Shown here piece by piece: positions 1-64,000 of a stretch of 64,000 nucleotides of DNA; position 1 is the first letter of the stretch, and every line of letters starts with the position of its first letter. Position numbers and translations under genes: made by a program. Location of the stretch: positions 33,062 through 97,061 of the forward strand of contig CABRXF010000003.1 of assembly GCA_902474885.1 (NCBI GenBank). The letters are read 5' to 3'. This DNA is from an uncultured Collinsella sp. (lineage in GTDB: Bacteria; Actinomycetota; Coriobacteriia; Coriobacteriales; Coriobacteriaceae). The notes under the pieces are model-generated. The model ran no database searches and was not told the origin of the DNA. It worked only from the letters and a program-made list of their open reading frames with translations.

Positions 1-1
1 G

Positions 2-1852
2 GTGGTGGATGCGAGCATTTTGAGTTTGGGCCTGGCGGGGTTTGCCACGATCGGCACCGGCTTGGTTGCCATTCTTATTCCGGGCGCCGAGGTTGTCGGC
101 AGCGATATCATCGATACGGGAACCCAGATTATTAAAACGCGTAACAAGTTTGCCAAAAGCGCGGCAAAGGGCCTGCAAAAGATCGAGACCGCCTTGCCGT
201 ACCTGGTTGCCGTGCGCGCCATGCAGGCAGTATCGGCGCAGGATACCGACGGCGTGACCTATACCGGTACGGCGCTTGCCGTGCCTAGGACATCTGAGTC
301 GGATTTTGTTGCGCTCGAAGGATCCGAAATCTCGACCGATGCCATTAAAGATGCGTCGGAAGATCTGGAGCGCGCGGCCGAGGAGCTACAAAAAGCATCG
401 GAGAAGACGGCGAAGGCCAAAGAGCGCGCCTGGCTAGCGGATTGCGGTGGATCGGATAAAGGTTCGGTCGGCAGCTGTTCGTGTATGTGGGAGCGCGCAA
501 AAAGCCTAACGGATCTCTCCGGGGTTCAAAATCCGCATTACTCATCGAGCGTTACGTGGGAGCCTCAAGTTGCTCTTGATCGTGCGAAGGACTACTACCA
601 TTGGCGTCTGACAAATGAGAAGCCCCAAGGTTCGAGTGTCGAGATAAAGGCAGAGTCTGCGGCGCGTAAGGCGTTTTATACCTATGCGAGCGCGGAAGTC
701 GATCGGGCATATATAACCGAGAACGGAGACAGGGTTTCCTCCTATATTCCGCTGCTGCCGCGCAACTCTGATGAGGTTCGGGCGACGGAACTCTATACCG
801 ATGCGGTGTGGCCGACTAGCGTGAACGATGGCAAGGCGTATCTGCATTACGGGACGACCTGCCCTAACTATAAGAAAGGAACGCCGAGCGGATTTGCTTC
901 GGTTGCCGATTACGATGGGCAGGATAAATGCAGCAAATGCCATTTTGGCGTTTCGTCGCTTGGTGCTGTTGCGGCGCCTTCAACCTCTATCGAAAACGGC
1001 TTCGAGTATCACTTTGACAAGTTTAAAGACGCCCTGGAGGACTACGTCGACTGTCGCAACAAGGAGCTTGAGCTCGAGCGTCAGACCGAGGACGAAGCCG
1101 ACCGTGCGGGCAATGCGTTCGATACCGCCATCAAAGAACTATCCGGTGAGCGTCCGCGCATCGCCCCGCCCGGTCGAAACGGCGTGGTCGCCTTTGCGGT
1201 CTCGGGCGATGTCACGAGTCCCGACGAGCTCAACTCTTCGTTTAACACGGCAGTTGAGCTTGGCGATCGTGGTGCAATTTCTGCTGCAGTGCTGGCGCCC
1301 GACGATGCGACGGCACAAAATAACGTTCTCTCGCGGTTTTTCTCGACGCTGGAGGAGCGTTCGGGCGGCGTTGCCGGCGTGCTCGACGGCGTTATGGATG
1401 TTTGGGGTCGCCTACTTGTGGGGTACGGAGACATCCAGGGTGCGGCCGACGAGCTTATGGGAGAGCTGATCGGTGGCTTGGGAGGGAGTAGCGGCGCGTT
1501 GGGCTCCATCGCGTCCTGGCTCGGTGACACCGTCTCGTCCTCCGTGGCGGCGCTGGGACTCGAACCGTGCGATTTGCGTCTGCGAAAACCGGTGCTGACC
1601 GATACCGCCAATGTCATCAAAAGTCCGGGGTCCGATATCGCGGGCATCTCCAAAACTCAAGATACCCTGCGAAAAATCCCCTTGGGCGTGACTGACCCCA
1701 AGGCACTTTGCGAGGCTTTGGAATATCACGTCGAGCGCACCATCAGCGGCGCGGTGTTCACGCTTGCGGAGATCCCGCTGCCCGGCGGCGGCTCCATCCC
1801 GCTCACTGTCGATGTTGCCACGCTGGTGGGGGCTTTTGGCGGTGGGTCGTAA
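2..1852 (+). CDS. Hypothetical membrane-anchored protein, 5' partial (runs off the window edge). Possibly associated with the Tad pilus locus.
   Basis: Long single-frame ORF with a hydrophobic N-terminal segment (LSLGLAGFATIGTGLVAILIPGA). It ends overlapping the start of a TadE-like gene. No family recognised by eye. Confidence 0.45.
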   Translation: MVDASILSLGLAGFATIGTGLVAILIPGAEVVGSDIIDTGTQIIKTRNKFAKSAAKGLQKIETALPYLVAVRAMQAVSAQDTDGVTYTGTALAVPRTSESDFVALEGSEISTDAIKDASEDLERAAEELQKASEKTAKAKERAWLADCGGSDKGSVGSCSCMWERAKSLTDLSGVQNPHYSSSVTWEPQVALDRAKDYYHWRLTNEKPQGSSVEIKAESAARKAFYTYASAEVDRAYITENGDRVSSYIPLLPRNSDEVRATELYTDAVWPTSVNDGKAYLHYGTTCPNYKKGTPSGFASVADYDGQDKCSKCHFGVSSLGAVAAPSTSIENGFEYHFDKFKDALEDYVDCRNKELELERQTEDEADRAGNAFDTAIKELSGERPRIAPPGRNGVVAFAVSGDVTSPDELNSSFNTAVELGDRGAISAAVLAPDDATAQNNVLSRFFSTLEERSGGVAGVLDGVMDVWGRLLVGYGDIQGAADELMGELIGGLGGSSGALGSIASWLGDTVSSSVAALGLEPCDLRLRKPVLTDTANVIKSPGSDIAGISKTQDTLRKIPLGVTDPKALCEALEYHVERTISGAVFTLAEIPLPGGGSIPLTVDVATLVGAFGGGS

Positions 1853-2328
1853 TGGGCATTTGCGCCTACTTGCATGAGGAGCGCGCCCAGGCGACGGTCG
1901 AGATGGCGATAGTCACGCCCGTTCTGCTCGTGCTGGCTCTCATCGCGTACAACGTCATGATCTTTGCCGGCGCGGTCGCGCGCTTCGACCGCGTGGTGCC
2001 CGACATCGTGCTGGCGCACGCTGTGGCGCCGGGCGGGGAGGGTGACGAGAGCTCCATTGACGCTTCCGCGACCGTTCAAGCTCAGATTCAGGATGCCATG
2101 GAGGGATATGACCTACAGGTCGAGGTCTCGAGCGAGCAAGGCACGGCGTCATCGGATGGTGGCCTGCTCTCTCTTTCTGGCACGTTTAGGACCTATACCT
2201 GCGCCATGCACTACGAGCCGTGGCCGAGTTCGCTGAGCATCGCCGGCGTTTCCCTGGGGGCGCCGGCCGTGCTCACGCATGAACGTGCGGTGACGGTCGA
2301 TCCATGGCGTCCGGGGGTGGTTATGTGA
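1852..2328 (+). CDS. TadE/TadG-like Flp pilus assembly protein
   Basis: N-terminus MGICAYLHEERAQATVEMAIVTPVLLVLALIA matches the TadE-like motif (charged residues-ATVE-A-hydrophobic helix). Its ATG overlaps the upstream stop (TAATG). Confidence 0.6.
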   Translation: MGICAYLHEERAQATVEMAIVTPVLLVLALIAYNVMIFAGAVARFDRVVPDIVLAHAVAPGGEGDESSIDASATVQAQIQDAMEGYDLQVEVSSEQGTASSDGGLLSLSGTFRTYTCAMHYEPWPSSLSIAGVSLGAPAVLTHERAVTVDPWRPGVVM

Positions 2329-2684
2329 CCGCGGTCTCGTCCTATATTGCCTACGCGCGGGCGCTCAACAGGTTGGGCTGGACGCCGGCCGAGTTTGTGG
2401 TGGCGGAGTCGTTTACCGTGCGTCTGCGCGGCATGCTGGGACGGCGGCCGATTGCCGCCAGCGGACTGCCGCTTGTCATGGCGTTTCCGCGCTGTTCCTC
2501 GGTCCACACCTGCTTTATGGCCTATCCCATCGACATCGCCTTTATCGATCGCAACGGCAACGTCCTCGCATGCTGCGAGGACGTGCGCCCTTGGCACGCG
2601 TGCTCTCATCCGTGCGCTTGGGCCGTACTGGAGCGCCCCTCAATCCTTGTATCGCTCCCTGGCTTTCAACGGGTGCCGGCTTAA
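2304..2684 (+). CDS. DUF192 domain protein, a family commonly found in tad loci
   Basis: 126 aa. The VHTCFMAYPIDIAFIDRNGNV segment is typical of DUF192 (COG1430). It overlaps the end of the TadE-like gene. Confidence 0.5.
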   Translation: MASGGGYVTAVSSYIAYARALNRLGWTPAEFVVAESFTVRLRGMLGRRPIAASGLPLVMAFPRCSSVHTCFMAYPIDIAFIDRNGNVLACCEDVRPWHACSHPCAWAVLERPSILVSLPGFQRVPA

Positions 2685-2742
2685 GAATTGGCGACAGCGG
2701 AATTTCGTCATACGAAATTGGGTAAGATGGGGGAGGAAATGC

Positions 2743-3009
2743 ATGGATGTCGAGATTCATCCCAACGCCAAAAAGCACCTGACGGAAAAGCAGGTGCTTA
2801 GCGCTTGGCTTGCGGTTACCGAGTGCATTCGTCGCGAGTCGGAAGACGAGCCGCCGAGATGGCTTGCCATTGGATGGCTTCCAGACGGTCGAAGTGTGGA
2901 ACTTGTTGCGGTCGAACTAATTCGTGGATGGCTCATTATTCATGCCATGTCTCCGGTTCAGAAGAAATTCTGGCAAGAGATTGAGCGAGCACGGCAAAGG
3001 GGTCGATGA
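2743..3009 (+). CDS. BrnT-like (DUF497-type) toxin of a type II toxin-antitoxin pair
   Basis: 88 aa. GGGAGG ribosome-binding site 6 nt upstream of the ATG at 2743. C-terminal LIIHAMSPVQKKF resembles the BrnT hIIS(A)RKA motif. Its stop overlaps the antitoxin start (ATGA). Confidence 0.5.
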   Translation: MDVEIHPNAKKHLTEKQVLSAWLAVTECIRRESEDEPPRWLAIGWLPDGRSVELVAVELIRGWLIIHAMSPVQKKFWQEIERARQRGR

Positions 3010-3293
3010 TGGGCAAGACATATACGACCGCTAATGGTCAGGTTGTAACGGATGAAATGATTGACGCGTGGTGTGAGTCGTACGGGCGCGGAGAGTTTCC
3101 GGATGGCGAACACACCGTTGGTGGGATCGTGCATGGACGGCCCCCGCTCTCGGGTGAGGGGACGGCAACGCTATCGGTCAAGATTCCTCTGGGAATGAAG
3201 GAAGCTATTCGTCGGCGGGCGGCTGCCGAGGGGATGACGCCAAGTGAGTTTGCCCGTGCGGCCCTGAGTGAAAAACTTCTTGCTGCCGGTTGA
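3006..3293 (+). CDS. BrnA-like ribbon-helix-helix antitoxin
   Basis: 95 aa. C-terminal RHH (LSVKIPLGMKEAIRRRAAAEGMTPSEFARAALSEKL) matches BrnA/CopG-type antitoxins. Translationally coupled to the upstream toxin. Confidence 0.55.
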   Translation: MMGKTYTTANGQVVTDEMIDAWCESYGRGEFPDGEHTVGGIVHGRPPLSGEGTATLSVKIPLGMKEAIRRRAAAEGMTPSEFARAALSEKLLAAG

Positions 3294-3428
3294 TGCTTCT
3301 GACGTGCCGTTCTATAGGAGCGAGATCGTGGCCGATGTCGTGCTCAAAAACTTTTTTAAAATTCTCGGTTGACCGGAGCGCGTCCTTGGTTATACTAATC
3401 AAGCCTTGAAACAAGGCACACCTCAAAT

Positions 3429-3484
<56 letters not shown>

Positions 3485-3504
<20 letters not shown>

Positions 3505-3731
3505 TGAATTGACTAGGACCTCTGCAAAGGGGTCCTTTTCTTTTATGTGGCCCTTGCACGGAATCGAACCCCGTGAGGGCGCGGAGCTGAGGAAACGCGA
3601 TAGCGTTTGCCAGCGTAGCTCGCAAGGCGCGGAAGCGCCGCAGCGGTCCGCACGCGCGGAGCGCGGGCGCGATTCCCTTCCCCGCCACCTTGAATTGACT
3701 AGGACCTCTGCAAAGGGGCCCTTTTCTTTTA
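3485..3731. repeat. 61-bp direct repeat (3485-3545 and 3671-3731, one mismatch). It comprises the 3' end of tRNA-Phe from the T-loop onward plus the downstream terminator hairpin, and flanks a 125-bp GC-rich insert. Resembles an attL/insert/attR arrangement.
   Basis: gattcccttccccgccaccttgaattgactaggacctctgcaaagggg(t/c)ccttttctttta occurs twice. The insert begins with an inverted T-arm-like tggcccttgcacGGAATCGAACCccgtg. Confidence 0.8.
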
Positions 3732-3970
3732 CCGAGGGCTCCTGCGGAAAATGCATCCCATTATTGAGCGGAAAAACGGAACGAGCTTTCCGGCACGCGT
3801 GTGCATTTCGGCGCGCCATCTCGGGCCCGTCTGCCCGGACATTCCTCCCACTTTTGCGCCACTTTGTAGACCGTTCGGTCGCCTGTCCGCACGCGCGGGT
3901 ATACTCAAAACGATACTTTTCCTATGCAATACGATGCAGGCTCGACCTGCGCGATTCGAAGGGGGCCGTG

Positions 3971-5032
3971 ATGGAGAGGATTCTCGGCGTTAATCTCTCT
4001 GGCTGGTTTATTCCCGAGCCCTGGGTGACCCCGTCGCTCTATGCAGCGACCGGAGCATCCAATGCAGCCGAGCTGCAGGAGGCCATGGGCACCGCTGCCT
4101 ATAACGAGCGCATGCGTCGCCATTACGAGACGTTTGTGAGCGAGGATGATTTTCGTCGTATGGCGCAGATCGGTCTCAACGCCGTGCGCCTGCCGGTGCC
4201 GTGGTATGCCTTTGGCTCGCAGGAGTCAGACGCTTCCTACATCTCGGTCGTCGATTATATCGACCGTGCTATTGAGTGGGCCGCCAAGTACAACATCCGC
4301 GTACTGCTCGATCTGGCGACTGTGCCCGGCGGTCAGGGCGATTCCAACGATTCGCCCACCACGCCGGAGGCTGTTGCCGAGTGGCATTCGTCTACCAATG
4401 GCCGTCACGTTGCGCTCGATGTGCTCGAGCGCCTGGCCGATCGCTACGGTGAAGCCGAGAGCCTGCTGGGCATCGAGCTGTTGGATACGCCGCAGATGAG
4501 CGTACGCAAGAGCCTCTTTACCATGACGGACGGTATTCCGGCGCACTACCTGCGCAACTTCTATCGCGACGCGTACGAGCTCGTTCGTTCGTATATGCCC
4601 GAGGACAAGATCGTCGTCTTTTCCTCTTCGGGGCACCCTGGCGAGTGGAAGCACTTTATGCGCGGTGCCAAGTACAAGAACGTCTACATGGACCTTCACC
4701 TGTACCATTACCGCGACGAGTATGCGCTCGACATCACGAGCCCCCGCGGTCTGACTACGGCGATTTCGCGCAACAAGCGTGAGCTCAAAGAAGCTATTGC
4801 AACCGGGTTTCCCGTGTTGGTGGGCGAATGGTCGGGCGCGGCGATCTTCGCCAATTCGTCGGTTACGCCCGAGGGCCGCAATGCCTACGAGCGCGTGTTT
4901 ATCGCCAATCAGCTGGCTTCGTTTGCGCCGGCGGCTGGCTGGTTCTTCCAAACGTGGAAGACCGAGAAGCGCATTGCGGCATGGGACGCCCGCGCGGCAC
5001 TCGGCACGCTCGAGCGCGGCATGATTGAATAG
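3971..5032 (+). CDS. Glycoside hydrolase family 5 protein (cellulase / beta-glucanase-like)
   Basis: 353 aa from MERILGVNLSGWFIPEPW. Typical GH5 N-terminus (LGVNLSGWF...EPW) and a VLVGEWSG block near the C-terminal catalytic Glu. The upstream part of ORF 3509..5032 is a spurious read-through of the repeat region. Confidence 0.7.
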   Translation: MERILGVNLSGWFIPEPWVTPSLYAATGASNAAELQEAMGTAAYNERMRRHYETFVSEDDFRRMAQIGLNAVRLPVPWYAFGSQESDASYISVVDYIDRAIEWAAKYNIRVLLDLATVPGGQGDSNDSPTTPEAVAEWHSSTNGRHVALDVLERLADRYGEAESLLGIELLDTPQMSVRKSLFTMTDGIPAHYLRNFYRDAYELVRSYMPEDKIVVFSSSGHPGEWKHFMRGAKYKNVYMDLHLYHYRDEYALDITSPRGLTTAISRNKRELKEAIATGFPVLVGEWSGAAIFANSSVTPEGRNAYERVFIANQLASFAPAAGWFFQTWKTEKRIAAWDARAALGTLERGMIE

Positions 5033-5038
5033 GTTGAT

Positions 5039-5917
5039 ATGACGCAAAATAGCGCCCGTACGGGCAAACTCTATGTGGTCGGAACGCCCATCGGTAACCT
5101 GGGCGACTTGTCTCCGCGCGTCGGAGAGGCATTTGCCGCCGCCGACGCCATCTGCTGCGAGGACACGCGCGTGACGTCAAAGCTGCTGATGCACCTAGGC
5201 ATTTCCAAGCCGCTCGTCCGTTGCGACGAGAACGTGATCGCAGGTCGCGCCGCCGGGCTGGTCGACCGCCTGCTGGCGGGGGAGACCCTTGCCTTTGCCT
5301 CGGACGCCGGCATGCCGAGCGTGTCCGATCCCGGTCAGGCTCTGGTTGAGGCGGCGCGCGAGGCCGATGTGCCCGTCGAGGTCATCCCCGGGCCTTCCGC
5401 ATGCGTTACGGCGCTCGTATCGTCCGGCATTCCCTGCGAGCATTTCTTCTTCGAGGGCTTTTTGGGCCGCAAACACGGCGACCGCGTGCGTCGCCTGCAG
5501 CGTCTGGCCGTGGTGCCCGGCGCGCTCATCTTCTACGAGTCTCCACATCGCATTGTGGCGACGCTCGAGGCCGTGGCCGAGGTCTTTCCCCAGCGTGAGG
5601 TTGCCGTCTGCCGCGAGCTCACCAAGCTGCACGAGGAGGTCTTGCGTGGGTCTGCCGCCCAGCTTGCCGAAGAGCTGTGCGCCCGCGGTGAGGTGAAAGG
5701 CGAGATTGCGCTGGTCATCGCGCCGCCGAGTGAAGACGAGGAGGCCGGCATCACGCCGGTTGGCGCCGCAGCGGTAGACCCCGACGAAGCCCTGCGCGAG
5801 GACATTCGCACCGCGCTCGAGGAGGGAGAGCCCGCCTCCGCGGTGGCAAAGCGCCTGTCTCAGAAGTACTCGCGCCGCAAGCGCGATGTCTATGCCATGG
5901 TGCTCGATATGCAATAG
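5039..5917 (+). CDS. rsmI: 16S rRNA (cytidine1402-2'-O)-methyltransferase
   Basis: LYVVGTPIGNLGDLSPR...CEDTRVTSKLL...ALVSDAGMPSVSDPG are characteristic of RsmI. Confidence 0.85.
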   Translation: MTQNSARTGKLYVVGTPIGNLGDLSPRVGEAFAAADAICCEDTRVTSKLLMHLGISKPLVRCDENVIAGRAAGLVDRLLAGETLAFASDAGMPSVSDPGQALVEAAREADVPVEVIPGPSACVTALVSSGIPCEHFFFEGFLGRKHGDRVRRLQRLAVVPGALIFYESPHRIVATLEAVAEVFPQREVAVCRELTKLHEEVLRGSAAQLAEELCARGEVKGEIALVIAPPSEDEEAGITPVGAAAVDPDEALREDIRTALEEGEPASAVAKRLSQKYSRRKRDVYAMVLDMQ

Positions 5918-5986
5918 ATGGAGGATATCCAGCCCTTGCGCTAGAATCATCCCCTGTATGCAACGTTTTTCTGGAGGACAAACCCC

Positions 5987-7588
5987 ATGGATCAAAGCAA
6001 GCCTTCGTTCTTTATCACGACGCCCATCTACTACGTCAACGCCGATCCGCACCTGGGCACGGCTTATTCCACCATCATCGCCGACGTCCAGGCTCGCTAT
6101 CGCCGCTCCGCCGGCTATAACGTCAAGTTCCTGACCGGTATGGACGAGCATGGCGAGAAGGTCGCCGAGGCTGCAGCCAAGCACAACATGACGCCGCAGG
6201 AGTGGACCGACAGCCAGGCTCCGCACTTCAAGGAGCTGTGGAGCAAGCTCGAGATTTCCAACGACGACTTCATCCGCACCACCGAGCCGCGCCAGCATCA
6301 TGCCGTGCAGTACTTGTGGGAGCGCATGAAGGAGTCCGGCTACCTGTATAAGGGCAGCTACGATGGTTGGTACTGCGTGCCTGACGAGACCTACTTCACT
6401 GATACGCAGGTCCAGAAGGGCGACGAAGAGTACGGCAGCGTTGGCCAGCACCTGTGCCCCGACTGCCACCGTCCGCTTGAGCGCGTGCAGGAGGAGTCCT
6501 ACTTCTTTAAGCTTTCCGCCTTCCAGGACAAGCTGCTCAAGCTCTATGACGAGCACCCCGATTTTGTCGAGCCCGCGTTCCGCATGAACGAGGTGCGTAG
6601 CTTTGTCGAGGGCGGCCTTAACGACCTTTCCGTGAGCCGCACGAGCTTTGACTGGGGCATTCAGGTCCCGTTTGACGAGGGTCACGTTACCTATGTGTGG
6701 TTCGACGCGCTGCTCAACTATATGACGGCCGTCGGCTACGGCGTCGATACCGACGAGGCCCGTGCCGAGCTGGCCTATCGCTGGCCCGCGCAGTTCCACA
6801 TCGTGGGCAAGGACATCATCCGTTTCCACTGCGTCATTTGGCCGGCCATGCTCATGGCCATTGGCGAGGCTCTGCCCGAGCACGTCTTTGCCCATGGCTT
6901 CCTGACCGTGCGCAATGCCGAGACCGGCAAGGCCGAGAAGATGTCCAAGAGCCGCGGTAACGCCATCGCTCCGCAGGATGTTATCGACATGCTGGGCGTC
7001 GAGGGCTATCGCTACTACTTTATGACCGACGTGGTGCCCGGCACCGACGGCGCCATCAGCTTCGAGCGCATGGAGCAGGTCTACAACGCCGACCTGGCCA
7101 ACAGCTGGGGCAACCTCATCTCGCGTTCGCTCAACATGAGCGGCAAGTACTTTGACGGTTGCGCGCCCGCCAAGCCCGCATCGTTCGATGCGTTCGACAA
7201 CCCGCTGGCAAAGATTGCCGACGGCCTGGTCGATCGCTACATGGCCAAGATGGACGTGCTCGATTACGGTGGAGCTAAGGACGAGGTCATGGAGCTCATC
7301 CATGCCGCCAACCACTACATCGAGGACTCCGAGCCTTGGGCGCTTGCCAAGGACGAGGCCAAGGCTGACGAGCTGGCGTTTGTGATCTACAACCTGCTCG
7401 AGGCCATCCGCATTGCCGCTCACCTGCTGATGCCGCTCATGCCCCAGACTTCTGCCGAGGCCCTGCGTCGCCTGTCCTGCGAGGACGAGGCCGCGAGCGA
7501 CGACCTCAAGGGCATTTGCGCTTGGGGCCTGCTTGCCGGTGGTCAGCCCGTCGAGAAGGGCGAGCCGCTGTTCCCGCGTCTGGGCTAA
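5987..7588 (+). CDS. metG: Methionine--tRNA ligase (short form)
   Basis: TTPIYYVNADPHLGTAYS (HIGH region) and KMSKSRGN motifs. 533 aa. Confidence 0.9.
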   Translation: MDQSKPSFFITTPIYYVNADPHLGTAYSTIIADVQARYRRSAGYNVKFLTGMDEHGEKVAEAAAKHNMTPQEWTDSQAPHFKELWSKLEISNDDFIRTTEPRQHHAVQYLWERMKESGYLYKGSYDGWYCVPDETYFTDTQVQKGDEEYGSVGQHLCPDCHRPLERVQEESYFFKLSAFQDKLLKLYDEHPDFVEPAFRMNEVRSFVEGGLNDLSVSRTSFDWGIQVPFDEGHVTYVWFDALLNYMTAVGYGVDTDEARAELAYRWPAQFHIVGKDIIRFHCVIWPAMLMAIGEALPEHVFAHGFLTVRNAETGKAEKMSKSRGNAIAPQDVIDMLGVEGYRYYFMTDVVPGTDGAISFERMEQVYNADLANSWGNLISRSLNMSGKYFDGCAPAKPASFDAFDNPLAKIADGLVDRYMAKMDVLDYGGAKDEVMELIHAANHYIEDSEPWALAKDEAKADELAFVIYNLLEAIRIAAHLLMPLMPQTSAEALRRLSCEDEAASDDLKGICAWGLLAGGQPVEKGEPLFPRLG

Positions 7589-7630
7589 GCCGCTGCGCGC
7601 CATATCGGCAATTTGCTGTTTAGATGTAAG

Positions 7631-7666
7631 GGCATGGCCGCAACGGTCCATGCCCTTTTGTTTCAA
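7631..7666 (+). terminator. Rho-independent terminator after metG
   Basis: AAGGGCATGGccgcaacggtCCATGCCCTTTTGTTT hairpin followed by a T-run. Confidence 0.7.
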
Positions 7667-7695
7667 GACGCCGCCACCATGCTAAGGAGGCAACT

Positions 7696-8556
7696 ATGAC
7701 AACTTCGCCTTTGGCAAACCCCACGGCAACTAGGGAGCTGCTAGAGGAGTTTGGCCTTGCGACCAAGCATCGCCTGGGCCAAAACTTCCTGATCGACAAC
7801 CATGTGATCGAACGTATCTGTGAGCTCGCTGAACTTGCGGGCGATGAGCGCGTGCTCGAGGTCGGCCCGGGTTGCGGCACGCTGACGTTGGCCCTGCTGC
7901 AGGAGGCGGCGTGCGTTACGTCGATCGAGGCCGATCCCGAGCTCGAGCCGGTGCTCGATGCTCACGCCGCCGACTACGCCAACTTCCGCTTTATCATGGG
8001 CGACGCGCTCAAAGTGACGCCGGAGCAGATTGAGCAGGCCGCCGGTGGTGAACCCACGGTGTTTGTCGCGAATCTGCCCTATAACGTGGCGGCAACGATC
8101 ATCCTTCAATTCTTCCAGACGATGCCCGCACTTAAGCGCGCCGTCGTCATGGTGCAAAAGGAAGTTGCAGATCGTATTGCCGCAACGCCGGGCAACAAGA
8201 CCTATGGCGGCTACACGGCAAAGCTCGGCCTGTATGCGCAGGTGACGGGGCGCTTTGAGGTGCCGCCGCGCTGCTTTATGCCGGCGCCGCATGTGGATTC
8301 TGCCGTAGTGCGCATCGATCGCGCTGACGGCGTGGTACCCGAGGGTATCGACCGCGAGTTGGTGGCCCGCGTGATCGACGCCGCGTTTGCTCAGCGCCGC
8401 AAGACGATCCGCAACTCCATGAGCGCCAACGGCTTTGCCAAGGACGCGCTCGACGCCGCCTTTGAGGCCTGCGGTATTGCACCTACCACGCGCGCCGAGA
8501 CGCTCGACGTCGCTGCCTTTGTCCGCTTGGCTCAGGAGCTTTCCCATGACGCCTAA
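7696..8556 (+). CDS. rsmA: 16S rRNA (adenine1518/1519-N6)-dimethyltransferase
   Basis: LGQNFLIDNHVIERI, VGPGCGTLT and NLPYNVA motifs. AAGGAGG ribosome-binding site. Confidence 0.9.
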   Translation: MTTSPLANPTATRELLEEFGLATKHRLGQNFLIDNHVIERICELAELAGDERVLEVGPGCGTLTLALLQEAACVTSIEADPELEPVLDAHAADYANFRFIMGDALKVTPEQIEQAAGGEPTVFVANLPYNVAATIILQFFQTMPALKRAVVMVQKEVADRIAATPGNKTYGGYTAKLGLYAQVTGRFEVPPRCFMPAPHVDSAVVRIDRADGVVPEGIDRELVARVIDAAFAQRRKTIRNSMSANGFAKDALDAAFEACGIAPTTRAETLDVAAFVRLAQELSHDA

Positions 8557-9463
8557 TGTCGAACGCGTGACGTTTACCAAAAAGAAGAAAACGGTGGCCT
8601 GCCCGGTGCCGCTGGCGCCGCTTGCCGATACGCATGCGCACCTGCTCTCATTTTGGAGCAAGGAAGTGCCCGAGACGCTCGTGCGCGCCAAAGCCGCGGG
8701 CATCGACTTGTTGGTGACGGTCTTCGACCCCATCGCCGACAAACGCAGCGTGACGGACTATAGTGACTGGCTGGTGCGCGAGATTGTGCCGATGCGGGAT
8801 ATTCCGCAGATTAAGTATCTCGCCGGCGTGCACCCCTATGGCGCACCGGACTATACCGATGATATCCATGCCCAGATTGTGACTGCGCTCGACGATCCGT
8901 TGTGTGTTGGCATCGGCGAGATCGGTCTGGACTACCACATGGATTACGACGACGATATTGCGCCGGCGCCCCACGACGTGCAGATCGACTGCATGGCGCG
9001 GCAGCTGGAGCTTGCCGTACGCCGCGATGTGCCGGTAGAGCTGCACTTGCGTCATGAGGACGCGGACGAGGAGCGCACCTCGCATGTGGACGCCTACAAC
9101 GTGTTGCGCGAGGTCGGCGTGCCCCAGGCCGGTTGCGTACTGCACTGCTTTGGCGAGGACCGAGCCACGATGGAGCGCTTTGTGGATTTGGGTTGTTACA
9201 TCGCCTATGGCGGCGCGGCTACCTTTAAGCGCAACGACGACGTGCGCGAGGCATTCGCGGCAACCCCGCTCGACCGTATTTTGTTCGAGACGGATTGTCC
9301 CTATATGGCGCCGGAGCCCATTCGCGGTCTTGAGTGCGAGTCTGCAATGATTTCCATCACAGCAAATGCGCTGGTCAACGACCGCGTCGATCGTACCGGC
9401 GAGGACGCTGAGGCAATCGCTCGAGCCGCCTGGGAAAATGCCTGCAAACTTTTTCAAAAATAG
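8546..9463 (+). CDS. TatD family metal-dependent hydrolase / DNase
   Basis: LADTHAHL near the N-terminus, GIGEIGLDYH, and a C-terminal ETDCPYMAPEP motif. The start overlaps the rsmA stop. Confidence 0.85.
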   Translation: MTPNVERVTFTKKKKTVACPVPLAPLADTHAHLLSFWSKEVPETLVRAKAAGIDLLVTVFDPIADKRSVTDYSDWLVREIVPMRDIPQIKYLAGVHPYGAPDYTDDIHAQIVTALDDPLCVGIGEIGLDYHMDYDDDIAPAPHDVQIDCMARQLELAVRRDVPVELHLRHEDADEERTSHVDAYNVLREVGVPQAGCVLHCFGEDRATMERFVDLGCYIAYGGAATFKRNDDVREAFAATPLDRILFETDCPYMAPEPIRGLECESAMISITANALVNDRVDRTGEDAEAIARAAWENACKLFQK

Positions 9464-9506
9464 TTCTTGCGTTCGCGGTGGCGCTCCGTTATTCTAATTC
9501 CTGCAC

Positions 9507-9593
9507 GCGGGCGTGGCGGAATTGGCAGACGCGTACGGTTCAGGTCCGTATGGGGGCAACCCCATGAAGGTTCAAGTCCTTTCGCCCGCACCA
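9507..9593 (+). tRNA. tRNA-Leu (anticodon CAG)
   Basis: GCGGGCGTGGCGGAATTGGCAGAC...anticodon loop TTCAGGT...long variable arm...GGTTCAAGTCC...CGCCCGCACCA. Confidence 0.85.
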
Positions 9594-9600
9594 TTAAATG

Positions 9601-9631
9601 AAAGAGCTCCCAGCAATGGGAGCTTTTTTGT
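9601..9631 (+). terminator. Rho-independent terminator after tRNA-Leu
   Basis: GAGCTCCCAgcaaTGGGAGCTTTTTTG. Confidence 0.7.
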
Positions 9632-9685
9632 TACGGGCCGTTTTTGGCAGATTTGACCTATCGATTTCGCGCGGCAGATGCCCCT

Positions 9686-9904
9686 GTGGTCAAAAAGTGG
9701 CAAATATGAGTACTGGCACGAAAATAGAGACATTTCACGAAGCCATTTTTGCTCATTTTGCGCAACAGATGTACGCTAATTTGACTCAATCTTGAGACAA
9801 AACGAAGTAAATTCGATAGACCCTGGGTTCAAAGAGGCGATTTTGACCCAAATACGCTGTTACTAAACTGGTAACAGTACTCATATTTGGCCTTTTTTGA
9901 CCAC
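9686..9904. repeat. MITE-like element, copy 1. 219 bp, bounded by ~30-bp terminal inverted repeats.
   Basis: Left end gtggtcaaaaagtggcaaatatgagtactg. Right end cagtactcatatttggccttttttgaccac. A second copy of identical size lies at 58478-58697. Confidence 0.7.
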
Positions 9905-9981
9905 GGGTCCTCTTGTTGGTGTCACACGGCTGCTTTGTGCGGGTATCCTAGTCCCAACGCGTGCCTATCAGAGGAGAAACC

Positions 9982-10920
9982 ATGCTGTTGTCCGGTATCA
10001 TCGCTACCCTTACGAGCCTTCTGCTTCCCATCATCATTTTGTTGCTACTGCTCCCCAACGCCTGTTATGTCGTTGAGCAGCAGCATGCTGTGATCATCGA
10101 GCGCTTGGGCAAGTTCAACCGCATCGTCAACGCGGGCTTCCACATGAAGGTGCCCGTGATCGACCGCAAGGCCGCCACGGTGAGTCTGCGCACCATGAAA
10201 AACGGTTTTGGCATCGACGTTAAGACCCAGGACAACGTGACTATCGGCCTTGAGGTCTCTGCTCAGTACCACGTGAGCTATGACATGGGCGCCGGCCCGG
10301 CAGATTCGGGCATCTACAAGAGCTACTACATGCTGCAGGAGCCCGTCGACCAAATGCGTGACTTCATCACCGATGCCCTGCGCTCTTCCATCCCCGTCTA
10401 CACGCTCGATGAGGTCTTTGCCAAAAAAGACGATATCGCCAAGGACGTCAACGCCACCGTGTCCGAGCAGATGGCCGCCTACGGCTTCACCCTCGTGTCG
10501 ACACTTATCACCAAGATCGCGCTGCCGACCGAGGTCGAGAACTCCATGAACGACATCAACGCCGCCCAGCGAAAGCGCGCCGCTGCGCAGGAGCTCGCCG
10601 AGGCCGATCGCATCAAGCGCGTTACCGAGGCGACCGCCGAGGCCGAGGCGATGGAAAAGGCAGGCGAAGGCATCGCCAACCAGCGCAAAGCCATCGCACT
10701 GGGCATCAAGGACTCGCTCGAGATTATCCAGGAGACGGGCGTCGGCAACGATGAGGCCAACCAGCTGTTCATGTTTACGCAGTGGTCCGAGATGATGACG
10801 GAGTTCGCTCGCACGGGCAAAACCTCGACGGTCGTGCTGCCGAGCGATTTCTCACAGTCGGCCTCGATGTTCGAGCAGATGCTGACCGCCGGCAAAGTTC
10901 AGAACGAGTCGAAGGAGTAG
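9982..10920 (+). CDS. SPFH / band 7 (stomatin-prohibitin-like) domain protein
   Basis: N-terminal transmembrane segment, then VVEQQHAVIIERLGKFNRIVNAGFHMKVPVIDR (band-7 fold), then an Ala/Glu-rich coiled coil. GAGGAG ribosome-binding site before the ATG at 9982. Confidence 0.8.
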   Translation: MLLSGIIATLTSLLLPIIILLLLLPNACYVVEQQHAVIIERLGKFNRIVNAGFHMKVPVIDRKAATVSLRTMKNGFGIDVKTQDNVTIGLEVSAQYHVSYDMGAGPADSGIYKSYYMLQEPVDQMRDFITDALRSSIPVYTLDEVFAKKDDIAKDVNATVSEQMAAYGFTLVSTLITKIALPTEVENSMNDINAAQRKRAAAQELAEADRIKRVTEATAEAEAMEKAGEGIANQRKAIALGIKDSLEIIQETGVGNDEANQLFMFTQWSEMMTEFARTGKTSTVVLPSDFSQSASMFEQMLTAGKVQNESKE

Positions 10921-10926
10921 ACGCGC

Positions 10927-11397
10927 GTGAAATATACCGTTGTTTGCGTTGGCAAGCTTAAAGAGCGCTTTTGGAAGGACGCGTGCGCCGAATACACCAA
11001 ACGCCTAGGCGCCTATGCCAAGGTAGATATGCGCGAGGTTGCCGATATCGATCCGGCCAAGGCGGGCGGTGTAGATGCCGCGCGCAACAAAGAAGGCGCG
11101 GCGGTTCTTGCTGCCCTGCCACCGCGGGCACATGTGATTCTGCTGGCTATCGAGGGCAAGGAGCGTTCGAGCGAGGAGCTCTCGACCCGTCTCGATGACC
11201 TCATGCTGCGAGGCAACAGCGACATCGCTTTTGTAATCGGCGGATCGGACGGCGTTAGCGATGCCGTACGCGCCCGCGCCGACGAGATGCTCAGTTTTGG
11301 ACGCATTACCTTGCCGCATAACCTGGCGCGCGTGGTGCTGCTGGAGCAGATCTACCGCGCCTGCAAGATTAGCCGTGGCGAGCCGTATCACAAGTAG
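10927..11397 (+). CDS. rlmH: 23S rRNA (pseudouridine1915-N3)-methyltransferase
   Basis: 156 aa SPOUT protein. MKYTVVCVGKLKERFWKDACAEYTKRL...IAFVIGGSDGV...HNLARVVLLEQIYRA. Confidence 0.85.
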   Translation: MKYTVVCVGKLKERFWKDACAEYTKRLGAYAKVDMREVADIDPAKAGGVDAARNKEGAAVLAALPPRAHVILLAIEGKERSSEELSTRLDDLMLRGNSDIAFVIGGSDGVSDAVRARADEMLSFGRITLPHNLARVVLLEQIYRACKISRGEPYHK

Positions 11398-11470
11398 GTC
11401 GGCAACACGAAACAATGGCGTGGGACAATGACTTTCGTTTTGAGGAACGCATCTGAGAGGACTGTGTGAT

Positions 11471-12241
11471 ATGAAGATCGGATTTGTCGGTTTTGGCAAT
11501 ATGGCGAGCGCTATGGCCGATGGCTGGATTGCCGCCGGCGTGGCCGCGGGCGACATGTGCGCTTGCGCAGGCCGCTACGATGCTCTGGTTGAGCGTTGCG
11601 AGGCGCGGGGCATGGCTGCCTGCTACGATGCGGCGGAGGTTGTTGCCGCATCCGATATCGTGGTCGCTGCGGTCAAGCCGTACATGATCGAGAAGGTCTT
11701 CGCTCCGCTCAAGGATGCGCTTGCCGACAAAGTCATCCTTTCGGTCGCCTGGACCTGGGATAGCGCCAAGTGGGAACAGGTCCTGTCAGGTGTCGCTCAT
11801 ATCTCGACGGTGCCCAACACGCCGGTTTCGGTGGGCGAGGGCGTTATCGCCTGCGAGAAGGCTTCCACGCTTAGCGATGAGCAGCGTGCCACGGTGTTCG
11901 ATCTGCTCGCAAAGCTTGGCACGGTGGTCGAGCTCGATTCGAGTCTGCTGTTTGTGGGCGGTACCGTGGGCGGTTGCGCCCCGGCGTTTGTCGCCATGGC
12001 GATCGAGGCTCTGGGCGATGCGGCCGTCAAACACGGTATTCCGCGCGCCGATGCCTATCGCATTGTGAGCCAGATGGTGCTGGGTACGGCAAAGCTGCAG
12101 CTTGCAACCGGTCAGCATCCCGCAGCGATGAAGGATGCCGTGTGCTCGCCCGGCGGTGCTACCATCAAGGGCGTCGTCGCGCTCGAGGACGCCGGCATGC
12201 GCAGCGCCCTCGTCAAGGCCATCGACGCTACTCTCCAGTAA
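11471..12241 (+). CDS. proC: Pyrroline-5-carboxylate reductase
   Basis: MKIGFVGFGNMASAM Rossmann N-terminus. C-terminal SPGGATIKGVVALE is typical of ProC. Confidence 0.85.
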   Translation: MKIGFVGFGNMASAMADGWIAAGVAAGDMCACAGRYDALVERCEARGMAACYDAAEVVAASDIVVAAVKPYMIEKVFAPLKDALADKVILSVAWTWDSAKWEQVLSGVAHISTVPNTPVSVGEGVIACEKASTLSDEQRATVFDLLAKLGTVVELDSSLLFVGGTVGGCAPAFVAMAIEALGDAAVKHGIPRADAYRIVSQMVLGTAKLQLATGQHPAAMKDAVCSPGGATIKGVVALEDAGMRSALVKAIDATLQ

Positions 12242-12396
12242 ACTGACCAATAAGGGACAGATTTATTTTGCAGGGTTTTCCTGCGGTTTTGTACCTTGGG
12301 CAAAAAGCGCCCCGCAGCTGGCTCAATTCCAGTTGCGGGGCGCTTGCGTTTGCCCAGATAAAACCGACCAAAATAAGCCTGTCTCTATTTGGCAGG

Positions 12397-12570
12397 TTAG
12401 TCCCAGAAGCTGTCTTCCTCATCCTCGGACTTGGGGCCGCGGTCGACATACATCTTATGGGTGCGCTTCTCCATCACAAAGGCAAGAATCGCAAATAGCA
12501 GGATGCCGCCGGCGAAAAGGATGGCAAAACCGGTGCGGGTGCCAAACAAAAAGGAAAAAACTGCGTCCAT
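12397..12570 (-). CDS. Small hypothetical membrane protein, 58 aa (below the ORF-track cutoff)
   Basis: Minus-strand ATG at 12570 to TAA at 12397. Translates MDAVFSFLFGTRTGFAILFAGGILLFAILAFVMEKRTHKMYVDRGPKSEDEEDSFWD, with one clear transmembrane helix. Confidence 0.35.
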   Translation of the reverse strand: MDAVFSFLFGTRTGFAILFAGGILLFAILAFVMEKRTHKMYVDRGPKSEDEEDSFWD

Positions 12571-12681
12571 TGGGTGCCTTCTTGCGTAGTTGAGTTGGGT
12601 CGTAAACGCTCATAAGTATATACTTGCCCATACATGTACAAGGTTGCAACCTAAATGGAATGTATATCGCCGGAGGATCTA

Positions 12682-13965
12682 ATGCTTGATATCAAGTTTG
12701 TTCGCGAGAACCCCGATGCCATCGATACCGCCATGGCAAATCGCCAGACGTCTTGGGATCGCGAGAAGTTCTTTGAGCTCGACGACGAGCGCCGTGCCGT
12801 CATCACCGAGGTCGAGGAGCTCCAGGCCACGCGTAACGCCGAGTCCAAAAAGATTGGCGCCCTGATGAAGGAGGGCAAGAAGGACGAGGCCGAGGCCGCC
12901 AAGGAGGCCGTGCGCGCCGTCAACGAGAAGATTGACGGTCTGGCCGAGCGCCGCACCGCTCTCGAGCAGGAGCAGTACGACTTCATGGCTCACCTGCCCA
13001 ACATCCCTTGCGAGGCCACGCCGTACGGCAAGGATGAGGACGAGAACATCGAGCGCCGTCGTTGGGGCACCCCGCGCGAGTTCGACTTCGACTTTAAGCC
13101 GCACTGGGATTTGGGCACCGACCTCGACATCCTCGACTTCGAGCGCGGCAACAAGCTCTCCGGCAGCCGCTTCACCGTTCTCGGTGGCGCCGGCGCCCGT
13201 CTTGAGCGCGCCCTCATCAACTTCTTCCTCGACACGCACACGAGCCGTGGCTTCAAGGAGTGGTGGCCGCCCATCGTCGTCAAGCGTCAGACCATGTTCG
13301 GTACGGGCCAGCTGCCCAAGTTTGAGGACGACGCCTATCACGTCTCGGGCGACAACTTCCTGATCCCTACCGCCGAGGTCGTACTGACTAACCTGCATGC
13401 CGGTGAGGTTCTGGACGCCGACACTCTGCCTCGCCGCTACACTGCCTTCACCCCCTGCTTCCGCGAGGAGGCCGGTTCCGCCGGTCGCGACACCCGCGGC
13501 ATCATTCGCCAGCACGAGTTCGACAAGGTCGAGATGGTCAAGTTTGCCAAGCCGGAGGAGTCCGACGAGGAACTCGAGAGCATGACCGCCGAGGCCGAGT
13601 ACCTGCTGCAGCAGCTGGGCCTGCCGTATCGCGTGATTAGCCTGTGCACCGGCGACCTGGGCTTCTCTGCCCGTCAGACCTACGACATCGAGGTCTGGCT
13701 GCCGAGCTACAACGCCTACAAGGAGATCAGCTCCTGCTCCAATTGCGGCGACTTCCAGGCCCGTCGCGCCAACATCAAGTATCGCGACCCCGAGAACTTC
13801 AAGGGCTCGCGCTACCTGCACACCCTTAACGGTTCCGGCCTGCCGGCTGGTCGTACCATGGCTGCCATTCTGGAGAACTACCAGAACGCCGACGGCACCA
13901 TCACGATCCCCGAGGTTCTGCGTCCCTACATGGGCGGCCTCGAGAAGATCGAGCCGGTCGCGTAA
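12682..13965 (+). CDS. serS: Serine--tRNA ligase
   Basis: N-terminal coiled coil ([12 protein letters not shown]...) and class II motifs ([36 protein letters not shown]). GGAGGA ribosome-binding site. Confidence 0.9.
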
Positions 13966-13987
13966 GCTATCTGCATAGGCGATTTGC

Positions 13988-14022
13988 GAGGGCGCTCCTT
14001 TTAGGGGCGCCCTTTTTGTGTG
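13988..14022 (+). terminator. Rho-independent terminator after serS
   Basis: GGGCGCTCCttttagGGGCGCCCTTTTTGTGTG. Confidence 0.7.
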
Positions 14023-14136
14023 CGGCTATACCATGCCGTGCGGACAGCTCGATAGAAAACACACGAACAAACGTTCTGTATACATGCATTTACCTGCTAT
14101 GCTTTTGCTAACTAAGAGCAAGAGAAAGGGGATGTG

Positions 14137-14514
14137 ATGGAGCTGTTCGACGAGCGGGTTGTGTTGTTCCAGAGCGATGAGGGCGGGGAGCACCTGCTGG
14201 TAACGTGCGAGCCGTCGGGTATGGGTGGCTTGGTGGTTCGGCAGACGAGTGAGGGACCATTGACGCAATGGTGCTATGAGGAGTCGCCGCATGTGGTCGA
14301 GACGTTTGTAGCGCATGAGGCGCTTGTTGTCCTTGAGCACTTCTATGGCGTTGGAACTTCTAATCAGGTGGCCCGAATGCTGAGCATCTCGTTTGCCGAC
14401 TACGACTGTGCCCAACGGGTGCGGTCGCTTCTGGGGGAGCTTGACGCCGGGTTCGATGTGATCGAAAAGCCAATCGACCGCACGAGAAGCGCTGATGCTT
14501 GTGGTGCAGCGTGA
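14137..14514 (+). CDS. Hypothetical protein (~125 aa), no recognisable family
   Basis: ORF with an AAGGGG ribosome-binding site 6 nt upstream of the ATG at 14137. Lies between serS and tRNA-Arg. Confidence 0.4.
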   Translation: MELFDERVVLFQSDEGGEHLLVTCEPSGMGGLVVRQTSEGPLTQWCYEESPHVVETFVAHEALVVLEHFYGVGTSNQVARMLSISFADYDCAQRVRSLLGELDAGFDVIEKPIDRTRSADACGAA

Positions 14515-14593
14515 CAAATTGCGGCCCGCGCGAAAAAAGTTTGAGATTTTGCTTGACTCTAACGAACTAAAGTGGTTTTATATGTCTTGCGCT

Positions 14594-14670
14594 GCGGCGT
14601 TACCTCAGCTGGATAGAGGGTCTGACTACGAATCAGAACGTCATAGGTTCGAATCCTATACGCCGCACCA
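14594..14670 (+). tRNA. tRNA-Arg (anticodon ACG)
   Basis: GCGGCGTTACCTCAGCTGGATAGAGG...anticodon loop CTACGAA...GGTTCGAATCCTAT-ACGCCGC-A-CCA. Confidence 0.85.
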
Positions 14671-14936
14671 ATCGAACTTAAAGCCTCCGGCAACGGGGGC
14701 TTTTCTTTTAGGCGGACGCCGCATGGATTCGAACCTCGGTCGAGGCGCGGGCGTCAAGAAAACGCGGAGCGTTTTTAGCCCGCGGGCGAGTCCGCCGGCA
14801 GGCGGGCGAAGCCGGTGCGAATCCGCGCAAGCGGATACGCGGAATCCTATACGCCGCACCAATTGAAATTGAAAGCCTCCGGCAACGGGGGCTTTTCTTT
14901 TAGGCAGACGCTGCATGGATTCGAACCTCGGTCAAT
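14651..14936. repeat. Roughly 93-bp direct repeat (14651-14743 and 14842-14936, ~90% identity). Each copy comprises the 3' end of tRNA-Arg from the T-loop onward, a terminator hairpin, and the start of a GC-rich insert. About 1.5 tandem units with a 191-bp period.
   Basis: gaatcctatacgccgcacca-at(c/t)gaa..aagcctccggcaacgggggcttttcttttaggc(g/a)gacgc(c/t)gcatggattcgaacctcggtc occurs twice. Confidence 0.8.
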
Positions 14937-15035
14937 GGGGACTATTTCCCATCGACTCGTGTAAGATTTCGAGTATGCGCCTCGGTGAGCCCGTGGCGCG
15001 CTCTTTCTTTAGACGACCGATCAGGGTGATATTTC

Positions 15036-17477
15036 GTGGCAGAGCGTCCGACATACAAGCTCAGGTTTCTTGATCCCAAAAAGCGCTTTCCGGCCATGCC
15101 CGAGCAGTCTGCGGGACGATCGTATGGCGTGGTTTGGAAGCTCTTTGGCGATGACCAGCATGAATCATGCTATGTCGTCGAATTCGTCGGCAAAAGCCAT
15201 GTGTCGCTTTTGGGCTACGTGAGCGTTTCGGGTGAGGTCTATAAGGTGGACCGTCCCGTTAACGAGATGTCGCTGCCCGACGATCCCGACATGCAATTGA
15301 TTCTTGACGAGTCCGATTCCAACATCGGTGAGATTGCGGTCAGGGGTACCGATGGGACGATGTACTCCCGGGCGCGAGTCATCGGCTCTCCCGAAGGCAC
15401 CATGCGTGAACAATCCGATCGCGAGACGTGGAATTCGACGCGCAGCCTTCGCTACGGCGAGTTCATGGCCTCGATGTTCTTGCGTTACGTGGTATTTGCC
15501 GATTCTGAAAACGCTGTCTTAGGCACGGCAGACGGTGACGGCCTCGACGAGGGCATGAAAAATGCCGTCGACAAGATCAAACTTGTAAAACTCCCCGAGC
15601 CGGTTGAGGTACTGCTGGGTTTTGATTCCACGCCGCTGCCCGATGCAATCGAAACGTTGCTCTACCGCATTGACCATGCAGATAATCCAAGTGGCATTGA
15701 GCGCTATGCCGCCGCTTTGATGGGCGAAGTTAATCTGCCACGCCTGCGCACCATCGCGGCCAAAACCGAAATGAGCCTGGCGCGCATCGATCGCTCGAGG
15801 CTCTTCTATCTCAATTTTGACCGTAGCCTGCTGGACCAGGACGAGATCGATACCCTGCTTGCCGTCGAGTGCCGCCTGAACCGCCTATCGGGCATCCTTG
15901 AGCGTATTGGGGCAGGGTTGGGCCCCGTTGCCTCGTCGCCAAGCTTTGAGGGCTGCTCGCTCTTTGACCTATGGCATATCAGCAAGACGACAAACGACGT
16001 TCCTCGCTTGCTCGAAACGCTGTCGAATGACAACCCGTGGGCCAAGCCGGGGACGGTTGCGTGCCAGCCGGGTGGCGAGTGGGACGTTCGCACTCGCTTT
16101 GCACGTCTCGTAGAAGCGCTCAACGTGGTCACGCGTCTCGACTACACCTATCGAGCGAACGTCGCCGAAGGCATCATGCTGGTGCGATTTGGCCGCACGG
16201 TTGTCGATGCTATGCCGCAGCGCGAATACGATGCTCAAGATGACGCCTGGCGCGAGGTGGATGAGCCTAAGCGCGCGGCATGGGCCACTGAGCACGATGC
16301 ACGCATTGCGCTTACACTCGCGGCGGCTTGCTTTGCTTCGGGCGCTCGCATCATGCGCTGCTACGTGCAGATTGCGGCTCCCGACGGTGAGCAGGGCGAG
16401 CGCGTCGTTGAAACGTATTCCTTTGGCCGTGCGGCCTATCTGGCCGATTGCGTTTCTGTCGCCAAGGATCTTGAGAGCATGGATATGGACGACATGCCCT
16501 GCAAGCATTTGCTCGAGGCATATGAGGCAGATGCTCCGGACATGATTGAGCCTGCAGAGGTTCACGCTCGGCCACGCGATGACCATCGTCCATTGCCGCC
16601 TGCGCTTCGCGATTTACTGCTCGCTGATACGGCTGACGAGCTTGAGGTCATGGAGGAGGACAACGATCCGTATATCGCCCGCGTCGTCGAGCTGCGCGAG
16701 CAATCCAAAGTTGACCGAGCCGGCGCTTTCGAGGGCTTTTCTCGCCTTGTCGAGGAGCTGGAAGCCAAGTGTACTGTTGCTGAGCTTTTGGCGACGGGCC
16801 CGGTGCAGACCCAGTTCTGCGACAACCAGCTGGTGCGCATGGTGCTGCCGGTGATGGAGGAGGACCGTTCCGTGCGTATCCTTCGCGCTCCCGATGCGCT
16901 GTATTTTGCCCAGCATGAGATCTGCAGCTTTTACGCCGAACAAGAGGACTTTGAGCGTGCGCTGCCCGAGGTGCGTCGTCTCTACGATTTGGCACGCTCG
17001 TCTATGCAGTCTCACTTTGCCCTGATCAACGTGCTAGCACGCCTGGAGCGCTATGACGAGATTATCGAGGTGGCGCGCCACGGCCTGCGCATCGCCAGTG
17101 ACCGGCCTTCGATCGGTTACCTGTTCTATCGCCTGGCGTTTGCCTATTGGAACTGCGACCAGCTCGAGCTGGCGCTGGCGTGCTACCGCCTGGTGCCGCG
17201 TGGCGAGGAGTCGGGTGGCAGTGCGCAGGAGGAAATGCAGGGCCTTATGAACGAGATGGGCGTCATCAAACCGCCCACGTTCGAGGAGGCTGTCGAGACT
17301 ATCCGCAAGGCAGGTCTTGAGCTGCCGCCGGTGCCCGCCGTGACCAATCAGCTCGCGGATGCCGCCGTGCAACTCGTCGATAACGGTTTCTTTTTCTTGG
17401 CGCGCGGCTGCATCTATCAAATGTGGCGCACCATGGGCAACGATGAGCTCGGCTCCCTCAACCGCTCGCTGGGGTAG
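15036..17477 (+). CDS. Large hypothetical protein (813 aa). No Walker motifs. TPR-like helical repeats at the C-terminus.
   Basis: Uninterrupted ORF from GTG 15036 with an AGGGTGA ribosome-binding site. The C-terminal segment YLFYRLAFAYWNCDQLELALACYRLV is TPR-like. Nothing else recognised by eye. Confidence 0.55.
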   Translation: MAERPTYKLRFLDPKKRFPAMPEQSAGRSYGVVWKLFGDDQHESCYVVEFVGKSHVSLLGYVSVSGEVYKVDRPVNEMSLPDDPDMQLILDESDSNIGEIAVRGTDGTMYSRARVIGSPEGTMREQSDRETWNSTRSLRYGEFMASMFLRYVVFADSENAVLGTADGDGLDEGMKNAVDKIKLVKLPEPVEVLLGFDSTPLPDAIETLLYRIDHADNPSGIERYAAALMGEVNLPRLRTIAAKTEMSLARIDRSRLFYLNFDRSLLDQDEIDTLLAVECRLNRLSGILERIGAGLGPVASSPSFEGCSLFDLWHISKTTNDVPRLLETLSNDNPWAKPGTVACQPGGEWDVRTRFARLVEALNVVTRLDYTYRANVAEGIMLVRFGRTVVDAMPQREYDAQDDAWREVDEPKRAAWATEHDARIALTLAAACFASGARIMRCYVQIAAPDGEQGERVVETYSFGRAAYLADCVSVAKDLESMDMDDMPCKHLLEAYEADAPDMIEPAEVHARPRDDHRPLPPALRDLLLADTADELEVMEEDNDPYIARVVELREQSKVDRAGAFEGFSRLVEELEAKCTVAELLATGPVQTQFCDNQLVRMVLPVMEEDRSVRILRAPDALYFAQHEICSFYAEQEDFERALPEVRRLYDLARSSMQSHFALINVLARLERYDEIIEVARHGLRIASDRPSIGYLFYRLAFAYWNCDQLELALACYRLVPRGEESGGSAQEEMQGLMNEMGVIKPPTFEEAVETIRKAGLELPPVPAVTNQLADAAVQLVDNGFFFLARGCIYQMWRTMGNDELGSLNRSLG

Positions 17478-17566
17478 GGGCGGTATAGAGGGGCCGCACC
17501 GCGCTATTTGTATCGGCGCGGGCGGGAGGACCCGACAGAATCGGTAAGGCATAAAGCCGCCGAGCC

Positions 17567-17625
17567 TGCTAAAACTGTTAAACTCTGCTAAAGTTGCTAA
17601 ACTTTGTTAAAGTTGTTAAAACTGG
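17567..17625 (+). repeat. Phased short direct repeats: six units of (T)TGYTAAA / GTTAAA at ~9-10-bp spacing, immediately upstream of the ATPase gene. Iteron-like or a curved-DNA element.
   Basis: tgctaaaa ctgttaaa ctctgctaaa gttgctaaa ctttgttaaa gttgttaaa actgg. Confidence 0.6.
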
Positions 17626-17638
17626 CAGAGGAGGTCGA

Positions 17639-18721
17639 ATGTCAAAAGCTATTAATCCCTTTAAGCCAACAGCGGGCATGAATCCACCTGAGCTTATCGG
17701 ACGCGACGCTGTTTTGGATGACTTTGCCGAGGCTCTTGAGAATGGCCCTGGTGCCCCCGATCGACTCATGCGCATCTCGGGTGTCCGAGGCACGGGTAAA
17801 ACGGTGCTCCTCAACGCATTGGGCGATCTTGCGCGCAAAAAAGGATTCGAGGTTGTCGACGTCGCCTCAAATGCCGGTTTTTGCGACAGAATTCTCGAGG
17901 CTCTGCAGCGAAATGTTCGTCTTGCATCAATGTCGATTTCCCCATCGATTTTAGGAGTCAGCCTTGGCTCCGTGGAGCTGTCGAAGTCAGCCTCTCATCT
18001 GGGCGAGGCGATGTACGATGCCGCGAAGCGAGGTGGTTTGCTCATCACACTCGATGAGATTCAGGACGCCTCAACTGAGGAAATGCGCGAACTGGGTAAT
18101 GAAATGCAGCTCTTGATTCGCCAAGGGGCGAATGTCGCCTTTGCATTCGCTGGTTTGCCAACCTCTGTGGATGGCGTGGTGGTGGATGATACGTTGACGT
18201 TCCTTCAGAGGGCGAAGCATATCGAACTCACGCGGCTTTCAGATTTTGAAGTCGGCGGATCGTTTGAGGATACGATGAGGCGTGCGGGCAAGGAACTCGA
18301 CGAAGGCGTTGCTGAGCTTTTGACAAAGGCTTCGGCAGGCTATCCCTTTATGGTCCAGTTGGTCGGATATTACGCTTGGCAGGTTGCTGCGCGCAGCGGG
18401 TCGGAGAGCGTGAGTGAAGAGGCGGCTCGCAAGGGTGTCCAGGCGGCTCTTGATAGTTTCAATGCCATGGTGATTGCCCCCGCGCTGCGCAGGGTGTCGG
18501 AGCGGCAGTTTCAATATCTCGCGGCGATGGCGCAATGCGAAGGCGGCGAGATTACGAACGGTGATATTGCCAAAAAGATGGGATTGCCGGCGAATAAAGT
18601 CGGCTCGTATCGTAAACGTCTCATCGATGCGGGGTTGATTGAGCCTGCTGGCTACGGCTGTGTTTCGTTTGCAATTCCGTACATGCGCGATTATTTGTTG
18701 GAGACCGTTCGAGCGGACTAA
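17639..18721 (+). CDS. AAA+ ATPase with a C-terminal winged helix (Orc1/Cdc6-like 'ATP-binding protein' family)
   Basis: Walker A GVRGTGKT, Walker B LLITLDEIQ, C-terminal wHTH (ITNGDIAKKMGLPANKVGSYRKRLIDAGLIE). GAGGAGG ribosome-binding site before the ATG at 17639. Confidence 0.7.
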   Translation: MSKAINPFKPTAGMNPPELIGRDAVLDDFAEALENGPGAPDRLMRISGVRGTGKTVLLNALGDLARKKGFEVVDVASNAGFCDRILEALQRNVRLASMSISPSILGVSLGSVELSKSASHLGEAMYDAAKRGGLLITLDEIQDASTEEMRELGNEMQLLIRQGANVAFAFAGLPTSVDGVVVDDTLTFLQRAKHIELTRLSDFEVGGSFEDTMRRAGKELDEGVAELLTKASAGYPFMVQLVGYYAWQVAARSGSESVSEEAARKGVQAALDSFNAMVIAPALRRVSERQFQYLAAMAQCEGGEITNGDIAKKMGLPANKVGSYRKRLIDAGLIEPAGYGCVSFAIPYMRDYLLETVRAD

Positions 18722-18773
18722 TAAAGACTGGAGGCATCGACGCCGCCGCTGGGGTTGCCCCGTATCTTTGTCT

Positions 18774-28648: not shown

Positions 28649-28856
28649 GGACGCTCCTTTTCTGCCGGCAGCAGGGGACACTCCTTGGCAATCGACGCAT
28701 AGGCGTTCCGACGTTCCGACATACAGTTTTTCGATTCCGTATGTATATATGCGCGCCAATGGGTTATAAAATCTAAGTCTGAACATAGCAGGTCTGCGAT
28801 GCGGCTCGGGCAACCGGGCCGTTTTTGCGGGCAGGGGTAGCGCGAAAGGACTGCAC

Positions 28857-30881
28857 ATGCGTCAATTTAAGACCGAGAGCAAAAAACTGCTCGACCTCAT
28901 GATCAACTCCATCTACACCAATAAGGAAATCTTCCTGCGCGAGCTTATCTCCAACGCGAGCGATGCCGTCGACAAGCTCAACTTTAAGAGCCTGCAGGAT
29001 CAGAGCGTCAAGCTCGACCAGGGCGACCTGGCCATTCGCGTCTCTTTCGATAAAGATGCCCGCACCATCACCATCTCGGATAACGGTATCGGCATGACCG
29101 CCGAGGAGCTCGAGCGCAACCTGGGTACCATCGCCCATTCCGGCTCCGAGGAGTTTAAGACCGAGAACGCCGAGCAGCAGGGTTCCGATGTCGACATCAT
29201 CGGCCAGTTTGGCGTTGGTTTCTACTCCGCCTTTATGGTTGCCAGCCACGTGAAGGTCGTCAGCCGCGCTTATGGCGAGGATACCGCCCACGTTTGGGAG
29301 TCCGACGGTCTTGAGGGCTACACCATCGAGGATGGCGAGCGTGCTGAGCACGGTACCGACGTTATCCTGACGCTGCGCGAGAACGAGAAGCTCGACGCCG
29401 ACGGCGAGGCCGAGACCTACGACCGCTTCCTGACCGAGTGGGGCCTCAAGAGCCTGATTCAGCAGTACAGCAACTATGTGCGCTACCCGATTCAGATGAT
29501 GGTGAGCAAGAGCCGCCAGAAGCCCAAGCCCGAGGACGCGCCGGACGATTACAAGCCCGAGTACGAGGACTATCAGGAGCTCGAGACCATCAACTCCATG
29601 ACGCCGATCTGGAAAAAGCGCAGCTCCGACGTTGAGCAGAAGGATTACGACGAGTTCTACAAGTCCACGTTCCACGACTTTGACGATCCCGCGCGCACTA
29701 TCAGCTTCCATGCCGAGGGCACGCTTGAGTACGATGCACTGCTGTTTGTGCCGGGTCGCGCCCCGTTCGATCTGTACAGCAAGGACTACGAGAAGGGCCT
29801 GGCGCTCTATAGCTCCAACGTGCTGATTATGGAGAAGTGCGACGACCTGCTGCCCGACTACTACAACTTTGTGCGCGGTGTCGTGGACTCTGCCGACGTG
29901 ACGCTCAATATTTCGCGTGAGACGCTGCAGCAGAATCGTCAGCTCAAGGCCATTGCCAAGCGTGTCGAGAAGAAGATCACCGCCGATCTCGAGGACATGC
30001 GCGACAACGACCGCGAGGCATACGAGAAGTTCTTTGAGAACTTTGGTCGCGGTCTTAAGTACGGCATCTACTCGAGCTATGGCATGAAGGCCGATGAGCT
30101 CGCCGACCTGCTGCTGTTCTGGTCTGCCAAGGAGCAGAAGATGATCACCCTTGCCGAGTATGCCAAGGGCATGCCCGAGGGCCAGAAGGCAATCTACTAT
30201 GCCGCCGGCGATTCGCGCGAGCGTTTGGCCAAGATGCCTGTCGTGAAGGGCGTGCTCGACCGCGGCTACGATGTACTGCTGCTGACGCAGGACGTGGATG
30301 AGTTCACCTTCCAGGCCATGCGTGAGTACGTGGCTGCCGATATGCCCAAGGTCTACGAGGATGACGCTGCTCGCGAGGCTGCCGAGAAGGCAGTTGCCGA
30401 TGGTGCCGAGCCTGAGGTCGAGGATCGTCACCTGGAGCTCAAGAACGTCGCGACCGGCGATCTTGACTTGGCGACCGATGACGAGAAGAAGGAGGCCGAG
30501 GACGCCACCAAGGAGAACGAGGACCTCTTTAACGCCATGAAGGAGGCGCTCGGCGACAAGGTCGAGAAGGTTGCCGTCTCCGCGCGCCTGACTGACGCTC
30601 CCGCCTGCATCACCACCGAGGGTCCGCTTTCGCTCGAGATGGAGAAGGTGCTTCAGAAGGGTCCCGAGGGCGCGCCCGACGGTATGCCCAAGAGCCAGCG
30701 CGTGCTCGAGCTCAACGCTAAGCACCCGGTCTTCGCCAAGCTCGTCGCTGCCCAGAAGGCGGGCGACGCCGACAAGATCAAGCAGTACTCCGGCCTGCTC
30801 TACGACCAGGCCCTGCTCATCGAGGGCATCCTCCCCGAGGACCCCGTAGCCTTCGCGGCAGCTGTTTGCGAGCTTATGTAA
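28857..30881 (+). CDS. htpG: Molecular chaperone HtpG (Hsp90)
   Basis: YTNKEIFLRELISNASDAVDKL signature, GTIAHSGS, and a charged linker. 674 aa. Confidence 0.9.
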   Translation: MRQFKTESKKLLDLMINSIYTNKEIFLRELISNASDAVDKLNFKSLQDQSVKLDQGDLAIRVSFDKDARTITISDNGIGMTAEELERNLGTIAHSGSEEFKTENAEQQGSDVDIIGQFGVGFYSAFMVASHVKVVSRAYGEDTAHVWESDGLEGYTIEDGERAEHGTDVILTLRENEKLDADGEAETYDRFLTEWGLKSLIQQYSNYVRYPIQMMVSKSRQKPKPEDAPDDYKPEYEDYQELETINSMTPIWKKRSSDVEQKDYDEFYKSTFHDFDDPARTISFHAEGTLEYDALLFVPGRAPFDLYSKDYEKGLALYSSNVLIMEKCDDLLPDYYNFVRGVVDSADVTLNISRETLQQNRQLKAIAKRVEKKITADLEDMRDNDREAYEKFFENFGRGLKYGIYSSYGMKADELADLLLFWSAKEQKMITLAEYAKGMPEGQKAIYYAAGDSRERLAKMPVVKGVLDRGYDVLLLTQDVDEFTFQAMREYVAADMPKVYEDDAAREAAEKAVADGAEPEVEDRHLELKNVATGDLDLATDDEKKEAEDATKENEDLFNAMKEALGDKVEKVAVSARLTDAPACITTEGPLSLEMEKVLQKGPEGAPDGMPKSQRVLELNAKHPVFAKLVAAQKAGDADKIKQYSGLLYDQALLIEGILPEDPVAFAAAVCELM

Positions 30882-31065
30882 TTGGTTCCGCCGTTCTGCC
30901 GAACGGCGGACCGGCTGACGCTGCAAACGCCCCTAAGCGGCAATCTGACGTTCAATCGTCGGTCGCGTACTGAAGTACGCTTCCCTCCTCTTTCACGTCA
31001 CCTTGCTCGCTTAGGGGCGTTTTCGCTGACTTATGCTCAACCTGCGACGCTTTCGTGGCCCTAAG

Positions 31066-31121
31066 TAGTCATTGGGGACGTTCTTGTTTGGCTAGTCGTT
31101 TAAGAACGTCCCCAATGACTA
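31066..31121. repeat. Perfect 20-bp inverted repeat (TAGTCATTGGGGACGTTCTT ... AAGAACGTCCCCAATGACTA) with a 16-nt loop
   Basis: Read directly from sequence. Lies upstream of the first YhgE/Pip gene. Confidence 0.7.
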
Positions 31122-31310
31122 GTCGAACTGCTAGTTTGTGCGGGTTGTGGTTTTGTGAGCTGCGGGAATTTAAGATACTGTACAACTGTACGCTAACTCA
31201 TCTTCGTAGTATATTGCTACCCGCAAAACTCCGCACCATTGTGCTGTGAGACGCTAAAGTGCCTTCGTACAATGGTTGTTAATAGCACGATTCGGCTAAA
31301 CGATAGGATG

Positions 31311-34097
31311 GATGGTCCAAGCGTGAGTCTCGGCAGCAAACTATCCGATGCAAAGGTTTCCTTTGCAATCTTTAAACGCGACATCAAGCGATTGATCGTG
31401 AATCCCGTCGCCCTGGTGGTTACCCTGGGCGTGTGCGTCATTCCCTCGCTGTATGCCTGGTACAACATCGTTGCCAACTGGGATCCGTACGGAAATACCC
31501 AGGGCATTAAAATCGCCATCGCCAACAACGATCAGGGCACCCAGAACGACCTAGTGGGCGAGCTTAACGCAGGCGATAAGGTGGTCGACCAGCTCAAGGA
31601 GAACGACCAGCTTGGCTGGACTTTCGTCGACTCGGCGGCAGATGCCAAAGAGAGCGTCGAAAGTGGCGAGTACTATGCTGCCATCGTGATTCCCAAGAAC
31701 TTCTCCGACAATCTCGTCTCGATGCTCGACGGCAATTACCATCAGCCGAAGCTCACCTATTACGTCAACGAGAAAAAGAGCGCCATTGCGCCCAAGGTCA
31801 CCGATACCGGTGCCAACACCATCGAGGAGCAGATCAACTCGGAATTTGTCTCCACGGTGGGCGAGACCGTCGCGGGCATTGCCAAAGATGCTGGCATCGA
31901 CCTTAAAGACAAGGCAACCCAGACCCAGGATTCGCTGGCGGGCTCGGTGTCCGAGGCGTCTGATACCCTGGGCGAAGTACGTGATTCCATCGGCGACATG
32001 AACGCCGCCATCGACAAGACAAGCAGCTCGATTGCTTCGGCCGATGCTGCGTTGGCGGGCCTGCAGGGACAGGCGCCTTCGCTAACGCAGGCAATCGCTC
32101 AGGGTAATGATCTGCTGGGCGAAGCTCGCACCACGGCTGGCAAGTCCATCACCTCGCTCTCCAAGGCACTTTCGGAGGGCAGCATCGTGCTGAGTAAGAC
32201 ATCGGCTTCTGCGAACGCCGCGATTGGCAGGCTTACCGGTACGGTTACGTCCACGACCACCCGAATCGACAACTCGCTCGAATCCCTTCAGGCGACGATT
32301 GACCACAACAGCGCTGTCATCGAGCGCCTGCAGATTCTCGCTAACGATACGTCGACGGGATCGGAGAACGCCGACGCGCTCATCGCGTCGACCATCAATT
32401 CGCTTCGCGAGCAAAACCAGAAGCTGCAGAGCATTAAGGATGGCCTTTCTGCACAGTCGAGCGCCATGGCAAACGACGCTACGGCAATCTCGAACGCGAG
32501 CAACGCGCTTAACGCGGCAATTCAGACCGGTACGGCTAACCTCGGTCAGGCTCAGACCGATCTGGGGCAGAACGCACTGCCGAAGGCTTCGGGCGCGCTT
32601 GACTCCTTTGCCGCCGTTTCGGGCGATTTGACCGGCATTGTGTCGGGTATGACCCCCACGATAGCGAGCGCGCGCGGCACGCTGGCGCAGCTCGACGCCA
32701 CGCTCAAGCAGGCAAAGACCACGCTGTCCCAAACCGACACCTCCCTTGCCAAGGTTCAGGACAAGCTCGCGACCGCCGCCAATGACATTGCGGCGCTGCA
32801 GACCTCTGAGTCTATGGGCGAGTTAGCCGACCTCATGGACGTCGACGTCGATGACGTGGCAGATTTCATGGCATCTCCGGTTGAGCTGACGTCCAAGTCC
32901 ATCTATCCGGTCAAGAGCTTTGGCTCGGGCATCGCGCCCTTCTACACCAATCTGGCGCTGTGGGTAGGCGGCTATGTGCTCATCGCTATCTACAAACTCG
33001 AGGTCGACCGCGAGGGCATCGGTAGCTTTACGGCGCGTCAGGGCTACTTTGGCCGCTGGTTGCTGCTGGTGATCCTGGGCGCGTTCCAGGCCATTATCGT
33101 TACGGTGGGCGACCTGGTCATTGGCGTTCAGTGCGTCAATCCGCTGCTCTTTGTGCTGGGCGGCATCGCTATCTCGTTCACCTACGTCAACATCATCTAT
33201 GCGTTGTCCACCACGTTTAAGCATATCGGTAAGGCAATTGGCGTCATCCTCGTCATTGTGCAGATTCCCGGCTCGTCGGGTATGTATCCCATCGAGATGA
33301 TGCCCGGCTTCTTCCAGTGGCTGCACCCGCTGCTGCCCTTCACCTATGGCATCAACCTGCTGCGCGAGACCGTCGGTGGCATGTATTCGTTCAACTACCT
33401 GTTTAACCTGTGCATCCTGGGCGTGTTCCTTATCATCGCGCTCTTTATCGGTCTGCAGCTGCGCCCGTTGCTGCTCAACCTCAACCTGCTCTTTGATAAG
33501 CAGCTTTCCACGACGGGCCTCATGATCTGCGAGTCCAACGACCTGCCGCGCCAGCGCTATTCGCTGCGCACGGCCATGCGCGTCGTGCTCGATTCCGATT
33601 CGTACCGTCGCGAGGTGCTCGACCATGCCGTGGCGTTTGAGCATCGCTACCCCTACTACATCAAGGGCGGTTTTGCCGCTGTGGTAGGCGTGCAGGTTCT
33701 GCTCTTTGTGCTTTCGACAGTGCTCGATATCGACAATAACGGCAAGATCATCCTGCTGGTCATCTGGATTGTCTCGGTCATTGCCATCTGCGGCTGGCTT
33801 ATCAATATCGAATATATCCGCGCGAGCCTCAATACCCAGATGCGCATCTCGGCGCTTTCGGACGAGGACCTTCGCCGCGAGATGCGCGAGCACACGGCTG
33901 CCATCCCTGCCGCCCGTCGCATGTTTGGTCTCAACGCCAGCGAGCGGGGCACCAAGGACAGCGAACAGCCCACGAGCCGTCTGCCGCATATCGGTGCGCA
34001 TCGTAAGGTTCAAGATGCCGACGGCGTTGACAACGTAAACGGAAACGACGGGGACACCGCCCCGCTCGGCAAGCACTCCAAAGGAGGTGAGGCATAA
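31311..34097 (+). CDS. YhgE/Pip domain membrane protein (phage infection protein / EsaA-like)
   Basis: N-terminal FKRDIKRL...VIPSLYAWYNIVANWDPYGNT...YYAAIVIPKNFS, a long Ala/Ser/Thr-rich helical ectodomain, and C-terminal transmembrane helices (ABC-2-like). The start is uncertain: the ORF opens at 31239 and ATG 31311 was chosen. Confidence 0.7.
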   Translation, partial: DGPSVSLGSKLSDAKVSFAIFKRDIKRLIVNPVALVVTLGVCVIPSLYAWYNIVANWDPYGNTQGIKIAIANNDQGTQNDLVGELNAGDKVVDQLKENDQLGWTFVDSAADAKESVESGEYYAAIVIPKNFSDNLVSMLDGNYHQPKLTYYVNEKKSAIAPKVTDTGANTIEEQINSEFVSTVGETVAGIAKDAGIDLKDKATQTQDSLAGSVSEASDTLGEVRDSIGDMNAAIDKTSSSIASADAALAGLQGQAPSLTQAIAQGNDLLGEARTTAGKSITSLSKALSEGSIVLSKTSASANAAIGRLTGTVTSTTTRIDNSLESLQATIDHNSAVIERLQILANDTSTGSENADALIASTINSLREQNQKLQSIKDGLSAQSSAMANDATAISNASNALNAAIQTGTANLGQAQTDLGQNALPKASGALDSFAAVSGDLTGIVSGMTPTIASARGTLAQLDATLKQAKTTLSQTDTSLAKVQDKLATAANDIAALQTSESMGELADLMDVDVDDVADFMASPVELTSKSIYPVKSFGSGIAPFYTNLALWVGGYVLIAIYKLEVDREGIGSFTARQGYFGRWLLLVILGAFQAIIVTVGDLVIGVQCVNPLLFVLGGIAISFTYVNIIYALSTTFKHIGKAIGVILVIVQIPGSSGMYPIEMMPGFFQWLHPLLPFTYGINLLRETVGGMYSFNYLFNLCILGVFLIIALFIGLQLRPLLLNLNLLFDKQLSTTGLMICESNDLPRQRYSLRTAMRVVLDSDSYRREVLDHAVAFEHRYPYYIKGGFAAVVGVQVLLFVLSTVLDIDNNGKIILLVIWIVSVIAICGWLINIEYIRASLNTQMRISALSDEDLRREMREHTAAIPAARRMFGLNASERGTKDSEQPTSRLPHIGAHRKVQDADGVDNVNGNDGDTAPLGKHSKGGEA

Positions 34098-36287
34098 ATG
34101 AAAAACATCCTGCACCTGTTTAAGCGCGATGTCCAAAACGTGTCTCGCTCCGTGATCGGCATGGTCGTCGTGATGGGCCTCATTATCGTGCCGTGCCTGT
34201 ACGCGTGGTTTAACATCGCCGGTAGCTGGGATCCCTACGGCAATACCGGCAACCTTAAGATCGCCGTGGTCAACACCGACGAGGGCTACGAGAGTGATCT
34301 GATTCCCGTCGAGGTCAACGTGGGCGAAAACGTAACCGCCACTCTGCGCGGCAACGAGAACTTCGACTGGGTCGTTCTCAACGACCGCGATAAGGCGATT
34401 GAGGGCGTTAAGTCGGGCGCGTACTACGCTGCCGTCGTTATCCCTAAAACGTTTAGCGCCGACATGATGACGCTTTTCTCGACCGAGGTGAAGCACGCCG
34501 ATATCGAGTTCTATGAGAACCAGAAGGCCAACGCCATCGCACAGATTGTGACCGAGAAAGGCTCGAGCGCCGTCCAGAGTCAGGTCAACGAGACCTTTAC
34601 CGAAACCATCACGACCATCGGCCTTAAGACCGTGTCCAGCCTGCTCGACTATATGAGTACCGACCAGGTGGGCAACTTTATCGCCAATCTGTCCTCTACG
34701 CTGGGCGATTCGGTCGAGGACCTGCAGGACGTTCAGGCGAGCGCGACGTCGCTTGCGGGCATTTTGAGCTCTACGTCCGATTCACTGACATCGGCGGGCG
34801 GCATGCTCAAGCAGACGGGCACCGTTGATGAGTCGACGAAGCAGCTGATGGAGCACGCTAAGAGCGGCATCAATGATTCCAAGGAAGCGCTCAAGGCCGC
34901 CAACGATGCCGTTAACGCGGCGATTGACGGAAGCGCGGGTTCGTTCGACAACGTCTCCGCCGAGCTTGCGAAGGCATTCGACGCAGCGAATCAGCATGTT
35001 GACCTTACGGTATCTCAGCTCAACGAAGCCGCGGCGGCACTCAATACGCGTGCTGACGATATCGATGCGATGGCCGATCGGCTCCGCAACCTAGCCGACC
35101 AGGTGAGTGATGACAAGCTCAAAGACGGCCTCAAGTCCGCTGCGACGTCGCTGGGCAGAATTGCCGTGGAGTACCGCAACAATGCGAAAGACCTGACGGC
35201 GACCGCAAAGTCCCTTTCGGACAGCATGGCGGAGGTCAACAACTCGCGTGCCGAGGTCGACCAGGCCATCGCCGATGCCAAGGCGGGTATCTCGGGTGCC
35301 AAGTCCGACTACGATTCTACGTTTTCGGTCAAGGCCAAGGAGCTCAAGAAGACCATTTCGGGCGTTCTGGATTCCCTGAACGGTATCTCGGGCGACTTGG
35401 ATAGCGCCGTGAGCGGTCTGACCGACGCTTCTGGTTCGCTCGCGAAGGGTCTCTCCAAGGCTGCAAAGCTCGTCAACAAGGCTTCCGATCAGCTGGGCGA
35501 GGCGTCGGACAAGATCAGTGCCTTTAAGGACGAGCTTGATAGCGCTCTGATCTCGGGTGACCTGGCCACGATCAAGACGATGATCGGCAACGACCCCGAG
35601 GGTCTGGCCGTGTCGCTTTCCGGCCCCGTCGCGCTCGACCGCAAGCCGGTCTATCCGATCCGCAACTACGGCTCGGCCATGGCGCCGTTCTATACGATTT
35701 TGTCGCTGTGGGTGGGCTCGATTGTTCTGGCGGCCATGATGAAGGTCTCGGTTGACGATGAGCTTATCAACGAGCTCATTCCCGTGCGCCTGCACGAGAT
35801 CTACCTGGGCCGTTATCTGTTCTTTGGCGGTCTGGCCTTGCTGCAGGCGACGCTCGTGTGCGCGGGCGACATTCTGTTCTTTGGCATCCAGTGCGACAAC
35901 CCGTTGCAGTTTGTGCTGGCGGGCTGGGTTGCGAGTCTCGTGTTCTCCAATATCGTCTACACGCTTACGGTTTCGTTTGGCGATATCGGCAAGGCCCTCG
36001 CTGTCGTGCTGCTGGTCATGCAGGTCGGCGGTTCGGGTGGCACGTTCCCCATCGAGATGACCGGTCCCGTGTTCCAGGCGATCTATCCGTTCCTGCCGTT
36101 TACCCACGGCATCAACGCCATGCACGCCGCCATGGCCGGTGCCTACTATATGGAGTACTGGGTTGAGCTGGGTATTCTGGCGAGCTATCTGATTCCGTCG
36201 CTGGCCCTGGGCGTCGTCTTCCGCCGCCCGGTCATCAAAGCCAACGACTGGATTATCGAAAAGCTGGAATCAACAAAGTTGATTTAG
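34098..36287 (+). CDS. YhgE/Pip domain membrane protein, a paralogue of the upstream gene
   Basis: Same architecture (FKRDVQNV...VPCLYAWFNIAGSWDPYGNT...YYAAVVIPKTFS, then a helical ectodomain, then C-terminal transmembrane helices). Starts 1 nt after the upstream stop. Confidence 0.7.
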   Translation: MKNILHLFKRDVQNVSRSVIGMVVVMGLIIVPCLYAWFNIAGSWDPYGNTGNLKIAVVNTDEGYESDLIPVEVNVGENVTATLRGNENFDWVVLNDRDKAIEGVKSGAYYAAVVIPKTFSADMMTLFSTEVKHADIEFYENQKANAIAQIVTEKGSSAVQSQVNETFTETITTIGLKTVSSLLDYMSTDQVGNFIANLSSTLGDSVEDLQDVQASATSLAGILSSTSDSLTSAGGMLKQTGTVDESTKQLMEHAKSGINDSKEALKAANDAVNAAIDGSAGSFDNVSAELAKAFDAANQHVDLTVSQLNEAAAALNTRADDIDAMADRLRNLADQVSDDKLKDGLKSAATSLGRIAVEYRNNAKDLTATAKSLSDSMAEVNNSRAEVDQAIADAKAGISGAKSDYDSTFSVKAKELKKTISGVLDSLNGISGDLDSAVSGLTDASGSLAKGLSKAAKLVNKASDQLGEASDKISAFKDELDSALISGDLATIKTMIGNDPEGLAVSLSGPVALDRKPVYPIRNYGSAMAPFYTILSLWVGSIVLAAMMKVSVDDELINELIPVRLHEIYLGRYLFFGGLALLQATLVCAGDILFFGIQCDNPLQFVLAGWVASLVFSNIVYTLTVSFGDIGKALAVVLLVMQVGGSGGTFPIEMTGPVFQAIYPFLPFTHGINAMHAAMAGAYYMEYWVELGILASYLIPSLALGVVFRRPVIKANDWIIEKLESTKLI

Positions 36288-36486
36288 CACAACAGCGTGG
36301 CGTTGCCGGGACATCGATGTCTTCCTGCTCGATGCTTTAGCGTAGTGGATTGCACGGGCTGCTTGGTTGTTGCTACAGTAGCGGGGCGTGCCGGGGGTCC
36401 GGTGCGCCCTGTTTTATTTGACCATGAGGCGGCACGCAGCCATACGCGTGCGGACACCACGCCCAGATTGAGTGCGAGGATGTTCC

Positions 36487-37470
36487 ATGGCCCAATACGC
36501 TGCCAACGAAATCGAAAACTTGCCCGATAGCCCAGTGGCCCGTGAGGATTTGGGCGCGGGCGGTATTCCCCGGGGCGCCGGCGCGCGCTCTCCGCTGTTC
36601 TGGAAGGTTCTGCTCCTTTCGGTGGCGGTCATCTGGGGCTACTCCTTTACCACTATGAAGGACGCACTCGGCACCATTCCGGTGTTCGCGCTGCTCTATG
36701 TACGTTTTCTGCCCGCAGCGTTGGTCATGTTTGCCGTCTTCCACAAGCGCATCATCGCGCACCTCAACGCTCGCAACCTGATCGTTGGCCTGAGTATGGG
36801 CGTGCTCATGTGGGCGGCCTATGCGTTGCAGACGGTCGGTCTGGCACATACTACGGCGGGCAAGAATGCTTTTTTGACGGGCACGTATTGCATCCTTGTG
36901 CCGTTCGCGAGCTATTTCCTGAGCGGCGAAAAGCTCACGCGCTACAACTTGGGTGCCGCGCTGCTGTGCCTAGCGGGCATTGGCCTCGTCGCACTCGATA
37001 GCGTTGAATTCAACATTGGTGACGTCATTACGCTGGCGGGTGCGGCCTTTTTCGCCATCCAGATGGCGGTGACTGCCAAGTACGGTCGCAAAATGGACAT
37101 CAACGTCATCACGTTTTGGATGTTTGTGGGCAACGGCGTGCTGAGCCTGGCAACGTCGCTGCTATTCGAGACCCAAGCGCCTCTGTCCGTGTGGACGCCG
37201 AGCTTTATCGGTGCGATGGCGTTTCTCTCGGTGGGCTGCACATGCGCGGCTCTGCTCATCCAAAACGTCGGCCTGGCGCATGTCCCGGCCTCGACGGGCT
37301 CGCTGCTCCTTTCGATGGAGTCGCCTTCGGGTGTGCTGTTCTCGGTGCTGCTGATGGGGGAGGCGCTCACCTCGCGCCTGCTCGCCGGCTTCGCGCTCAT
37401 CTTCCTGTCGATTATCTTGAGCGAGACTCACTTCGATTTTTTGCGTCGAAAGCCGCGCCCGCAATTGTAA
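36487..37470 (+). CDS. DMT superfamily (EamA-like) transporter
   Basis: About 10 transmembrane helices and two EamA repeats (VIWGYSFTTMK... and ...LLMGEALTS). Exact start uncertain. Confidence 0.7.
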   Translation: MAQYAANEIENLPDSPVAREDLGAGGIPRGAGARSPLFWKVLLLSVAVIWGYSFTTMKDALGTIPVFALLYVRFLPAALVMFAVFHKRIIAHLNARNLIVGLSMGVLMWAAYALQTVGLAHTTAGKNAFLTGTYCILVPFASYFLSGEKLTRYNLGAALLCLAGIGLVALDSVEFNIGDVITLAGAAFFAIQMAVTAKYGRKMDINVITFWMFVGNGVLSLATSLLFETQAPLSVWTPSFIGAMAFLSVGCTCAALLIQNVGLAHVPASTGSLLLSMESPSGVLFSVLLMGEALTSRLLAGFALIFLSIILSETHFDFLRRKPRPQL

Positions 37471-37586
37471 ACAACTTGTTGCGCCGCCCTCCCGGGGCGG
37501 CATTTTTTATGCCTCGCCCTTAAAGTAGTACCTTGCACTTTACGCTATCAAAGTGCTTGCTGCAAAAACGATACTGGAGGGCATCT

Positions 37587-38882
37587 ATGGCACCAGCTTT
37601 GTCCGATCTTCAACCGCAATCAGCGCCCAAGGCCACCGCAGCGGCGCAGACCGCTATCGGTGACGGTCTTGTTGCAGAAGCTCAGGCTTTTGCAGACGAG
37701 CTCGCTGCGTGGCGACACGATCTCCACCAGATGCCCGAGCTGGGTAATAGCCTCCCACAGACCTCTGCGTATATCCAAGCGCGCCTGACCGAGATGGACA
37801 TCCCATTTGCCACGCTCGTCGATGGTTCCTGCGTTGTGGGCCTTGTCGGCGCCGGTGCCGCCGCGGCCCAGGGAAATGGCGTCTGCACGAATGAGCAGGC
37901 CGGTACGGTCGTTATGCTGCGTGGCGACATGGATGCCCTGCCCGTTACCGAGGAATCCGGCGAGCCCTTTGCATCCACCAACGGCTGCATGCACGCATGC
38001 GGACACGATATGCACGCGACGGCGTTGCTTGGTGCGGCTCGTATGCTCAAAGCACGCGAGGCAGAGCTTGTTGATGCCAACGCCACGGTTAAGTTGCTGT
38101 TCCAGCCGGGCGAGGAAACCTTTGAGGGTGCCCGCGCCGCCATCGCCGACGGTCTGCTGCAGAACCCGCGTCCTCAGGTCGCCTTTGCCATGCATGTCAA
38201 TAGCCAGTCGCCGCTTGGCCTGGTGCTTTACGGCAGTCCGGCGCTCTCGGGCGTGTACGGTTTCCGCATCACGCTGCAGGGCAAGGGCGGTCATGGCTCG
38301 AGCCCCGAGATCTGCATCGACCCCATTACGGCGGGTGTGCACGTGCATCTGGCACTTCAGGAGCTCATCTCCCGCGAGGTGCCGGCGGCCAAGGAGGTCG
38401 CACTGACCGTGGGTAAGTTTGCCGGTGGCCAAGCGGCCAACGTCATTCCAGATACCTGCGTGCTCGAAGGTACGCTGCGCGGCTTCGACGTCGAGCTCAT
38501 GGAGCACCTCAAGACCCGCATCGCGGAGGTCGTCAAAGGTGTTGCCACGACCTATCGCACGCCGGCGACTATCGAGACGCTCTCGGATGTTCCCCCGCTC
38601 GTACTCGATGACGACATGACCCAGGCGTCGCTTGGCTACGTGGGCGCGGTGCTGCCCAAGGCCGCCTTCCTGCCGCTGTTCCACGCCATGGCGAGCGAGG
38701 ACTTCGCGCTGATCTCGAGCGAGATCCCGAGCGCGTACTTTACCGTGGGCGCTGCCGTGACTGATGCGGACGAGCATTTTGCTCAGCATCATCCCAAGGC
38801 ACGCTTTAGCGATGCCGAGCTGCCGCTCGGCGCCGCGGCTTATGCGGCAGTCGCTTTGGGCTATATCGCCGACCACCGGTAG
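37587..38882 (+). CDS. M20-family amidohydrolase / peptidase (aminoacylase-like)
   Basis: MLRGDMDALPV...ACGHDMHA (metal ligands), ...QPGEETFEGA, and a dimerisation domain. GGAGGG ribosome-binding site before the ATG at 37587. Confidence 0.8.
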   Translation: MAPALSDLQPQSAPKATAAAQTAIGDGLVAEAQAFADELAAWRHDLHQMPELGNSLPQTSAYIQARLTEMDIPFATLVDGSCVVGLVGAGAAAAQGNGVCTNEQAGTVVMLRGDMDALPVTEESGEPFASTNGCMHACGHDMHATALLGAARMLKAREAELVDANATVKLLFQPGEETFEGARAAIADGLLQNPRPQVAFAMHVNSQSPLGLVLYGSPALSGVYGFRITLQGKGGHGSSPEICIDPITAGVHVHLALQELISREVPAAKEVALTVGKFAGGQAANVIPDTCVLEGTLRGFDVELMEHLKTRIAEVVKGVATTYRTPATIETLSDVPPLVLDDDMTQASLGYVGAVLPKAAFLPLFHAMASEDFALISSEIPSAYFTVGAAVTDADEHFAQHHPKARFSDAELPLGAAAYAAVALGYIADHR

Positions 38883-38891
38883 CACCCAATC

Positions 38892-39116
38892 TTGCCTTTC
38901 AAGCCTGAGGGCATGGCCATAAGGCCTATGCCCTTGTCTTTCAAGGCAATCTTGGGCACTACCGGCGCCATCGTCTCGGGCGTGCTGTTCGATGCCACGG
39001 GCTCCTTTGCGAGCGCCTGGATTGTGTGCCTGGCGTGCTCCGTGGTCATGCTCGTGTTCCTGCTGGCATCCGAGCCCATCGCCGCCAAGCTGCGCGCGAG
39101 CGTGGCGGGGGAGTAG
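38892..39116 (+). pseudogene. Probable C-terminal remnant of an MFS-type transporter (74 aa)
   Basis: Translates to only the last ~2 transmembrane helices (GAIVSGVLFDATGSFASAWIVCLACSVVMLVFLLASEP). No upstream remainder in any frame. Confidence 0.35.
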
Positions 39117-39229
39117 ACGTCCGTCGCTCTTTTCTTTTCGCCCCGTTCTGTCCTTGGCCGCCTTGGAAGCCGAATGGATGCTCGTACCATCATTCGGTTT
39201 TCAGGGCAGCCACGGGCCTACGAAATGGT

Positions 39230-39353
39230 CCCTTTTCCTCCGTCCCCAACAGATCACGTGGTCCGAAGGGGACGGAGGAAAAGGGATCACAAACAGCGGC
39301 GGCGCGTCTGACCGAACGAGTCCCCATACCCTCGTTCGGTCAGACGCGCCGCC
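39230..39353. repeat. Two adjacent long perfect hairpins: an 18-bp stem at 39230-39285 and a 23-bp stem at 39298-39353
   Basis: CCCTTTTCCTCCGTCCCC(n20)GGGGACGGAGGAAAAGGG and GGCGGCGCGTCTGACCGAACGAG(n10)CTCGTTCGGTCAGACGCGCCGCC. Confidence 0.7.
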
Positions 39354-39420
39354 GCGTTGCTGCTTTGTGCCGTATAATGTCCACTACCTATGACGCGATA
39401 CAAAAGAAAGGTGTTTGCCC

Positions 39421-40734
39421 ATGCAGGCACAGAAGGCGGAGGGAACCCGCGACCTTATCGGCGCCGAGATGCGCGCCTGGCAAAAGATGCAGCAGATTGC
39501 TGCCGGCGTATTCGAGCCGTTTGGCTTTAAGCCCATCGAAACGCCCGCGATCGAGCAGGTGGACGTCTTTGTCCACGGCATCGGCCAGTCGACCGACGTC
39601 GTTCGCAAGGAGATGTTCCGCGTCTTTAGCGGCGCCAACCTGGAGCGCGTCTTTACCGAGGGCACCGACACCAAGCTCAAGCCCAAGCAGCGCCTGGCAC
39701 TTCGCCCCGAGGGCACGGCCGGTGTGGTGCGCGCCGTCGTGGAGAACAATCTGGTGCCCCAGGGCTCCACGCCGTTTAAGGCGTACTACGCCGAGGCCAT
39801 GTTCCGCGGCGAGCGTCCCCAGAAGGGCCGCCTGCGCCAGTTCCACCAGGTGGGCATCGAGTGGCTCGGTGCTCCCGATCCGGCGGCAGACGCCGAGTGC
39901 ATCATCATGCTCATGGAGTTCTACAAGCGCCTGGGCTTCGACCTTTCCAAGCTCCGTCTGCTCATCAACTCGATGGGTGACGCCCAGTGCCGTCCGGCTT
40001 ACCGCGAGCAGGTCAAGCAGTTTATCCTCGATCACGCCGACGAGATGTGCGACGAGTGCCGCGAGCGCGCCGAGCTCAACCCGCTGCGTGCCTTCGACTG
40101 CAAGAACGACCACTGCCGCGAGATCATGGCCGACGCGCCGCTGATGGGCGACAACCTGTGCGACGAGTGCCGCGAGCACTACGAGCAGGTCAAGCGCTAT
40201 CTGGATGCCGCCGGTATCGAGTATGTCGAGGATCCCACCTTGGTGCGCGGCCTGGACTACTACACCCGTACTGTCTTTGAGGTCGAGGCCCCTGGCGCCG
40301 GCGTCGGCTCCATCGGCGGCGGCGGCCGCTACGATGGCCTGGTCGAGCTCGAGGGTGGCAAGCCCACGGCGGGCGTCGGCTTTGCTGTCGGTTTTGAGCG
40401 CGCCCTGCTGGCCCTGCAGGCCTTTGGCAGCGATTTGGGTGCCGATGAGGCCCCGTGCGTCTATGTCGCCAACGCCGGCAAGGAGCTGCGTCAGAACGTC
40501 TTTGCCATTACGCAGGAGCTTCGCGCCGCAGGGATTGTGACCGAGGCCGACTATCAGGGTCGTTCGCTCAAGGCCCAGTTTAAGCAAGCCGATAAGGTAG
40601 GCGCCAAGCTCATCTTGGTCCTGGGTGGCGACGAGCTTGCCGCCGGCAAGGTCAAAGTGCGCGACATGCAGAGCCATGACGAGGTGCTCGCCGATCTGGA
40701 CAACGTCGTCGAGGCGGTTCGCGAGCGCCTGTAG
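39421..40734 (+). CDS. hisS: Histidine--tRNA ligase
   Basis: GTRDLIG..., ...RPEGTAGVVRAV, ...FRGERPQKGRLRQFHQ (motif 2), ...GGGRYDGL (motif 3). ATG at 39421 preferred over the track's TTG at 39415. A TATAAT box lies at 39373. Confidence 0.9.
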   Translation: MQAQKAEGTRDLIGAEMRAWQKMQQIAAGVFEPFGFKPIETPAIEQVDVFVHGIGQSTDVVRKEMFRVFSGANLERVFTEGTDTKLKPKQRLALRPEGTAGVVRAVVENNLVPQGSTPFKAYYAEAMFRGERPQKGRLRQFHQVGIEWLGAPDPAADAECIIMLMEFYKRLGFDLSKLRLLINSMGDAQCRPAYREQVKQFILDHADEMCDECRERAELNPLRAFDCKNDHCREIMADAPLMGDNLCDECREHYEQVKRYLDAAGIEYVEDPTLVRGLDYYTRTVFEVEAPGAGVGSIGGGGRYDGLVELEGGKPTAGVGFAVGFERALLALQAFGSDLGADEAPCVYVANAGKELRQNVFAITQELRAAGIVTEADYQGRSLKAQFKQADKVGAKLILVLGGDELAAGKVKVRDMQSHDEVLADLDNVVEAVRERL

Positions 40735-40979
40735 CGCATCTTTTTGAGCTTCGGGCCTGCTAACGTGCCCTGCTCATGGAGAGCGATTGTTACGGGGGTG
40801 TTTCGCTTTTATGCGGAATGCCCCCGTTTACGTATGCCGCCCACCGAGAAATACGACCATTTAGGGCAAAAACCTTTGCAATGCAGAAAATACTTTTGTG
40901 TGGTAAAGCGCAATCAGTGTCGAAAGTATTTCTCAAGCGCCTATAATGAATACCGCATGTTACGTGCATAGAAGGAGGA

Positions 40980-43805
40980 ATGGGAGGAAACGTGGCTGAG
41001 AACCTAAGCAACCAGTCTGTACCCGAAGCCGCGGCGCGTGTCGCTGCCGTGGTCAACCGCCTCGTTAACCGAATCGGCTCGAATGCCGAGTCCAGGGAGC
41101 GTCTCGCCGAGATCGAGATCCCCGAGGAGCTGCGCGACAATCTGGCGCTGTTCTTGCGCCTGGAGCGCCGTGTGCTTAGCGAGTATGATCCCGAGATCGC
41201 GGACCTGTTCGACAAGATTTTGACAGCCGAGATTGTGGTCAATGCCGGCAACCCCGGTACCTGCGCTGCCGACGAAGCCGTCGACGAGCAGGGCGTGCCC
41301 ACCGCCGACGAGCCCACTGCCGTGGCATTTCGTGAGGTCGTCGATTTGATCGACAGCCTGCCGCTCGATAAGCAGCAGGTCATCGTTCGCGCCTTTACGA
41401 GCTTTTTCCATCTGGCAAACCTGTCGGAGGAGAACTACCGTGTGGCGCAGCTGCGCGAGCGCGAGGCCGGTGCGTCGACCGATACCGAGGTCGATCCTGC
41501 CAACGAGCTTACCGTTGCCTATCACCAGCTGGTGAATGAGCTGGGTGTCGAGGGTGCCAACGAGCTGCTCGACAAGCTCGAGTTCCACCCTGTCTTTACC
41601 GCACATCCCACCGAGGCCCGTCGTAAGGCCGTCGAGGGCAAGATCCGCCGTATCTCCAACCTGCTGGAGGAGCGTCCGCGTCTGGGCGGCTCCGACCTGG
41701 TGGAGAACGAGCGCCATATGCTGCAGGAGATCGACGCCCTGGTGCGTACGAGTCCCATCGCGCTCAAGAAGCCCACGCCGGTCGAGGAAGCCGATACCAT
41801 CATCGACATCTTCGATAACACGCTGTTCGACGTTATCCCCGTTATCTATCGTCGTTTTGACGATTGGGTGCTGGGCGACAAGGCCGGTACTGTGCCGCCG
41901 CTGTGCCCGGCGTTCTTCCATCCCGGCAGCTGGATCGGTTCCGACCGCGACGGTAACCCCAACGTCACCGCCAAGGTGAGCCGTGAGGTCGCCGCCAAGT
42001 ACTTTACGCACATGGTGCTCAAGCTCGAGGACAAGTGCCGCCACATCGGCCGCAACCTCACGCTCGAGGCTACCTACAGCAAGCCGTCGGCCGAGCTCAT
42101 TAACCTGTGGAACCATCAGGTCGAGATGAGCCCTCGTTACACGGCCCGCGCCGAGCTGATCTCCGAGCACGAGCCGCATCGCGCCGTCATGCTCGTCATG
42201 GCCGACCGCCTGAACGCCACCGTCCGTCGTATCACCGACACCATGTACCACAGCGCCGACGAGTTCCTGGATGACCTGCGCGTCGTCCAGCGTTCGCTGG
42301 CCGCCTGCGGTGCCGTCCGTGCTGCCTACGGCCCGGTCCAAACCATCATCTGGCAGGTCGAGTCCTTCGGCTTCCATATGGTCGAGATGGAGTTCCGTCA
42401 GCACTCCGTGGTGCATGCCCGCGCCCTTAAGGATATCCACGAGAACGGTATCCATGGCGACCTGCAGCCCATGACGCGCGAGGTCATCGATACCTTCCGC
42501 GCTATCGGCTCCATCCAAAAGCGCTACGGCAAGAAGATGGCGCACCGCTACATCATCTCGTTTACCAAGAGCGCTCAGCATGTGGCCGACGTCTTTGAGC
42601 TGGCGCACCTGTCCTTTGCACACGAGGAGGATGTCCCCGAGCTCGACGTGATCCCGTTGTTCGAGCAGCTCGAGGACCTCGAGGGCTGCGTCGACGTGCT
42701 CGATCAGATGCTTACGCTGCCCGTGGTGCAAAAGCGCCTTGCCCAGACCAACCGCCGCATGGAGGTCATGCTGGGCTATTCCGACTCTTCCAAGGATGCC
42801 GGTCCTACCACGGCCATGCTCGCGCTGCACTCCGCGCAGGAGCGCATCGCCAAGTGGGCAGAGAAGAACGATATCGACCTGGTGCTCATGCACGGTCGCG
42901 GCGGTGCCGTGGGCCGTGGCGGCGGCCCGGCCAACAAGGCCGTGCTGGCGCAGCCCAAGGGTTCGGTCAACTGCTTCTTTAAGCTTACCGAGCAGGGCGA
43001 AGTCATCTTTGCCCGTTACGGCAACCGCACGCTGGCTCAGCGCCATGTTGAGTCCGTTGCCGCCGCAACGCTTTTGCAGTCGGCCCCGAGTGTCGAGAAG
43101 ACCAACACCGAGACCACGCAGAAGTTCTGGGATATGGCCGAGAAGCTCAACACTGCAAGCCACGAACGCTATCTGGACCTGCTGAACACCGAGGACTTTA
43201 CACCGTGGTTCTCGACCGTGACGCCGCTGACCGAGGTCGGTCTGCTGCCGATCGGCTCGCGTCCCGCCAAGCGCGGTCTGGGCGCCAAGTCGCTCGATGA
43301 CCTGCGTACCATCCCGTGGATCTTCAGCTGGAGCCAGGCGCGCATTAACCTGGCCGCTTGGTACGGTCTGGGCACCGCCTGCGAGCAGCTTGGCGATCTT
43401 GACCAGCTCAAGGCTGCCTACCAGGAGTGGCCGTTCTTCCGCACCTTTATCGACAACATCGAGATGTCGATCGCCAAGACCGACCAGCGCATCGCCAAGA
43501 TGTATCTGCATCTGGGCGACCGCGATGATCTGTCCAAGAAGGTCTTTACCGAGATGCAGCTCACCCGTAAGTGGGTCCTTGCCATCGTCGGTGATGAGTG
43601 GCCGCTGCAGCGTCGTCGCGTGCTCGGCTGCGCCGTTCGCGTGCGTAATCCCTACGTCGACGCCCTGTCCATCGCCCAGGTCCGCGCCCTTCGCGAGGTG
43701 CGTATGAACCAGGACGAGATGGCCGAGGAGAAGAAGGCCGAGTACATGAGCCTGATTCTTTCGACTGTGACCGGCGTCTCGGCAGGATTGCAGAACACGG
43801 GGTAA
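40980..43805 (+). CDS. ppc: Phosphoenolpyruvate carboxylase
   Basis: VFTAHPTEARRK, MHGRGGAVGRGGGP, and the C-terminal ...LQNTG. Confidence 0.9.
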   Translation: MGGNVAENLSNQSVPEAAARVAAVVNRLVNRIGSNAESRERLAEIEIPEELRDNLALFLRLERRVLSEYDPEIADLFDKILTAEIVVNAGNPGTCAADEAVDEQGVPTADEPTAVAFREVVDLIDSLPLDKQQVIVRAFTSFFHLANLSEENYRVAQLREREAGASTDTEVDPANELTVAYHQLVNELGVEGANELLDKLEFHPVFTAHPTEARRKAVEGKIRRISNLLEERPRLGGSDLVENERHMLQEIDALVRTSPIALKKPTPVEEADTIIDIFDNTLFDVIPVIYRRFDDWVLGDKAGTVPPLCPAFFHPGSWIGSDRDGNPNVTAKVSREVAAKYFTHMVLKLEDKCRHIGRNLTLEATYSKPSAELINLWNHQVEMSPRYTARAELISEHEPHRAVMLVMADRLNATVRRITDTMYHSADEFLDDLRVVQRSLAACGAVRAAYGPVQTIIWQVESFGFHMVEMEFRQHSVVHARALKDIHENGIHGDLQPMTREVIDTFRAIGSIQKRYGKKMAHRYIISFTKSAQHVADVFELAHLSFAHEEDVPELDVIPLFEQLEDLEGCVDVLDQMLTLPVVQKRLAQTNRRMEVMLGYSDSSKDAGPTTAMLALHSAQERIAKWAEKNDIDLVLMHGRGGAVGRGGGPANKAVLAQPKGSVNCFFKLTEQGEVIFARYGNRTLAQRHVESVAAATLLQSAPSVEKTNTETTQKFWDMAEKLNTASHERYLDLLNTEDFTPWFSTVTPLTEVGLLPIGSRPAKRGLGAKSLDDLRTIPWIFSWSQARINLAAWYGLGTACEQLGDLDQLKAAYQEWPFFRTFIDNIEMSIAKTDQRIAKMYLHLGDRDDLSKKVFTEMQLTRKWVLAIVGDEWPLQRRRVLGCAVRVRNPYVDALSIAQVRALREVRMNQDEMAEEKKAEYMSLILSTVTGVSAGLQNTG

Positions 43806-43832
43806 TCGATAGCCCTGTGGCTCTCACCGGGA

Positions 43833-43951
43833 CCCGATGGGTTTCCCTCTGAATGCGTCCTCGCACTTGAAGCCCCCTTATCCTGCTCCTTCGGAGCTGT
43901 GGATAGGGGGGCTTCGTGCTGCGGAATGCATTCAGAGGGAAACCCATCGGG
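43833..43951. repeat. A 119-bp nested palindromic element. The outer stem is a perfect 24-bp repeat, the inner stem is ~14 bp, and the apical loop is GCTCC-TTCG-GAGC.
   Basis: cccgatgggtttccctctgaatgc...gaagcccccttatcc..gctccTTCGgagc..ggataggggggcttc...gcattcagagggaaacccatcggg. Confidence 0.75.
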
Positions 43952-44179
43952 CCCCTTCGTCCTCGGTCTTCTGGGATTAAAGCTGAGGAGAAGAATGGCG
44001 CGCTTCTCGCCTTACGACTGTAGCGGCCGCGGTCCCGTTTGGGATCGCGGCCGTTTTGTTGTGGGTCAAATATGAACGTTATGTTAACGACTCGGTGGAC
44101 GGTGGCGTTTTTCGGTGAGCGGCGTATCCTTCCAACGGTTTATCTAGTGTGTCAGTTGAAAGGAAGAGGGCGCTCGTCA

Positions 44180-45457
44180 TTGTTTGAATGTGAACTGCCG
44201 TTTGACCACAAGACGTTGCATCTGGAGCTCGAGGATAAGAACTTTGCAGGTGTGATGGAAGGTCATCAAAACGAGTTTAAGACCACGAAATCGCAGGAAG
44301 AGCTGGTGGAGGAGTCACTTGCCAACCCTTACGGCTCGCCTTCGCTCGAGGAGCTCTGTGCTGGCAAGAAGGATATCGTCATCATTAGCTCCGACCATAC
44401 GCGTCCCGTTCCTTCGCGTGTGACGATGCCTATTCTGCTGCATCACATCCATTCTGCTGCGCCTGAAGCGCGCGTTCGCATTCTGGTTGCTACGGGTATG
44501 CATCGTCCGTCGACGCACGAGGAGCTCGTCAACAAGTACGGCGAGGAGATCGTTGCCAACGAGGAAATCGTTATGCACGTCGCGACTGACGACAGCATGA
44601 TGAAAAAGATCGGCACCCTGCCTTCTGGTGGCGAGTGCATCATCAATAAGATTGCCGTCGATTGCGATCTGCTGCTTGCCGAGGGCTTTATTGAGCCGCA
44701 CTTCTTTGCTGGTTTCTCCGGCAGCCGCAAGTCCGTCCTGCCTGGCATCGCCAGCTACAAGACCATCATGTACAACCACAACGGCCAGTTTGTGAACGAT
44801 TCCCATTCGCGTGCCGGCAACCTGTGCCATAACCACGTGAGCGAGGACATGTTTGCCGCTGCCGAGATGGCTCACCTTGCCTTTGTGCTGAACGTGGTGC
44901 TCAACGGCAAGCACGAGGTCATTGGCTCCTTCGCCGGCGACATCCACAAGGCACACGAGGCTGGCTGCGAGTTCGTAAAGAGCCTTGCCGGCGTTGAGCC
45001 CGTCGAGTGCGAGATTGCCATCACCACCAACGGCGGCTACCCGCTCGACCAGAACATCTACCAGGCCGTGAAGGGCATGTGCTCTGCCGAGGCCACGCTT
45101 CCCGAGGGCGGTGTGATCATCGACGTCGCCGGTTGTGCCGACGGTCACGGCGGCGAGGGCTTCTATCACAACATCGCCGACAACGATCCGGCAGAGTTTG
45201 AGCGCGCCTGCATCGACCGTCCTAAGGACGAGACCCTGCCCGACCAGTGGACGAGCCAGATCTTTGCCCGCATCCTGGCGCATCACCCCGTGATCATGGT
45301 CACCGACCTGTGCGATCACCAGATGATTAAGGATATGCACATGACGCCGGTCAACACCCTCGAGGAGGCGCTCAAGCTCGCCTTTGAGATGAAGGGTGCC
45401 GATGCCAAGGTGGCCGTCATTCCCGATGGCCTGGGCGTTGTTGTCGCTCAGCACTAG
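44180..45457 (+). CDS. larA: Lactate racemase (nickel-pincer cofactor dependent, DUF2088 family)
   Basis: IVIISSDHTRPVPS, ...FIEPHFFAGFSGSRK, ...ITTNGGYPLDQN. Start placed at TTG 44180, after an AAGGAAGAGGG ribosome-binding site, by alignment to the LarA N-terminus. The ORF track opens earlier at 44039. Confidence 0.75.
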   Translation: MFECELPFDHKTLHLELEDKNFAGVMEGHQNEFKTTKSQEELVEESLANPYGSPSLEELCAGKKDIVIISSDHTRPVPSRVTMPILLHHIHSAAPEARVRILVATGMHRPSTHEELVNKYGEEIVANEEIVMHVATDDSMMKKIGTLPSGGECIINKIAVDCDLLLAEGFIEPHFFAGFSGSRKSVLPGIASYKTIMYNHNGQFVNDSHSRAGNLCHNHVSEDMFAAAEMAHLAFVLNVVLNGKHEVIGSFAGDIHKAHEAGCEFVKSLAGVEPVECEIAITTNGGYPLDQNIYQAVKGMCSAEATLPEGGVIIDVAGCADGHGGEGFYHNIADNDPAEFERACIDRPKDETLPDQWTSQIFARILAHHPVIMVTDLCDHQMIKDMHMTPVNTLEEALKLAFEMKGADAKVAVIPDGLGVVVAQH

Positions 45458-45506
45458 CGCGCGGCCTAAACGAATCGTTTATAACTGACAAGAAAGATAA
45501 GGTTTT

Positions 45507-46238
45507 ATGCTTACCAAACTCCTCTGCGAATTCGGCGCAACGGCCCTCATGATCATCTTTGGCGTGGGCGTGCACTGCGATACCGTGCTTAAGGGCACCA
45601 AGTATCAGGGCTCCGGCCACATGTTTGCCATCACCACTTGGTCTTTTGGCATCTCGGTCTGCCTGTTTGTCTTTGGCGGCGCCGTGTGCATGAACCCGGC
45701 TATGGTGCTTGCCCAGTGCATCGTAGGCCTGGTGCCGTGGAGCAGCTGCATCCCCTTCATGATTGCCGATATGCTCGGCGGCTTTGTGGGCGCCGTAATC
45801 GCTTGGCTTATGTATGCCGATGAGTTCAAGGCTTCCGAGGGTGTCGTCGACCCCATTGCCCAGCGCAACATCTTCTCGACCAACCCCACCACCGAGGGCA
45901 CGAACTATGTTCGCAACTTCTTCTGCGAGGCTATCTGCACCTTCGTGTTCATTAGCGCCATCCTTGCTGCCGCTAGCCGCGCCGGTGAGAACGTTTTGAT
46001 GCTCGCCATCTGCGTCGGTCTGATCGTTTGGGCCGTTGGCATGGGCATGGGCGGCATCACTGGCTTCGCCATGAACCAGGCTCGTGACCTTGGTCCTCGC
46101 ATGGCTTATCAGGTGCTGCCGATCAAGAACAAGGCTGACAACAACTGGAAGTACGGCCTGCTTGTTCCTGGCATTGCTCCGTTTGTTGGTGCCGCTCTGG
46201 CCGCGCTGTTTGTGCATGGTTTCTTGGGCATGTTCTAG
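45507..46238 (+). CDS. larD: MIP-family aquaglyceroporin (LarD-like lactate channel / GlpF-like)
   Basis: Six transmembrane helices. First NPA motif present (CMNPAMVLAQ). The second is NQA (AMNQARDLGPR). Lies next to larA, as in the Lactobacillus lar operon. Confidence 0.65.
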   Translation: MLTKLLCEFGATALMIIFGVGVHCDTVLKGTKYQGSGHMFAITTWSFGISVCLFVFGGAVCMNPAMVLAQCIVGLVPWSSCIPFMIADMLGGFVGAVIAWLMYADEFKASEGVVDPIAQRNIFSTNPTTEGTNYVRNFFCEAICTFVFISAILAAASRAGENVLMLAICVGLIVWAVGMGMGGITGFAMNQARDLGPRMAYQVLPIKNKADNNWKYGLLVPGIAPFVGAALAALFVHGFLGMF

Positions 46239-46260
46239 TCCAAAACAATTGATATAACGC

Positions 46261-46390
46261 CCGGGTCCGGCATAGGTTAACTTTCCGCCGCGTCCTCGGA
46301 CATGCAAGAAGCTCCCGCTGCGCACTTCGTGCGGCGGGAGCTTCTTGCGTCCTGCGGAGTGCGGCGGAAAGTTAACCTATGCCGGACCCT
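46261..46390. repeat. A 130-bp nested palindromic element, homologous to the one at 43833-43951. The outer stem is ~29 bp, the inner stem is 14 bp, and the apical loop is GCAC-TTCG-TGC.
   Basis: ccgggtccggcataggttaactttccgccgc...caagaagctcccgctgcgcacTTCGtgcggcgggagcttcttg...gcggcggaaagttaacctatgccggaccc. The internal gcgtcctcg and ctgcggaRtgc motifs are shared with the other element. Confidence 0.75.
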
Positions 46391-46544
46391 GCGGGAATTC
46401 AGTTGCGTTCGAACAAGCAACCAACATATATATCTGAATTTGGATGTGGTGGGCACTTTGTTGTTAGGCGCTTTGAGGTGCGAGTGACACTTTGGGATGC
46501 GTGGCGGCCTGGGTTGGGGCGATGCTTTGGGATGAGGGGTTTAC

Positions 46545-47084
46545 TTAGTTGAAGAGGGGTTTTATGGCTGAGAGGTAGTCTTTGGCTACGTCGGCTTTAT
46601 CTGCTTGGAAGTTGTGCCAGGCCCACCATTGGACCATTCCTACGAAGCTTGAGGCTATGTGGTGTAGCAGGAAGCTTCGGTCCATGGTGGCGGCGGGGCC
46701 GTTTGGGTCGGTGGGGACGGTTTCGGCTGCTCGTGACATGATGGTCTTGCGTAAGCAGTCGGCGAAGACGCGTGAGCCGGCGCCGGCTACGAGGGCTCGA
46801 ACGCCCTGGCGGCGCTCCCAGAGGTTGTTGAGGATATGTTCGACCTGCACGAGTGGGTCGTCGAGCGGTGTGCCATCGTCGTCGAGGGCGTGGGTGCAGA
46901 TGTCGCTTACGAGCTTGGACAGTAGGTCGTCTTTGCTCTTAAAGAGGCCGTAGAACGTGGCCCGACCCACATGGGCGCGCGCGATGATGTCGCCGACGGT
47001 GATCTTGCCGTAGTCCTCCTCGCGAAGGAGCTCGGAAAACGCCGTGACAATGGCGGCGCGGCTTTTGGTTTTGCGGGCATCCAT
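46545..47084 (-). CDS. TetR/AcrR family transcriptional regulator
   Basis: HTH ITVGDIIARAHVGRATFYGLFKSKDDLL. Its ATG lies 2 nt after the larC stop. Confidence 0.8.
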   Translation of the reverse strand: MDARKTKSRAAIVTAFSELLREEDYGKITVGDIIARAHVGRATFYGLFKSKDDLLSKLVSDICTHALDDDGTPLDDPLVQVEHILNNLWERRQGVRALVAGAGSRVFADCLRKTIMSRAAETVPTDPNGPAATMDRSFLLHHIASSFVGMVQWWAWHNFQADKADVAKDYLSAIKPLFN

Positions 47085-47086
47085 GG

Positions 47087-48004
47087 CTATGCGTCCACGT
47101 GAACAAGCAGGCAACGGAGCGTGCCGGAGCAGCCCTCGTAGGGGCGCTTACCGGCGCCGTAGCCGACGGCTTCGATGCGGTAGCGGGCCGGCAGTTGGTC
47201 GGACGTACGCAGCGCGGTGACGATGGCGGCGCCCGTGGGCGTCACGAGCTCGCCGGCGACCGGTGCGGGCGTGAGGGCGATATTGCCTGCCTGGCACAGA
47301 TTGACAACAGCGGGGACGGGAATGGGCATAAGGCCGTGGGCACAGTGGATGGTGCCGTGGCCCTCGGAGAGCGACTCGACGACAATCTCCTCGATGCCCA
47401 GGTCATCGAGACAGATGGCGACAGAGCAGACGTCGACGATGGAGTCGACGGCGCCCACCTCGTGGAACATGACGGTCTCGGGCGTTTTGCCGTGAGCCTT
47501 GGCCTCGGCGGCGGCGAGCGTGGTAAAGATGGCGAGGGCGCGACGCTTGGCGCCATCGCTTAGCTGCGAGCCGTCGATGATGGCGGTGACGTCCGCCAAA
47601 GAACGATGGTGATGGTGGTGGGCGTGATGGTGACCCTCGTGGCCATGGCCGTGGGTCTCATGGTCATGCTCGTGGCAGTGCTCGTGTTCGTGCTCGCCAT
47701 GGTCATGATGGTGGTGTTCATGCTCGTGCGTGTGCTCGACGGCTGCTTCGTTGCCGTAGAGCCAGGCCATATCGTGATCGTGGTTCTCGAGCTCCTCTGC
47801 AAGCTGGACGTCGAAATCGCAGGCGTCGATGCCATGCTTGTTTACGCGCGTGACGGCGATCGTAAAGCCGTCGACCGGCAGTGTGGCGAGCTGTTTGCGC
47901 AGGTGCTCCTCGCTGGCGCCCAGGTCGAGCAGGGCCGCGACGGTCATATCGCCGCTGATGCCCGAGGTGCCGTCGATGATAAGCGTGTGCTGATGGTTTG
48001 ACAT
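47087..48004 (-). CDS. larC: LarC-like nickel-insertion protein (DUF111). N-terminal LarC1 domain only, with a His-rich insert.
   Basis: LIIDGTSGISGDM N-terminal motif. A ~45-aa His-rich tract (HTHEHEHHHHDHGEHEHEHCHEHDHETHGHGHEGHHHAHHHHH). 305 aa against ~420 aa for full-length LarC. No LarC2-like C-terminal domain downstream. Confidence 0.7.
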   Translation of the reverse strand: MSNHQHTLIIDGTSGISGDMTVAALLDLGASEEHLRKQLATLPVDGFTIAVTRVNKHGIDACDFDVQLAEELENHDHDMAWLYGNEAAVEHTHEHEHHHHDHGEHEHEHCHEHDHETHGHGHEGHHHAHHHHHRSLADVTAIIDGSQLSDGAKRRALAIFTTLAAAEAKAHGKTPETVMFHEVGAVDSIVDVCSVAICLDDLGIEEIVVESLSEGHGTIHCAHGLMPIPVPAVVNLCQAGNIALTPAPVAGELVTPTGAAIVTALRTSDQLPARYRIEAVGYGAGKRPYEGCSGTLRCLLVHVDA

Positions 48005-48014
48005 GGAATGCTCC

Positions 48015-48797
48015 TTAACGGGCGCGGGATGTGCCGGCGCTCAGATGATTGATAAGACTTGCCTGGTAGGCGGCACCAAAGCCGTTGTCGATATTGACGA
48101 CCGAAACGCCGCTGGCACAGGAGTTGAGCATGGCGAGCAGTGCGGCCATGCCACCAAAACTTGCGCCGTAGCCCACGCTGGTGGGAACGGCGATGACCGG
48201 ACAGCTCACCAGACCGCCGATAACGCTTGCCAACGCGCCCTCCATGCCGGCGATGGCGATGACCACCTGTGCCTGGGCAAGTTCCTCAGCATGAGCGAGC
48301 AAGCGGTGTAGGCCGGCGACACCTACGTCGTAGAGGCGATCGACCTCGTTGCCGTAGAACTCGGCCGTCAGTGTCGCCTCTTCGGCGACGGGCAGGTCGC
48401 TCGTGCCGGCGCAGGCGACGACGATGCGTCCGTTGCCGGTAGGGGAGGGCTTGCCGCCCACCAGGGCGAGCTGGGCGTCCGGGGTATATCCCAGATCGAT
48501 GTCGTTGCCGAGAAGCTCAGCGGTGCGCGCGGCTTTTTCGGCATCCAAGCGTGTGACCAGGATGCGCTCCTGGCCTGCATCGAGTAATGCTTTGATGATG
48601 GCAGCAATTTGTTCGGCGGTTTTACCGGCACCGTAGACAACCTCGCCGGCTCCCTGGCGCACTCCGCGCGAAAGATCGAGCTGCGCAAAGCCCAAATCGG
48701 CGGTCGGAGCCGTCTGGATGCGCGTAAGGGCGACGGCCGGGGTGACTGATCCGCCGGCAACATCGCTCAGCAGCTGCTCAAGATCTCGCTTATCCAT
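48015..48797 (-). CDS. larB: LarB, pyridinium-3,5-biscarboxylic acid mononucleotide synthase (PurE-like)
   Basis: PurE-like C-terminal fold (VVIAIAGMEGALASVIGGLVSCPVIAVPTSVGYGASFGGMAALLAML) with the LarB-type N-terminal extension. GAAGGGAA ribosome-binding site before the ATG at 48797. Confidence 0.75.
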   Translation of the reverse strand: MDKRDLEQLLSDVAGGSVTPAVALTRIQTAPTADLGFAQLDLSRGVRQGAGEVVYGAGKTAEQIAAIIKALLDAGQERILVTRLDAEKAARTAELLGNDIDLGYTPDAQLALVGGKPSPTGNGRIVVACAGTSDLPVAEEATLTAEFYGNEVDRLYDVGVAGLHRLLAHAEELAQAQVVIAIAGMEGALASVIGGLVSCPVIAVPTSVGYGASFGGMAALLAMLNSCASGVSVVNIDNGFGAAYQASLINHLSAGTSRAR

Positions 48798-48911
48798 ATA
48801 TGTTCCCTTCGACGGCGCAAAGTCTAGCACTCAAAGGGTATGTTTCCGAACACTAAGACAAAATTGTTCGGAAACTATAGGACAGGCTGATTCAATTGTT
48901 AGACAGATCGG

Positions 48912-49616
48912 CTAGTCGCGCAGGATGATGTCCATGGCGAGCATCAGGTTGCGCTCGTCGATGGTAAACGGGGCGGCTTCGCGCGTCTTGGGCTTGGCGC
49001 AAAACGCGATGCCCGTGCCCGCGGCCCGGATCATGGGGATGTCGTTTGCCCCGTCGCCAATAGCGACCGTGTGGGCCATGTCGACGCCGCACTCAACTGC
49101 CCAGTCCAGCAGCTGGATGAGCTTGGATTCCTTGGTCACAATGTCTGTCGCCAGCTTACCCGTGAGCTTGCCGTCTACGACCTCCAGACGATTGGCCAGG
49201 CAAAAGTCGATACCCGCGGCAGCCGCGATCTTGTCGGCGACCTCGTGGAAGCCGCCGCTCACCACGCCGACCTTCCAGCCCTTGCTGTGCGCCGAGCGCA
49301 CAAGCTCCAACGCGCCGGGGGTAAATGTCACACGCTCAAAGGCGCGCTCGAACACGCTCTCGTCCAGGCCGGCGAGTAGCCCCACGCGTTCCTCGAGCGC
49401 TTGCTTAAAGTCAAGCTCGCCGCGCATGGCGTGTTCGGTGATCCGCGCAACTTGTTCGCCTACGCCGGCCTCCTCGCCCAACAGGTCGATGACCTCCTGG
49501 TTGATGAGTGTGGAGTCGATATCCATAACGATGAGGCGTGCAGTCATGACGGGCCTTTCCGAGTGCAGTTGTGTTGGGGCACATTGTCGCACGGGGCGCG
49601 CCTTGGCGACGGCCAC
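48912..49616 (-). CDS. serB: Phosphoserine phosphatase (HAD family)
   Basis: LIVMDIDSTL (DxDST), ...GGFHEVADKIAA, ...AIGDGANDIPMIRAAG. Start uncertain: GTG at 49616 or the internal ATG before MTARLIVMD near 49547. Confidence 0.75.
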   Translation of the reverse strand: MAVAKARPVRQCAPTQLHSERPVMTARLIVMDIDSTLINQEVIDLLGEEAGVGEQVARITEHAMRGELDFKQALEERVGLLAGLDESVFERAFERVTFTPGALELVRSAHSKGWKVGVVSGGFHEVADKIAAAAGIDFCLANRLEVVDGKLTGKLATDIVTKESKLIQLLDWAVECGVDMAHTVAIGDGANDIPMIRAAGTGIAFCAKPKTREAAPFTIDERNLMLAMDIILRD

Positions 49617-49803
49617 GGTGCGGCAATTGTTTCGTCTCCGTCAAGTCTTTGGGCAGGAGCTACTTTTCCGCGGCACATCGACACAGGTGCGATAAGATAG
49701 AACGCCATGTCTGGCTGCGCGGTTTACGCAGGCTGGGCAAATCTGTACGACGCCGCCCGGAACGACACGGGGCGGCACAGATCCATAAAGGAGGATCACT
49801 GGT

Positions 49804-51591
49804 ATGAGCCAGACCCGTCCCATCGACGAGCATTCCATGCACACCCGTACCTGCGGCGAGCTTCGCCGCGAGAACGTGGGCGAAGAGGTCACCCTCACCG
49901 GTTGGGTGAGCCGTCGCCGCGATCACGGCGGCCTTATTTTCTGCGACCTTCGCGACCGCGAGGGCATCACGCAGCTCACCTTCGACCCCGAGCACTCCGA
50001 CGGCGACGCCTTTAAGATTGCCGAGACCATGCGTCCCGAGTGGCCTATCAAGATCCACGGCGTCGTGCGCTCCCGTGGCGAGGAGACCACCAACGCCAAG
50101 CTCGCGACCGGCGAGATCGAGGTCCTGACCGACCACGCCGAGGTGCTCAACACTTCCGTCACCCCGCCGTTCCAGATCGAGGACGGCATCGAGACCAGCG
50201 AGGACACCCGTCTGCGCTATCGCTATCTGGACCTCCGTCGTCCCGAGATGATGGCAAACCTCAAGCTGCGCTCCGACTTTACCTTTGCCATTCGCGAGGC
50301 GCTGCACAACCGTGAGTTCATGGAGGTCGAGACGCCCTCCCTGTTCAAGTCCACGCCCGAGGGCGCCCGCGACTTCATCGTCCCCAGCCGCATCCAGCCG
50401 GGCAACTTCTACGCTCTGCCGCAGTCCCCGCAGCTTCTGAAGCAGCTGCTCATGGTCGGTGGCGTCGAGCGCTACTACCAGGTTGCCAAGTGCTTCCGCG
50501 ACGAGGACCTGCGTGCCGACCGTCAGCCCGAGTTTACTCAGGTCGATATCGAGATGTCCTTCGTGGACCAGAACGATGTCATGAGCGCGCTCGAAGAAGT
50601 CCTGTCCGATGCCTTCGGCCGCATGGGTGTCGAGATGCCCACGCCGCTGCGTCGCATGGACTACTGGGATGCCATGGACACCTATGGCTCCGACAAGCCC
50701 GATACCCGCTATGGCATGCACCTGGTCGACCTGACCGACATCTTTGCCAACTCCAAGTTCAAGGTCTTTGCGACCGCCGCAAATGAGGAGGGCTCTGTCG
50801 TCAAGGCCATCAACGCCAAGGGCGCCGGTGCCTGGGCACGTGCCAAGATCGATAAGCTCGCCGGCGTGGCCTCCACGTTTGGCGCCAAGGGCCTGGCCTG
50901 GATCGCCTTCCGCGAGGACGGCTCCATCAACAGCCCCATCGTCAAGTTCTTCTCGGACGAGGAGATGGCCGCTCTGCGCGAGCGCATGGACGTCGAGCCC
51001 GGCGACCTTGTGATGTTCGCCGCCGGCCCGCGCCTGCTCTCCGACGAGATCCTGGGCGGCATGCGTTCGCACATGGCCAACGCACTCGAGATCAAGCGTG
51101 AGGGTCACGACTTCCTGTGGGTCGTCAACTTCCCGCTGCTCCATTGGGACGAGGACCGCAAGGCCTACGCTGCCGAGCACCAGCCCTTCACCCTGCCGAC
51201 CGAGACCGACATCGCCAAGATCGAGGCCGACCCGTTGGCAGCCGGTTCTTGCACCTACGACTTTGTCATGGACGGCTTTGAGGCCGGCGGCGGCGGCATG
51301 CGTATCCACAACGCCGAGATGCAGATGTCCATGCTCAAGCTCCTGGGCTTTACCGAGGAGCGCGCCGAGTCTCAGTTTGGCTTCCTCATGGAGGCCCTCA
51401 AGTTTGGTGCGCCCCCGATGGGCGGTTTTGCTCTGGGCCTGGATCGCGTGTGCATGCTGCTCACCGGTTCCGACTCCATCCGCGACGTCATGGCGTTCCC
51501 CAAGACGGCCAGCGGCTCCGACCTCATGTCGGGCGCCCCGAGTGCCGTTTCCGGCGCCCAGCTCAAGGACGTCAGCCTGCGCCTGATGTAG
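49804..51591 (+). CDS. aspS: Aspartate--tRNA ligase
   Basis: AAGGAGGA ribosome-binding site. OB-fold N-terminus. FRDEDLRADRQPEFTQVDIEMSF (motif 2). GGGMRIHN...GLDR (motif 3). Confidence 0.9.
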   Translation: MSQTRPIDEHSMHTRTCGELRRENVGEEVTLTGWVSRRRDHGGLIFCDLRDREGITQLTFDPEHSDGDAFKIAETMRPEWPIKIHGVVRSRGEETTNAKLATGEIEVLTDHAEVLNTSVTPPFQIEDGIETSEDTRLRYRYLDLRRPEMMANLKLRSDFTFAIREALHNREFMEVETPSLFKSTPEGARDFIVPSRIQPGNFYALPQSPQLLKQLLMVGGVERYYQVAKCFRDEDLRADRQPEFTQVDIEMSFVDQNDVMSALEEVLSDAFGRMGVEMPTPLRRMDYWDAMDTYGSDKPDTRYGMHLVDLTDIFANSKFKVFATAANEEGSVVKAINAKGAGAWARAKIDKLAGVASTFGAKGLAWIAFREDGSINSPIVKFFSDEEMAALRERMDVEPGDLVMFAAGPRLLSDEILGGMRSHMANALEIKREGHDFLWVVNFPLLHWDEDRKAYAAEHQPFTLPTETDIAKIEADPLAAGSCTYDFVMDGFEAGGGGMRIHNAEMQMSMLKLLGFTEERAESQFGFLMEALKFGAPPMGGFALGLDRVCMLLTGSDSIRDVMAFPKTASGSDLMSGAPSAVSGAQLKDVSLRLM

Positions 51592-51612
51592 GCAAGCGGC
51601 TACATATTGCCT

Positions 51613-51650
51613 GTAACGAGGGAAGGACGCGTGCCTTCCCTCGTTTTTTA
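51613..51650 (+). terminator. Rho-independent terminator after aspS
   Basis: AACGAGGGAAGGacgcgtgCCTTCCCTCGTTTTTTA. Confidence 0.75.
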
Positions 51651-51687
51651 TACGCAGAGGTTGTGAAGGCATAGGGTAACCGGACGT

Positions 51688-51890
51688 CGCGGAAAGTGCG
51701 TCCCGGAATCTGCGTCTGGAATGGGTCGCGCTTTCCCAAAGGGGTCCTCTGGGAAAGCGCGACCCAGAATTCGGCAAAATAATGGGGCGCAGTTTCCGGT
51801 TGAGCTGTCTAACGGAAACTGTGCCCCAGAATGAGCGCTCAAAACGGGGCAGGCTTTCCGCAACAACTGTCTGGAGGAAAGCCTGTCCCA
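51688..51890. repeat. Tandem array of ~3.5 related palindromic hairpin units with a ~60-bp period: GGGnCGCnnTTTCC-loop-GGAAAnnGCGnCCC-AGAAT
   Basis: gggtcgcgctttccc/gggaaagcgcgaccc, ggggcgcagtttccg/cggaaactgtgcccc, ggggcaggctttcc/ggaaagcctgtccc, plus a half unit ggaaagtgcgtcccggaat. Confidence 0.7.
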
Positions 51891-51895
51891 GTTTC

Positions 51896-52912
51896 TTATA
51901 GCGAGTCCCTCTGGATCAGCTGCATGTGCATCACGGAGGTGGTGGGCTCGGCACCCTTGATCATGTCGAGCGCAATGTTGGCGGCCATGTGGCCCTCTTC
52001 GCGCAGGGGCTGGCGGACGGTCGTGAGCGCGGGGACGCAGCGCGCCGCAATCTCGTGATCGTCGAAGCCGACGACAGAAACGTCCGCCGGAACGGATAGG
52101 CCTGCCTCGTTGAGTGCGGTGATGACGCCAGCCGCGATACGGTCCGATCCGCAGAGCACGCCATCGAAAGCAATCTCGCGCGCGAGGATCTGGTGCATGG
52201 CCTGATAGCCGTCTCCGTTGTTCCAGCCGGTATAGATAACGTTTGCGTCTGGGAGGTCTTCGCCCAAGACGGCACGGTAGCCGCGCAGGCGGTCGACAAC
52301 AGCGGGGTTGTCTTGTGGTCCCAACACGGCGACGATATCTTTGCGCCCGCGTTCCTTCATGGCGAGTGCCGCAAAGTGTCCGCCCTCTTCGTCGTCAGAG
52401 TAGACTGTCGAGAACACATCGCGATAGGGGTGGCCCTCGAGCTGGCCGCACAACACGGTGGGTACGCCCAGCTCGCGCAGCACCTCGAGCAGCTCGCTGC
52501 CCTTGTAGGGGGAGACGTCGATCACGGCGTCGAACGAGCGGCGCTCAAAGTGCTCGCGTGCGCGGTTGCGCTCATGCGTAGAAGACGCCTGCAAGATAAC
52601 GGGCAGATAGGACGACTCCGACAGTTCCTCGGTAATGCCGCTCAAAAACTCGCTATAGGTGGGGTCGCTGAAGAGTTCACTCAGGGGCTCGGTCACGAGC
52701 ACGGCGATGATTTCCGTGCGCCCGACAGCGAGCGCTCGGCCACGAGCGTTGGGGACAAAATTGACTTCCTTGGCCGCCGCGCGGACGCGCTTTTTGGTTT
52801 CCTCGCTAATGCGGGGCGAATCGTTGAGAGCGCGCGATGCCGTGGAGCGCGACACGCCGGCAGCTGCGGCAACCTCGGCAAGCGTAGGTGCGGTGCGAAC
52901 TGGTTGGGTCAT
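51896..52912 (-). CDS. LacI-family transcriptional regulator (EbgR-like by position)
   Basis: HTH TLAEVAAAAGVSRSTASRALN and a periplasmic-binding-protein-like sugar-binding domain. Divergent from the beta-galactosidase gene. Confidence 0.8.
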   Translation of the reverse strand: MTQPVRTAPTLAEVAAAAGVSRSTASRALNDSPRISEETKKRVRAAAKEVNFVPNARGRALAVGRTEIIAVLVTEPLSELFSDPTYSEFLSGITEELSESSYLPVILQASSTHERNRAREHFERRSFDAVIDVSPYKGSELLEVLRELGVPTVLCGQLEGHPYRDVFSTVYSDDEEGGHFAALAMKERGRKDIVAVLGPQDNPAVVDRLRGYRAVLGEDLPDANVIYTGWNNGDGYQAMHQILAREIAFDGVLCGSDRIAAGVITALNEAGLSVPADVSVVGFDDHEIAARCVPALTTVRQPLREEGHMAANIALDMIKGAEPTTSVMHMQLIQRDSL

Positions 52913-53152
52913 GGCGTCTCCTAGAGAATGCGGTCGATGTTGTCGCTGATACGGGCTGGTGCGGATACAGCTTACTATAGTGCGCCTGAACAGCGTTCAT
53001 GATATCCGGTGACCGGTGTCGTTTTGCAACCAAGCCGCAATCGAATACGTCTCGTATGGGTGAGATATCAGCGGGCGTGGCGGTTGCCTACGAGCTTAAG
53101 AACGATGTCTTGCGCTGAGTTTCGATACTCAGGGTGACATAAGTGTCGCGGT

Positions 53153-53257
53153 TGTACAACCGGTTGCACCGTTAACCCGACCAAATCGACCGTTCAGCGG
53201 ACAACCGGTTGCACAGTTTTTTGCATCGCCCGTAAGATAAGGACAACCGGTTGCACA
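53153..53257. promoter_or_regulatory. Three copies of a palindromic LacI-type operator (near-perfect TGCAACCGGTTGCA core) at 53153-53169, 53201-53215 and 53243-53257
   Basis: tgTACAACCGGTTGCAc, gGACAACCGGTTGCAca, gGACAACCGGTTGCAca, spaced 48 and 42 bp apart. Located between divergent genes: the LacI-family regulator and the beta-galactosidase. Confidence 0.7.
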
Positions 53258-53273
53258 AGAATCACTACGATGA

Positions 53274-56297
<3,024 letters not shown>

Positions 56298-56300
56298 GTC

Positions 56301-56756
56301 ATGCATGTCTTTAACTCGCGTGCCGACTTCGATGCTCAGATGAAGTCCGTCAAGAAGTGGATGCGTACCGGTCAGGCGCTCGATGGCGTTGCCGACCTGC
56401 AGCACGACGTGGCGTACTCCATCGGCGACTCGTTGGTGTACTGGTGGGTCTATGCCCGCGAGGCCGCAACCGCCGATCTGGTCGGTCACCGTCGCTACCA
56501 TGCCGTGCTCGCTCCGCTCGACGGCGACCTGACCGTCGAGGTTGCCCCCAAGGCAGGCCTCACCTGCACCCGCGCTTACAGCGATATCGATGATCGCGAG
56601 CGCTTTGAGGGGGCGGGGGAGACCGTGACGATTCCCGCCGGCGGCGTTGCCGTCGTCGAGATCAACGAGGCTTACCGTGTTATCGCCGAGGCTTCGGATC
56701 CCCGCGTCGTGGTACTGCACGTGACGGTCGAAGGTTATTCCTTCCCCAACAAGTAG
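56301..56756 (+). CDS. ebgC: YhcH/YjgK/YiaL-family protein (EbgC-like beta-galactosidase beta subunit)
   Basis: 151 aa. YSIGDSLVYW, GHRRYH, EAYRVIA and a C-terminal VTVEGYSFPNK parallel E. coli EbgC (HSIGDSLTYR, GHRRYF, EAYRFI, VTIEDGYFHNK). Confidence 0.8.
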   Translation: MHVFNSRADFDAQMKSVKKWMRTGQALDGVADLQHDVAYSIGDSLVYWWVYAREAATADLVGHRRYHAVLAPLDGDLTVEVAPKAGLTCTRAYSDIDDRERFEGAGETVTIPAGGVAVVEINEAYRVIAEASDPRVVVLHVTVEGYSFPNK

Positions 56757-56897
56757 TATTCGTCCGTTTGGACGTTTGCTTCGCGCCGTTAAGGGGGATG
56801 GCTTTGTTGACTCCCTTTTCCCCATTCCCCTTAGCAGGTGCGCCGTCCGTGTTTGCACTTGCAGCTCGGACGGGTTTAGATGACATTTAATAGATGA

Positions 56898-58373
<1,476 letters not shown>

Positions 58374-58477
58374 CGGCTAGGATTAATCTACGGCTGTGGA
58401 ATAAATCGATTCCCTTTCCTAAGGAGGGGCCTTACGAGGCCCCTTCTTTTGTGTTTTGGGGCATGGTTTTGGACCCC

Positions 58478-58697
58478 GTGTTCAAAAAATGCCAAATATG
58501 AGTACTGCTGCAAAAAAGGTGCCATATTTTTCGGTCTGTTTTGAGCGAAAATGGGCTCACAATCAATTTATCTAACCCCCTTTAAAGGGCGTTTGACAGC
58601 TTTCAACCTCTTCGAATCGCTCAAAGTAGGCAAATGGCTCTCGATTTTGCTGCTACTAAATTGGTGACAGTACTCATATTTGCCACTTTTTGCCCAC
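58478..58697. repeat. MITE-like element, copy 2. 220 bp with ~30-bp terminal inverted repeats.
   Basis: Left end gtgttcaaaaaatgccaaatatgagtactg. Right end cagtactcatatttgccactttttgcccac. The subterminal right-arm block tactaaaYtggtRacagtactcatattt is shared with copy 1. Confidence 0.7.
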
Positions 58698-58794
58698 GAG
58701 GTGTTCAGAGGAGCTCTCGACAAGCATCTAACGCTACAATAACTACCACGTGGCTGGGTTTGCCGGCCGAATGTGCGATGTCGTGGGAGGGGAC

Positions 58795-59043
58795 ATGGTC
58801 GAGTTTACAAAGACGATTAAAGATCCGTTGGGACTGCATGCCCGCCCGGTTGCGTTGCTCTATGACATTATTGCCAAGCATCGTAGCGGCGTGTCGGTCA
58901 GCATCGGCGACCGCCATACCGACGGTCGCGACGTTATAGGGCTCATGGCACTCTGTGGCGAATGTGGCGAGGACATCGTGTTCCGCGTTTCGGGTGTGGA
59001 TGAGGCTTCCTGCGTTACATCGATCAGAAATCTCTCGCTCTAA
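58795..59043 (+). CDS. HPr-family phosphocarrier protein (solo)
   Basis: 82 aa from MVEFTKTIKDPLGLHARPVA, the HPr active-site His motif. GGGAGGGG ribosome-binding site. Confidence 0.7.
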   Translation: MVEFTKTIKDPLGLHARPVALLYDIIAKHRSGVSVSIGDRHTDGRDVIGLMALCGECGEDIVFRVSGVDEASCVTSIRNLSL

Positions 59044-59134
59044 GCATGATAGGGCGCGGTAAAGGATGGTCCTTTGCCGCGCCTTTTTGTTTCGTATAGG
59101 AAACTTTTTCGAAATCTGAATGGGGACCCTTTCC

Positions 59135-59190
59135 AAAAAGTTAACCACGTGCTAGTTTACTATAGCGAACATAGACGTGGTTAACTTTTT
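59135..59190. promoter_or_regulatory. Perfect 16-bp inverted repeat (AAAAAGTTAACCACGT ... ACGTGGTTAACTTTTT) flanking a 24-bp core, upstream of feoA. Candidate operator.
   Basis: Read directly from sequence. The core gctagtttactatagcgaacatag contains a TACTATAG -10-like hexamer. Confidence 0.6.
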
Positions 59191-59231
59191 ACGCGTCGAT
59201 GTTGAGGACGAACTGACGTTAGGAGCAACTC

Positions 59232-59474
59232 ATGTCTTGCGGACCGCAGATGCCGGCCATGCCGCTTTCGATGGTAAAAGCGGGCGAAACCGTGCGCGTG
59301 TCTCGTGTAAAGGGCAATGAGGACATGAAGCACCACCTCAAGGACCTCGGCTTTGTCGAGGGCAACGAAATCCACGTGGTGAGCTCGAGTGGCGCCAATA
59401 TCATCGTCACGGTGCTGGGCGCACGCTTTGGCATCGATTCCAAGGTTGCCATGCACATCATGACTGTCGGTTAG
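59232..59474 (+). CDS. feoA: FeoA domain protein
   Basis: 80 aa. SH3-like FeoA fold (LSMVKAGETVRVSRVKG...GFVEGNEIHVV). Confidence 0.8.
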   Translation: MSCGPQMPAMPLSMVKAGETVRVSRVKGNEDMKHHLKDLGFVEGNEIHVVSSSGANIIVTVLGARFGIDSKVAMHIMTVG

Positions 59475-59514
59475 TCGACGGCATTTCTGTACGCACTGAA
59501 AGGGGGACAAGTAA

Positions 59515-59736
59515 ATGAAGACGTTGGGTGACGTTAAGGTGGGCGAGAGCTCCACCATCGTCAAGCTTCACGGTGAGGGTGCGCTTCGCCGCCACCTTAT
59601 GGACCTGGGGCTCATCAAGGGCACTTCGTTCAAGGTCGTGAAGGTCGCGCCGCTCGGTGATCCGGTCGAGATCAACGTGCGCGGCTACGAGCTTTCCATC
59701 CGCAAGGAGGAGGCGGCCGTCGTCGAGGTCCAGTAA
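59515..59736 (+). CDS. feoA: FeoA domain protein, second copy
   Basis: 73 aa. LGDVKVGESSTIVKLHGEGALRRHLMDLGLIKGTSFKVVKVAPLGDPVEI. Confidence 0.8.
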   Translation: MKTLGDVKVGESSTIVKLHGEGALRRHLMDLGLIKGTSFKVVKVAPLGDPVEINVRGYELSIRKEEAAVVEVQ

Positions 59737-59859
59737 GGGCTCGCGGCGTATATTTCTGCAGATAAAGTTAGGTATTTCTAACTTAATGCAGCATCTTTGA
59801 AGCACATTATCCAGCCTGCGCGGAGAAAGCAGCGCAGGCACACAAGGAAGAAGGATTGA

Positions 59860-62187
59860 ATGGCGGATTCTCAGATCCATGTCGCGCTGGCGGGTAACCC
59901 CAACTGCGGCAAGACCACGCTTTTCAACCTGATCACCGGCGCCAACGGCTACGTTGGCAACTGGCCCGGCGTCACGGTTGAGAAAAAGGAGGCCAAGCTC
60001 CTAAGCGACAAGAACGTTACCATCACGGACCTCCCCGGCATCTACTCGCTTTCCCCCTACAGCCCCGAGGAGCAGTGCTCGCGCGACTACCTCATGAGCG
60101 GTGAGCCCGATGTCGTCGTCCAGGTTGTCGATGCCACCAATCTGGAGCGCAACCTGTACCTGGCGCTTCAGGTTATCGAGACCGGCCTGCCCGTGGTCGT
60201 CGCCCTCAACATGGCCGACTTGGTCGAGAAGAACGGCGACAAGATCGACACGGACAAGCTCTCCAAGAAGCTCGGCTGCCCGGTTATGATGATCTCGGCT
60301 CTTAAGAACAAGGGCATCAAGGAGCTGTTCGAGCAGGTCAAAAAGTCCGCTGCTTCCAAGGGGCAGGTGCCGGAGCACAAGTTCGACTCCTCCATCGAGG
60401 ACGTTCTGACGCACATCGAGAACAACCTTCCGGCGAGCGTTCCCGCTAACAAGCGTCGCTATTACGCCGTCAAGCTGTTTGAGCGTGACGCAGACGCCTG
60501 CAAACTCATCAACCTCACCAAGGAGAAGGCTGCTCGCGTGGAGCAACTGGTCGCCCAGTGCGAGCAGGATTGCGATGACGACGCCGAGTCCATCATCACC
60601 GGTGAGCGCTATGGCGTCATCGCGCACATCATCGATGAGTGCCTCACCAAGGCCCCGGCCAAGATGAGCACTTCCGAGAAGATCGACCGTGTGGTTACCA
60701 ACCGTATCCTGGGCCTGCCGATCTTTGTGGTCATCATGTTCTGCGTGTACTACATCGCCGTTTCCACCCTGGGCGGAACGGTGACCGACTTCACCAACGA
60801 TCAGCTCTTTGGCACCGACGGTTGGTATGTGCTCGGTCAGGGCCGCGATGCTTACGATGAGGCTGTCGAGGCCGCGGGTGACGACGCCGACTCGGTCGAC
60901 CCGGCACAGTACGGCCCCTATGTCCCGGGTATCACCACCATGGTGCACGACGCCCTCGTGGCGGGTGGCACCGAGGACGGTGGCCTGGTCGATTCGCTGG
61001 TCTGCGACGGTATCGTTGGCGGCCTGGGCGCCATCTTCGGCTTTGTGCCGCAGATGTTCCTGCTGTTCGTGATGCTGTCCTTCCTGGAGGACTGCGGCTA
61101 CATGGCCCGCGTCGCCTTCATCATGGACCGCGTGTTCCGCCGCTTTGGCCTGTCCGGTAAGTCCTTCATCCCCATGCTCGTGTCCTCGGGCTGCGGCGTC
61201 CCCGGCGTCATGGCCACCAAGACCATCGAGAACGAGAAGGACCGCCGTATGACGGTCATGACCACCACGTTCATTCCCTGTGGCGCTAAGCTGCCGATCA
61301 TCGCCCTGCTCATGGGTTCCATCATCGGCGATTCTTCCACCACCGCGGCGTGGATCAGCCCGCTCTTCTACTTCCTGGGCGTCTTTGCCGTCATCGCCTC
61401 GGGCCTCATGCTCAAGAAGACGAAGCTCTTCGCCGGCCGCCCGACGCCGTTCGTTATGGAGCTTCCTGCCTACCACTTCCCGGCGATCCGCTCTTGGGCG
61501 CTGCACGTGTGGGAGCGCTGCTGGGCCTTTATCAAGAAGGCCGGCACGGTCATCTTCGCGTCCACCGTCGTGGTTTGGTTCCTCTCCAACTTTGGTAGCT
61601 ACAACGGCTCCTTTGGCTTCCTGCCTGCGATGGACGGCATCCCCGAGGAGTTCATGGACTACTCCGTGCTTGCCATGCTCGGCAACCTGGTCGCTTGGAT
61701 CTTCGCCCCGCTCGGCTTTAGCACCTGGCAGGCCACCGCACTGACTGTCTCTGGCCTCGTCGCTAAGGAGAACGTCGTCGCCACCGCCGGATCGCTGCTG
61801 TCCGTCGCCGACGCGGGCGAGACCGACCCGAGCCTGTGGACCGCGTTTGCCGGCATGTTCCCCACCATGGGCGCTTGCGTTGCCTTTGGCGCGTTCAACC
61901 TGCTGTGCGCTCCGTGCTTTGCCGCCATTGGCACCATCCGCAACCAGATGGACTCCGGCAAGTGGACCGCTATTGCCATCGGCTACGAGTGCGCTTTCGC
62001 TTGGGTCATCGGCCTGTTCATCAACCAGTTCTATAACCTGCTTGTCCTTGGGCAGTTTGGTATCTGGACGGTTGTGGCCATCGTGCTGCTGGTTGCGATG
62101 CTCTTCCAGATCTTCCGTCCCATGCCCAAGCACGCTTGGACCGACGAGGACGAGACCAACACCGCTTCTGCTGCAGTTTCCGCTTAA
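59860..62187 (+). CDS. feoB: Ferrous iron transport protein B
   Basis: N-terminal G-domain (ALAGNPNCGKTTLFN, ...DLPGIYSL...) followed by the gate / nucleoside-recognition membrane domains. 775 aa. Confidence 0.9.
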   Translation: MADSQIHVALAGNPNCGKTTLFNLITGANGYVGNWPGVTVEKKEAKLLSDKNVTITDLPGIYSLSPYSPEEQCSRDYLMSGEPDVVVQVVDATNLERNLYLALQVIETGLPVVVALNMADLVEKNGDKIDTDKLSKKLGCPVMMISALKNKGIKELFEQVKKSAASKGQVPEHKFDSSIEDVLTHIENNLPASVPANKRRYYAVKLFERDADACKLINLTKEKAARVEQLVAQCEQDCDDDAESIITGERYGVIAHIIDECLTKAPAKMSTSEKIDRVVTNRILGLPIFVVIMFCVYYIAVSTLGGTVTDFTNDQLFGTDGWYVLGQGRDAYDEAVEAAGDDADSVDPAQYGPYVPGITTMVHDALVAGGTEDGGLVDSLVCDGIVGGLGAIFGFVPQMFLLFVMLSFLEDCGYMARVAFIMDRVFRRFGLSGKSFIPMLVSSGCGVPGVMATKTIENEKDRRMTVMTTTFIPCGAKLPIIALLMGSIIGDSSTTAAWISPLFYFLGVFAVIASGLMLKKTKLFAGRPTPFVMELPAYHFPAIRSWALHVWERCWAFIKKAGTVIFASTVVVWFLSNFGSYNGSFGFLPAMDGIPEEFMDYSVLAMLGNLVAWIFAPLGFSTWQATALTVSGLVAKENVVATAGSLLSVADAGETDPSLWTAFAGMFPTMGACVAFGAFNLLCAPCFAAIGTIRNQMDSGKWTAIAIGYECAFAWVIGLFINQFYNLLVLGQFGIWTVVAIVLLVAMLFQIFRPMPKHAWTDEDETNTASAAVSA

Positions 62188-62362
62188 GTCCGAATAAGGA
62201 TTAACCCCTTTCCACGAGCCCGGGTGTCCCAGCGACACTCGGGCTTTTTGGTGGGGGAGATGTGGCGTTTCCGCAGATAAAACTGATCAAAATAAGCCCG
62301 TCCCTTTTTTGTGGGTGGAGAATGGGGTAAAGTAAGTGGTGGTTAACTAGAGGAGGCTTGCT

Positions 62363-62563
62363 ATGGCACCTATCGATATTGTTGTACTGGCTGTTATCGG
62401 TATTACGTTTGTTGCCGTGTGCGTGCGCATCTACCGCAAGGGCACCTGCGCCGACTGCGCTCAGGGTGGCGTTTGCACGGGGCATTGCTCCAACAAAAAG
62501 ACGTGCGCCGCACTTAAGGGCGTGGACAAAATCGCCGAAGACCTGGGCCGCGGTATTAAATAA
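62363..62563 (+). CDS. FeoB-associated Cys-rich membrane protein
   Basis: 66 aa. One transmembrane helix, then CADCAQGGVCTGHCSNKKTC. Immediately downstream of feoB. Confidence 0.7.
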   Translation: MAPIDIVVLAVIGITFVAVCVRIYRKGTCADCAQGGVCTGHCSNKKTCAALKGVDKIAEDLGRGIK

Positions 62564-62707
62564 GGTCTAGGCATCCAAGCGCCTCGCGAGCATCCGTTCG
62601 CGGGGCGCTTTGCACATTTGGGGGCGAGCGCGGCGAGTTGTAGAGTGATTTTGGGGTATCGTTACCTGTACTGTTAATTGGCAACTTATCTATAACGGAG
62701 TATCCCC

Positions 62708-63787
62708 ATGAGCGCTCGCGTAACCATGAAGGACATAGCCGCCGAGCTTGGCGTTTCCATCAATACCGTGCATAAGGCCCTGACGGGTAAGGCCGGCGTG
62801 AGCGAATCCGTGCGCTCCAAGGTGAATGCTAAGGCCGAGGCCATGGGTTACCATCGCAATACGAGTGCCTCGAGCCTGCGCCGCAAGGATATCAACCTGG
62901 TGTTTTGCCTGCCCCGCGCATCGCGCGAGGGAGCGTACTTTTTCCGTTACCTGTGGGAAGGCTGCAACCGCTTTGAGCAGGAGGTCATCGACCGGGGCAT
63001 TACGGTTGAGCGTGTTGAATTTGGCGTGGGTGGCTACGCCGATGCGCTCGAGCAGATTGATGAGCGCCTGCAGGTAGGCGAGAAGATTGATGGCCTGCTT
63101 GCCTATGTTCCGAGCGATGACCGTGCGACCGAGCTTTTGAGGCAGATTGCCGAGGCGGGTGTGGCGATCGAGCTCGTCGATGGCGACCGACCGCACCTCG
63201 ATCGCCTGGGTGCCAGTCTGGCAGACTATTCCGCGGCGGGCAGTCTTATGGCAGAGCAGGCGGCAAACCTGGTTCACGCTTCTGGGGCTGACGCCCGCGT
63301 GCTCCTGTTGGCGGGCGACCCCTATACCGATTCACACTATCTGACCGCCCGCGCCTTTCACAATTACCTGCGCGAACACGATATTCCATGGCAAGTTGAG
63401 GACCTTGCCGGCGCCCATGCGCAAGTCAAACAGCTCGAGCGCGAGCTTGAGCAACGCTTGAGTGCGCCGGATGCTCCCGAGCTCATCTGTAGCGTTTTTG
63501 CCGTTGGTTCCGAGGTAGTCGCCAACGCGCTTGTTTCGAGCGGCAAGGCCGGCAAGGTCATGGTAATCGGCAACGACCTGTTCCCCGAGAGCGCCTTGGC
63601 CTTGCGCCGTGGCATCTTTACCAATATTGTCTATAAAGACCCGGTGAGCCTGGCCTACCGTGGCGCTAAGACTTTGGGCGAGTATTTGCTGTGGGGTAAA
63701 ACTCCGGCGGAGCCCGTGCAGAAGGGTGCTGTGGAGATGGTGTTTGCCAGTAACGTTGACCGTTACTGCAAGCTTGCGGGTATTTAG
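62708..63787 (+). CDS. LacI/GalR-family transcriptional regulator
   Basis: HTH TMKDIAAELGVSINTVHKAL and a periplasmic-binding-like effector domain. 359 aa. Confidence 0.8.
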   Translation: MSARVTMKDIAAELGVSINTVHKALTGKAGVSESVRSKVNAKAEAMGYHRNTSASSLRRKDINLVFCLPRASREGAYFFRYLWEGCNRFEQEVIDRGITVERVEFGVGGYADALEQIDERLQVGEKIDGLLAYVPSDDRATELLRQIAEAGVAIELVDGDRPHLDRLGASLADYSAAGSLMAEQAANLVHASGADARVLLLAGDPYTDSHYLTARAFHNYLREHDIPWQVEDLAGAHAQVKQLERELEQRLSAPDAPELICSVFAVGSEVVANALVSSGKAGKVMVIGNDLFPESALALRRGIFTNIVYKDPVSLAYRGAKTLGEYLLWGKTPAEPVQKGAVEMVFASNVDRYCKLAGI

Positions 63788-64000
63788 CTGTTTGGTCAGG
63801 TACCCCCTCTTGCGACGTGCATTTTTTGGAGTATTCAGCAATGGCGTGTCCCGAAAGAGGCTAGAACGACTGTTTTAAGTGCCGCCGATGGCGTATTTCG
63901 CCGTCGGCGGCACTTTTTATGCCGATCGGACGCAATATGCGCACCAAACGGGGCGCCGAGGACGGCGCGCGGCGCGCTTCGATGCTGAATACTCCCAAAA

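Follow-up and report, generated by a model that had tools for sequence, protein, structure and literature searches.

Why does the 3' end of a tRNA-Phe gene in a gut Collinsella, together with its terminator, occur twice on either side of a short GC-rich insert? Within the 64,000-nt stretch of Collinsella DNA analysed here (hereafter the window), a first-pass annotation made from sequence alone had described a 61-bp duplication around 125 bp of intervening DNA, and read the insert either as the scar of an integrated element later deleted or as a miniature non-autonomous element mobilised in trans. To evaluate the observation, we located tRNA-Phe(GAA) with ARAGORN and Rfam (tRNA, 67.2 bits) and searched the window for repeats. 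The segment 3485-3545 recurs at 3671-3731 with one mismatch (3533 T, 3719 C) and a spacing of 186 bp, giving two matches in the window and none in 100 shuffles, and the duplication described beforehand is therefore real. The repeat starts at G57 of the T-loop, with C56 (3484/3670) also matching, and runs through the acceptor 3' strand, a 14-nt trailer and an intrinsic terminator, while the tRNA itself is left intact. The mismatch weakens the stem of the second terminator. The insert (3546-3670) is 125 bp and 71.2% GC, against 59.6% for the window, has no other copy in the window by short-word blastn, and contains the palindrome that had been noted. The first-pass annotation missed a perfect 13-nt inverted copy of the T-arm within the insert (3560-3572 against 3478-3490), here called the antiT box. 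The features of the locus are as follows.

3429-3503 (+), tRNA-Phe(GAA), with T-loop T54-T60 at 3482-3488 and a promoter-like site at 3369-3396.
3485-3545 (+), repeat copy R1: tRNA nt 57-76, trailer and intrinsic terminator (hairpin 3515-3536 plus T-run).
3546-3559 (+), hypervariable spacer, of which the first about 5 nt (TGTGG) belong to the repeat in many strains.
3560-3572 (+), antiT box GGAATCGAACCCC, the exact reverse complement of tRNA-Phe nt 50-62 (3478-3490); its 5' part also pairs with 3670-3676 (helix P1, present in the minimum-free-energy fold).
3570-3579 (+), hairpin H1', CCC-GUGA-GGG.
3584-3621 (+), helix P2 (3584-3588 with 3617-3621) enclosing hairpin H2 (3593-3608), the palindrome AAACGC-GATA-GCGTTT.
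3626-3639 (+), hairpin H3, GGCGC-GGAA-GCGCC.
3649-3669 (+), hairpin H4, CGCACGCGC-GGA-GCGCGGGCG, ending immediately before R2.
3671-3731 (+), repeat copy R2: tRNA 3' part, trailer and second terminator (terminator-like stem 3705-3718 plus T-run).

The annotation had also placed a BrnT/BrnA toxin-antitoxin pair immediately upstream of the tRNA, but Pfam does not support this label. The 88-aa ORF (2743-3009) has no Pfam hit, and the 95-aa ORF (3006-3293) has only sub-threshold hits to RHH_1 (E 0.0024; 18.2 bits against a cut-off of 20.5) and CopG_antitoxin (15.7 bits against a cut-off of 28). These neighbours play no evident part in what follows.

Direct repeats of a tRNA 3' end starting in the T-loop are the usual footprint of integrase-mediated integration. 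The locus was compared among related strains, as the annotation had proposed. Among contigs encoding exactly the downstream GH5 protein, two have clean empty sites consisting of tRNA-Phe and a single terminator (contigs L004 and L007), one is occupied on near-identical flanks (L002), and many short-read contigs break inside the repeat. In contigs not selected for this insert, occupancy is 5 of 9. More distantly, C. tanakaei-like genomes (RsmI 70% identical) have an empty tRNA-Phe site, and one intermediate species keeps only a decayed antiT stump with no core. A pattern derived from the insert found 61 human-gut metagenome contigs; apart from two disrupted by IS insertions (L041 and L060), those extending far enough on both sides show the same R1-insert-R2 structure. 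We had considered L041 and L060 as second genomic sites or full elements, but both are IS insertions into modules, and L041 also joins two module loci. None of 58 tRNA-Phe loci carries a larger element. The insert has no room for a gene, and no recombinase gene lies in or beside it, the neighbours being a DUF192 protein, the two small ORFs, GH5, RsmI and MetG. A coding function is argued against by loop indels of 1 nt and by stem-compensating changes.

Quantitative comparison of 43 distinct sequences further distinguished the insert from decaying DNA. Gene diversity is 0.001 in the tRNA, 0.06 in the R1 trailer, 0.27 (0.271) in the 14-nt spacer after R1, where 10 of 14 columns vary, 0.04 in the antiT box, 0.057 in the core, 0.012 in the tRNA part of R2, and 0.24 in the DNA after R2. 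The tRNA part of R2 thus stays nearly invariant although the trailers of R1 and R2 differ within single strains. The 12 variable core columns are loop positions, junction positions, or the two sides of one stem pair. In H4, 3651 (C/T) covaries with 3667 (G/A), at 12-13 versus 30-31 sequences, and 3652 A to C repairs an A.G mismatch. The loops keep a G...A form while they vary and the stems remain constant, with GATA, GCAA, GTAA and GTGA in H2 and GGAA, GUAA, GCAA, GCGA, GAAA and GAA in H3. The insert is therefore constrained. We had also considered a tRNA or tRNA-like gene on the minus strand, since the T-arm-like sequence is followed by a possible acceptor strand, but ARAGORN and Rfam find nothing there, and the would-be acceptor strand (3546-3559) is hypervariable whereas its would-be partner is invariant.

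The same architecture recurs behind other tRNA genes. In this window, tRNA-Arg(ACG) hosts a second module (14651-14933) whose antiT box matches tRNA-Arg rather than tRNA-Phe, and two further tRNAs bear sites that are occupied in other genomes.

14594-14670 (+), tRNA-Arg(ACG).
14651-14741 (+), Arg repeat copy 1: tRNA nt 57-76, trailer, terminator, spacer and antiT box (14725-14736, GGATTCGAACCT).
14742-14841 (+), 100-bp Arg core: H1' (14734-14745, overlapping antiT), P2/H2 (14747-14783), H3 (14785-14813) and H4 (14817-14840).
14842-14933 (+), Arg repeat copy 2: tRNA 3' part, trailer, terminator, spacer and a second antiT (about 14917-14928), the stump of a truncated second unit.
9507-9639 (+), tRNA-Leu(CAG) (9507-9593) with trailer and terminator, an empty site with its junction at 9639|9640.
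19067-19083 (+), an antiT-only remnant behind tRNA-Ser(GCT) (18920-19010), the reverse complement of 18985-19001.

The tRNA-Leu(CAG) site carries a module with the box GGACTTGAACCT in many other contigs, with an occupancy of 7 of 12 in contigs not selected for it. The tRNA-Ser(GCT) remnant is the one-repeat allele of a locus that carries a full module in 13 of 25 other Collinsella genomes, again in a set not selected for it. A scan of one genome per species with the last hairpin of the Arg-type core returned at least 120 loci, and each of the 80 records listed is Collinsella, Coriobacteriaceae or a gut MAG. The 162 units found precede the 3' ends of tRNA-Arg, tRNA-Leu(CAG) or tRNA-Gly(GCC). 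C. aerofaciens ATCC 25986 carries a Gly module (locus L076). In 1.4 Mb of Collinsella DNA, every classified copy lies behind one of five tRNA genes, a count that leaves out about 30 unclassified profile hits.

The antiT box is an exact complement of the cognate T-arm in all five types. An exact inverse of about nt 52-62 lies within 250 nt downstream of 49/58 Phe, 62/77 Leu(CAG), 57/104 Arg and 22/26 Ser genes, and of 12/36 Gly genes, where only the last Gly gene of its cluster carries a module. In contrast, it lies downstream of 0/12 Cys, 0/7 Leu(GAG) and 0/11 Val genes, and no unit was seen behind these tRNAs. A neutral tandem duplication by replication slippage, suggested by two nearly identical, adjacent copies, is refuted by the recurrence of this complex architecture at five tRNAs with homologous filler, by filler 4-5 times less diverse than its flanks, and by the exact cognate box in every type. 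Similarly, the scar of a prophage or ICE deleted down to 125 bp is rejected, as no larger occupant was found in 58 tRNA-Phe loci, no similarity was found to phage, plasmid or viral DNA, the core is conserved with compensatory changes, and homologous modules of the same size sit at four other tRNAs, on which independent deletion scars would not converge. One apparent full-size element at tRNA-Ser (contig L168) proved to be a single extra 1.2-kb gene with no recombinase. The interpretation offered beforehand is thus only partly supported: the T-loop junction and the polymorphism hold, the scar does not, and the miniature element mobilised in trans remains viable but unproven.

The common anatomy, in 5' to 3' order on the tRNA strand, comprises the tRNA, trailer and terminator, a variable spacer, a 12-13 nt box that is the exact reverse complement of cognate nt 50/51-62, a four-hairpin core of 100-110 nt, and the cognate tRNA 3' part again with trailer and terminator, for a module of about 190 bp. 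Within the core, hairpin H1' (CCN-GNRA-NGG) covaries with the cognate T-stem across module types (CCC/GGG, CCU/AGG, CCUC/GAGG), helix P2 encloses H2, H3 has an outer 3-bp helix and an internal loop that can form tandem G.A pairs, and H4 follows. Identity with the tRNA starts at C56 (Phe), G57 (Arg), G59 (Leu, Gly) or A59 (Ser), and the cores end in ...CG(G)A(C), such that all five are compatible with one junction at 58|59, although this last step is inference. At Arg, Ser and Gly the repeat also includes the spacer and the box. Tandem units and truncated second units occur at these three tRNAs, with truncated units following R2 and full tandem units seen in tRNA-Arg arrays (contig L152). At tRNA-Gly, most genomes have different trailers and terminators after R1 and R2, as expected if the incoming unit brought its own.

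Structural tests were undertaken on a hand-drawn model with 50 units of the Arg, Leu and Gly types. In total, 92.7% of cells pair, against 27-44% when the partners are slid, and six pairs change on both sides, in 61 cells, which 0 of 500 shuffles reach. Homologous H2 in Arg-type copies shows three compensatory pairs, purine-purine pairs are conserved, G.U pairs occur on the + strand, and RNAalifold agrees on the hairpins. A covariance model built from these 50 sequences finds Ser-type units at 84-91 bits and Phe-type units at 39-42 bits, including window 3560-3683, all full length and on the + strand, and scores the Arg module of the window at 152 bits. In the resulting alignment, H3 and H4 have unrelated sequences in the Ser, Phe and Arg types but form the same hairpins; the sequences are related, however, and this cross-type alignment was fitted to the model. 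Single-sequence minimum-free-energy folds give a junction closed by P1, between the 5' half of the box and the first nucleotides of R2, which encloses four hairpin arms and leaves nt 63-76 as a free tail. With RNA parameters the Arg unit folds at z = -3.35 on the + strand and -2.48 on the - strand, and the Phe unit at -1.87 and -0.39. With DNA parameters the corresponding values are -3.15 and -1.53 for Arg, and -2.42 and -0.88 for Phe. The functional form is thus a single + strand, whether RNA or DNA.

Comparison with described families gave no match. In Rfam 15 scans at E up to 10, only tRNA passes, all other matches being below 25 bits and far below their gathering scores, which excludes tmRNA, Y-RNA-like RNAs, group II intron domains and known ribozymes. 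The Collinsella-1 motif (RF01700; PMC2864571), the one structured-RNA motif already named from this genus and likewise a non-coding hairpin motif found by comparative genomics, is not listed for the Phe or Arg modules and is therefore a different motif. A phage or plasmid attP was sought in four pattern scans of viral contigs and two blastn searches, and no hits were found in viral contigs, phage genomes or plasmids. Literature searches found no named equivalent, and the Collinsella candidates in the supplementary tables of a human-microbiome structured-RNA survey (PMC8040213) could not be matched to this motif by sequence.

What the analysis shows is a family of about 190-bp non-coding modules, found here only in Collinsella among the records examined and behind at least five tRNA genes, each anchored at the T-loop of one particular tRNA gene; how they work, including any mobility, guide activity or transcription, we infer from sequence alone. 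Our tentative preference is for a non-autonomous DNA element specific for its cognate tRNA. In this view, a unit of one repeat plus the module would enter by a crossover at or just 3' of T-loop position 58|59, the tRNA would be rebuilt from the element's own copy of nt 59-76, and the native 3' end would be displaced downstream. The antiT box straddles that junction, and we read it as the element's guide or second recombination site for the T-arm, whereas the + strand hairpins would be the folded, single-stranded form seen by an unidentified host enzyme acting in trans. Units would be lost cleanly by recombination between the two repeats and multiply into tandem copies by the same route, and the element may also be transcribed by read-through of the first terminator. 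The T-loop junction, clean empty sites at roughly 50% occupancy, tandem and truncated units, the two terminators at Gly, and the absence of a promoter-like site for a module that sits behind a good terminator favor this reading. In contrast, no integrase, transposase or reverse transcriptase was linked to the modules at the loci examined, no classified copy was found off a cognate tRNA, and no circular or free form is known. Copies group mainly by locus rather than by genome, and homogenisation of cores within a genome, sought as a sign of recent copying, was not seen: Arg and Leu cores in one genome are not alike, although some stem variants are shared between loci, so there is no sign of recent jumps from one locus to another. 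Moving to a new tRNA would need both a new antiT and a new 3' end, conservation with compensatory changes across many species fits a host-selected structure at least as well, and every empty site could result from loss alone.

A structured small RNA made by read-through from the tRNA promoter is nearly as likely, if also doubtful, and the two readings are not mutually exclusive. The P1-closed junction would present a free 3' tail identical to nt 63-76 of the cognate tRNA, ended by its own terminator, and the RNA would act on or with that tRNA in maturation, decoy or repair, the duplication being only the way the gene was built. Supporting this possibility, G..A-type loops occur on the + strand only and stay of that type while varying, the helices covary, the RNA folds are weaker on the minus strands, the module is always co-oriented with the tRNA and always ends in a terminator, and the tRNA part of R2 is conserved while the trailers diverge. 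However, the module has no promoter of its own, lies behind an efficient-looking terminator, matches no Rfam family, and is dispensable at every locus, with roughly half of sites empty. Furthermore, three-nucleotide GNA loops closed by C-G (GCGAAGC-like) are more typical of stable DNA mini-hairpins than of RNA, and the DNA-parameter folds are also significant.

Two further readings are unlikely. The modules may have arisen when a reverse transcriptase copied a tRNA precursor from its 3' end, stopped at the modified base m1A58 (were Collinsella to make it), and switched template to the core RNA, after which the chimeric cDNA recombined into the locus. The same stop limits copying of the tRNA primer to 18 nt in retroviruses, and the uniform 58|59 junction would leave exactly nt 59-76. 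The small hairpin at the antiT/core border, with antisense 51-53, a 4-nt loop and sense 51-53, also resembles a snap-back, but this reading has no other support. R2 extends 5-9 nt past the terminator T-run, beyond the expected transcript end, no reverse transcriptase was linked to the modules, and only their origin, as opposed to their long-term conservation, would be explained. Less probable still, yet of great interest if true, is an RNA spare-part cassette, in which read-through transcription would yield a scaffolded RNA carrying a fresh copy of tRNA nt 59-76 with a normal trailer, and the antiT as a 12-13 nt splint complementary to nt 51-62 that spans exactly the 58|59 joint. A tRNA body cut in the T-loop, for example by a tRNase toxin, could dock on the splint next to the spare tail and be religated or used as a two-piece tRNA. 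The DNA-level twin of this idea is a mobile element that programmes its insertion point in the T-loop with the same built-in guide.

The nearest known kinds each fail at least one defining test. Integrative elements with a T-loop crossover and their integrase-less, att-flanked derivatives (CIME-type elements) share the tRNA 3' direct repeat, rebuilding of the tRNA from the element side, clean loss by repeat-repeat recombination and tandem copies. The present element, however, is only about 190 bp and carries no gene, has homologous cores at five tRNAs, each with its own cognate 3' end, an exact antisense T-arm box and hairpins under selection on one strand, and lacks a detected full-size parent or attP-bearing phage or plasmid. 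REP, REPIN, BIME and MITE-type repeats are likewise short, GC-rich, hairpin-forming, non-coding, multi-copy and polymorphic for presence, with stems conserved by compensatory change and mobilisation that would depend on an enzyme in trans. Here, classified copies occur only directly behind a cognate tRNA and always in one orientation, carry target-derived sequence on both sides, and have no identified RAYT or transposase. In place of terminal inverted repeats and a short target-site duplication, there is only a 6-7 bp inverted match between antiT and the start of R2, with flanking repeats of 61-90 bp of tRNA end and terminator. By analogy only, elements that act as folded single strands (IS200/IS605 guide sequences, CTX-phage-type folded attP, integron attC) share strand-specific hairpins, a short sequence complementary to the target across the joining point, and an inverted copy of the target site about 70 nt from the junction, as in integrated CTX-type prophages. 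No HUH or Xer-type partner is known here, the 12-13 nt Watson-Crick guide is far longer than the 4-nt IS608 guides, and the long direct repeats are lacking in IS200/IS605 insertions. Split and permuted tRNA genes and T-loop introns (archaea, Cyanidioschyzon) and RNase P external guide sequences share a break point at the structurally tolerant T-loop positions 58-60 and a separate RNA carrying the acceptor 3' strand and CCA, but here the upstream tRNA gene is complete, and no partner 5' half gene, splicing motif or RNase P target was shown. We place this apparently undescribed module as a variant among small non-autonomous tRNA-linked elements, with a small chance that it is something categorically new, either a guide-bearing inserter or an RNA spare-tail cassette.

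Partial tRNA duplications are normally read as footprints of prophages and genomic islands. This case shows that some belong to something else, namely a compact, conserved, structured module that carries both a copy of the last 18 nucleotides of the tRNA and an exact antisense copy of its T-arm, at several tRNA genes of an abundant human gut genus. If it is a mobile element, it would be a very small tRNA-specific element with a built-in guide to its target, of interest for programmable insertion; if it is an RNA, it would be a new class of tRNA-linked non-coding RNA. In either case, it cautions against automatic att site calls and explains recurrent assembly breaks and strain polymorphism behind tRNA genes in Collinsella metagenomes.

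Just downstream of R2, the second copy of the tRNA-Phe repeat, lies a hairpin unit, CGGAAAnnGCnTCCC...GGGAnGCnnTTTCCG (window 3745-3795; contig L007, 1680-1915; contig L002, 150-400), which is present once in the window and as four tandem copies in other strains. This constitutes a second, independent length polymorphism in the same spacer. The tRNA-Phe gene itself has a U4.C69 mismatch in its acceptor stem (window 3432 and 3497, tRNA positions 4 and 69), which was flagged by covariance-model scanning with cmscan and is invariant in all related contigs. Upstream of tRNA-Phe, the adjacent 88-aa and 95-aa ORFs (window 2743-3293) are a possible ribbon-helix-helix antitoxin pair, and in some strains an internal deletion replaces the pair with a single 112-aa ORF (contig L001, 1240-1578; contig L004, 2160-2498). 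The two ORFs had been labelled BrnT/BrnA in the first-pass annotation, but this identification could not be verified. Elsewhere in the window, an aspS RNA match (RF02930, 49709-49792) scored 76 bits and represents the only non-tRNA Rfam family in the window above its gathering score.

Insertion sequences were found in association with modules in three contigs (L041, 96-1450; L119, about 4480 onward; L060, 1-880). The same IS, with a zinc-ribbon transposase and the 25-bp terminal repeat GGCTTATAGGACAAAATGTGTGTCC, sits inside modules in two of these; in L041 it joins the Arg antiT (the box antisense to the cognate T-arm) to the Phe core, and in L119 it lies in the tRNA-Ser spacer. In L060, an IS110-family (DEDD) transposase gene abuts the junction between the T-run of R1, the first repeat copy, and the spacer. 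The modules may be preferred IS targets.

Variant arrangements were also observed at the other tRNA loci. In many Collinsella genomes tRNA-Arg(ACG) is a tandem array of two or three genes with a period of about 430 bp, in which each gene has its own promoter and most are followed by a module (contig L152, minus strand, about 6250-7190; contigs L112, L146 and L087). In contrast, the window has a single tRNA-Arg gene. A unit with an Arg-type antiT and 5′ half but a Leu-type 3′ end and Leu R2 occurs at the end of the 4.7-kb MAG contig L136 (41-170, minus strand), and is either a real inter-locus recombinant or an assembly chimera across the shared core. Behind tRNA-Ser in contig L168 (4440-5706), a degenerate module start (CTGGGGATTAGAGTCC-GAAA-GGGCGTGAAC...) is followed by a 1.2-kb gene encoding a protein of about 385 aa with a TM2-like hydrophobic segment, with no recombinase at this locus.

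A more distant Collinsella, whose RsmI is 78% identical, provided a further form of the Phe locus (contig L197, 2238-2330). Here, tRNA-Phe is followed by a terminator and a decayed box and first hairpin (CATGGAACCGAACCCACAAGG), with no core or second repeat, which suggests that the Phe module is old and that the box decays once the rest is lost.

Follow-up and report, generated by a model that had tools for sequence, protein, structure and literature searches.

The described systems closest to the repeats reported here are short non-coding elements that can fold back on themselves. Correia elements (CREE/NEMIS) of Neisseria are 100-155 bp long, have 26-bp repeats and a TA duplication, and occur in hundreds of copies per genome. 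The elements that we found in Collinsella, an abundant and very diverse genus of the human gut, resemble them in being short, non-coding, intergenic and bounded by inverted repeats, in falling into few length classes, in varying between strains, in a possible central protein-binding site, and in having ends that can give promoter or terminator signals. They differ in their length (209-231 bp), their arms (~50 nt), their probable copy number (~10-20 per genome) and the lack of a TA or other clear duplication, and the two families have no sequence similarity.

Further likenesses exist to the ERIC/IRU and REP/BIME (REPIN) repeats of enterobacteria and pseudomonads. These too are imperfect palindromes that lie at the 3′ ends of genes and in convergent intergenic DNA, are retained at orthologous sites in different species, and can fold back. 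ERIC is 127 bp long, some ERIC and REP elements bind host proteins, and REPINs are linked to RAYT (IS200-like) genes. The Collinsella elements have no RAYT link; the only Y1-type gene found with them, at locus L093, belongs to a nested insertion sequence with hairpin ends of its own. To our knowledge, length classes separated by one helical turn, as described below, have not been reported for ERIC or REP/BIME. MITEs derived from insertion sequences, such as RUP of S. pneumoniae and the Tn3-derived TIMEs, share the terminal inverted repeats, small size, lack of open reading frames, dispersal and polymorphism, but in those families the target-site duplication is defined and a parent insertion sequence or transposon with the same repeats can be identified; neither was found for the Collinsella family. 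Finally, the invertons of Bacteroides are likewise ~200-bp segments between inverted repeats whose consensus is common to many loci of a genome. However, the Collinsella repeats are much longer and asymmetric, no orientation polymorphism is seen among assemblies, and many copies have no gene to drive. The Collinsella family thus fits the foldback/MITE class, but belongs to none of the Correia, ERIC/REP-BIME or IS-derived MITE families.

Two copies in a Collinsella contig

The window (the whole 64-kb stretch of Collinsella DNA that was analysed) contains two copies of the element. Each is asymmetric, with an A end that carries a dyad (at 9904 and 58697) and a B end (at 9686 and 58478). The copies and their neighbours are as follows.

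9686..9904, + strand: copy 1, inverted-repeat-bounded element of 219 bp, B end left and A end right
9686..9735, + strand: B arm of copy 1, GTGGTCAAAAAGTGGCAAATATGAGTACTG followed by the B-type subterminal segment
9855..9904, - strand: A arm of copy 1, containing the dyad CTGTTACCAGTTTAGTAACAG at 9857-9877
9763..9774: central motif of copy 1, caacagatgtac, of the ACAnnTGT type, ~77 nt from the B end, the fixed offset of the family
9640..9685, + strand: left module of copy 1 (gtttttggcag...gcccct), missing along with the element in empty alleles
9635..9639: left indel junction, short direct repeat GGGCC, whose partner is GGGTCC at 9905-9910
9905..9910: right indel junction, short direct repeat GGGTCC
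58478..58697, + strand: copy 2, inverted-repeat-bounded element of 220 bp, B end left and A end right
58478..58527, + strand: B arm of copy 2
58648..58697, - strand: A arm of copy 2, containing the dyad CTGTCACCAATTTAGTAGCAG at 58650-58670
9507..9593, + strand: tRNA-Leu(CAG), upstream neighbour of copy 1, with a terminator hairpin at 9605-9624
9982..10920, + strand: SPFH/Band_7 gene, downstream neighbour of copy 1
58421..58458, + strand: intrinsic terminator of an amino-acid permease gene, upstream neighbour of copy 2
58797..59043, + strand: PTS HPr gene, downstream neighbour of copy 2

An earlier note on this DNA had proposed these two copies, of 219 and 220 bp, and the repeat structure of the window confirms them. 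The 14-mer AAATATGAGTACTG occurs four times in the 64 kb, once per arm, where 0.06 occurrences would be expected. A repeat search of the window recovered direct pairs (D13 and D14) and inverted pairs (I2-I5), of which I2 and I5 bound the individual copies while D13, D14, I3 and I4 link the arms of both. The subterminal block that the note had seen in both right arms, CTGTYACCARTTTAGTARCAG, is present in the window at 9857-9877 and 58650-58670 only (0 expected). The two interiors, which the note had called diverged, do not align with each other. Its terminal inverted repeats of ~30 bp are indeed inverted, but the conserved arm is longer, at ~50 nt. An arm profile found no further arm in the window. 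One additional TTTTTGCCCAC, at window position 20012, lies inside a gene and was rejected as a solo arm.

Folded as single-stranded DNA, both copies form a long end-to-end hairpin (-44.3 kcal/mol, z = -6.6 for copy 1; -39.6 kcal/mol, z = -5.2 for copy 2). The open reading frames that overlap them are short and not kept between copies, so the elements are non-coding. Rfam 15, including its Collinsella-1 entry, gave no match in the window at the gathering score, and nothing relevant on either copy at E<=10.

Arms, interior and quantised length

Each arm, of ~50 nt, consists of an outer box GTGGNCAAAAAA, 3-4 variable bases and an inner box CAAATATGAGTACTG. At the A end the arm continues with the dyad CTGYYAC-N7-GTRRCAG, and at the B end with CTGTTGC..GTCACATAT. 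Elements with two A ends occur as well, namely the copies at site C and one of the two copies at site K (sites are lettered below by their flanks). The two arms of an element are complementary at 76-94% over 30-50 nt, and the inverted repeat often extends 4-5 nt past the terminal GTGG/CCAC, as CCCC..GGGG.

We considered whether the A-end dyad is a covarying RNA hairpin, and rejected this, since the Y/R variation is mostly uncompensated and a C.A combination is present in 19 of 70 unique sequences. We therefore read the dyad as a sequence motif and not as a proven RNA helix. Within the interior, a motif of the form C[AC]ACA[TG][AC]TGT[CT]C lies 76-78 nt from the B end in many elements at sites B, E, F, G, H and SPFH; copy 2 has no such ACAnnTGT-type motif. 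The idea of an interior GAAC-N4-GTTC (LexA/Cheo-box) site gave partial matches only, the conserved feature being ACAnnTGT at an offset of ~77. Elements of the 230-bp subfamily have an interior hairpin that keeps its structure while its sequence varies. At sites A, D and J this hairpin is GC-rich, 15 bp long and followed by TATTTTATTG, and is scored as a terminator when read from B to A. Modules that start with GTTTTKG and resemble 9640-9685 precede the B arm at other sites too.

The length of the elements is quantised. Among the elements listed, the spacing from arm core to arm core is only ever 162 bp (n=3), 171-173 bp (n=48) or 182-184 bp (n=51), giving total lengths of 209, 218-220 and 229-231 bp, and in a sample from the folD site that was not picked by its arms the spacing is 182-184 bp (n=52). 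Single sites can change class: the element of L105 is 220 bp long where its orthologues have 230, and that of L073 is 218 bp against 230. The classes differ by one helical turn (10-11 bp), and a periodicity of 10-11 bp (10.5 bp) belongs to duplex DNA rather than to RNA. The simplest explanation of such steps would be that a factor bound to both arms has to sit on one face of the helix.

A dispersed family restricted to Collinsella

We scanned genomes, one per GTDB species, for CAAAAANNNNCAAATATGAGTACT, which required 20 exact bases in one arm. The scan returned at least 120 loci, and among the loci listed all are Collinsella/Coriobacteriaceae DNA except for two mislabelled bins. (These bins, labelled Methanobrevibacter and Alloprevotella, hold Collinsella-like contigs.) At least 101 loci have a complete element, the others being cut by the edge of the locus or interrupted by an insertion sequence. 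In every complete element, including the two window copies, both arms are within 2 mismatches of the core. Clustering of the 800-bp flanks defined at least 14 distinct sites, each present in 3-11 species among the loci listed. The earlier note had asked for copies beyond the two it saw, and they form a dispersed, non-coding family bounded by inverted repeats. Moreover, different sites have interior subfamilies in common (site A, which is the folD site, shares one with sites D and J), which indicates that the copies are related by duplication or transposition and not by convergence.

The number of copies in a genome is probably ~10-20. A 900-kb piece of C. aerofaciens chromosome that is mislabelled in PLSDB (NZ_OY725717.1) has seven arm matches, corresponding to ~3-4 elements, and its first 150 kb contain none. 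A search for solo or degenerate arms with an nhmmer arm profile, covering ~1.1 Mb (~1 Mb of loci and 150 kb of C. aerofaciens), was negative. In PLSDB and the phage records no phage or true plasmid matched an arm, so we rejected a phage or plasmid origin. Six IMG/VR contigs do carry copies, with the arm types of sites E and I, and we take these contigs to be host DNA. The full-text literature that we searched holds no description of interspersed repeats in Collinsella or Coriobacteriia. The elements are thus a previously undescribed family of non-coding, foldback (MITE-like) repeats restricted to Collinsella.

Genomic context

Gene context was derived with a codon-usage gene caller trained on the window. 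About 100 loci are listed, of which 35 have the element between convergent genes, ~40 between tandem genes and none between divergent genes; every element listed adjoins at least one gene 3′ end, usually with its B end towards such an end. The neighbouring genes (SPFH, HPr, folD with a C69 dipeptidase, and others) have no common functional theme. The earlier note had placed both copies upstream of a gene and downstream of a terminator. This holds for the two window copies, which come after good terminators and have gene starts 78-100 nt downstream, but is not the rule of the family. At the folD site, folD has no terminator of its own, and the GC-rich hairpin and TATTTTATTG of the element directly follow it.

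Three copies, the two of the window and one from the folD site, were scanned for consensus promoters, and none was found. Only sites A, F and C have a TATA-like hexamer in the flank at a distance of 16-17 nt from TTGGCA of the B arm. A sigma-70 promoter reading of the arms was rejected on these two observations, and a sigma-54 reading because the spacing, inspected by eye, is wrong.

Presence, absence and rearrangement

Occupied and empty orthologous sites, which the earlier note had suggested comparing across relatives, were found at two positions. At the SPFH site the element is present in the window and in L032, L052 and L062. It is absent from L133 and L135, in which the SPFH protein is 91-94% identical and the TatD - tRNA-Leu - SPFH synteny is the same, and from L128-L132 and L134, where its place is taken by a ~190-bp duplicate of the tRNA 3′ end and terminator. 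Compared with L134, the window has 271 extra nucleotides (9640-9910), made up of the 46-nt left module and the element and flanked by GGGCC/GGGTCC, so that the unit present or absent at this site (~271 nt) is larger than the part bounded by inverted repeats. More distant SPFH homologues (83-87% identity) also have no element, but were rejected as evidence for empty sites because their neighbours and synteny differ. At the HPr site no empty allele was found; the site is filled in every relative that keeps the permease-HPr synteny.

The second position is the folD site, for which we compared 61 metagenomic loci whose FolD is at least 94% identical. The element is present in 40 of them and missing from 21, and the two states are separated by at least 14 changes on a neighbour-joining tree of the flanking genes, although exchange of DNA between strains may have raised this number. 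The empty alleles read GC[A/G]TTTT(TT)G[A/C]CCAC and keep the last 13 nt of the A arm. Their sequence combines the left junction GGCGTTTTG with GGCATTTTTTGACCAC of the A arm in hybrid form, occurs with either G or A and with T runs of different length, and the indel junctions carry GGCGTTTTG/GGCATTTTTTG. The 13-nt remnant in hybrid forms argues for deletion rather than for a target that was never occupied. From their sequence, therefore, the empty folD alleles look like losses by slippage between short direct repeats. Long inverted repeats stimulate slippage deletions, as in the classical ‘precise excision’ of elements of the IS10/Tn10 type. Filled folD alleles have diverged together with their flanks, and are thus old orthologues and not recent insertions. 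The earlier note had set against a mobile element the case that only two copies exist and are syntenic everywhere; the empty SPFH and folD alleles show otherwise.

Alleles have also been replaced in place. At sites B, C, E and G the flanks of different genomes align up to the arms, while the interiors are non-homologous with length and central motif kept. At site B, the A/B polarity of L016-type genomes is opposite to that of L001/L036/L081-type genomes. This inversion is old, the interiors having since diverged past detection by BLAST, and none of 700 orthologous pairs with detectable interior homology has the interior inverted relative to its flanks. In a separate rearrangement, L075 joins the flank of site A to the element of site F.

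With regard to a mobile origin, the elements resemble MITEs, as the earlier note had proposed, in being short (less than ~600 bp) with terminal inverted repeats, in having no coding capacity, in being dispersed over unrelated sites, and in having occupied and empty orthologous sites. The note had also named a target-site duplication and an autonomous partner. No consistent target-site duplication was seen: the sequences just outside GTGG/CCAC are inverted and not direct, and the junction repeats GGGCC/GGGTCC at SPFH and GGCGTTTTG/GGCATTTTTTG at folD lie at different positions relative to the arms. Nor was an autonomous copy with these arms and a transposase found among 120 + 80 + 6 loci, PLSDB and phage records, and among the loci listed no recombinase gene is linked to any copy. 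The sole long copy (995 bp, in L093) was rejected as an autonomous element, its extra length being the nested IS200/IS605 tnpA element mentioned above. Insertion sequences of the IS256 family, which lie within or next to copies in L008, L037, L103, L148, L063, L068 and L116, were rejected as partners, as their ends (GGTAGCGCGCAGAGATGTGG...) are unrelated to the arms. No insertion event was caught directly, and mobility of the family is something we infer.

Conservation of the arms and pairing of the ends

Among orthologues, the arms and dyad are conserved at 0.92-1.0 per column against 0.55-0.8 for the interior, and where the 300-bp flanks of a pair share only 72% identity, that of the arms is still 90% and that of the interior 74%. 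Since the genome scan had required 20 exact bases in one arm, we repeated this measurement without that bias on 41 distinct filled alleles found by way of the FolD protein. Their arm cores are conserved at 0.97-1.0, compared with 0.66-0.9 for the interior and mostly 0.85-0.95 for the flanking coding DNA. The cores in this sample are therefore at or above the conservation of the adjoining coding DNA. Among the loci examined, an intact arm never stands opposite a decayed one.

The two arms also change together. At variable positions the arms of one element agree more often than arms of different elements (0.553 vs 0.44, p<2e-4), the GTGG-N-C position has all four Watson-Crick pair types, and GTGTGC is paired with GCACAC. 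The complementarity often continues for another 3-4 nt beyond the arms, where two pair types occur. G-T wobble pairs have no strand bias and so do not indicate a particular transcribed strand. The sequence-specific boxes are kept far beyond what pairing alone would need.

A purely selfish MITE would not be expected to have its arms under purifying selection in copies that are old and immobile, and such selection suggests a role at the level of the host. Together with the helical phasing, this constraint argues that the arms may be working protein-binding sites today. The earlier note had raised the possibility that the conserved ends are recognition sites for a protein; the two boxes, their strong constraint and the phasing all agree with it.

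Interpretation

The reading that we favour, to which we give an even chance, is that the elements are old, non-autonomous foldback repeats, a low-copy family of the Collinsella aerofaciens group, with arms that act as phased sites of protein binding. The arms would be asymmetric sites for one trans-acting DNA-binding protein, which could be a transposase or recombinase that is still active and encoded elsewhere, or a host protein that has replaced it. This protein would have to bring both ends together on the same face of the helix, and synapsis of this kind would explain why lengths differ only by one helical turn. In the past the family would have spread, presumably by transposition, to ~15 or more intergenic sites, always beside at least one gene 3′ end; since then the copies would have been inherited vertically, with recurrent loss by slippage between short direct repeats. 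The low copy number, the old filled folD alleles, the deletion-like empty ones, the purifying selection on the arms and the lack of both an unambiguous target-site duplication and an autonomous copy count against this foldback-element reading. A bolder reading, which we regard as improbable, would see in the arms no relics of a transposon but the two halves of a nucleoprotein device, selected by the host or serviced by a recombinase, in which a protein binds both ~50-nt arms and loops exactly 16-18 helical turns of otherwise freely evolving DNA. Such units would stand at ~15 gene-3′ positions and be open to excision or replacement at a core of the GGCATTTTTTGNCCAC type. If true, it would be a phase-locked module for chromosomal looping or recombination, with no counterpart known in Actinomycetota. 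The elements might instead, whatever their origin, be palindromic units of the REP/BIME/ERIC type maintained by the host for a role at gene 3′ ends, which we consider unlikely, though less so than the looping device. They could then give rise to a long RNA hairpin through which upstream mRNAs are stabilised or terminated, or serve as the site of a nucleoid or topology protein where transcription units converge. Such a role would agree with the purifying selection on the arms of old orthologous copies, the covarying changes that keep the outer stem complementary, the strong foldback (-44 and -40 kcal/mol, z = -6.6 and -5.2), the position of all listed elements against a gene 3′ end (35 convergent, 0 divergent), and the 15-bp GC-rich hairpin with TATTTTATTG that the A/D/J subfamily places after the terminator-less folD. 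However, single copies are dispensable and repeatedly lost, both window copies are already behind good terminators, and the boxes are conserved far more than pairing alone requires; an RNA role in particular fits poorly with length steps of 10.5 bp, which suit duplex DNA, and with wobble pairs that lack a strand bias.

The remaining explanations are each improbable in our view. Repeated gain and loss at an exact position, and interiors that differ at one and the same site, would be accounted for by a site-specific recombination cassette, with a dedicated recombinase acting on a short core, GGCRTTTTTTG next to NCCAC. The at least 14 state changes at the folD site have the same boundaries each time, alleles at sites B, C, E and G are replaced without a change of position, the outer box of the B arm is present in inverse form, as GGCATTTTTTGNCCAC, in the empty folD alleles, and the size and layout, with arm sites and a central palindrome at a fixed offset, recall attP-type intasomes. 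Nevertheless, we doubt this explanation, because the indel boundaries differ between the SPFH and folD sites, the hybrid G/A forms and variable T runs of empty alleles fit slippage better, the filled alleles have co-diverged with their flanks and so are not recent re-integrations, and no recombinase gene is linked to any copy; recombination from strain to strain could also scatter both states over the tree. Two conserved sites in helical phase ~170-185 bp apart, 78-100 nt upstream of a gene start in both window copies and, at sites A, F and C, with a TATA-like hexamer 16-17 nt away from TTGGCA, might also be paired operators of a transcription factor that loops to control the promoter of the adjacent gene, as the earlier note had suggested. 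This fits the family poorly and seems quite unlikely, given that 35 of the ~100 listed loci are convergent, with no promoter to control, and none lies in a divergent promoter region, that the promoter scan was empty for the three copies covered, that neighbouring genes share no theme, and that the TATA-like flank is confined to a few related sites. Still less probable is a family of small structured RNA genes: conserved ends and some internal hairpins, including those of the 230-bp class that keep structure while differing in sequence, could be expected of one, but against it stand the absence of an Rfam match even at E<=10, the mostly uncompensated variation of the A-end ‘hairpin’ (C.A in 19/70 unique sequences), the lack of a detected promoter in scanned copies, and the hypervariable interior. 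Least probable of all is a DNA switch flipped by an invertase between the inverted repeats, for which the multi-locus invertible promoters of Bacteroides would be the model. The size, the inverted-repeat layout, the use of the same repeats at many loci and the opposite polarities at site B would suit an inverton, but each arm is asymmetric and unlike a dimer-type crossover site, the single inversion at site B is old, with interiors diverged past BLAST detection, and with 0 of 700 orthologous pairs inverted relative to their flanks we reject it at the level of assemblies.

Significance

As a foldback repeat family, the elements are a compact and unusually clean case, which combines constrained inverted ends, a free interior, lengths in whole helical turns and recurrent loss among close relatives. 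The features most worth following are the one-turn length classes, the arms that are more conserved than adjacent genes, and the recurrent loss at the same position. Within Collinsella, the elements are strain-level markers, since filled and empty alleles segregate within populations whose FolD proteins are at least 94% identical. They are also substrates for recombination that has reshuffled flanks, as in L075 and in the site B inversion. Furthermore, the element at the folD site puts a strong predicted terminator between two otherwise adjacent genes, and may thereby create heritable differences in expression between strains. If the protein that binds the arms is found, the family would provide a natural system for DNA looping or synapsis on 160-185 bp of DNA.

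Variant elements and mixed flanks

The foldback elements of Collinsella, MITE-like intergenic repeats with two inverted ends (the A and B arms), include a form in which the variant arm GTGGTCAAAAAACGCCGTTTGTGAGTACTGTCACAAACGGCG has, in place of the inner box, a perfect 12-bp hairpin with GTAC at its centre. This arm occurs in compared loci from other genomes or records (L plus a number; coordinates are positions within each locus):

L025, 7220-7272 and 5504-5556
L111, 7377-7429
L098, 200-251

The partner of the variant arm within the element is a standard A arm, and these elements are therefore a sister subfamily of the foldback family.

In some genomes, the flank of one flank-defined genomic position runs into the element of a second position, followed by that second position's far flank (L075, compared with sites A and F, and L029, compared with sites C and I). 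Sites A, F and C also have in common the flank motif TAGGGGGTTAGTTATAT. Such mixed flanks would fit a rearrangement of the chromosome through recombination, with either the elements or the copies of this shared motif as substrates.

Insertion sequences at the elements

An IS256-family insertion sequence (IS), with the end GGTAGCGCGCAGAGATGTGGTGTAAGAG, is found repeatedly inside or abutting foldback elements:

L008, ~870
L037, ~800
L103, ~7230
L148, 3060-4700
L063, L068 and L116, in the flanks

The copies interrupted or abutted in this way include the one at the SPFH site in L008 and the one at the folD site (site A) of C. aerofaciens TSDC17.2-1.1. The IS may insert preferentially into the elements, or into AT-rich DNA between genes. 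The site F element of L093 (5840-6600) contains a different IS, a nested IS200/IS605-type tnpA that has hairpin ends of its own and extends the element to a 'long copy' of 995 bp. Just outside another element copy, in the left flank of L080, there is a similar IS end.

Database records

The 900-kb PLSDB record NZ_OY725717.1 (L148-L151), titled 'plasmid 6' of C. aerofaciens TSDC17.2-1.1, is part of a chromosome and not a plasmid: among its genes are recA, ftsK and lexA, as well as genes for ribosomal proteins and tRNA synthetases. Contigs with Collinsella-type elements and flanks in bins titled Methanobrevibacter smithii and Alloprevotella sp. (L099, CAVHBE010000048.1; L101, CAVGCW010000011.1) are probably binning contamination.

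Other repeats and an RNA motif in the window

12346-12397 and 62265-62316, 52-nt direct repeat D12, 81% identity
43829-43955, strong inverted repeat, 55-nt arms, 80% complementarity, 17-nt loop
46263-46389, strong inverted repeat, perfect 29-nt arms, 69 nt apart
49709-49792, aspS RNA motif (RF02930, 76 bits), upstream of a 596-aa gene at 49804-51591
3479-3545 / 3665-3731 and 14675-14741 / 14867-14933, direct repeats D1 and D2, tRNA 3′ end and terminator duplicated in tandem

D12 is a short intergenic repeat family separate from the foldback elements. One window copy lies 3′ of proC and a small DUF6724 gene, the other 3′ of feoB; in other genomes, D12-type copies also occur ~60-100 nt from site H elements (L004, L006, L020, L072, L099).

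The tandem units, ~186-192 bp long, each copy a tRNA 3′ end with its terminator. A like unit 3′ of the tRNA-Leu at the SPFH site is present in some relatives and absent from others (L128-L134, around 2700-2900). In appearance these units resemble either att-type sites left behind by integrative elements or a second family of repeats.

Follow-up and report, generated by a model that had tools for sequence, protein, structure and literature searches.

We analyzed a 64-kb window of Collinsella DNA (64,000 nt, to which all positions below refer; all features are on the + strand). In this region, ppc (40980-43805; Pfam PEPcase) is followed by larA and by a larD-like MIP channel gene (45507-46238; Pfam MIP). 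The 3' end of ppc bears a complete interrupted palindrome of subtype A, designated E1 (43829-43955), which starts 24 nt past the stop codon and was recognized as inverted repeat I1, by its fold and by covariance model (CM) R1 (112 bits, + strand). The 3' end of larD bears E2 (46263-46389), a complete interrupted palindrome of subtype B recognized as inverted repeats I2 and I5, by its fold and by CM R1 (147 bits, + strand). E2 also starts 24 nt past the upstream stop codon, and 155 nt separate it from the stop of tetR, which is transcribed convergently. An earlier note on this DNA had described two related structured elements at these places, and their coordinates, stems, shared motifs and common layout were confirmed.

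In both elements, an outer stem at the base leads into a conserved asymmetric core and a 3-bp helix; a 2-nt bulge follows, then the inner stem, and a small apical hairpin closes the structure. The outer stem of E1 (43833-43856 with 43928-43951) has 24 perfect base pairs, and its extension to 43829-43955 costs one mismatch; that of E2 (46263-46291 with 46361-46389) has 29 perfect base pairs, in agreement with the 24 and ~29 bp given earlier. The conserved 5' core of E1 (43857-43868) contains GTCCTCG, CAC (one strand of the 3-bp helix) and a TT bulge, and its 3' core (43916-43927) contains GTG, the partner of CAC, and then CTGCGGAAT. The corresponding segments of E2 are GTCCTCG, GAC and an AT bulge (46292-46303), and GTC followed by CTGCGGAGT (46349-46360). 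The inner stem and apical hairpin occupy 43869-43915 in E1 (arms 43869-43883 and 43901-43915; apex TG-CTCC-TTC-GGAG-CTGT) and 46304-46348 in E2 (arms 46304-46318 and 46334-46348; apex TG-CGCAC-TTC-GTGCG). Both inner stems have 15 bp, and the perfect pairing earlier attributed to each holds for E2 and not for E1, which includes one G:T pair. The apex is a 5-bp stem capped by a UUC triloop (UAC in other family members), neither the GNRA-like TTCG cap that had been proposed nor a canonical cUUCGg tetraloop. E2 and the majority of B-type copies have a conserved 5' UG bulge ahead of the apical stem.

The core sets 5' GTCCTCG against 3' CTGCGGARW. This "internal loop" is predicted to be partly pairable (UCC/GGA and a G-C pair), and a helix with conserved irregularities is the better description. 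By inspection, neither core nor apex fits K-turn, sarcin-ricin, GNRA or UUCG motifs. GCGTCCTCG and CTGCGGARTGC occur in E1 and E2 in identical orientation, as the earlier note had it, and also in identical order. The pattern GTCCTCGSACWTG-N30-60-GTSCTGCGGA has exactly two matches in the window, E1 and E2 (expected number, 0.00). Both elements are very stable as RNA, with minimum free energies of -104.8 (E1) and -119.8 kcal/mol (E2) and z-scores of -13.6 and -15.4, respectively, against dinucleotide shuffles. Other long hairpins of the window (39226-39355, 31066-31121, 51722-51894 and others) do not belong to the family, as none of them has the core. A small open reading frame across E2 was also considered and rejected: the core length varies between 63 and 69 nt, and changes in the stems are not codon-aware. 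The 3' tail of E2 (46390-46534) starts with CCTGCG right after the stem and includes ATCTGAATTTGGATG (46432-46446) as part of an AT-rich box, as well as two repeats of CTTTGGGATG, at 46490 and 46525; tails of this type are shared, weakly, with other copies at a subset of loci.

A scan with the exact pattern identified at least 120 sites, which, among the matches listed, were all in Collinsella/Coriobacteriaceae assemblies or in mis-binned sequences. These sites fall into ~15 locus classes defined by outer-stem sequences among the listed matches, a lower bound on the number of copies per genome, as the scan included no single complete genome. A CM search of ~1 Mb of Collinsella DNA added only ~8 copies. 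The outer and inner stems are locus-specific, differing between loci and strains while remaining paired, and the core and apex are conserved, although the invariance of the core is partly built in by retrieval with an exact core pattern. Even within one genome, E1 and E2 have quite different stems and only the core in common. Each locus is occupied orthologously across many species-level genomes. It is well supported that E1 and E2 both belong to a family of ~130-nt interrupted palindromes restricted to the Collinsella aerofaciens complex. The suggestion that they belong to a REP/BIME-like repeat family was correct in that they are truly homologous members of a dispersed family of this kind.

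The position of the copies relative to genes is highly regular. All copies are intergenic, and in 13 of the 15 locus classes the element is found 10-25 nt past the stop codon of a gene on the same strand, with this stop 38-65 nt ahead of the core; the median distance between stop codon and hairpin base is 10-24 nt. Co-orientation with the upstream gene in 13 of 15 classes corresponds to a two-sided binomial p of ~0.007 (our own arithmetic); the two exceptions are the tkt/ftsE copy and the second oppF copy. The genes preceding the element in the 13 classes are PFOR, pfkA, fba, pta, Fe-ADH, PFL, groEL, ilvE, thrB, asd, oppF, ppc and larD. Their Pfam assignments are PFOR, PFK, class II FBA, PTA, Fe-ADH, glycyl-radical enzyme, GroEL, class IV aminotransferase, GHMP kinase, OppF-type ATPase, ppc and MIP; asd was identified by reading its translation, without a Pfam scan. 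These are mostly abundant central-metabolism or chaperone genes, unrelated to one another, whose high expression we infer from gene identity and high GC3. E1 belongs to the 3' end of ppc and E2 to the 3' end of larD, and they flank larA-larD because of gene order.

This arrangement bears directly on the view that E1 and E2 are cassette boundaries or recombination sites of larA-larD, or that E1 is a leader RNA of larA. The two elements do flank larA-larD in the same orientation, and the region 3' of ppc is variable between Collinsella species. The same element, however, is linked to stop codons and follows at least 11 other unrelated genes, and ppc and lar sites account for only ~30 of the 120 sites listed, so that about three quarters of at least 120 sites are unrelated to lar; occurrence at many unrelated sites without a link to cassettes is the finding by which the earlier note had proposed to refute its own idea. 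Strain comparison also argued against it. Strain L002 has larA-larD and E2 and lacks both E1 and the upstream ppc, and where species differ by the lar insertion/deletion, the variable stretch extends all the way from ppc to aspS, enclosing E2 and, beyond it, tetR, larC and larB. We are therefore highly confident that the elements form a dispersed gene-end family and are not cassette borders.

The leader reading is contradicted by a canonical intrinsic terminator between E1 and larA (44023-44062), which is composed of a 15-bp GC-rich hairpin and a T-run and is kept in strains L001-L010. With this terminator separating it from larA, E1 would be part of the ppc 3' UTR and not of the larA leader. 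Moreover, in many strains E1 is swapped for another subtype at the ppc end, whereas the larA-proximal leader is constant and larA is unchanged. Taken together, the cassette and leader readings are already contradicted, and we regard them as most improbable.

The earlier note had also considered bidirectional terminators. A bidirectional hairpin would be sensible at E2, which lies between convergent genes. Yet neither E1 nor E2 is followed by a U-tract, the right flanks of copies begin with CCTGCG and not with T-runs, and a terminator scan of the region flagged a single site, at 44022-44055, and neither element. Canonical terminators are also present 3' of the copies at the ilvE, ppc and some PFOR and pta loci, and more distantly related members of the genus have an ordinary hairpin or terminator at the corresponding place after ppc. 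The element is not a terminator itself. It resembles intrinsic terminators as a GC-rich hairpin right after a stop codon and differs from them in being several times longer, in lacking a U-tract and in having a conserved internal core.

Pairing within the family is strongly maintained. Compensatory changes were observed in 39 of the 52 predicted pairs, and 96.7% of cells were paired, compared with 72% in shuffles and ~45% when partners were slid. In E2 orthologs from strains with an identical MIP protein, the stems differ but remain complementary. The two strands are not equivalent: the CM gives sense-strand scores of 110-150 bits, compared with 35-93 bits for the antisense strand, and the sense fold is the more stable in 101 of the 121 unique copies, mainly owing to the conserved core, whose G:U pairs occur on the sense strand only. 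RNA under selection normally tolerates G:U far better than A:C, yet an ungapped arm-to-arm comparison of polymorphic mismatches in the outer stem revealed 20 A:C-type and 23 G:T-type events, which points to homogenization of the arms, selection at the DNA level or selection against any imperfection. An excess of G:U pairs could therefore not be used as an argument for RNA-level selection of the outer stem; counts from RNAfold pairs are biased, and the arm-to-arm comparison shows no excess.

Among related known systems, REP and BIME sequences of Escherichia coli and other Proteobacteria are, like the Collinsella elements, extragenic palindromes repeated genome-wide, typically in 3' UTRs or between genes of an operon. 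They are thought both to stabilize the mRNA that precedes them and to be bound by gyrase and IHF. The ppc-larA spacer, with its tandem mosaics, is likewise reminiscent of BIMEs. REPs, however, are 20-40 nt long with a conserved GTAG head, whereas the Collinsella elements are ~130 nt long, nested and headless, with differing stem bases; REPs occur in hundreds of near-identical copies, and the Collinsella elements were seen at ~15 loci, a lower bound, with different stems at every locus; and REPs are linked to RAYT transposases, while no transposase was noticed beside Collinsella copies in an unsystematic look. Correia elements of Neisseria and ERIC/IRU elements of Enterobacteria are similar in being palindromic units of 100-150 nt that form long hairpins and are co-transcribed with their neighbors, as we infer for the Collinsella elements. 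Correia elements are cut by RNase III, and the effect of ERIC elements on mRNA stability depends on orientation. Both are MITE-like and occur in many similar copies that are polymorphic for presence or absence, end in conserved inverted repeats and are flanked by target duplications (TA for Correia), whereas the Collinsella family has unconserved termini, positions fixed across species and conservation of the central core only. Integron attC sites were rejected by inspection: E1 lacks GTTRRRY/RYYYAAC, and the GTTAAC of E2 is inside a variable stem and is unconserved in other copies.

In architecture, the elements resemble the RNase III hairpins of phage T7 (R1.1 type), in which an asymmetric internal loop likewise separates a lower from an upper stem. 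Once the T7 RNA is cut in this loop, the upper hairpin stays on the upstream message and protects its 3' end, and this is the model that we propose for Collinsella. The T7 sites are much shorter and unrelated in sequence, and the resemblance is architectural only. In our proposal, the element would be transcribed within the 3' UTR of the upstream gene (with a canonical terminator downstream of it at ppc, ilvE and some other loci) and would fold into a ~55-bp helix that may stop 3'-to-5' exonucleases and serve as an insulator between the transcript and its neighbors. The irregular core (5' GUCCUCG / 3' CUGCGGARW) could serve as a recognition or cleavage point for a protein. By analogy with the T7 processing hairpins and the Neisseria Correia elements, RNase III or another double-stranded-RNA-binding factor would be a natural candidate.

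A gene-end family acting as a 3'-UTR hairpin is, in our judgment, probably the best explanation overall. That the super-hairpin specifically protects or delimits mRNA 3' ends is nearly an even call, falling a little short of it: a ~55-bp helix is far longer than a stabilizer or terminator needs, A:C mismatches in the outer stem are about as frequent as G:T, and two loci are exceptions to the orientation rule. An extended version, in which the invariant core is a docking site of a dedicated trans-acting factor (a protein or RNase) and the elements constitute a post-transcriptional 3'-UTR regulon, is quite unlikely. If true, it would imply coordinated abundance of PFOR, PFK, FBA, PTA, ADH, PFL, PPC, the lactate channel and GroEL, with cores kept uniform through exchange between loci.

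The nearly perfect Watson-Crick arms, with G:T no more common than A:C, would also be expected if the element acted as DNA, in a REP/BIME-type role behind heavily transcribed genes, either as a site that gyrase or a nucleoid protein binds or cuts, or as a cruciform that absorbs supercoils. We consider this rather unlikely, as we do the related idea that the half-palindromic boxes GTCC-N2-GGAC and GTCC-N3-GGA are protein sites, an idea favored by the core boxes themselves, which are directly repeated, as CGTCCT(N)CGGA, on the two arms and are each palindromic in duplex DNA. Behavior typical of recombination hot spots, such as chimeric arms (with putative inter-locus chimeras in L060), an apparent inversion of the core between the arms (L075, and also L098), truncation at the apex (L085) and tandem right-half copies, is in line with a role in DNA, and so is the location: gyrase sites in E. 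coli BIMEs are found after strongly transcribed genes. On the other hand, the orientation of the core is fixed to upstream transcription in 13 of the 15 classes and is kept across species although inversion is possible, the tight spacing from the stop codon is hard to square with a topological site, and the G:U pairs of the core are confined to the sense strand.

The half copies and tandem mosaics of the ppc-larA spacer, the dispersal of the family, identical core variants at different loci and the shared ancestry visible even in outer stems (GGG-TTAC-YTTCC-RAAAC) could alternatively reflect a non-autonomous element (MITE or REPIN-like) that is, or until recently was, mobile and whose positions would result from an insertion preference, e.g., for terminator regions, and not from function. 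This is very unlikely. Copies in the same genome have quite different stems, with E1 and E2 alike in the core only, and loci are orthologously occupied across many species-level genomes. A MITE of the Correia/ERIC type was rejected: the outer arms are locus-specific, no terminal inverted repeats are shared, in none of the classes is the maximal palindrome flanked by a direct repeat of the kind that a target-site duplication would leave, and the site after ppc in distant species contains a different hairpin and is not empty. In addition, the copies have no GTAG-type REP head, and no transposase was noticed beside them in a non-exhaustive look at ~1 Mb of flanks.

The family appears to be previously undescribed. 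At gathering thresholds, Rfam 15 (including Collinsella-1) had no match anywhere near E1 or E2, and relaxing the cutoff to an E-value of 10 brought up nothing but generic microRNA-precursor hairpin models, far below threshold. The literature on palindromic, REP or RNA-motif elements in Collinsella that we searched contained no description of the family, and the first 200 of the 408 supplementary files of a human-microbiome structured-RNA survey (PMC8040213) do not contain the core sequence. A very abundant actinobacterium of the human gut has a well-defined family with strong covariation behind core energy-metabolism genes, whose conserved internal motif invites a search for a binding partner. 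To our knowledge, few bacterial cis-elements act from the 3' UTR, and the extragenic palindrome families we know of were characterized almost exclusively in Proteobacteria, Neisseria and streptococci. Paired hairpins of this type should not be taken as cassette borders. The elements also explain why Collinsella assemblies show breaks in contigs, chimeras and spacers that vary between strains. A Logan contig with an identical ppc simply breaks within the palindrome, and its end was not taken as a transcript end.

Two palindromic elements flank larA-larD on the plus strand, E1 (43829-43955) and E2 (46263-46389), and inverted repeats were indeed found where the earlier note had placed them. Both belong, with high confidence, to a so far undescribed family of gene-end palindromes in Collinsella. 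E1 starts 24 nt 3' of the stop codon of ppc (40980-43805, +), on the coding strand of ppc, and E2 starts 24 nt 3' of the stop codon of larD, on the coding strand of larD, a gene at 45507-46238 (+) for a MIP channel that matches LarD. larA (44180-45457) has a TTG start, and a tetR-larC-larB group is convergent to larD.

The two elements have a common layout from the base up: outer stem, core, 3-bp helix, 2-nt 5' bulge, inner stem and apical hairpin. The outer stems are long and perfect, as had been claimed, with 24 bp in E1 (43833-43856 / 43928-43951) and 29 bp in E2. The inner stem, also described as perfect, is so in E2 (15 bp), whereas that of E1 has one G:T in 15 bp. The supposed GNRA-like TTCG cap is a UUC triloop atop a 5-bp stem, neither GNRA nor cUUCGg. 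In the core, GTCCTCG on the 5' side lies opposite CTGCGGA(A/G)T on the 3' side, and the 3-bp helix shows a compensatory swap (CAC/GTG in E1 vs GAC/GTC in E2). With layout and core motifs shared in the same orientation, the likeness extends beyond GC-rich pairing. Single-strand fold energies are -104.8 kcal/mol for E1 and -119.8 kcal/mol for E2, which is 13.6 and 15.4 standard deviations lower than for shuffled sequence. A pattern made from the common parts matched only E1 and E2 in the window (2 matches vs 0.00 expected), the core is absent from every other long hairpin of the window, and no Rfam family was matched by E1 or E2.

When the exact core pattern was scanned against 185,579 species genomes, at least 120 stretches matched. 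The listed matches came from Collinsella or Coriobacteriaceae, apart from a small number of records assigned to Acutalibacteraceae or to 'uncultured bacterium', taken here to be mis-binned. The ppc/lar locus accounts for only ~30 of them, and by outer-stem sequence the matches listed form ~15 locus classes, a lower bound on the number of loci. Finding sites by an exact pattern builds in part of the core invariance; conservation also covers features outside the search pattern, namely the apex, the bulges and the base preceding GTCCTCG. The consensus fold of a 36-sequence alignment drawn from all locus classes has 52 pairs, with compensatory both-side changes in 39, including all 27 of the outer stem. 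Standard pairs fill 96.7% of cells, vs 72% with partners shuffled and 42-52% with partners slid. A covariance model built on this alignment scored 110-150 bits on the sense strand and 35-93 bits on the antisense strand of the same sites. Run on ~1 Mb of Collinsella DNA, the model added only a handful of copies; the family thus appears small, with at least ~15 loci.

Read in the direction from GTCCTCG towards CTGCGGA, the element shares its strand with the nearest gene upstream. From the stop codon of that gene to the core there are 38-65 nt, which puts the hairpin base a median 10-24 nt past the stop. Co-orientation holds in 13 of the 15 classes seen (binomial p ~0.007 by hand arithmetic). By Pfam, the upstream genes encode pyruvate:ferredoxin oxidoreductase (PFOR), phosphofructokinase, class II aldolase, phosphotransacetylase, Fe-alcohol dehydrogenase, a glycyl-radical (PFL-type) enzyme, GroEL, class IV aminotransferase, a GHMP (homoserine-type) kinase and an OppF-type ATPase, in addition to ppc and MIP in the window; aspartate-semialdehyde dehydrogenase, upstream of a more diverged copy, was identified from its translation. 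One exception is an antisense copy with a transketolase subunit gene on one side and ftsE on the other. The other is a second, diverged copy ~170 nt past the oppF copy and inverted relative to it, located at 3474-3610 (+) of the genome-scan locus L106 (4391-4527 in its reverse-complemented display), with equivalents in L034, L041, L076 and L093. Its core is GTCCTCGGGCATG ... CCCCCTGCGGAATG, it adjoins a tRNA-like sequence read by eye as a putative tRNA-Leu, and no gene of its own strand has its 3' end there. Downstream of E2 are an AT-rich box containing ATCTGAATTTGGATG (46432-46446) and two exact CTTTGGGATG repeats (46490-46499 and 46525-46534); TCTGAAT and CTTTGGGR-like motifs occur 56-97 nt past the core at ilvE, pta, tkt and some PFOR copies. 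Since tail motifs are common to E2 and other copies, the repeated unit may reach past the hairpin.

The elements had been proposed as cassette or recombination borders of larA-larD, and three comparisons speak against this. At least 11 other, unrelated genes carry the same family at their 3' ends. Among the ten strain loci compared (L001-L010), L002 has other genes in place of ppc and lacks E1, yet keeps larA-larD and E2. In Collinsella species with ppc 78-87% identical, hisS-ppc is kept and the downstream content differs; one has ppc-IS110-aspS (an IS110 transposase) and no lar genes, and the block missing from it runs from the end of ppc to the aspS leader, including tetR, larC and larB, so E2 lies within the block. 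Others among the species compared (L131-L134 in all) carry unrelated genes after ppc, and 43806-49700 is a region variable between Collinsella species. The lar cluster (larA, larD, tetR, larC, larB and HAD) thus behaves as one ppc-aspS indel. No family element follows ppc in the 78-87%-identity species, where an ordinary hairpin or terminator occupies the spot. The MIP protein is identical in >1000 blocks of human-gut assemblies. At the larD end, core and apex are constant among the ten loci; both stems, outer and inner, vary at numerous positions but stay complementary. The ppc-larA spacer ranges from 375 to ~1000 bp and is a mosaic of a full A-type (E1) or B-type (E2) element, then right-half copies and a common tail. 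Such tandem mosaics (window equivalent 43952-44020) were seen in L001, L003, L006, L007, L009, L010 and others; the right-half copies belong to subtype A or B, each with a small GGCGCGCTTCGCGC hairpin ahead of it and the tail (TGCGATGTCCGGTCTTCGGCGGATTA...) behind it. Solo right halves numbered 16, and true solo left halves 0.

E1 had also been considered a leader RNA of larA. A canonical intrinsic terminator (44023-44062) separates the two, which places E1 in the predicted ppc 3' UTR, outside a continuous larA leader. From the anatomy and by analogy with T7 and Correia hairpins, we propose with low to moderate confidence that the family acts at the mRNA level, each copy forming a highly stable 3' hairpin that would protect or delimit the message of the upstream gene, with the conserved core as a candidate protein or RNase III site. 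An RNA role is favored by orientation fixed to the upstream gene with tight stop-codon spacing, by the asymmetric core with G:U pairs on the sense strand only, by a more stable sense fold in 101 of 121 unique copies, and by the canonical terminator downstream of several copies. The main rival is a chromosomal, REP/BIME-like role. REP/BIME, ERIC and Correia elements are nearest in kind, and the REP/BIME likeness drawn earlier holds for dispersal; however, the Collinsella family lacks the defining features of each, having no GTAG head, conserved termini or target duplication, and its copy number appears low. Against a purely RNA explanation, G:T-type and A:C-type mismatches in the outer stem are equally frequent (23 vs 20 independent events) and the arms are nearly perfect over ~30 bp, which suggests DNA-level constraint or arm-to-arm correction. 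Chromosomal and mRNA roles may both hold.

Further signs of DNA dynamics include the right-half-only tandem copies at ppc-larA and identical core variants at different loci, e.g., GAAAGAACCCCCG at larD, PFOR and ilvE. Throughout the genome-scan copies (L011-L130), in all classes, inner-stem/core variants are common to different loci and differ among orthologous ones, which suggests that cores are exchanged between copies. Some genomes have chimeric arms, as in L060 (3550-3686), where an adh-copy 5' arm is joined to a PFOR-copy 3' arm. The core is inverted between the arms in L075 (7512-7648), internal to a 112-kb contig, and in L098 (197-331) and L033 (101-237), both at contig starts and possibly fold-back artefacts. 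In L085, a copy is cut at the apex (~7692), with foreign sequence beyond. Contigs often break inside family elements, and some inversions, chimeras and truncations may be assembly artefacts.

Other repeats were also observed in the window. An 18-nt inverted repeat, TTTTTGGAGTATTCAGCA / TGCTGAATACTCCCAAAA, with arms 142 nt apart, reaches the window edge (63823-64000); the motif also ends a ~500-bp insertion that the ppc-larA spacer carries in L001, L007, L009 and L010 and lies right of the ilvE element, and it possibly represents a second, MITE-like family. Two adjoining long hairpins (39226-39355; arms of 32 nt, 84% complementary, and 25 nt, perfect), in which the family core is absent, lie just upstream of a 439-aa ORF (39415-40734, +), the hisS counterpart by position in related loci. 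An aspS RNA motif (RF02930) is at 49709-49792, and three similar tandem hairpins (TGGGxCGCxxTTTCC... type) follow aspS at 51722-51894. Finally, the 17-nt 3' arm of tRNA-Ser(GCT) (18920-19010) recurs in inverted form at 19067-19083, and the pair (18920-19083) may be an integration-site remnant.

Follow-up and report, generated by a model that had tools for sequence, protein, structure and literature searches.

A well-conserved lar locus of Collinsella aerofaciens is missing two cofactor-making parts kept by its closest relatives

In Lactiplantibacillus plantarum, the nickel-pincer-dependent lactate racemase is encoded in a larA-larB-larC1-larC2-larD-larE operon with a Crp-family regulator, LarR. 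The larC1 frame ends at the domain boundary, and a programmed frameshift joins it to larC2, which follows (PMC13510736). The LarC protein of Moorella thermoacetica, known from cryo-EM structures (12BI-12BL; PMC13510736), has a LarC1 domain, a linker (residues 236-248) and a LarC2 hexamer core. According to mutagenesis in the same study, ten pocket and histidine residues of LarC1 are needed, and changes to the linker bring activity down to <10%, which argues that a LarC2 domain supplied in trans would perform poorly.

The window analysed here, a 64-kb stretch of DNA, contains a locus composed of the same protein families as the L. plantarum operon. Its LarA protein is an exact match to a database entry named 'nickel-dependent lactate racemase [Collinsella aerofaciens]'. 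On the forward strand, larA-larD converges with tetR, a LarC1-only larC and larB on the reverse strand; larB-larC1-tetR is one operon, lying beside larA-larD. The lar locus of C. aerofaciens is well conserved, minus two cofactor-making parts that its closest relatives keep; either genes for them lie elsewhere in the genome or the parts are dispensable. From this locus, C. aerofaciens has lost larE and, in larC, the 3' stretch that codes for the inter-domain linker and for the CTP-binding LarC2 domain. Both the linker and LarC2 are thought to be essential, hence the interest of the reduced locus.

The racemase gene larA (44180-45457, + strand) has a TTG start and encodes 425 aa. Its product matches the NF033504 equivalog with 600.9 bits (cut-off 460), also matches PF09861 and PF21113, and aligns over its full length to the L. 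plantarum LarA structures 6C1W and 5HUQ (596 bits; ~70% identity, by eye). The active-site residues are all kept: the catalytic His108 and His174, the cofactor tether Lys184 and the nickel ligand His200 (four of four, L. plantarum numbering). The adjacent larD (45507-46238, + strand) encodes a 243-aa lactic acid channel of the MIP/aquaglyceroporin family (NF043012 equivalog, 420.3 bits against a cut-off of 390; PF00230). Together the two genes form a horizontally exchanged, strain-variable cassette, which lies between ppc and a nested palindrome and is 90% (larA) and 93% (larD) identical to the copies in Atopobiaceae. The cassette is not universal among related genomes: in one of them (L080), ppc directly adjoins the tetR spacer, and larB-larC1-tetR is still there. 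A terminator-like hairpin after ppc (44022-44055, + strand), with a 15-pair stem and a T-rich tail, parts ppc from larA-larD. Where larD and tetR converge, the nested palindrome (46263-46389) has arms of 29 nt (46263-46291 and 46361-46389) that are 100% complementary, with an 18-nt hairpin inside, and probably terminates transcription in both directions. The surrounding spacer is an insertion hot spot, with contig ends ≤300 bp past tetR in 17 of 80 related genomes and an IS-like gene at this point in L061.

That LarB is present, as the preliminary description had stated, is borne out by a match of 287.8 bits to the NF033503 equivalog (cut-off 175). The gene for this NaAD carboxylase/hydrolase (48015-48797, - strand; 260 aa) starts at the ATG at 48797, because five related genomes carry a stop codon just upstream. 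Alignment to L. plantarum LarB (7MJ0) scores 264 bits, and the equivalents of Ser127 and Cys221 are kept. The spacer between serB and larB contains a promoter-like -35/-10 pair (48874-48902, - strand; CTAACA-17-TATAGT) that agrees with 9 of 12 consensus positions, a consensus match only, such sites in the region being no more frequent than expected from shuffled sequence.

The neighbouring larC (47087-48004, - strand) encodes a nickel insertion protein of 305 aa, which matches the PF01969 model over positions 1-234 (of 375), scores 193 bits against TIGR00299.2 and aligns to M. thermoacetica chain 12BI (414 residues) over residues 18-241 (E = 1e-35). Both the Pfam match and alignments to full-length LarC place its end at the LarC1/LarC2 boundary, and the linker and LarC2 are absent; 305 aa thus do not span both domains, in agreement with the earlier description of a truncated LarC. 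The protein ends in ...GTLRCLLVHVDA, from where full-length relatives read on. This end is equivalent to residue 288 of a 446-aa LarC, four residues past the start of the linker/LarC2 continuation. No slippery site follows larC1, and no larC2 was found in any frame of the window. Instead of larC2, tetR follows: the junction, read directly as ...GAC GCA TAG CC ATG GAT..., leaves 2 nt between the larC stop and the tetR ATG, as previously noted.

The LarC1 domain itself is intact. All ten of the mutagenized residues (D15, R71, E104, H108, H118, E119, D124, D128, H160 and E187, M. thermoacetica numbering) are invariant in 81 Collinsella LarC1 sequences, which are 301-313 aa long and contain 35-41 histidines. 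Relative to M. thermoacetica LarC, H116 is replaced by Met and H72 by Ser, and the histidine tract is much longer. This length-variable tract (residues 73-134; 47603-47788, - strand) had been called unusually long, and the counts agree: 37 of the 305 residues of the window protein are histidines, against published counts of 21 for LarC1 of L. plantarum and 8 for the domain in M. thermoacetica (PMC13510736). Database clusters of LarC1 span 287-333 aa, and the examples fetched vary in this tract.

The last gene of the operon, tetR (46545-47084, - strand), encodes a 179-aa TetR-family regulator. Its N-terminal helix-turn-helix matches PF00440 with 37.9 bits (cut-off 24), and a match of 24.3 bits to PF14278 lies slightly under that model's cut-off. 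In relatives with a full-length larC, a tetR orthologue lies directly 3' of it (57% identical in L088, 54% in L097, 64% in L098 and 65% in L177).

To assess conservation, we used the locus in related organisms: at least 553 matching stretches occur in species-representative genomes, of which 80, nearly all labelled Collinsella, were kept for comparison. LarC1 is full-length and intact in all 80. LarB is full-length in 72; of the other eight, five have their sole stop upstream of the true ATG, two are cut by contig ends and one aligns to residue 267 of 271. Values of dN/dS are 0.022 for larA, 0.065 for larD, 0.089 for larB, 0.090 for larC1 and 0.106 for tetR. The reference genes ppc, aspS and serB give 0.026-0.033, so that larA, the most constrained gene of the locus, is on a par with aspS or ppc. 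Synonymous divergence is ~0.2, ample time for decay to have occurred. These values bear on the suggestion, made in the preliminary description, that the racemase is non-functional. A decaying remnant that makes no cofactor for want of LarE and LarC2, and whose racemase is inactive, would fit the absence of two essential functions from the locus, the patchy distribution of the larA-larD cassette and the split of the larA alignment into two pieces in 2 of 56 genomes (L021 and L065). Low dN/dS across five genes, the intact LarC1, the high proportion of full-length LarB and the invariant catalytic residues nevertheless make such decay highly improbable. All genes that remain at the locus are intact and under purifying selection, and the locus does not appear to be decaying.

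We then consider where the missing parts might be. In the window, no LarE-like open reading frame with an SGGxDS or looser PP-loop motif was found in any frame, and tblastn with three types of LarE (L. plantarum 5UDQ, the CxxC type of L089 and the Parolsenella type of L097) gave best E values of 0.16-0.6. Two LarC2 domain queries fared no better (best E 0.06-3.4). The absence of LarE, first noted for at least 3 kb on either side, thus extends, together with that of LarC2, over 44 kb on one side of the locus and 15 kb on the other. Neither was detected up to 10 kb from the locus in the 80 related genomes. Since larE is found inside the operon in sister taxa, its absence in C. aerofaciens is a real deletion or relocation. 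LarE or LarC2 may be encoded elsewhere in the Collinsella genome: unlinked lar genes are normal in Coriobacteriia, as seen in a larB-larC pair with no larE within 10 kb (L085) and a larC that stands alone (L090), and a 157-aa LarC2 encoded separately after ftsZ (L086) illustrates that this domain can be encoded apart from LarC1. A search with the LarC2 of the closest relative returned no such stand-alone protein for Collinsella; its hits were all ≤252 aa, in clusters of ≤65 members, and none was an abundant candidate, compared with clusters of 26,068 members for Collinsella LarC1 and 18,356 for LarA. Among the 120 best matches listed for L. plantarum LarE (down to 52% identity), none was named Collinsella and none was abundant. 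The best 80 of at least 600 metagenome LarC2 loci, many from human gut, included none resembling C. aerofaciens, and, of the full-length LarC representatives, the ten richest in GC belong without exception to clusters of 1-5 members.

The lack of an abundant LarC2 candidate is what would be expected of a genuine loss, in which C. aerofaciens would lack LarC2 entirely, perhaps LarE as well, and LarC1 would insert nickel by itself, with no CTP-dependent cytidinylylation. LarC1 might, for example, act on an intermediate that already bears a nucleotide handle, with sulfur coming from another donor or enzyme. Consistent with such a route, larE and LarC2 have disappeared on either side of larB and larC1, which themselves remain under selection; L. 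plantarum LarC converts P2TAD, an AMP-bearing analogue, into cofactor (PMC13510736); and a nickel-pincer adenine dinucleotide cofactor occurs in nature, going by a citation in PMC13524815. A layout of larA...larB-larC1 without LarC2 is found independently in a Firmicute of the Fastidiosipilaceae (L092), and 57 of 270 sequences (150 LarC representatives plus LarC2-search matches) are ≤340 aa and lack the LarC2 motif, a count that includes many fragments and partial matches. Several points weigh against it. The LarC2 search returned only proteins of ≤252 aa, so that it would miss a fusion or another LarC of full length, and the metagenome survey covered the best 80 loci. Moreover, LarB is 71% identical to a sister-taxon copy that works beside a full LarC, with no sign that it keeps the AMP moiety. 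To our knowledge, all published lar biochemistry requires LarE and CTP/LarC2. We therefore regard genuine loss as unlikely. It is likewise doubtful that active nickel-pincer cofactor is produced without any LarC2, by means of LarB and an insertase reduced to LarC1, both in C. aerofaciens and, independently, in some Firmicutes such as the Fastidiosipilaceae. If it is, CTP-dependent cytidinylylation would not be universally required for the Ni-C bond-forming step, and LarE might also be replaceable by another sulfur donor.

A further reading is that LarB and LarC1 are kept for a role other than making the racemase cofactor, with LarA served otherwise or not at all; the His-rich LarC1 might, for example, store or chaperone nickel. 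The 35-41 histidines of LarC1 would suit this role, as would the persistence of larB-larC1-tetR in the genome without larA-larD, a Parolsenella biosynthetic operon that has no larA up to 8 kb away, and a LarC1-only gene with no larB on its 2.6-kb contig (L091). However, all proposed substrate-pocket residues of LarC1 are invariant, beyond its histidines alone, the catalytic residues of LarB are kept, and larA, the most strongly constrained gene here, was inserted and retained beside larB and larC1. This makes another role improbable.

The reading we narrowly favour, as somewhat more probable than not on comparative sequence evidence, is that the locus derives from a six-gene Coriobacteriia module (larA-larD / tetR-larC-larB-larE) and, though reduced, still works. 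In such a working derivative, LarB would carboxylate and hydrolyse NaAD to give P2CMN, and a sulfur insertase encoded outside the locus, most probably an unlinked LarE homologue, would make P2TMN. LarC1 would bind nickel on its long histidine tract and insert it in the conserved acidic pocket. The CTP-dependent activation that LarC2 normally performs would be supplied by a factor from beyond the locus, or would not be required. LarA would receive the cofactor on Lys184 and racemise lactate, which LarD would pass across the membrane, and TetR, translationally coupled to larC1, would control the operon.

Finally, we compared the locus to known systems. The preliminary description had set it against the Lactobacillus operon. 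This contrast holds for gene content: both larC1 frames end at the domain boundary, but L. plantarum continues with larC2, has larE in its operon and uses LarR, whereas the window has tetR. It fails for layout, which is not a rearranged Lactobacillus operon, since a complete equivalent exists in Atopobiaceae. In Firmicutes, the locus of L092 (larA...larB-larC1(305 aa)-MarR) resembles the window in having no LarC2 in cis, with neither larE nor LarC2 found within 8 kb. Unlike the window, a LarE-LarC1 fusion (L094) still has LarC2 adjacent, as an abutting 141-aa open reading frame. The useful comparator is the sister Coriobacteriia module, not Lactobacillus. In Paratractidigestivibacter sp. (Atopobiaceae; L177-L179), larA-larD faces tetR-larC-larB in the same order and orientation, with larE upstream of larB. 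Besides the cassette genes, tetR (65%), larB (71%) and LarC1 (63%) are orthologous to those of the window. LarC has 547 aa there, LarE has 239 aa with SGGVDS and CxxC motifs, and a nik/opp-like ABC transporter adjoins in L177. Related operons read larE-larB-larC(496 aa)-tetR in Parolsenella sp. (L097 and L098) and larB-larC(487 aa)-tetR in L088, whose LarB and LarC1 are 78% and 71% identical to those of the window. Paratractidigestivibacter and Parolsenella differ from the window in their full LarC (487-547 aa), with linker and LarC2, and in a CxxC-type larE (239-250 aa) directly upstream of larB, a place occupied by serB in C. aerofaciens, whose locus lacks the ABC transporter as well. The complete convergent layout in Atopobiaceae indicates that the C. 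aerofaciens locus is a deletion derivative of the Coriobacteriia module. We conclude that it is a real and conserved reduced variant of a known system.

The chromosome segment in the window has a GC content of about 60% and carries the housekeeping genes metG, ksgA, tatD, serS, proC, htpG, hisS, ppc, serB and aspS, of which ppc and serB flank a five-gene lar locus. On the + strand lie larA (44180–45457; NF033504, 600.9 bits against a cut-off of 460) and larD (45507–46238; NF043012, 420 bits against a cut-off of 390). Facing them on the − strand are tetR (46545–47084), a 305-aa larC (47087–48004; TIGR00299.2, 193 bits against a cut-off of 90) and larB (48015–48797; NF033503, 287.8 bits against a cut-off of 175), the last of which bears out the LarB assignment of the preliminary description. 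The database entry identical to the window LarA bears the name 'nickel-dependent lactate racemase [Collinsella aerofaciens]'. A scan with LarC1, the N-terminal nickel-insertion domain of LarC, gave at least 553 confirmed matching stretches in species-representative genomes, and nearly all of the best 80 carry a Collinsella label. A LarC1 protein (BFK37753.1) is also encoded by Collinsella sp. i05-0019-G5, on a chromosome of 2,536,697 bp. The window organism is C. aerofaciens, a very abundant and culturable bacterium of the human gut. Elsewhere in the window, two long ORFs (616 and 813 aa; 2–1852 and 15036–17477) have a coding-like composition and no Pfam match at E ≤ 1e-5, and two adjoining large ABC-2-type membrane proteins (952 and 729 aa; 31239–36287) both have DUF3533-like N-terminal regions.

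LarC is, to our knowledge, the sole known biological cyclometallase. Current models place substrate activation in the C-terminal LarC2 domain and nickel insertion in LarC1, with an essential linker between them; LarC2 binds CTP, alteration of the linker leaves less than 10% of activity, and the domain boundary of the L. plantarum protein falls at residues 271/272 (PMC13510736). The C. aerofaciens protein consists of LarC1 only, as stated in the preliminary description: Pfam coverage is confined to positions 1–234 of a 375-position model, the protein aligns with chain residues 18–241 of the 414-residue M. thermoacetica LarC chain 12BI, and its alignment to a 446-aa full-length LarC ends at residue 288, with 158 further residues in the full-length protein. 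The junction DNA reads ...CTT GTT CAC GTG GAC GCA TAG CC ATG GAT..., so that tetR starts 2 nt after the larC stop, the spacing originally described. Longer Collinsella LarC entries (369–471 aa) were rejected as full-length LarC, since they result from internal duplication or from frameshifts that carry the reading on into tetR. A fusion of LarC1 to TetR, or to a concealed LarC2, through recoding at the larC1 stop was likewise rejected: the sequence has no slippery heptamer, and none of the frames encodes LarC2.

The His-rich tract of LarC1 (47603–47788; residues 73–134) differs in length among strains. LarC1 spans 301–313 aa among 81 genome copies and 287–333 aa among database clusters, with 35–41 histidines per protein, and the tract seems to vary by the addition or removal of HEHEHHHHDHGE-like units. 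At the position equivalent to M. thermoacetica His116 (47468–47470; Met179 of LarC1), 77 of the 81 Collinsella sequences have Met and 4 have Leu; the full-length LarC proteins P0242 and L097 (Parolsenella) have His and that of L177 (Paratractidigestivibacter) has Leu. The H116A mutant retains about 60% of activity (PMC13510736).

Motif scans detected no PP-loop motif, strict or loose, in any LarE-like ORF of the window, and tblastn of L. plantarum LarE (a query identical at 100% to PDB 5UDQ) against the window gave no match (best E 0.5). The window was also free of matches to a CxxC-type LarE (from locus L089), to Parolsenella LarE and to two LarC2 domains, that of the closest relative and one encoded on a Lactobacillales-like contig. 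Across the motif scans and the five tblastn queries, no remnant of LarC2 or LarE was found anywhere in the window, nor did LarE and LarC2 queries match any of 80 Collinsella loci searched up to 10 kb on either side. The absence of LarE near the locus, initially noted for a shorter stretch, thus extends to the 64-kb window and to all of these loci. The best 120 matches listed for L. plantarum LarE were all Lactobacillales-like, with identities down to 52%; none was named Collinsella, none was abundant, and amino-acid composition revealed no high-GC candidate among them. The Lactobacillales-like contig L001 has a GC content of 46–50%.

A search directed at stand-alone LarC2, with the domain of the closest relative as query, returned only proteins of at most 252 aa, whose clusters have no more than 65 members, whereas the Collinsella LarC1 and LarA clusters hold 26,068 and 18,356 members, respectively. 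This makes an abundant stand-alone LarC2 of vertical descent unlikely in Collinsella. The genus may have a second full-length LarC or a LarC2 fusion protein; of the full-length LarC representatives, the ten richest in GC fall in clusters of 1–5 members. Atopobiaceae LarE gave no match when searched against viral contigs, and we found no paper that links Collinsella to lar genes.

The origin of the reduced layout can be traced through related Coriobacteriia. In a representative-protein search with LarC1, the closest full-length relative was P0242 (487 aa, 71% identity over LarC1). Its contig (L088) has the order larB-larC-tetR-M20 peptidase, with LarB and TetR 78% and 57% identical to those of the window. 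When metagenomes were scanned with LarC2 sequences of Coriobacteriia, the listed matches included two loci (L097 and L098) with the order larE-larB-larC(496 aa)-tetR; LarB, LarC and TetR of L097 are entered as 'uncultured Parolsenella sp.'. The whole layout is intact around P0539, a Paratractidigestivibacter (Atopobiaceae) LarA that belongs to the 90%-identity cluster of the window LarA and is 89.6% identical to it by direct BLASTP: larA and larD face tetR, larC, larB and larE, and a nik/opp-like ABC transporter follows larE. Identities to the window are 90% for larA, 93% for larD, 65% for tetR, 63% for LarC1 and 71% for larB; LarC has 547 aa, and the 239-aa larE product has SGGVDS and CxxC motifs. 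Given this complete layout in sister taxa, the C. aerofaciens locus is a deletion derivative that lost larE and about 176–238 codons for the linker and LarC2. The position of tetR downstream of larC is ancestral and does not stem from an insertion in place of larC2. The Atopobiaceae LarE proteins (L177, 15077–15796; L097, 5449–6201) are short (239–250 aa), with SGGVDS, CxxC and RVR motifs, and end in a low-complexity Glu/Arg/Ala-rich tail in place of the usual C-terminal region.

The larA-larD cassette (44056–46240) is a presence/absence polymorphism. In one genome (L080, URTP01000004.1; 10092–10396) the tetR spacer runs directly into ppc, with neither larA nor larD; in another (L061, 11457–12426) an IS-like transposase gene follows tetR, and a further foreign junction sequence (CTGATATYTTCTGTATTGAAGACGTCGATG...) is common to at least 7 genomes. 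In 17 of 80 genomes, no more than 300 bp of contig remain past tetR. LarA matches L. plantarum LarA structures at 596 bits (about 70% identity by eye), and the composition of LarA and LarD is less GC-biased than that of their neighbours. Cassette absence, foreign junctions, this composition and the identity between Collinsella and Atopobiaceae, 90–93% for larA/larD against 63–71% for the biosynthetic genes, together indicate a cassette that is mobile within Coriobacteriia and adjoins an older biosynthetic operon. The same gap in identity between larA/larD and tetR/larC1/larB (L177 10001–15796 against window 44180–48797) suggests that the pair was recently exchanged between the genera to which C. 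aerofaciens and Paratractidigestivibacter belong. Between the convergent larD and tetR lies a nested palindrome (46263–46389), with perfect 29-nt inverted arms spaced 69 nt around an 18-nt hairpin; it is also found in L080, adjoining ppc.

Several features bear on whether the locus is active. LarC1 is full-length in 80/80 Collinsella genomes, and the stop codons that appear in five alignments of LarB precede its true ATG start. Pairwise Nei–Gojobori dN/dS is 0.022 for larA, 0.065 for larD, 0.089 for larB, 0.090 for larC1 and 0.106 for tetR, compared with 0.032 for ppc, 0.026 for aspS and 0.033 for serB, at a synonymous divergence of 0.13–0.26. LarA keeps His108, His174, Lys184 and His200, and LarB keeps Ser127 and Cys221. 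The LarC1 equivalents of D15, R71, E104, H108, H118, E119, D124, D128, H160 and E187, all ten of which matter by mutagenesis in M. thermoacetica (PMC13510736), are invariant in 81 sequences. Intact LarC1, low dN/dS (0.022–0.106) and retained catalytic residues argue strongly against a decaying remnant. The non-functional racemase considered in the preliminary description is thus disfavoured on sequence grounds, and we judge a dead locus very improbable, behind both outside supply and true absence of the missing steps. The observation holds, and reduction of the locus is conserved in this lineage, not an isolated defect.

The best-supported reading, which we moderately favour from these comparisons, is a working but reduced lar system, in which the steps missing at the locus (LarE and LarC2) would be supplied by factors from outside it. 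Lar genes are dispersed in other Coriobacteriia, with larB-larC and no larE within 10 kb in L085 and larC alone in L090, so an unlinked larE in Collinsella would be unremarkable. A stand-alone LarC2 apparent in L085 was rejected; it is a full-length LarC interrupted by a run of N. Alternatively, LarC2, and perhaps LarE too, would be truly absent and LarC1 would insert nickel without CTP activation. This fits the reported use of the AMP-bearing analogue P2TAD by L. plantarum LarC (PMC13510736) and the natural occurrence of a nickel-pincer adenine dinucleotide cofactor, as indicated by a citation in PMC13524815; we regard it as unlikely. Repurposing of the LarB/LarC1 pair ranks below both outside supply and true absence, and is improbable.

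LarC1 and LarC2 are also separated elsewhere. In a Fastidiosipilaceae (Firmicutes) locus (L092, 4844–8918), larA, a DUF308 gene, larB and a 305-aa LarC1-only gene are followed by a MarR gene, with no LarC2 or LarE within 8 kb; this layout parallels that of Collinsella and is of independent origin. A 310-aa LarC1 adjoins unrelated genes in L091. In a metagenome lineage (L094, 1012–3087), a 549-aa LarE-LarC1 fusion abuts a separate 141-aa LarC2 ORF, and LarC2 proteins of exactly 141 aa occur in many database clusters. In GCA_001941165.1 (63.5% GC; L086, 10001–10474), ftsZ and a NUDIX gene precede the gene for a stand-alone LarC2 of 157 aa; no LarC1 occurs in the 10 kb upstream or in the roughly 5 kb downstream that remain before the contig end. 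These splits mark the LarC1/LarC2 boundary as a recurrent break point, and LarC1 genes that lack a LarC2 in cis have more than one origin.

Gut-metagenome pipelines for lactate racemase capacity require LarB, LarC and LarE near one another, and the reduced locus bears on such inference. With strong selection on LarA, LarB and a LarC1-only protein, and sister genera carrying full LarC and LarE at the locus, C. aerofaciens offers a natural experiment. Should LarC2 and LarE prove to be encoded elsewhere in the genome, the domains work unlinked; their absence from it would point to nickel insertion that needs no CTP and to another source of sulfur. The C. aerofaciens locus, devoid of LarC2, linker and larE, shares its convergent gene order with the Atopobiaceae module of Paratractidigestivibacter, in which that order is accompanied by a full LarC and larE.
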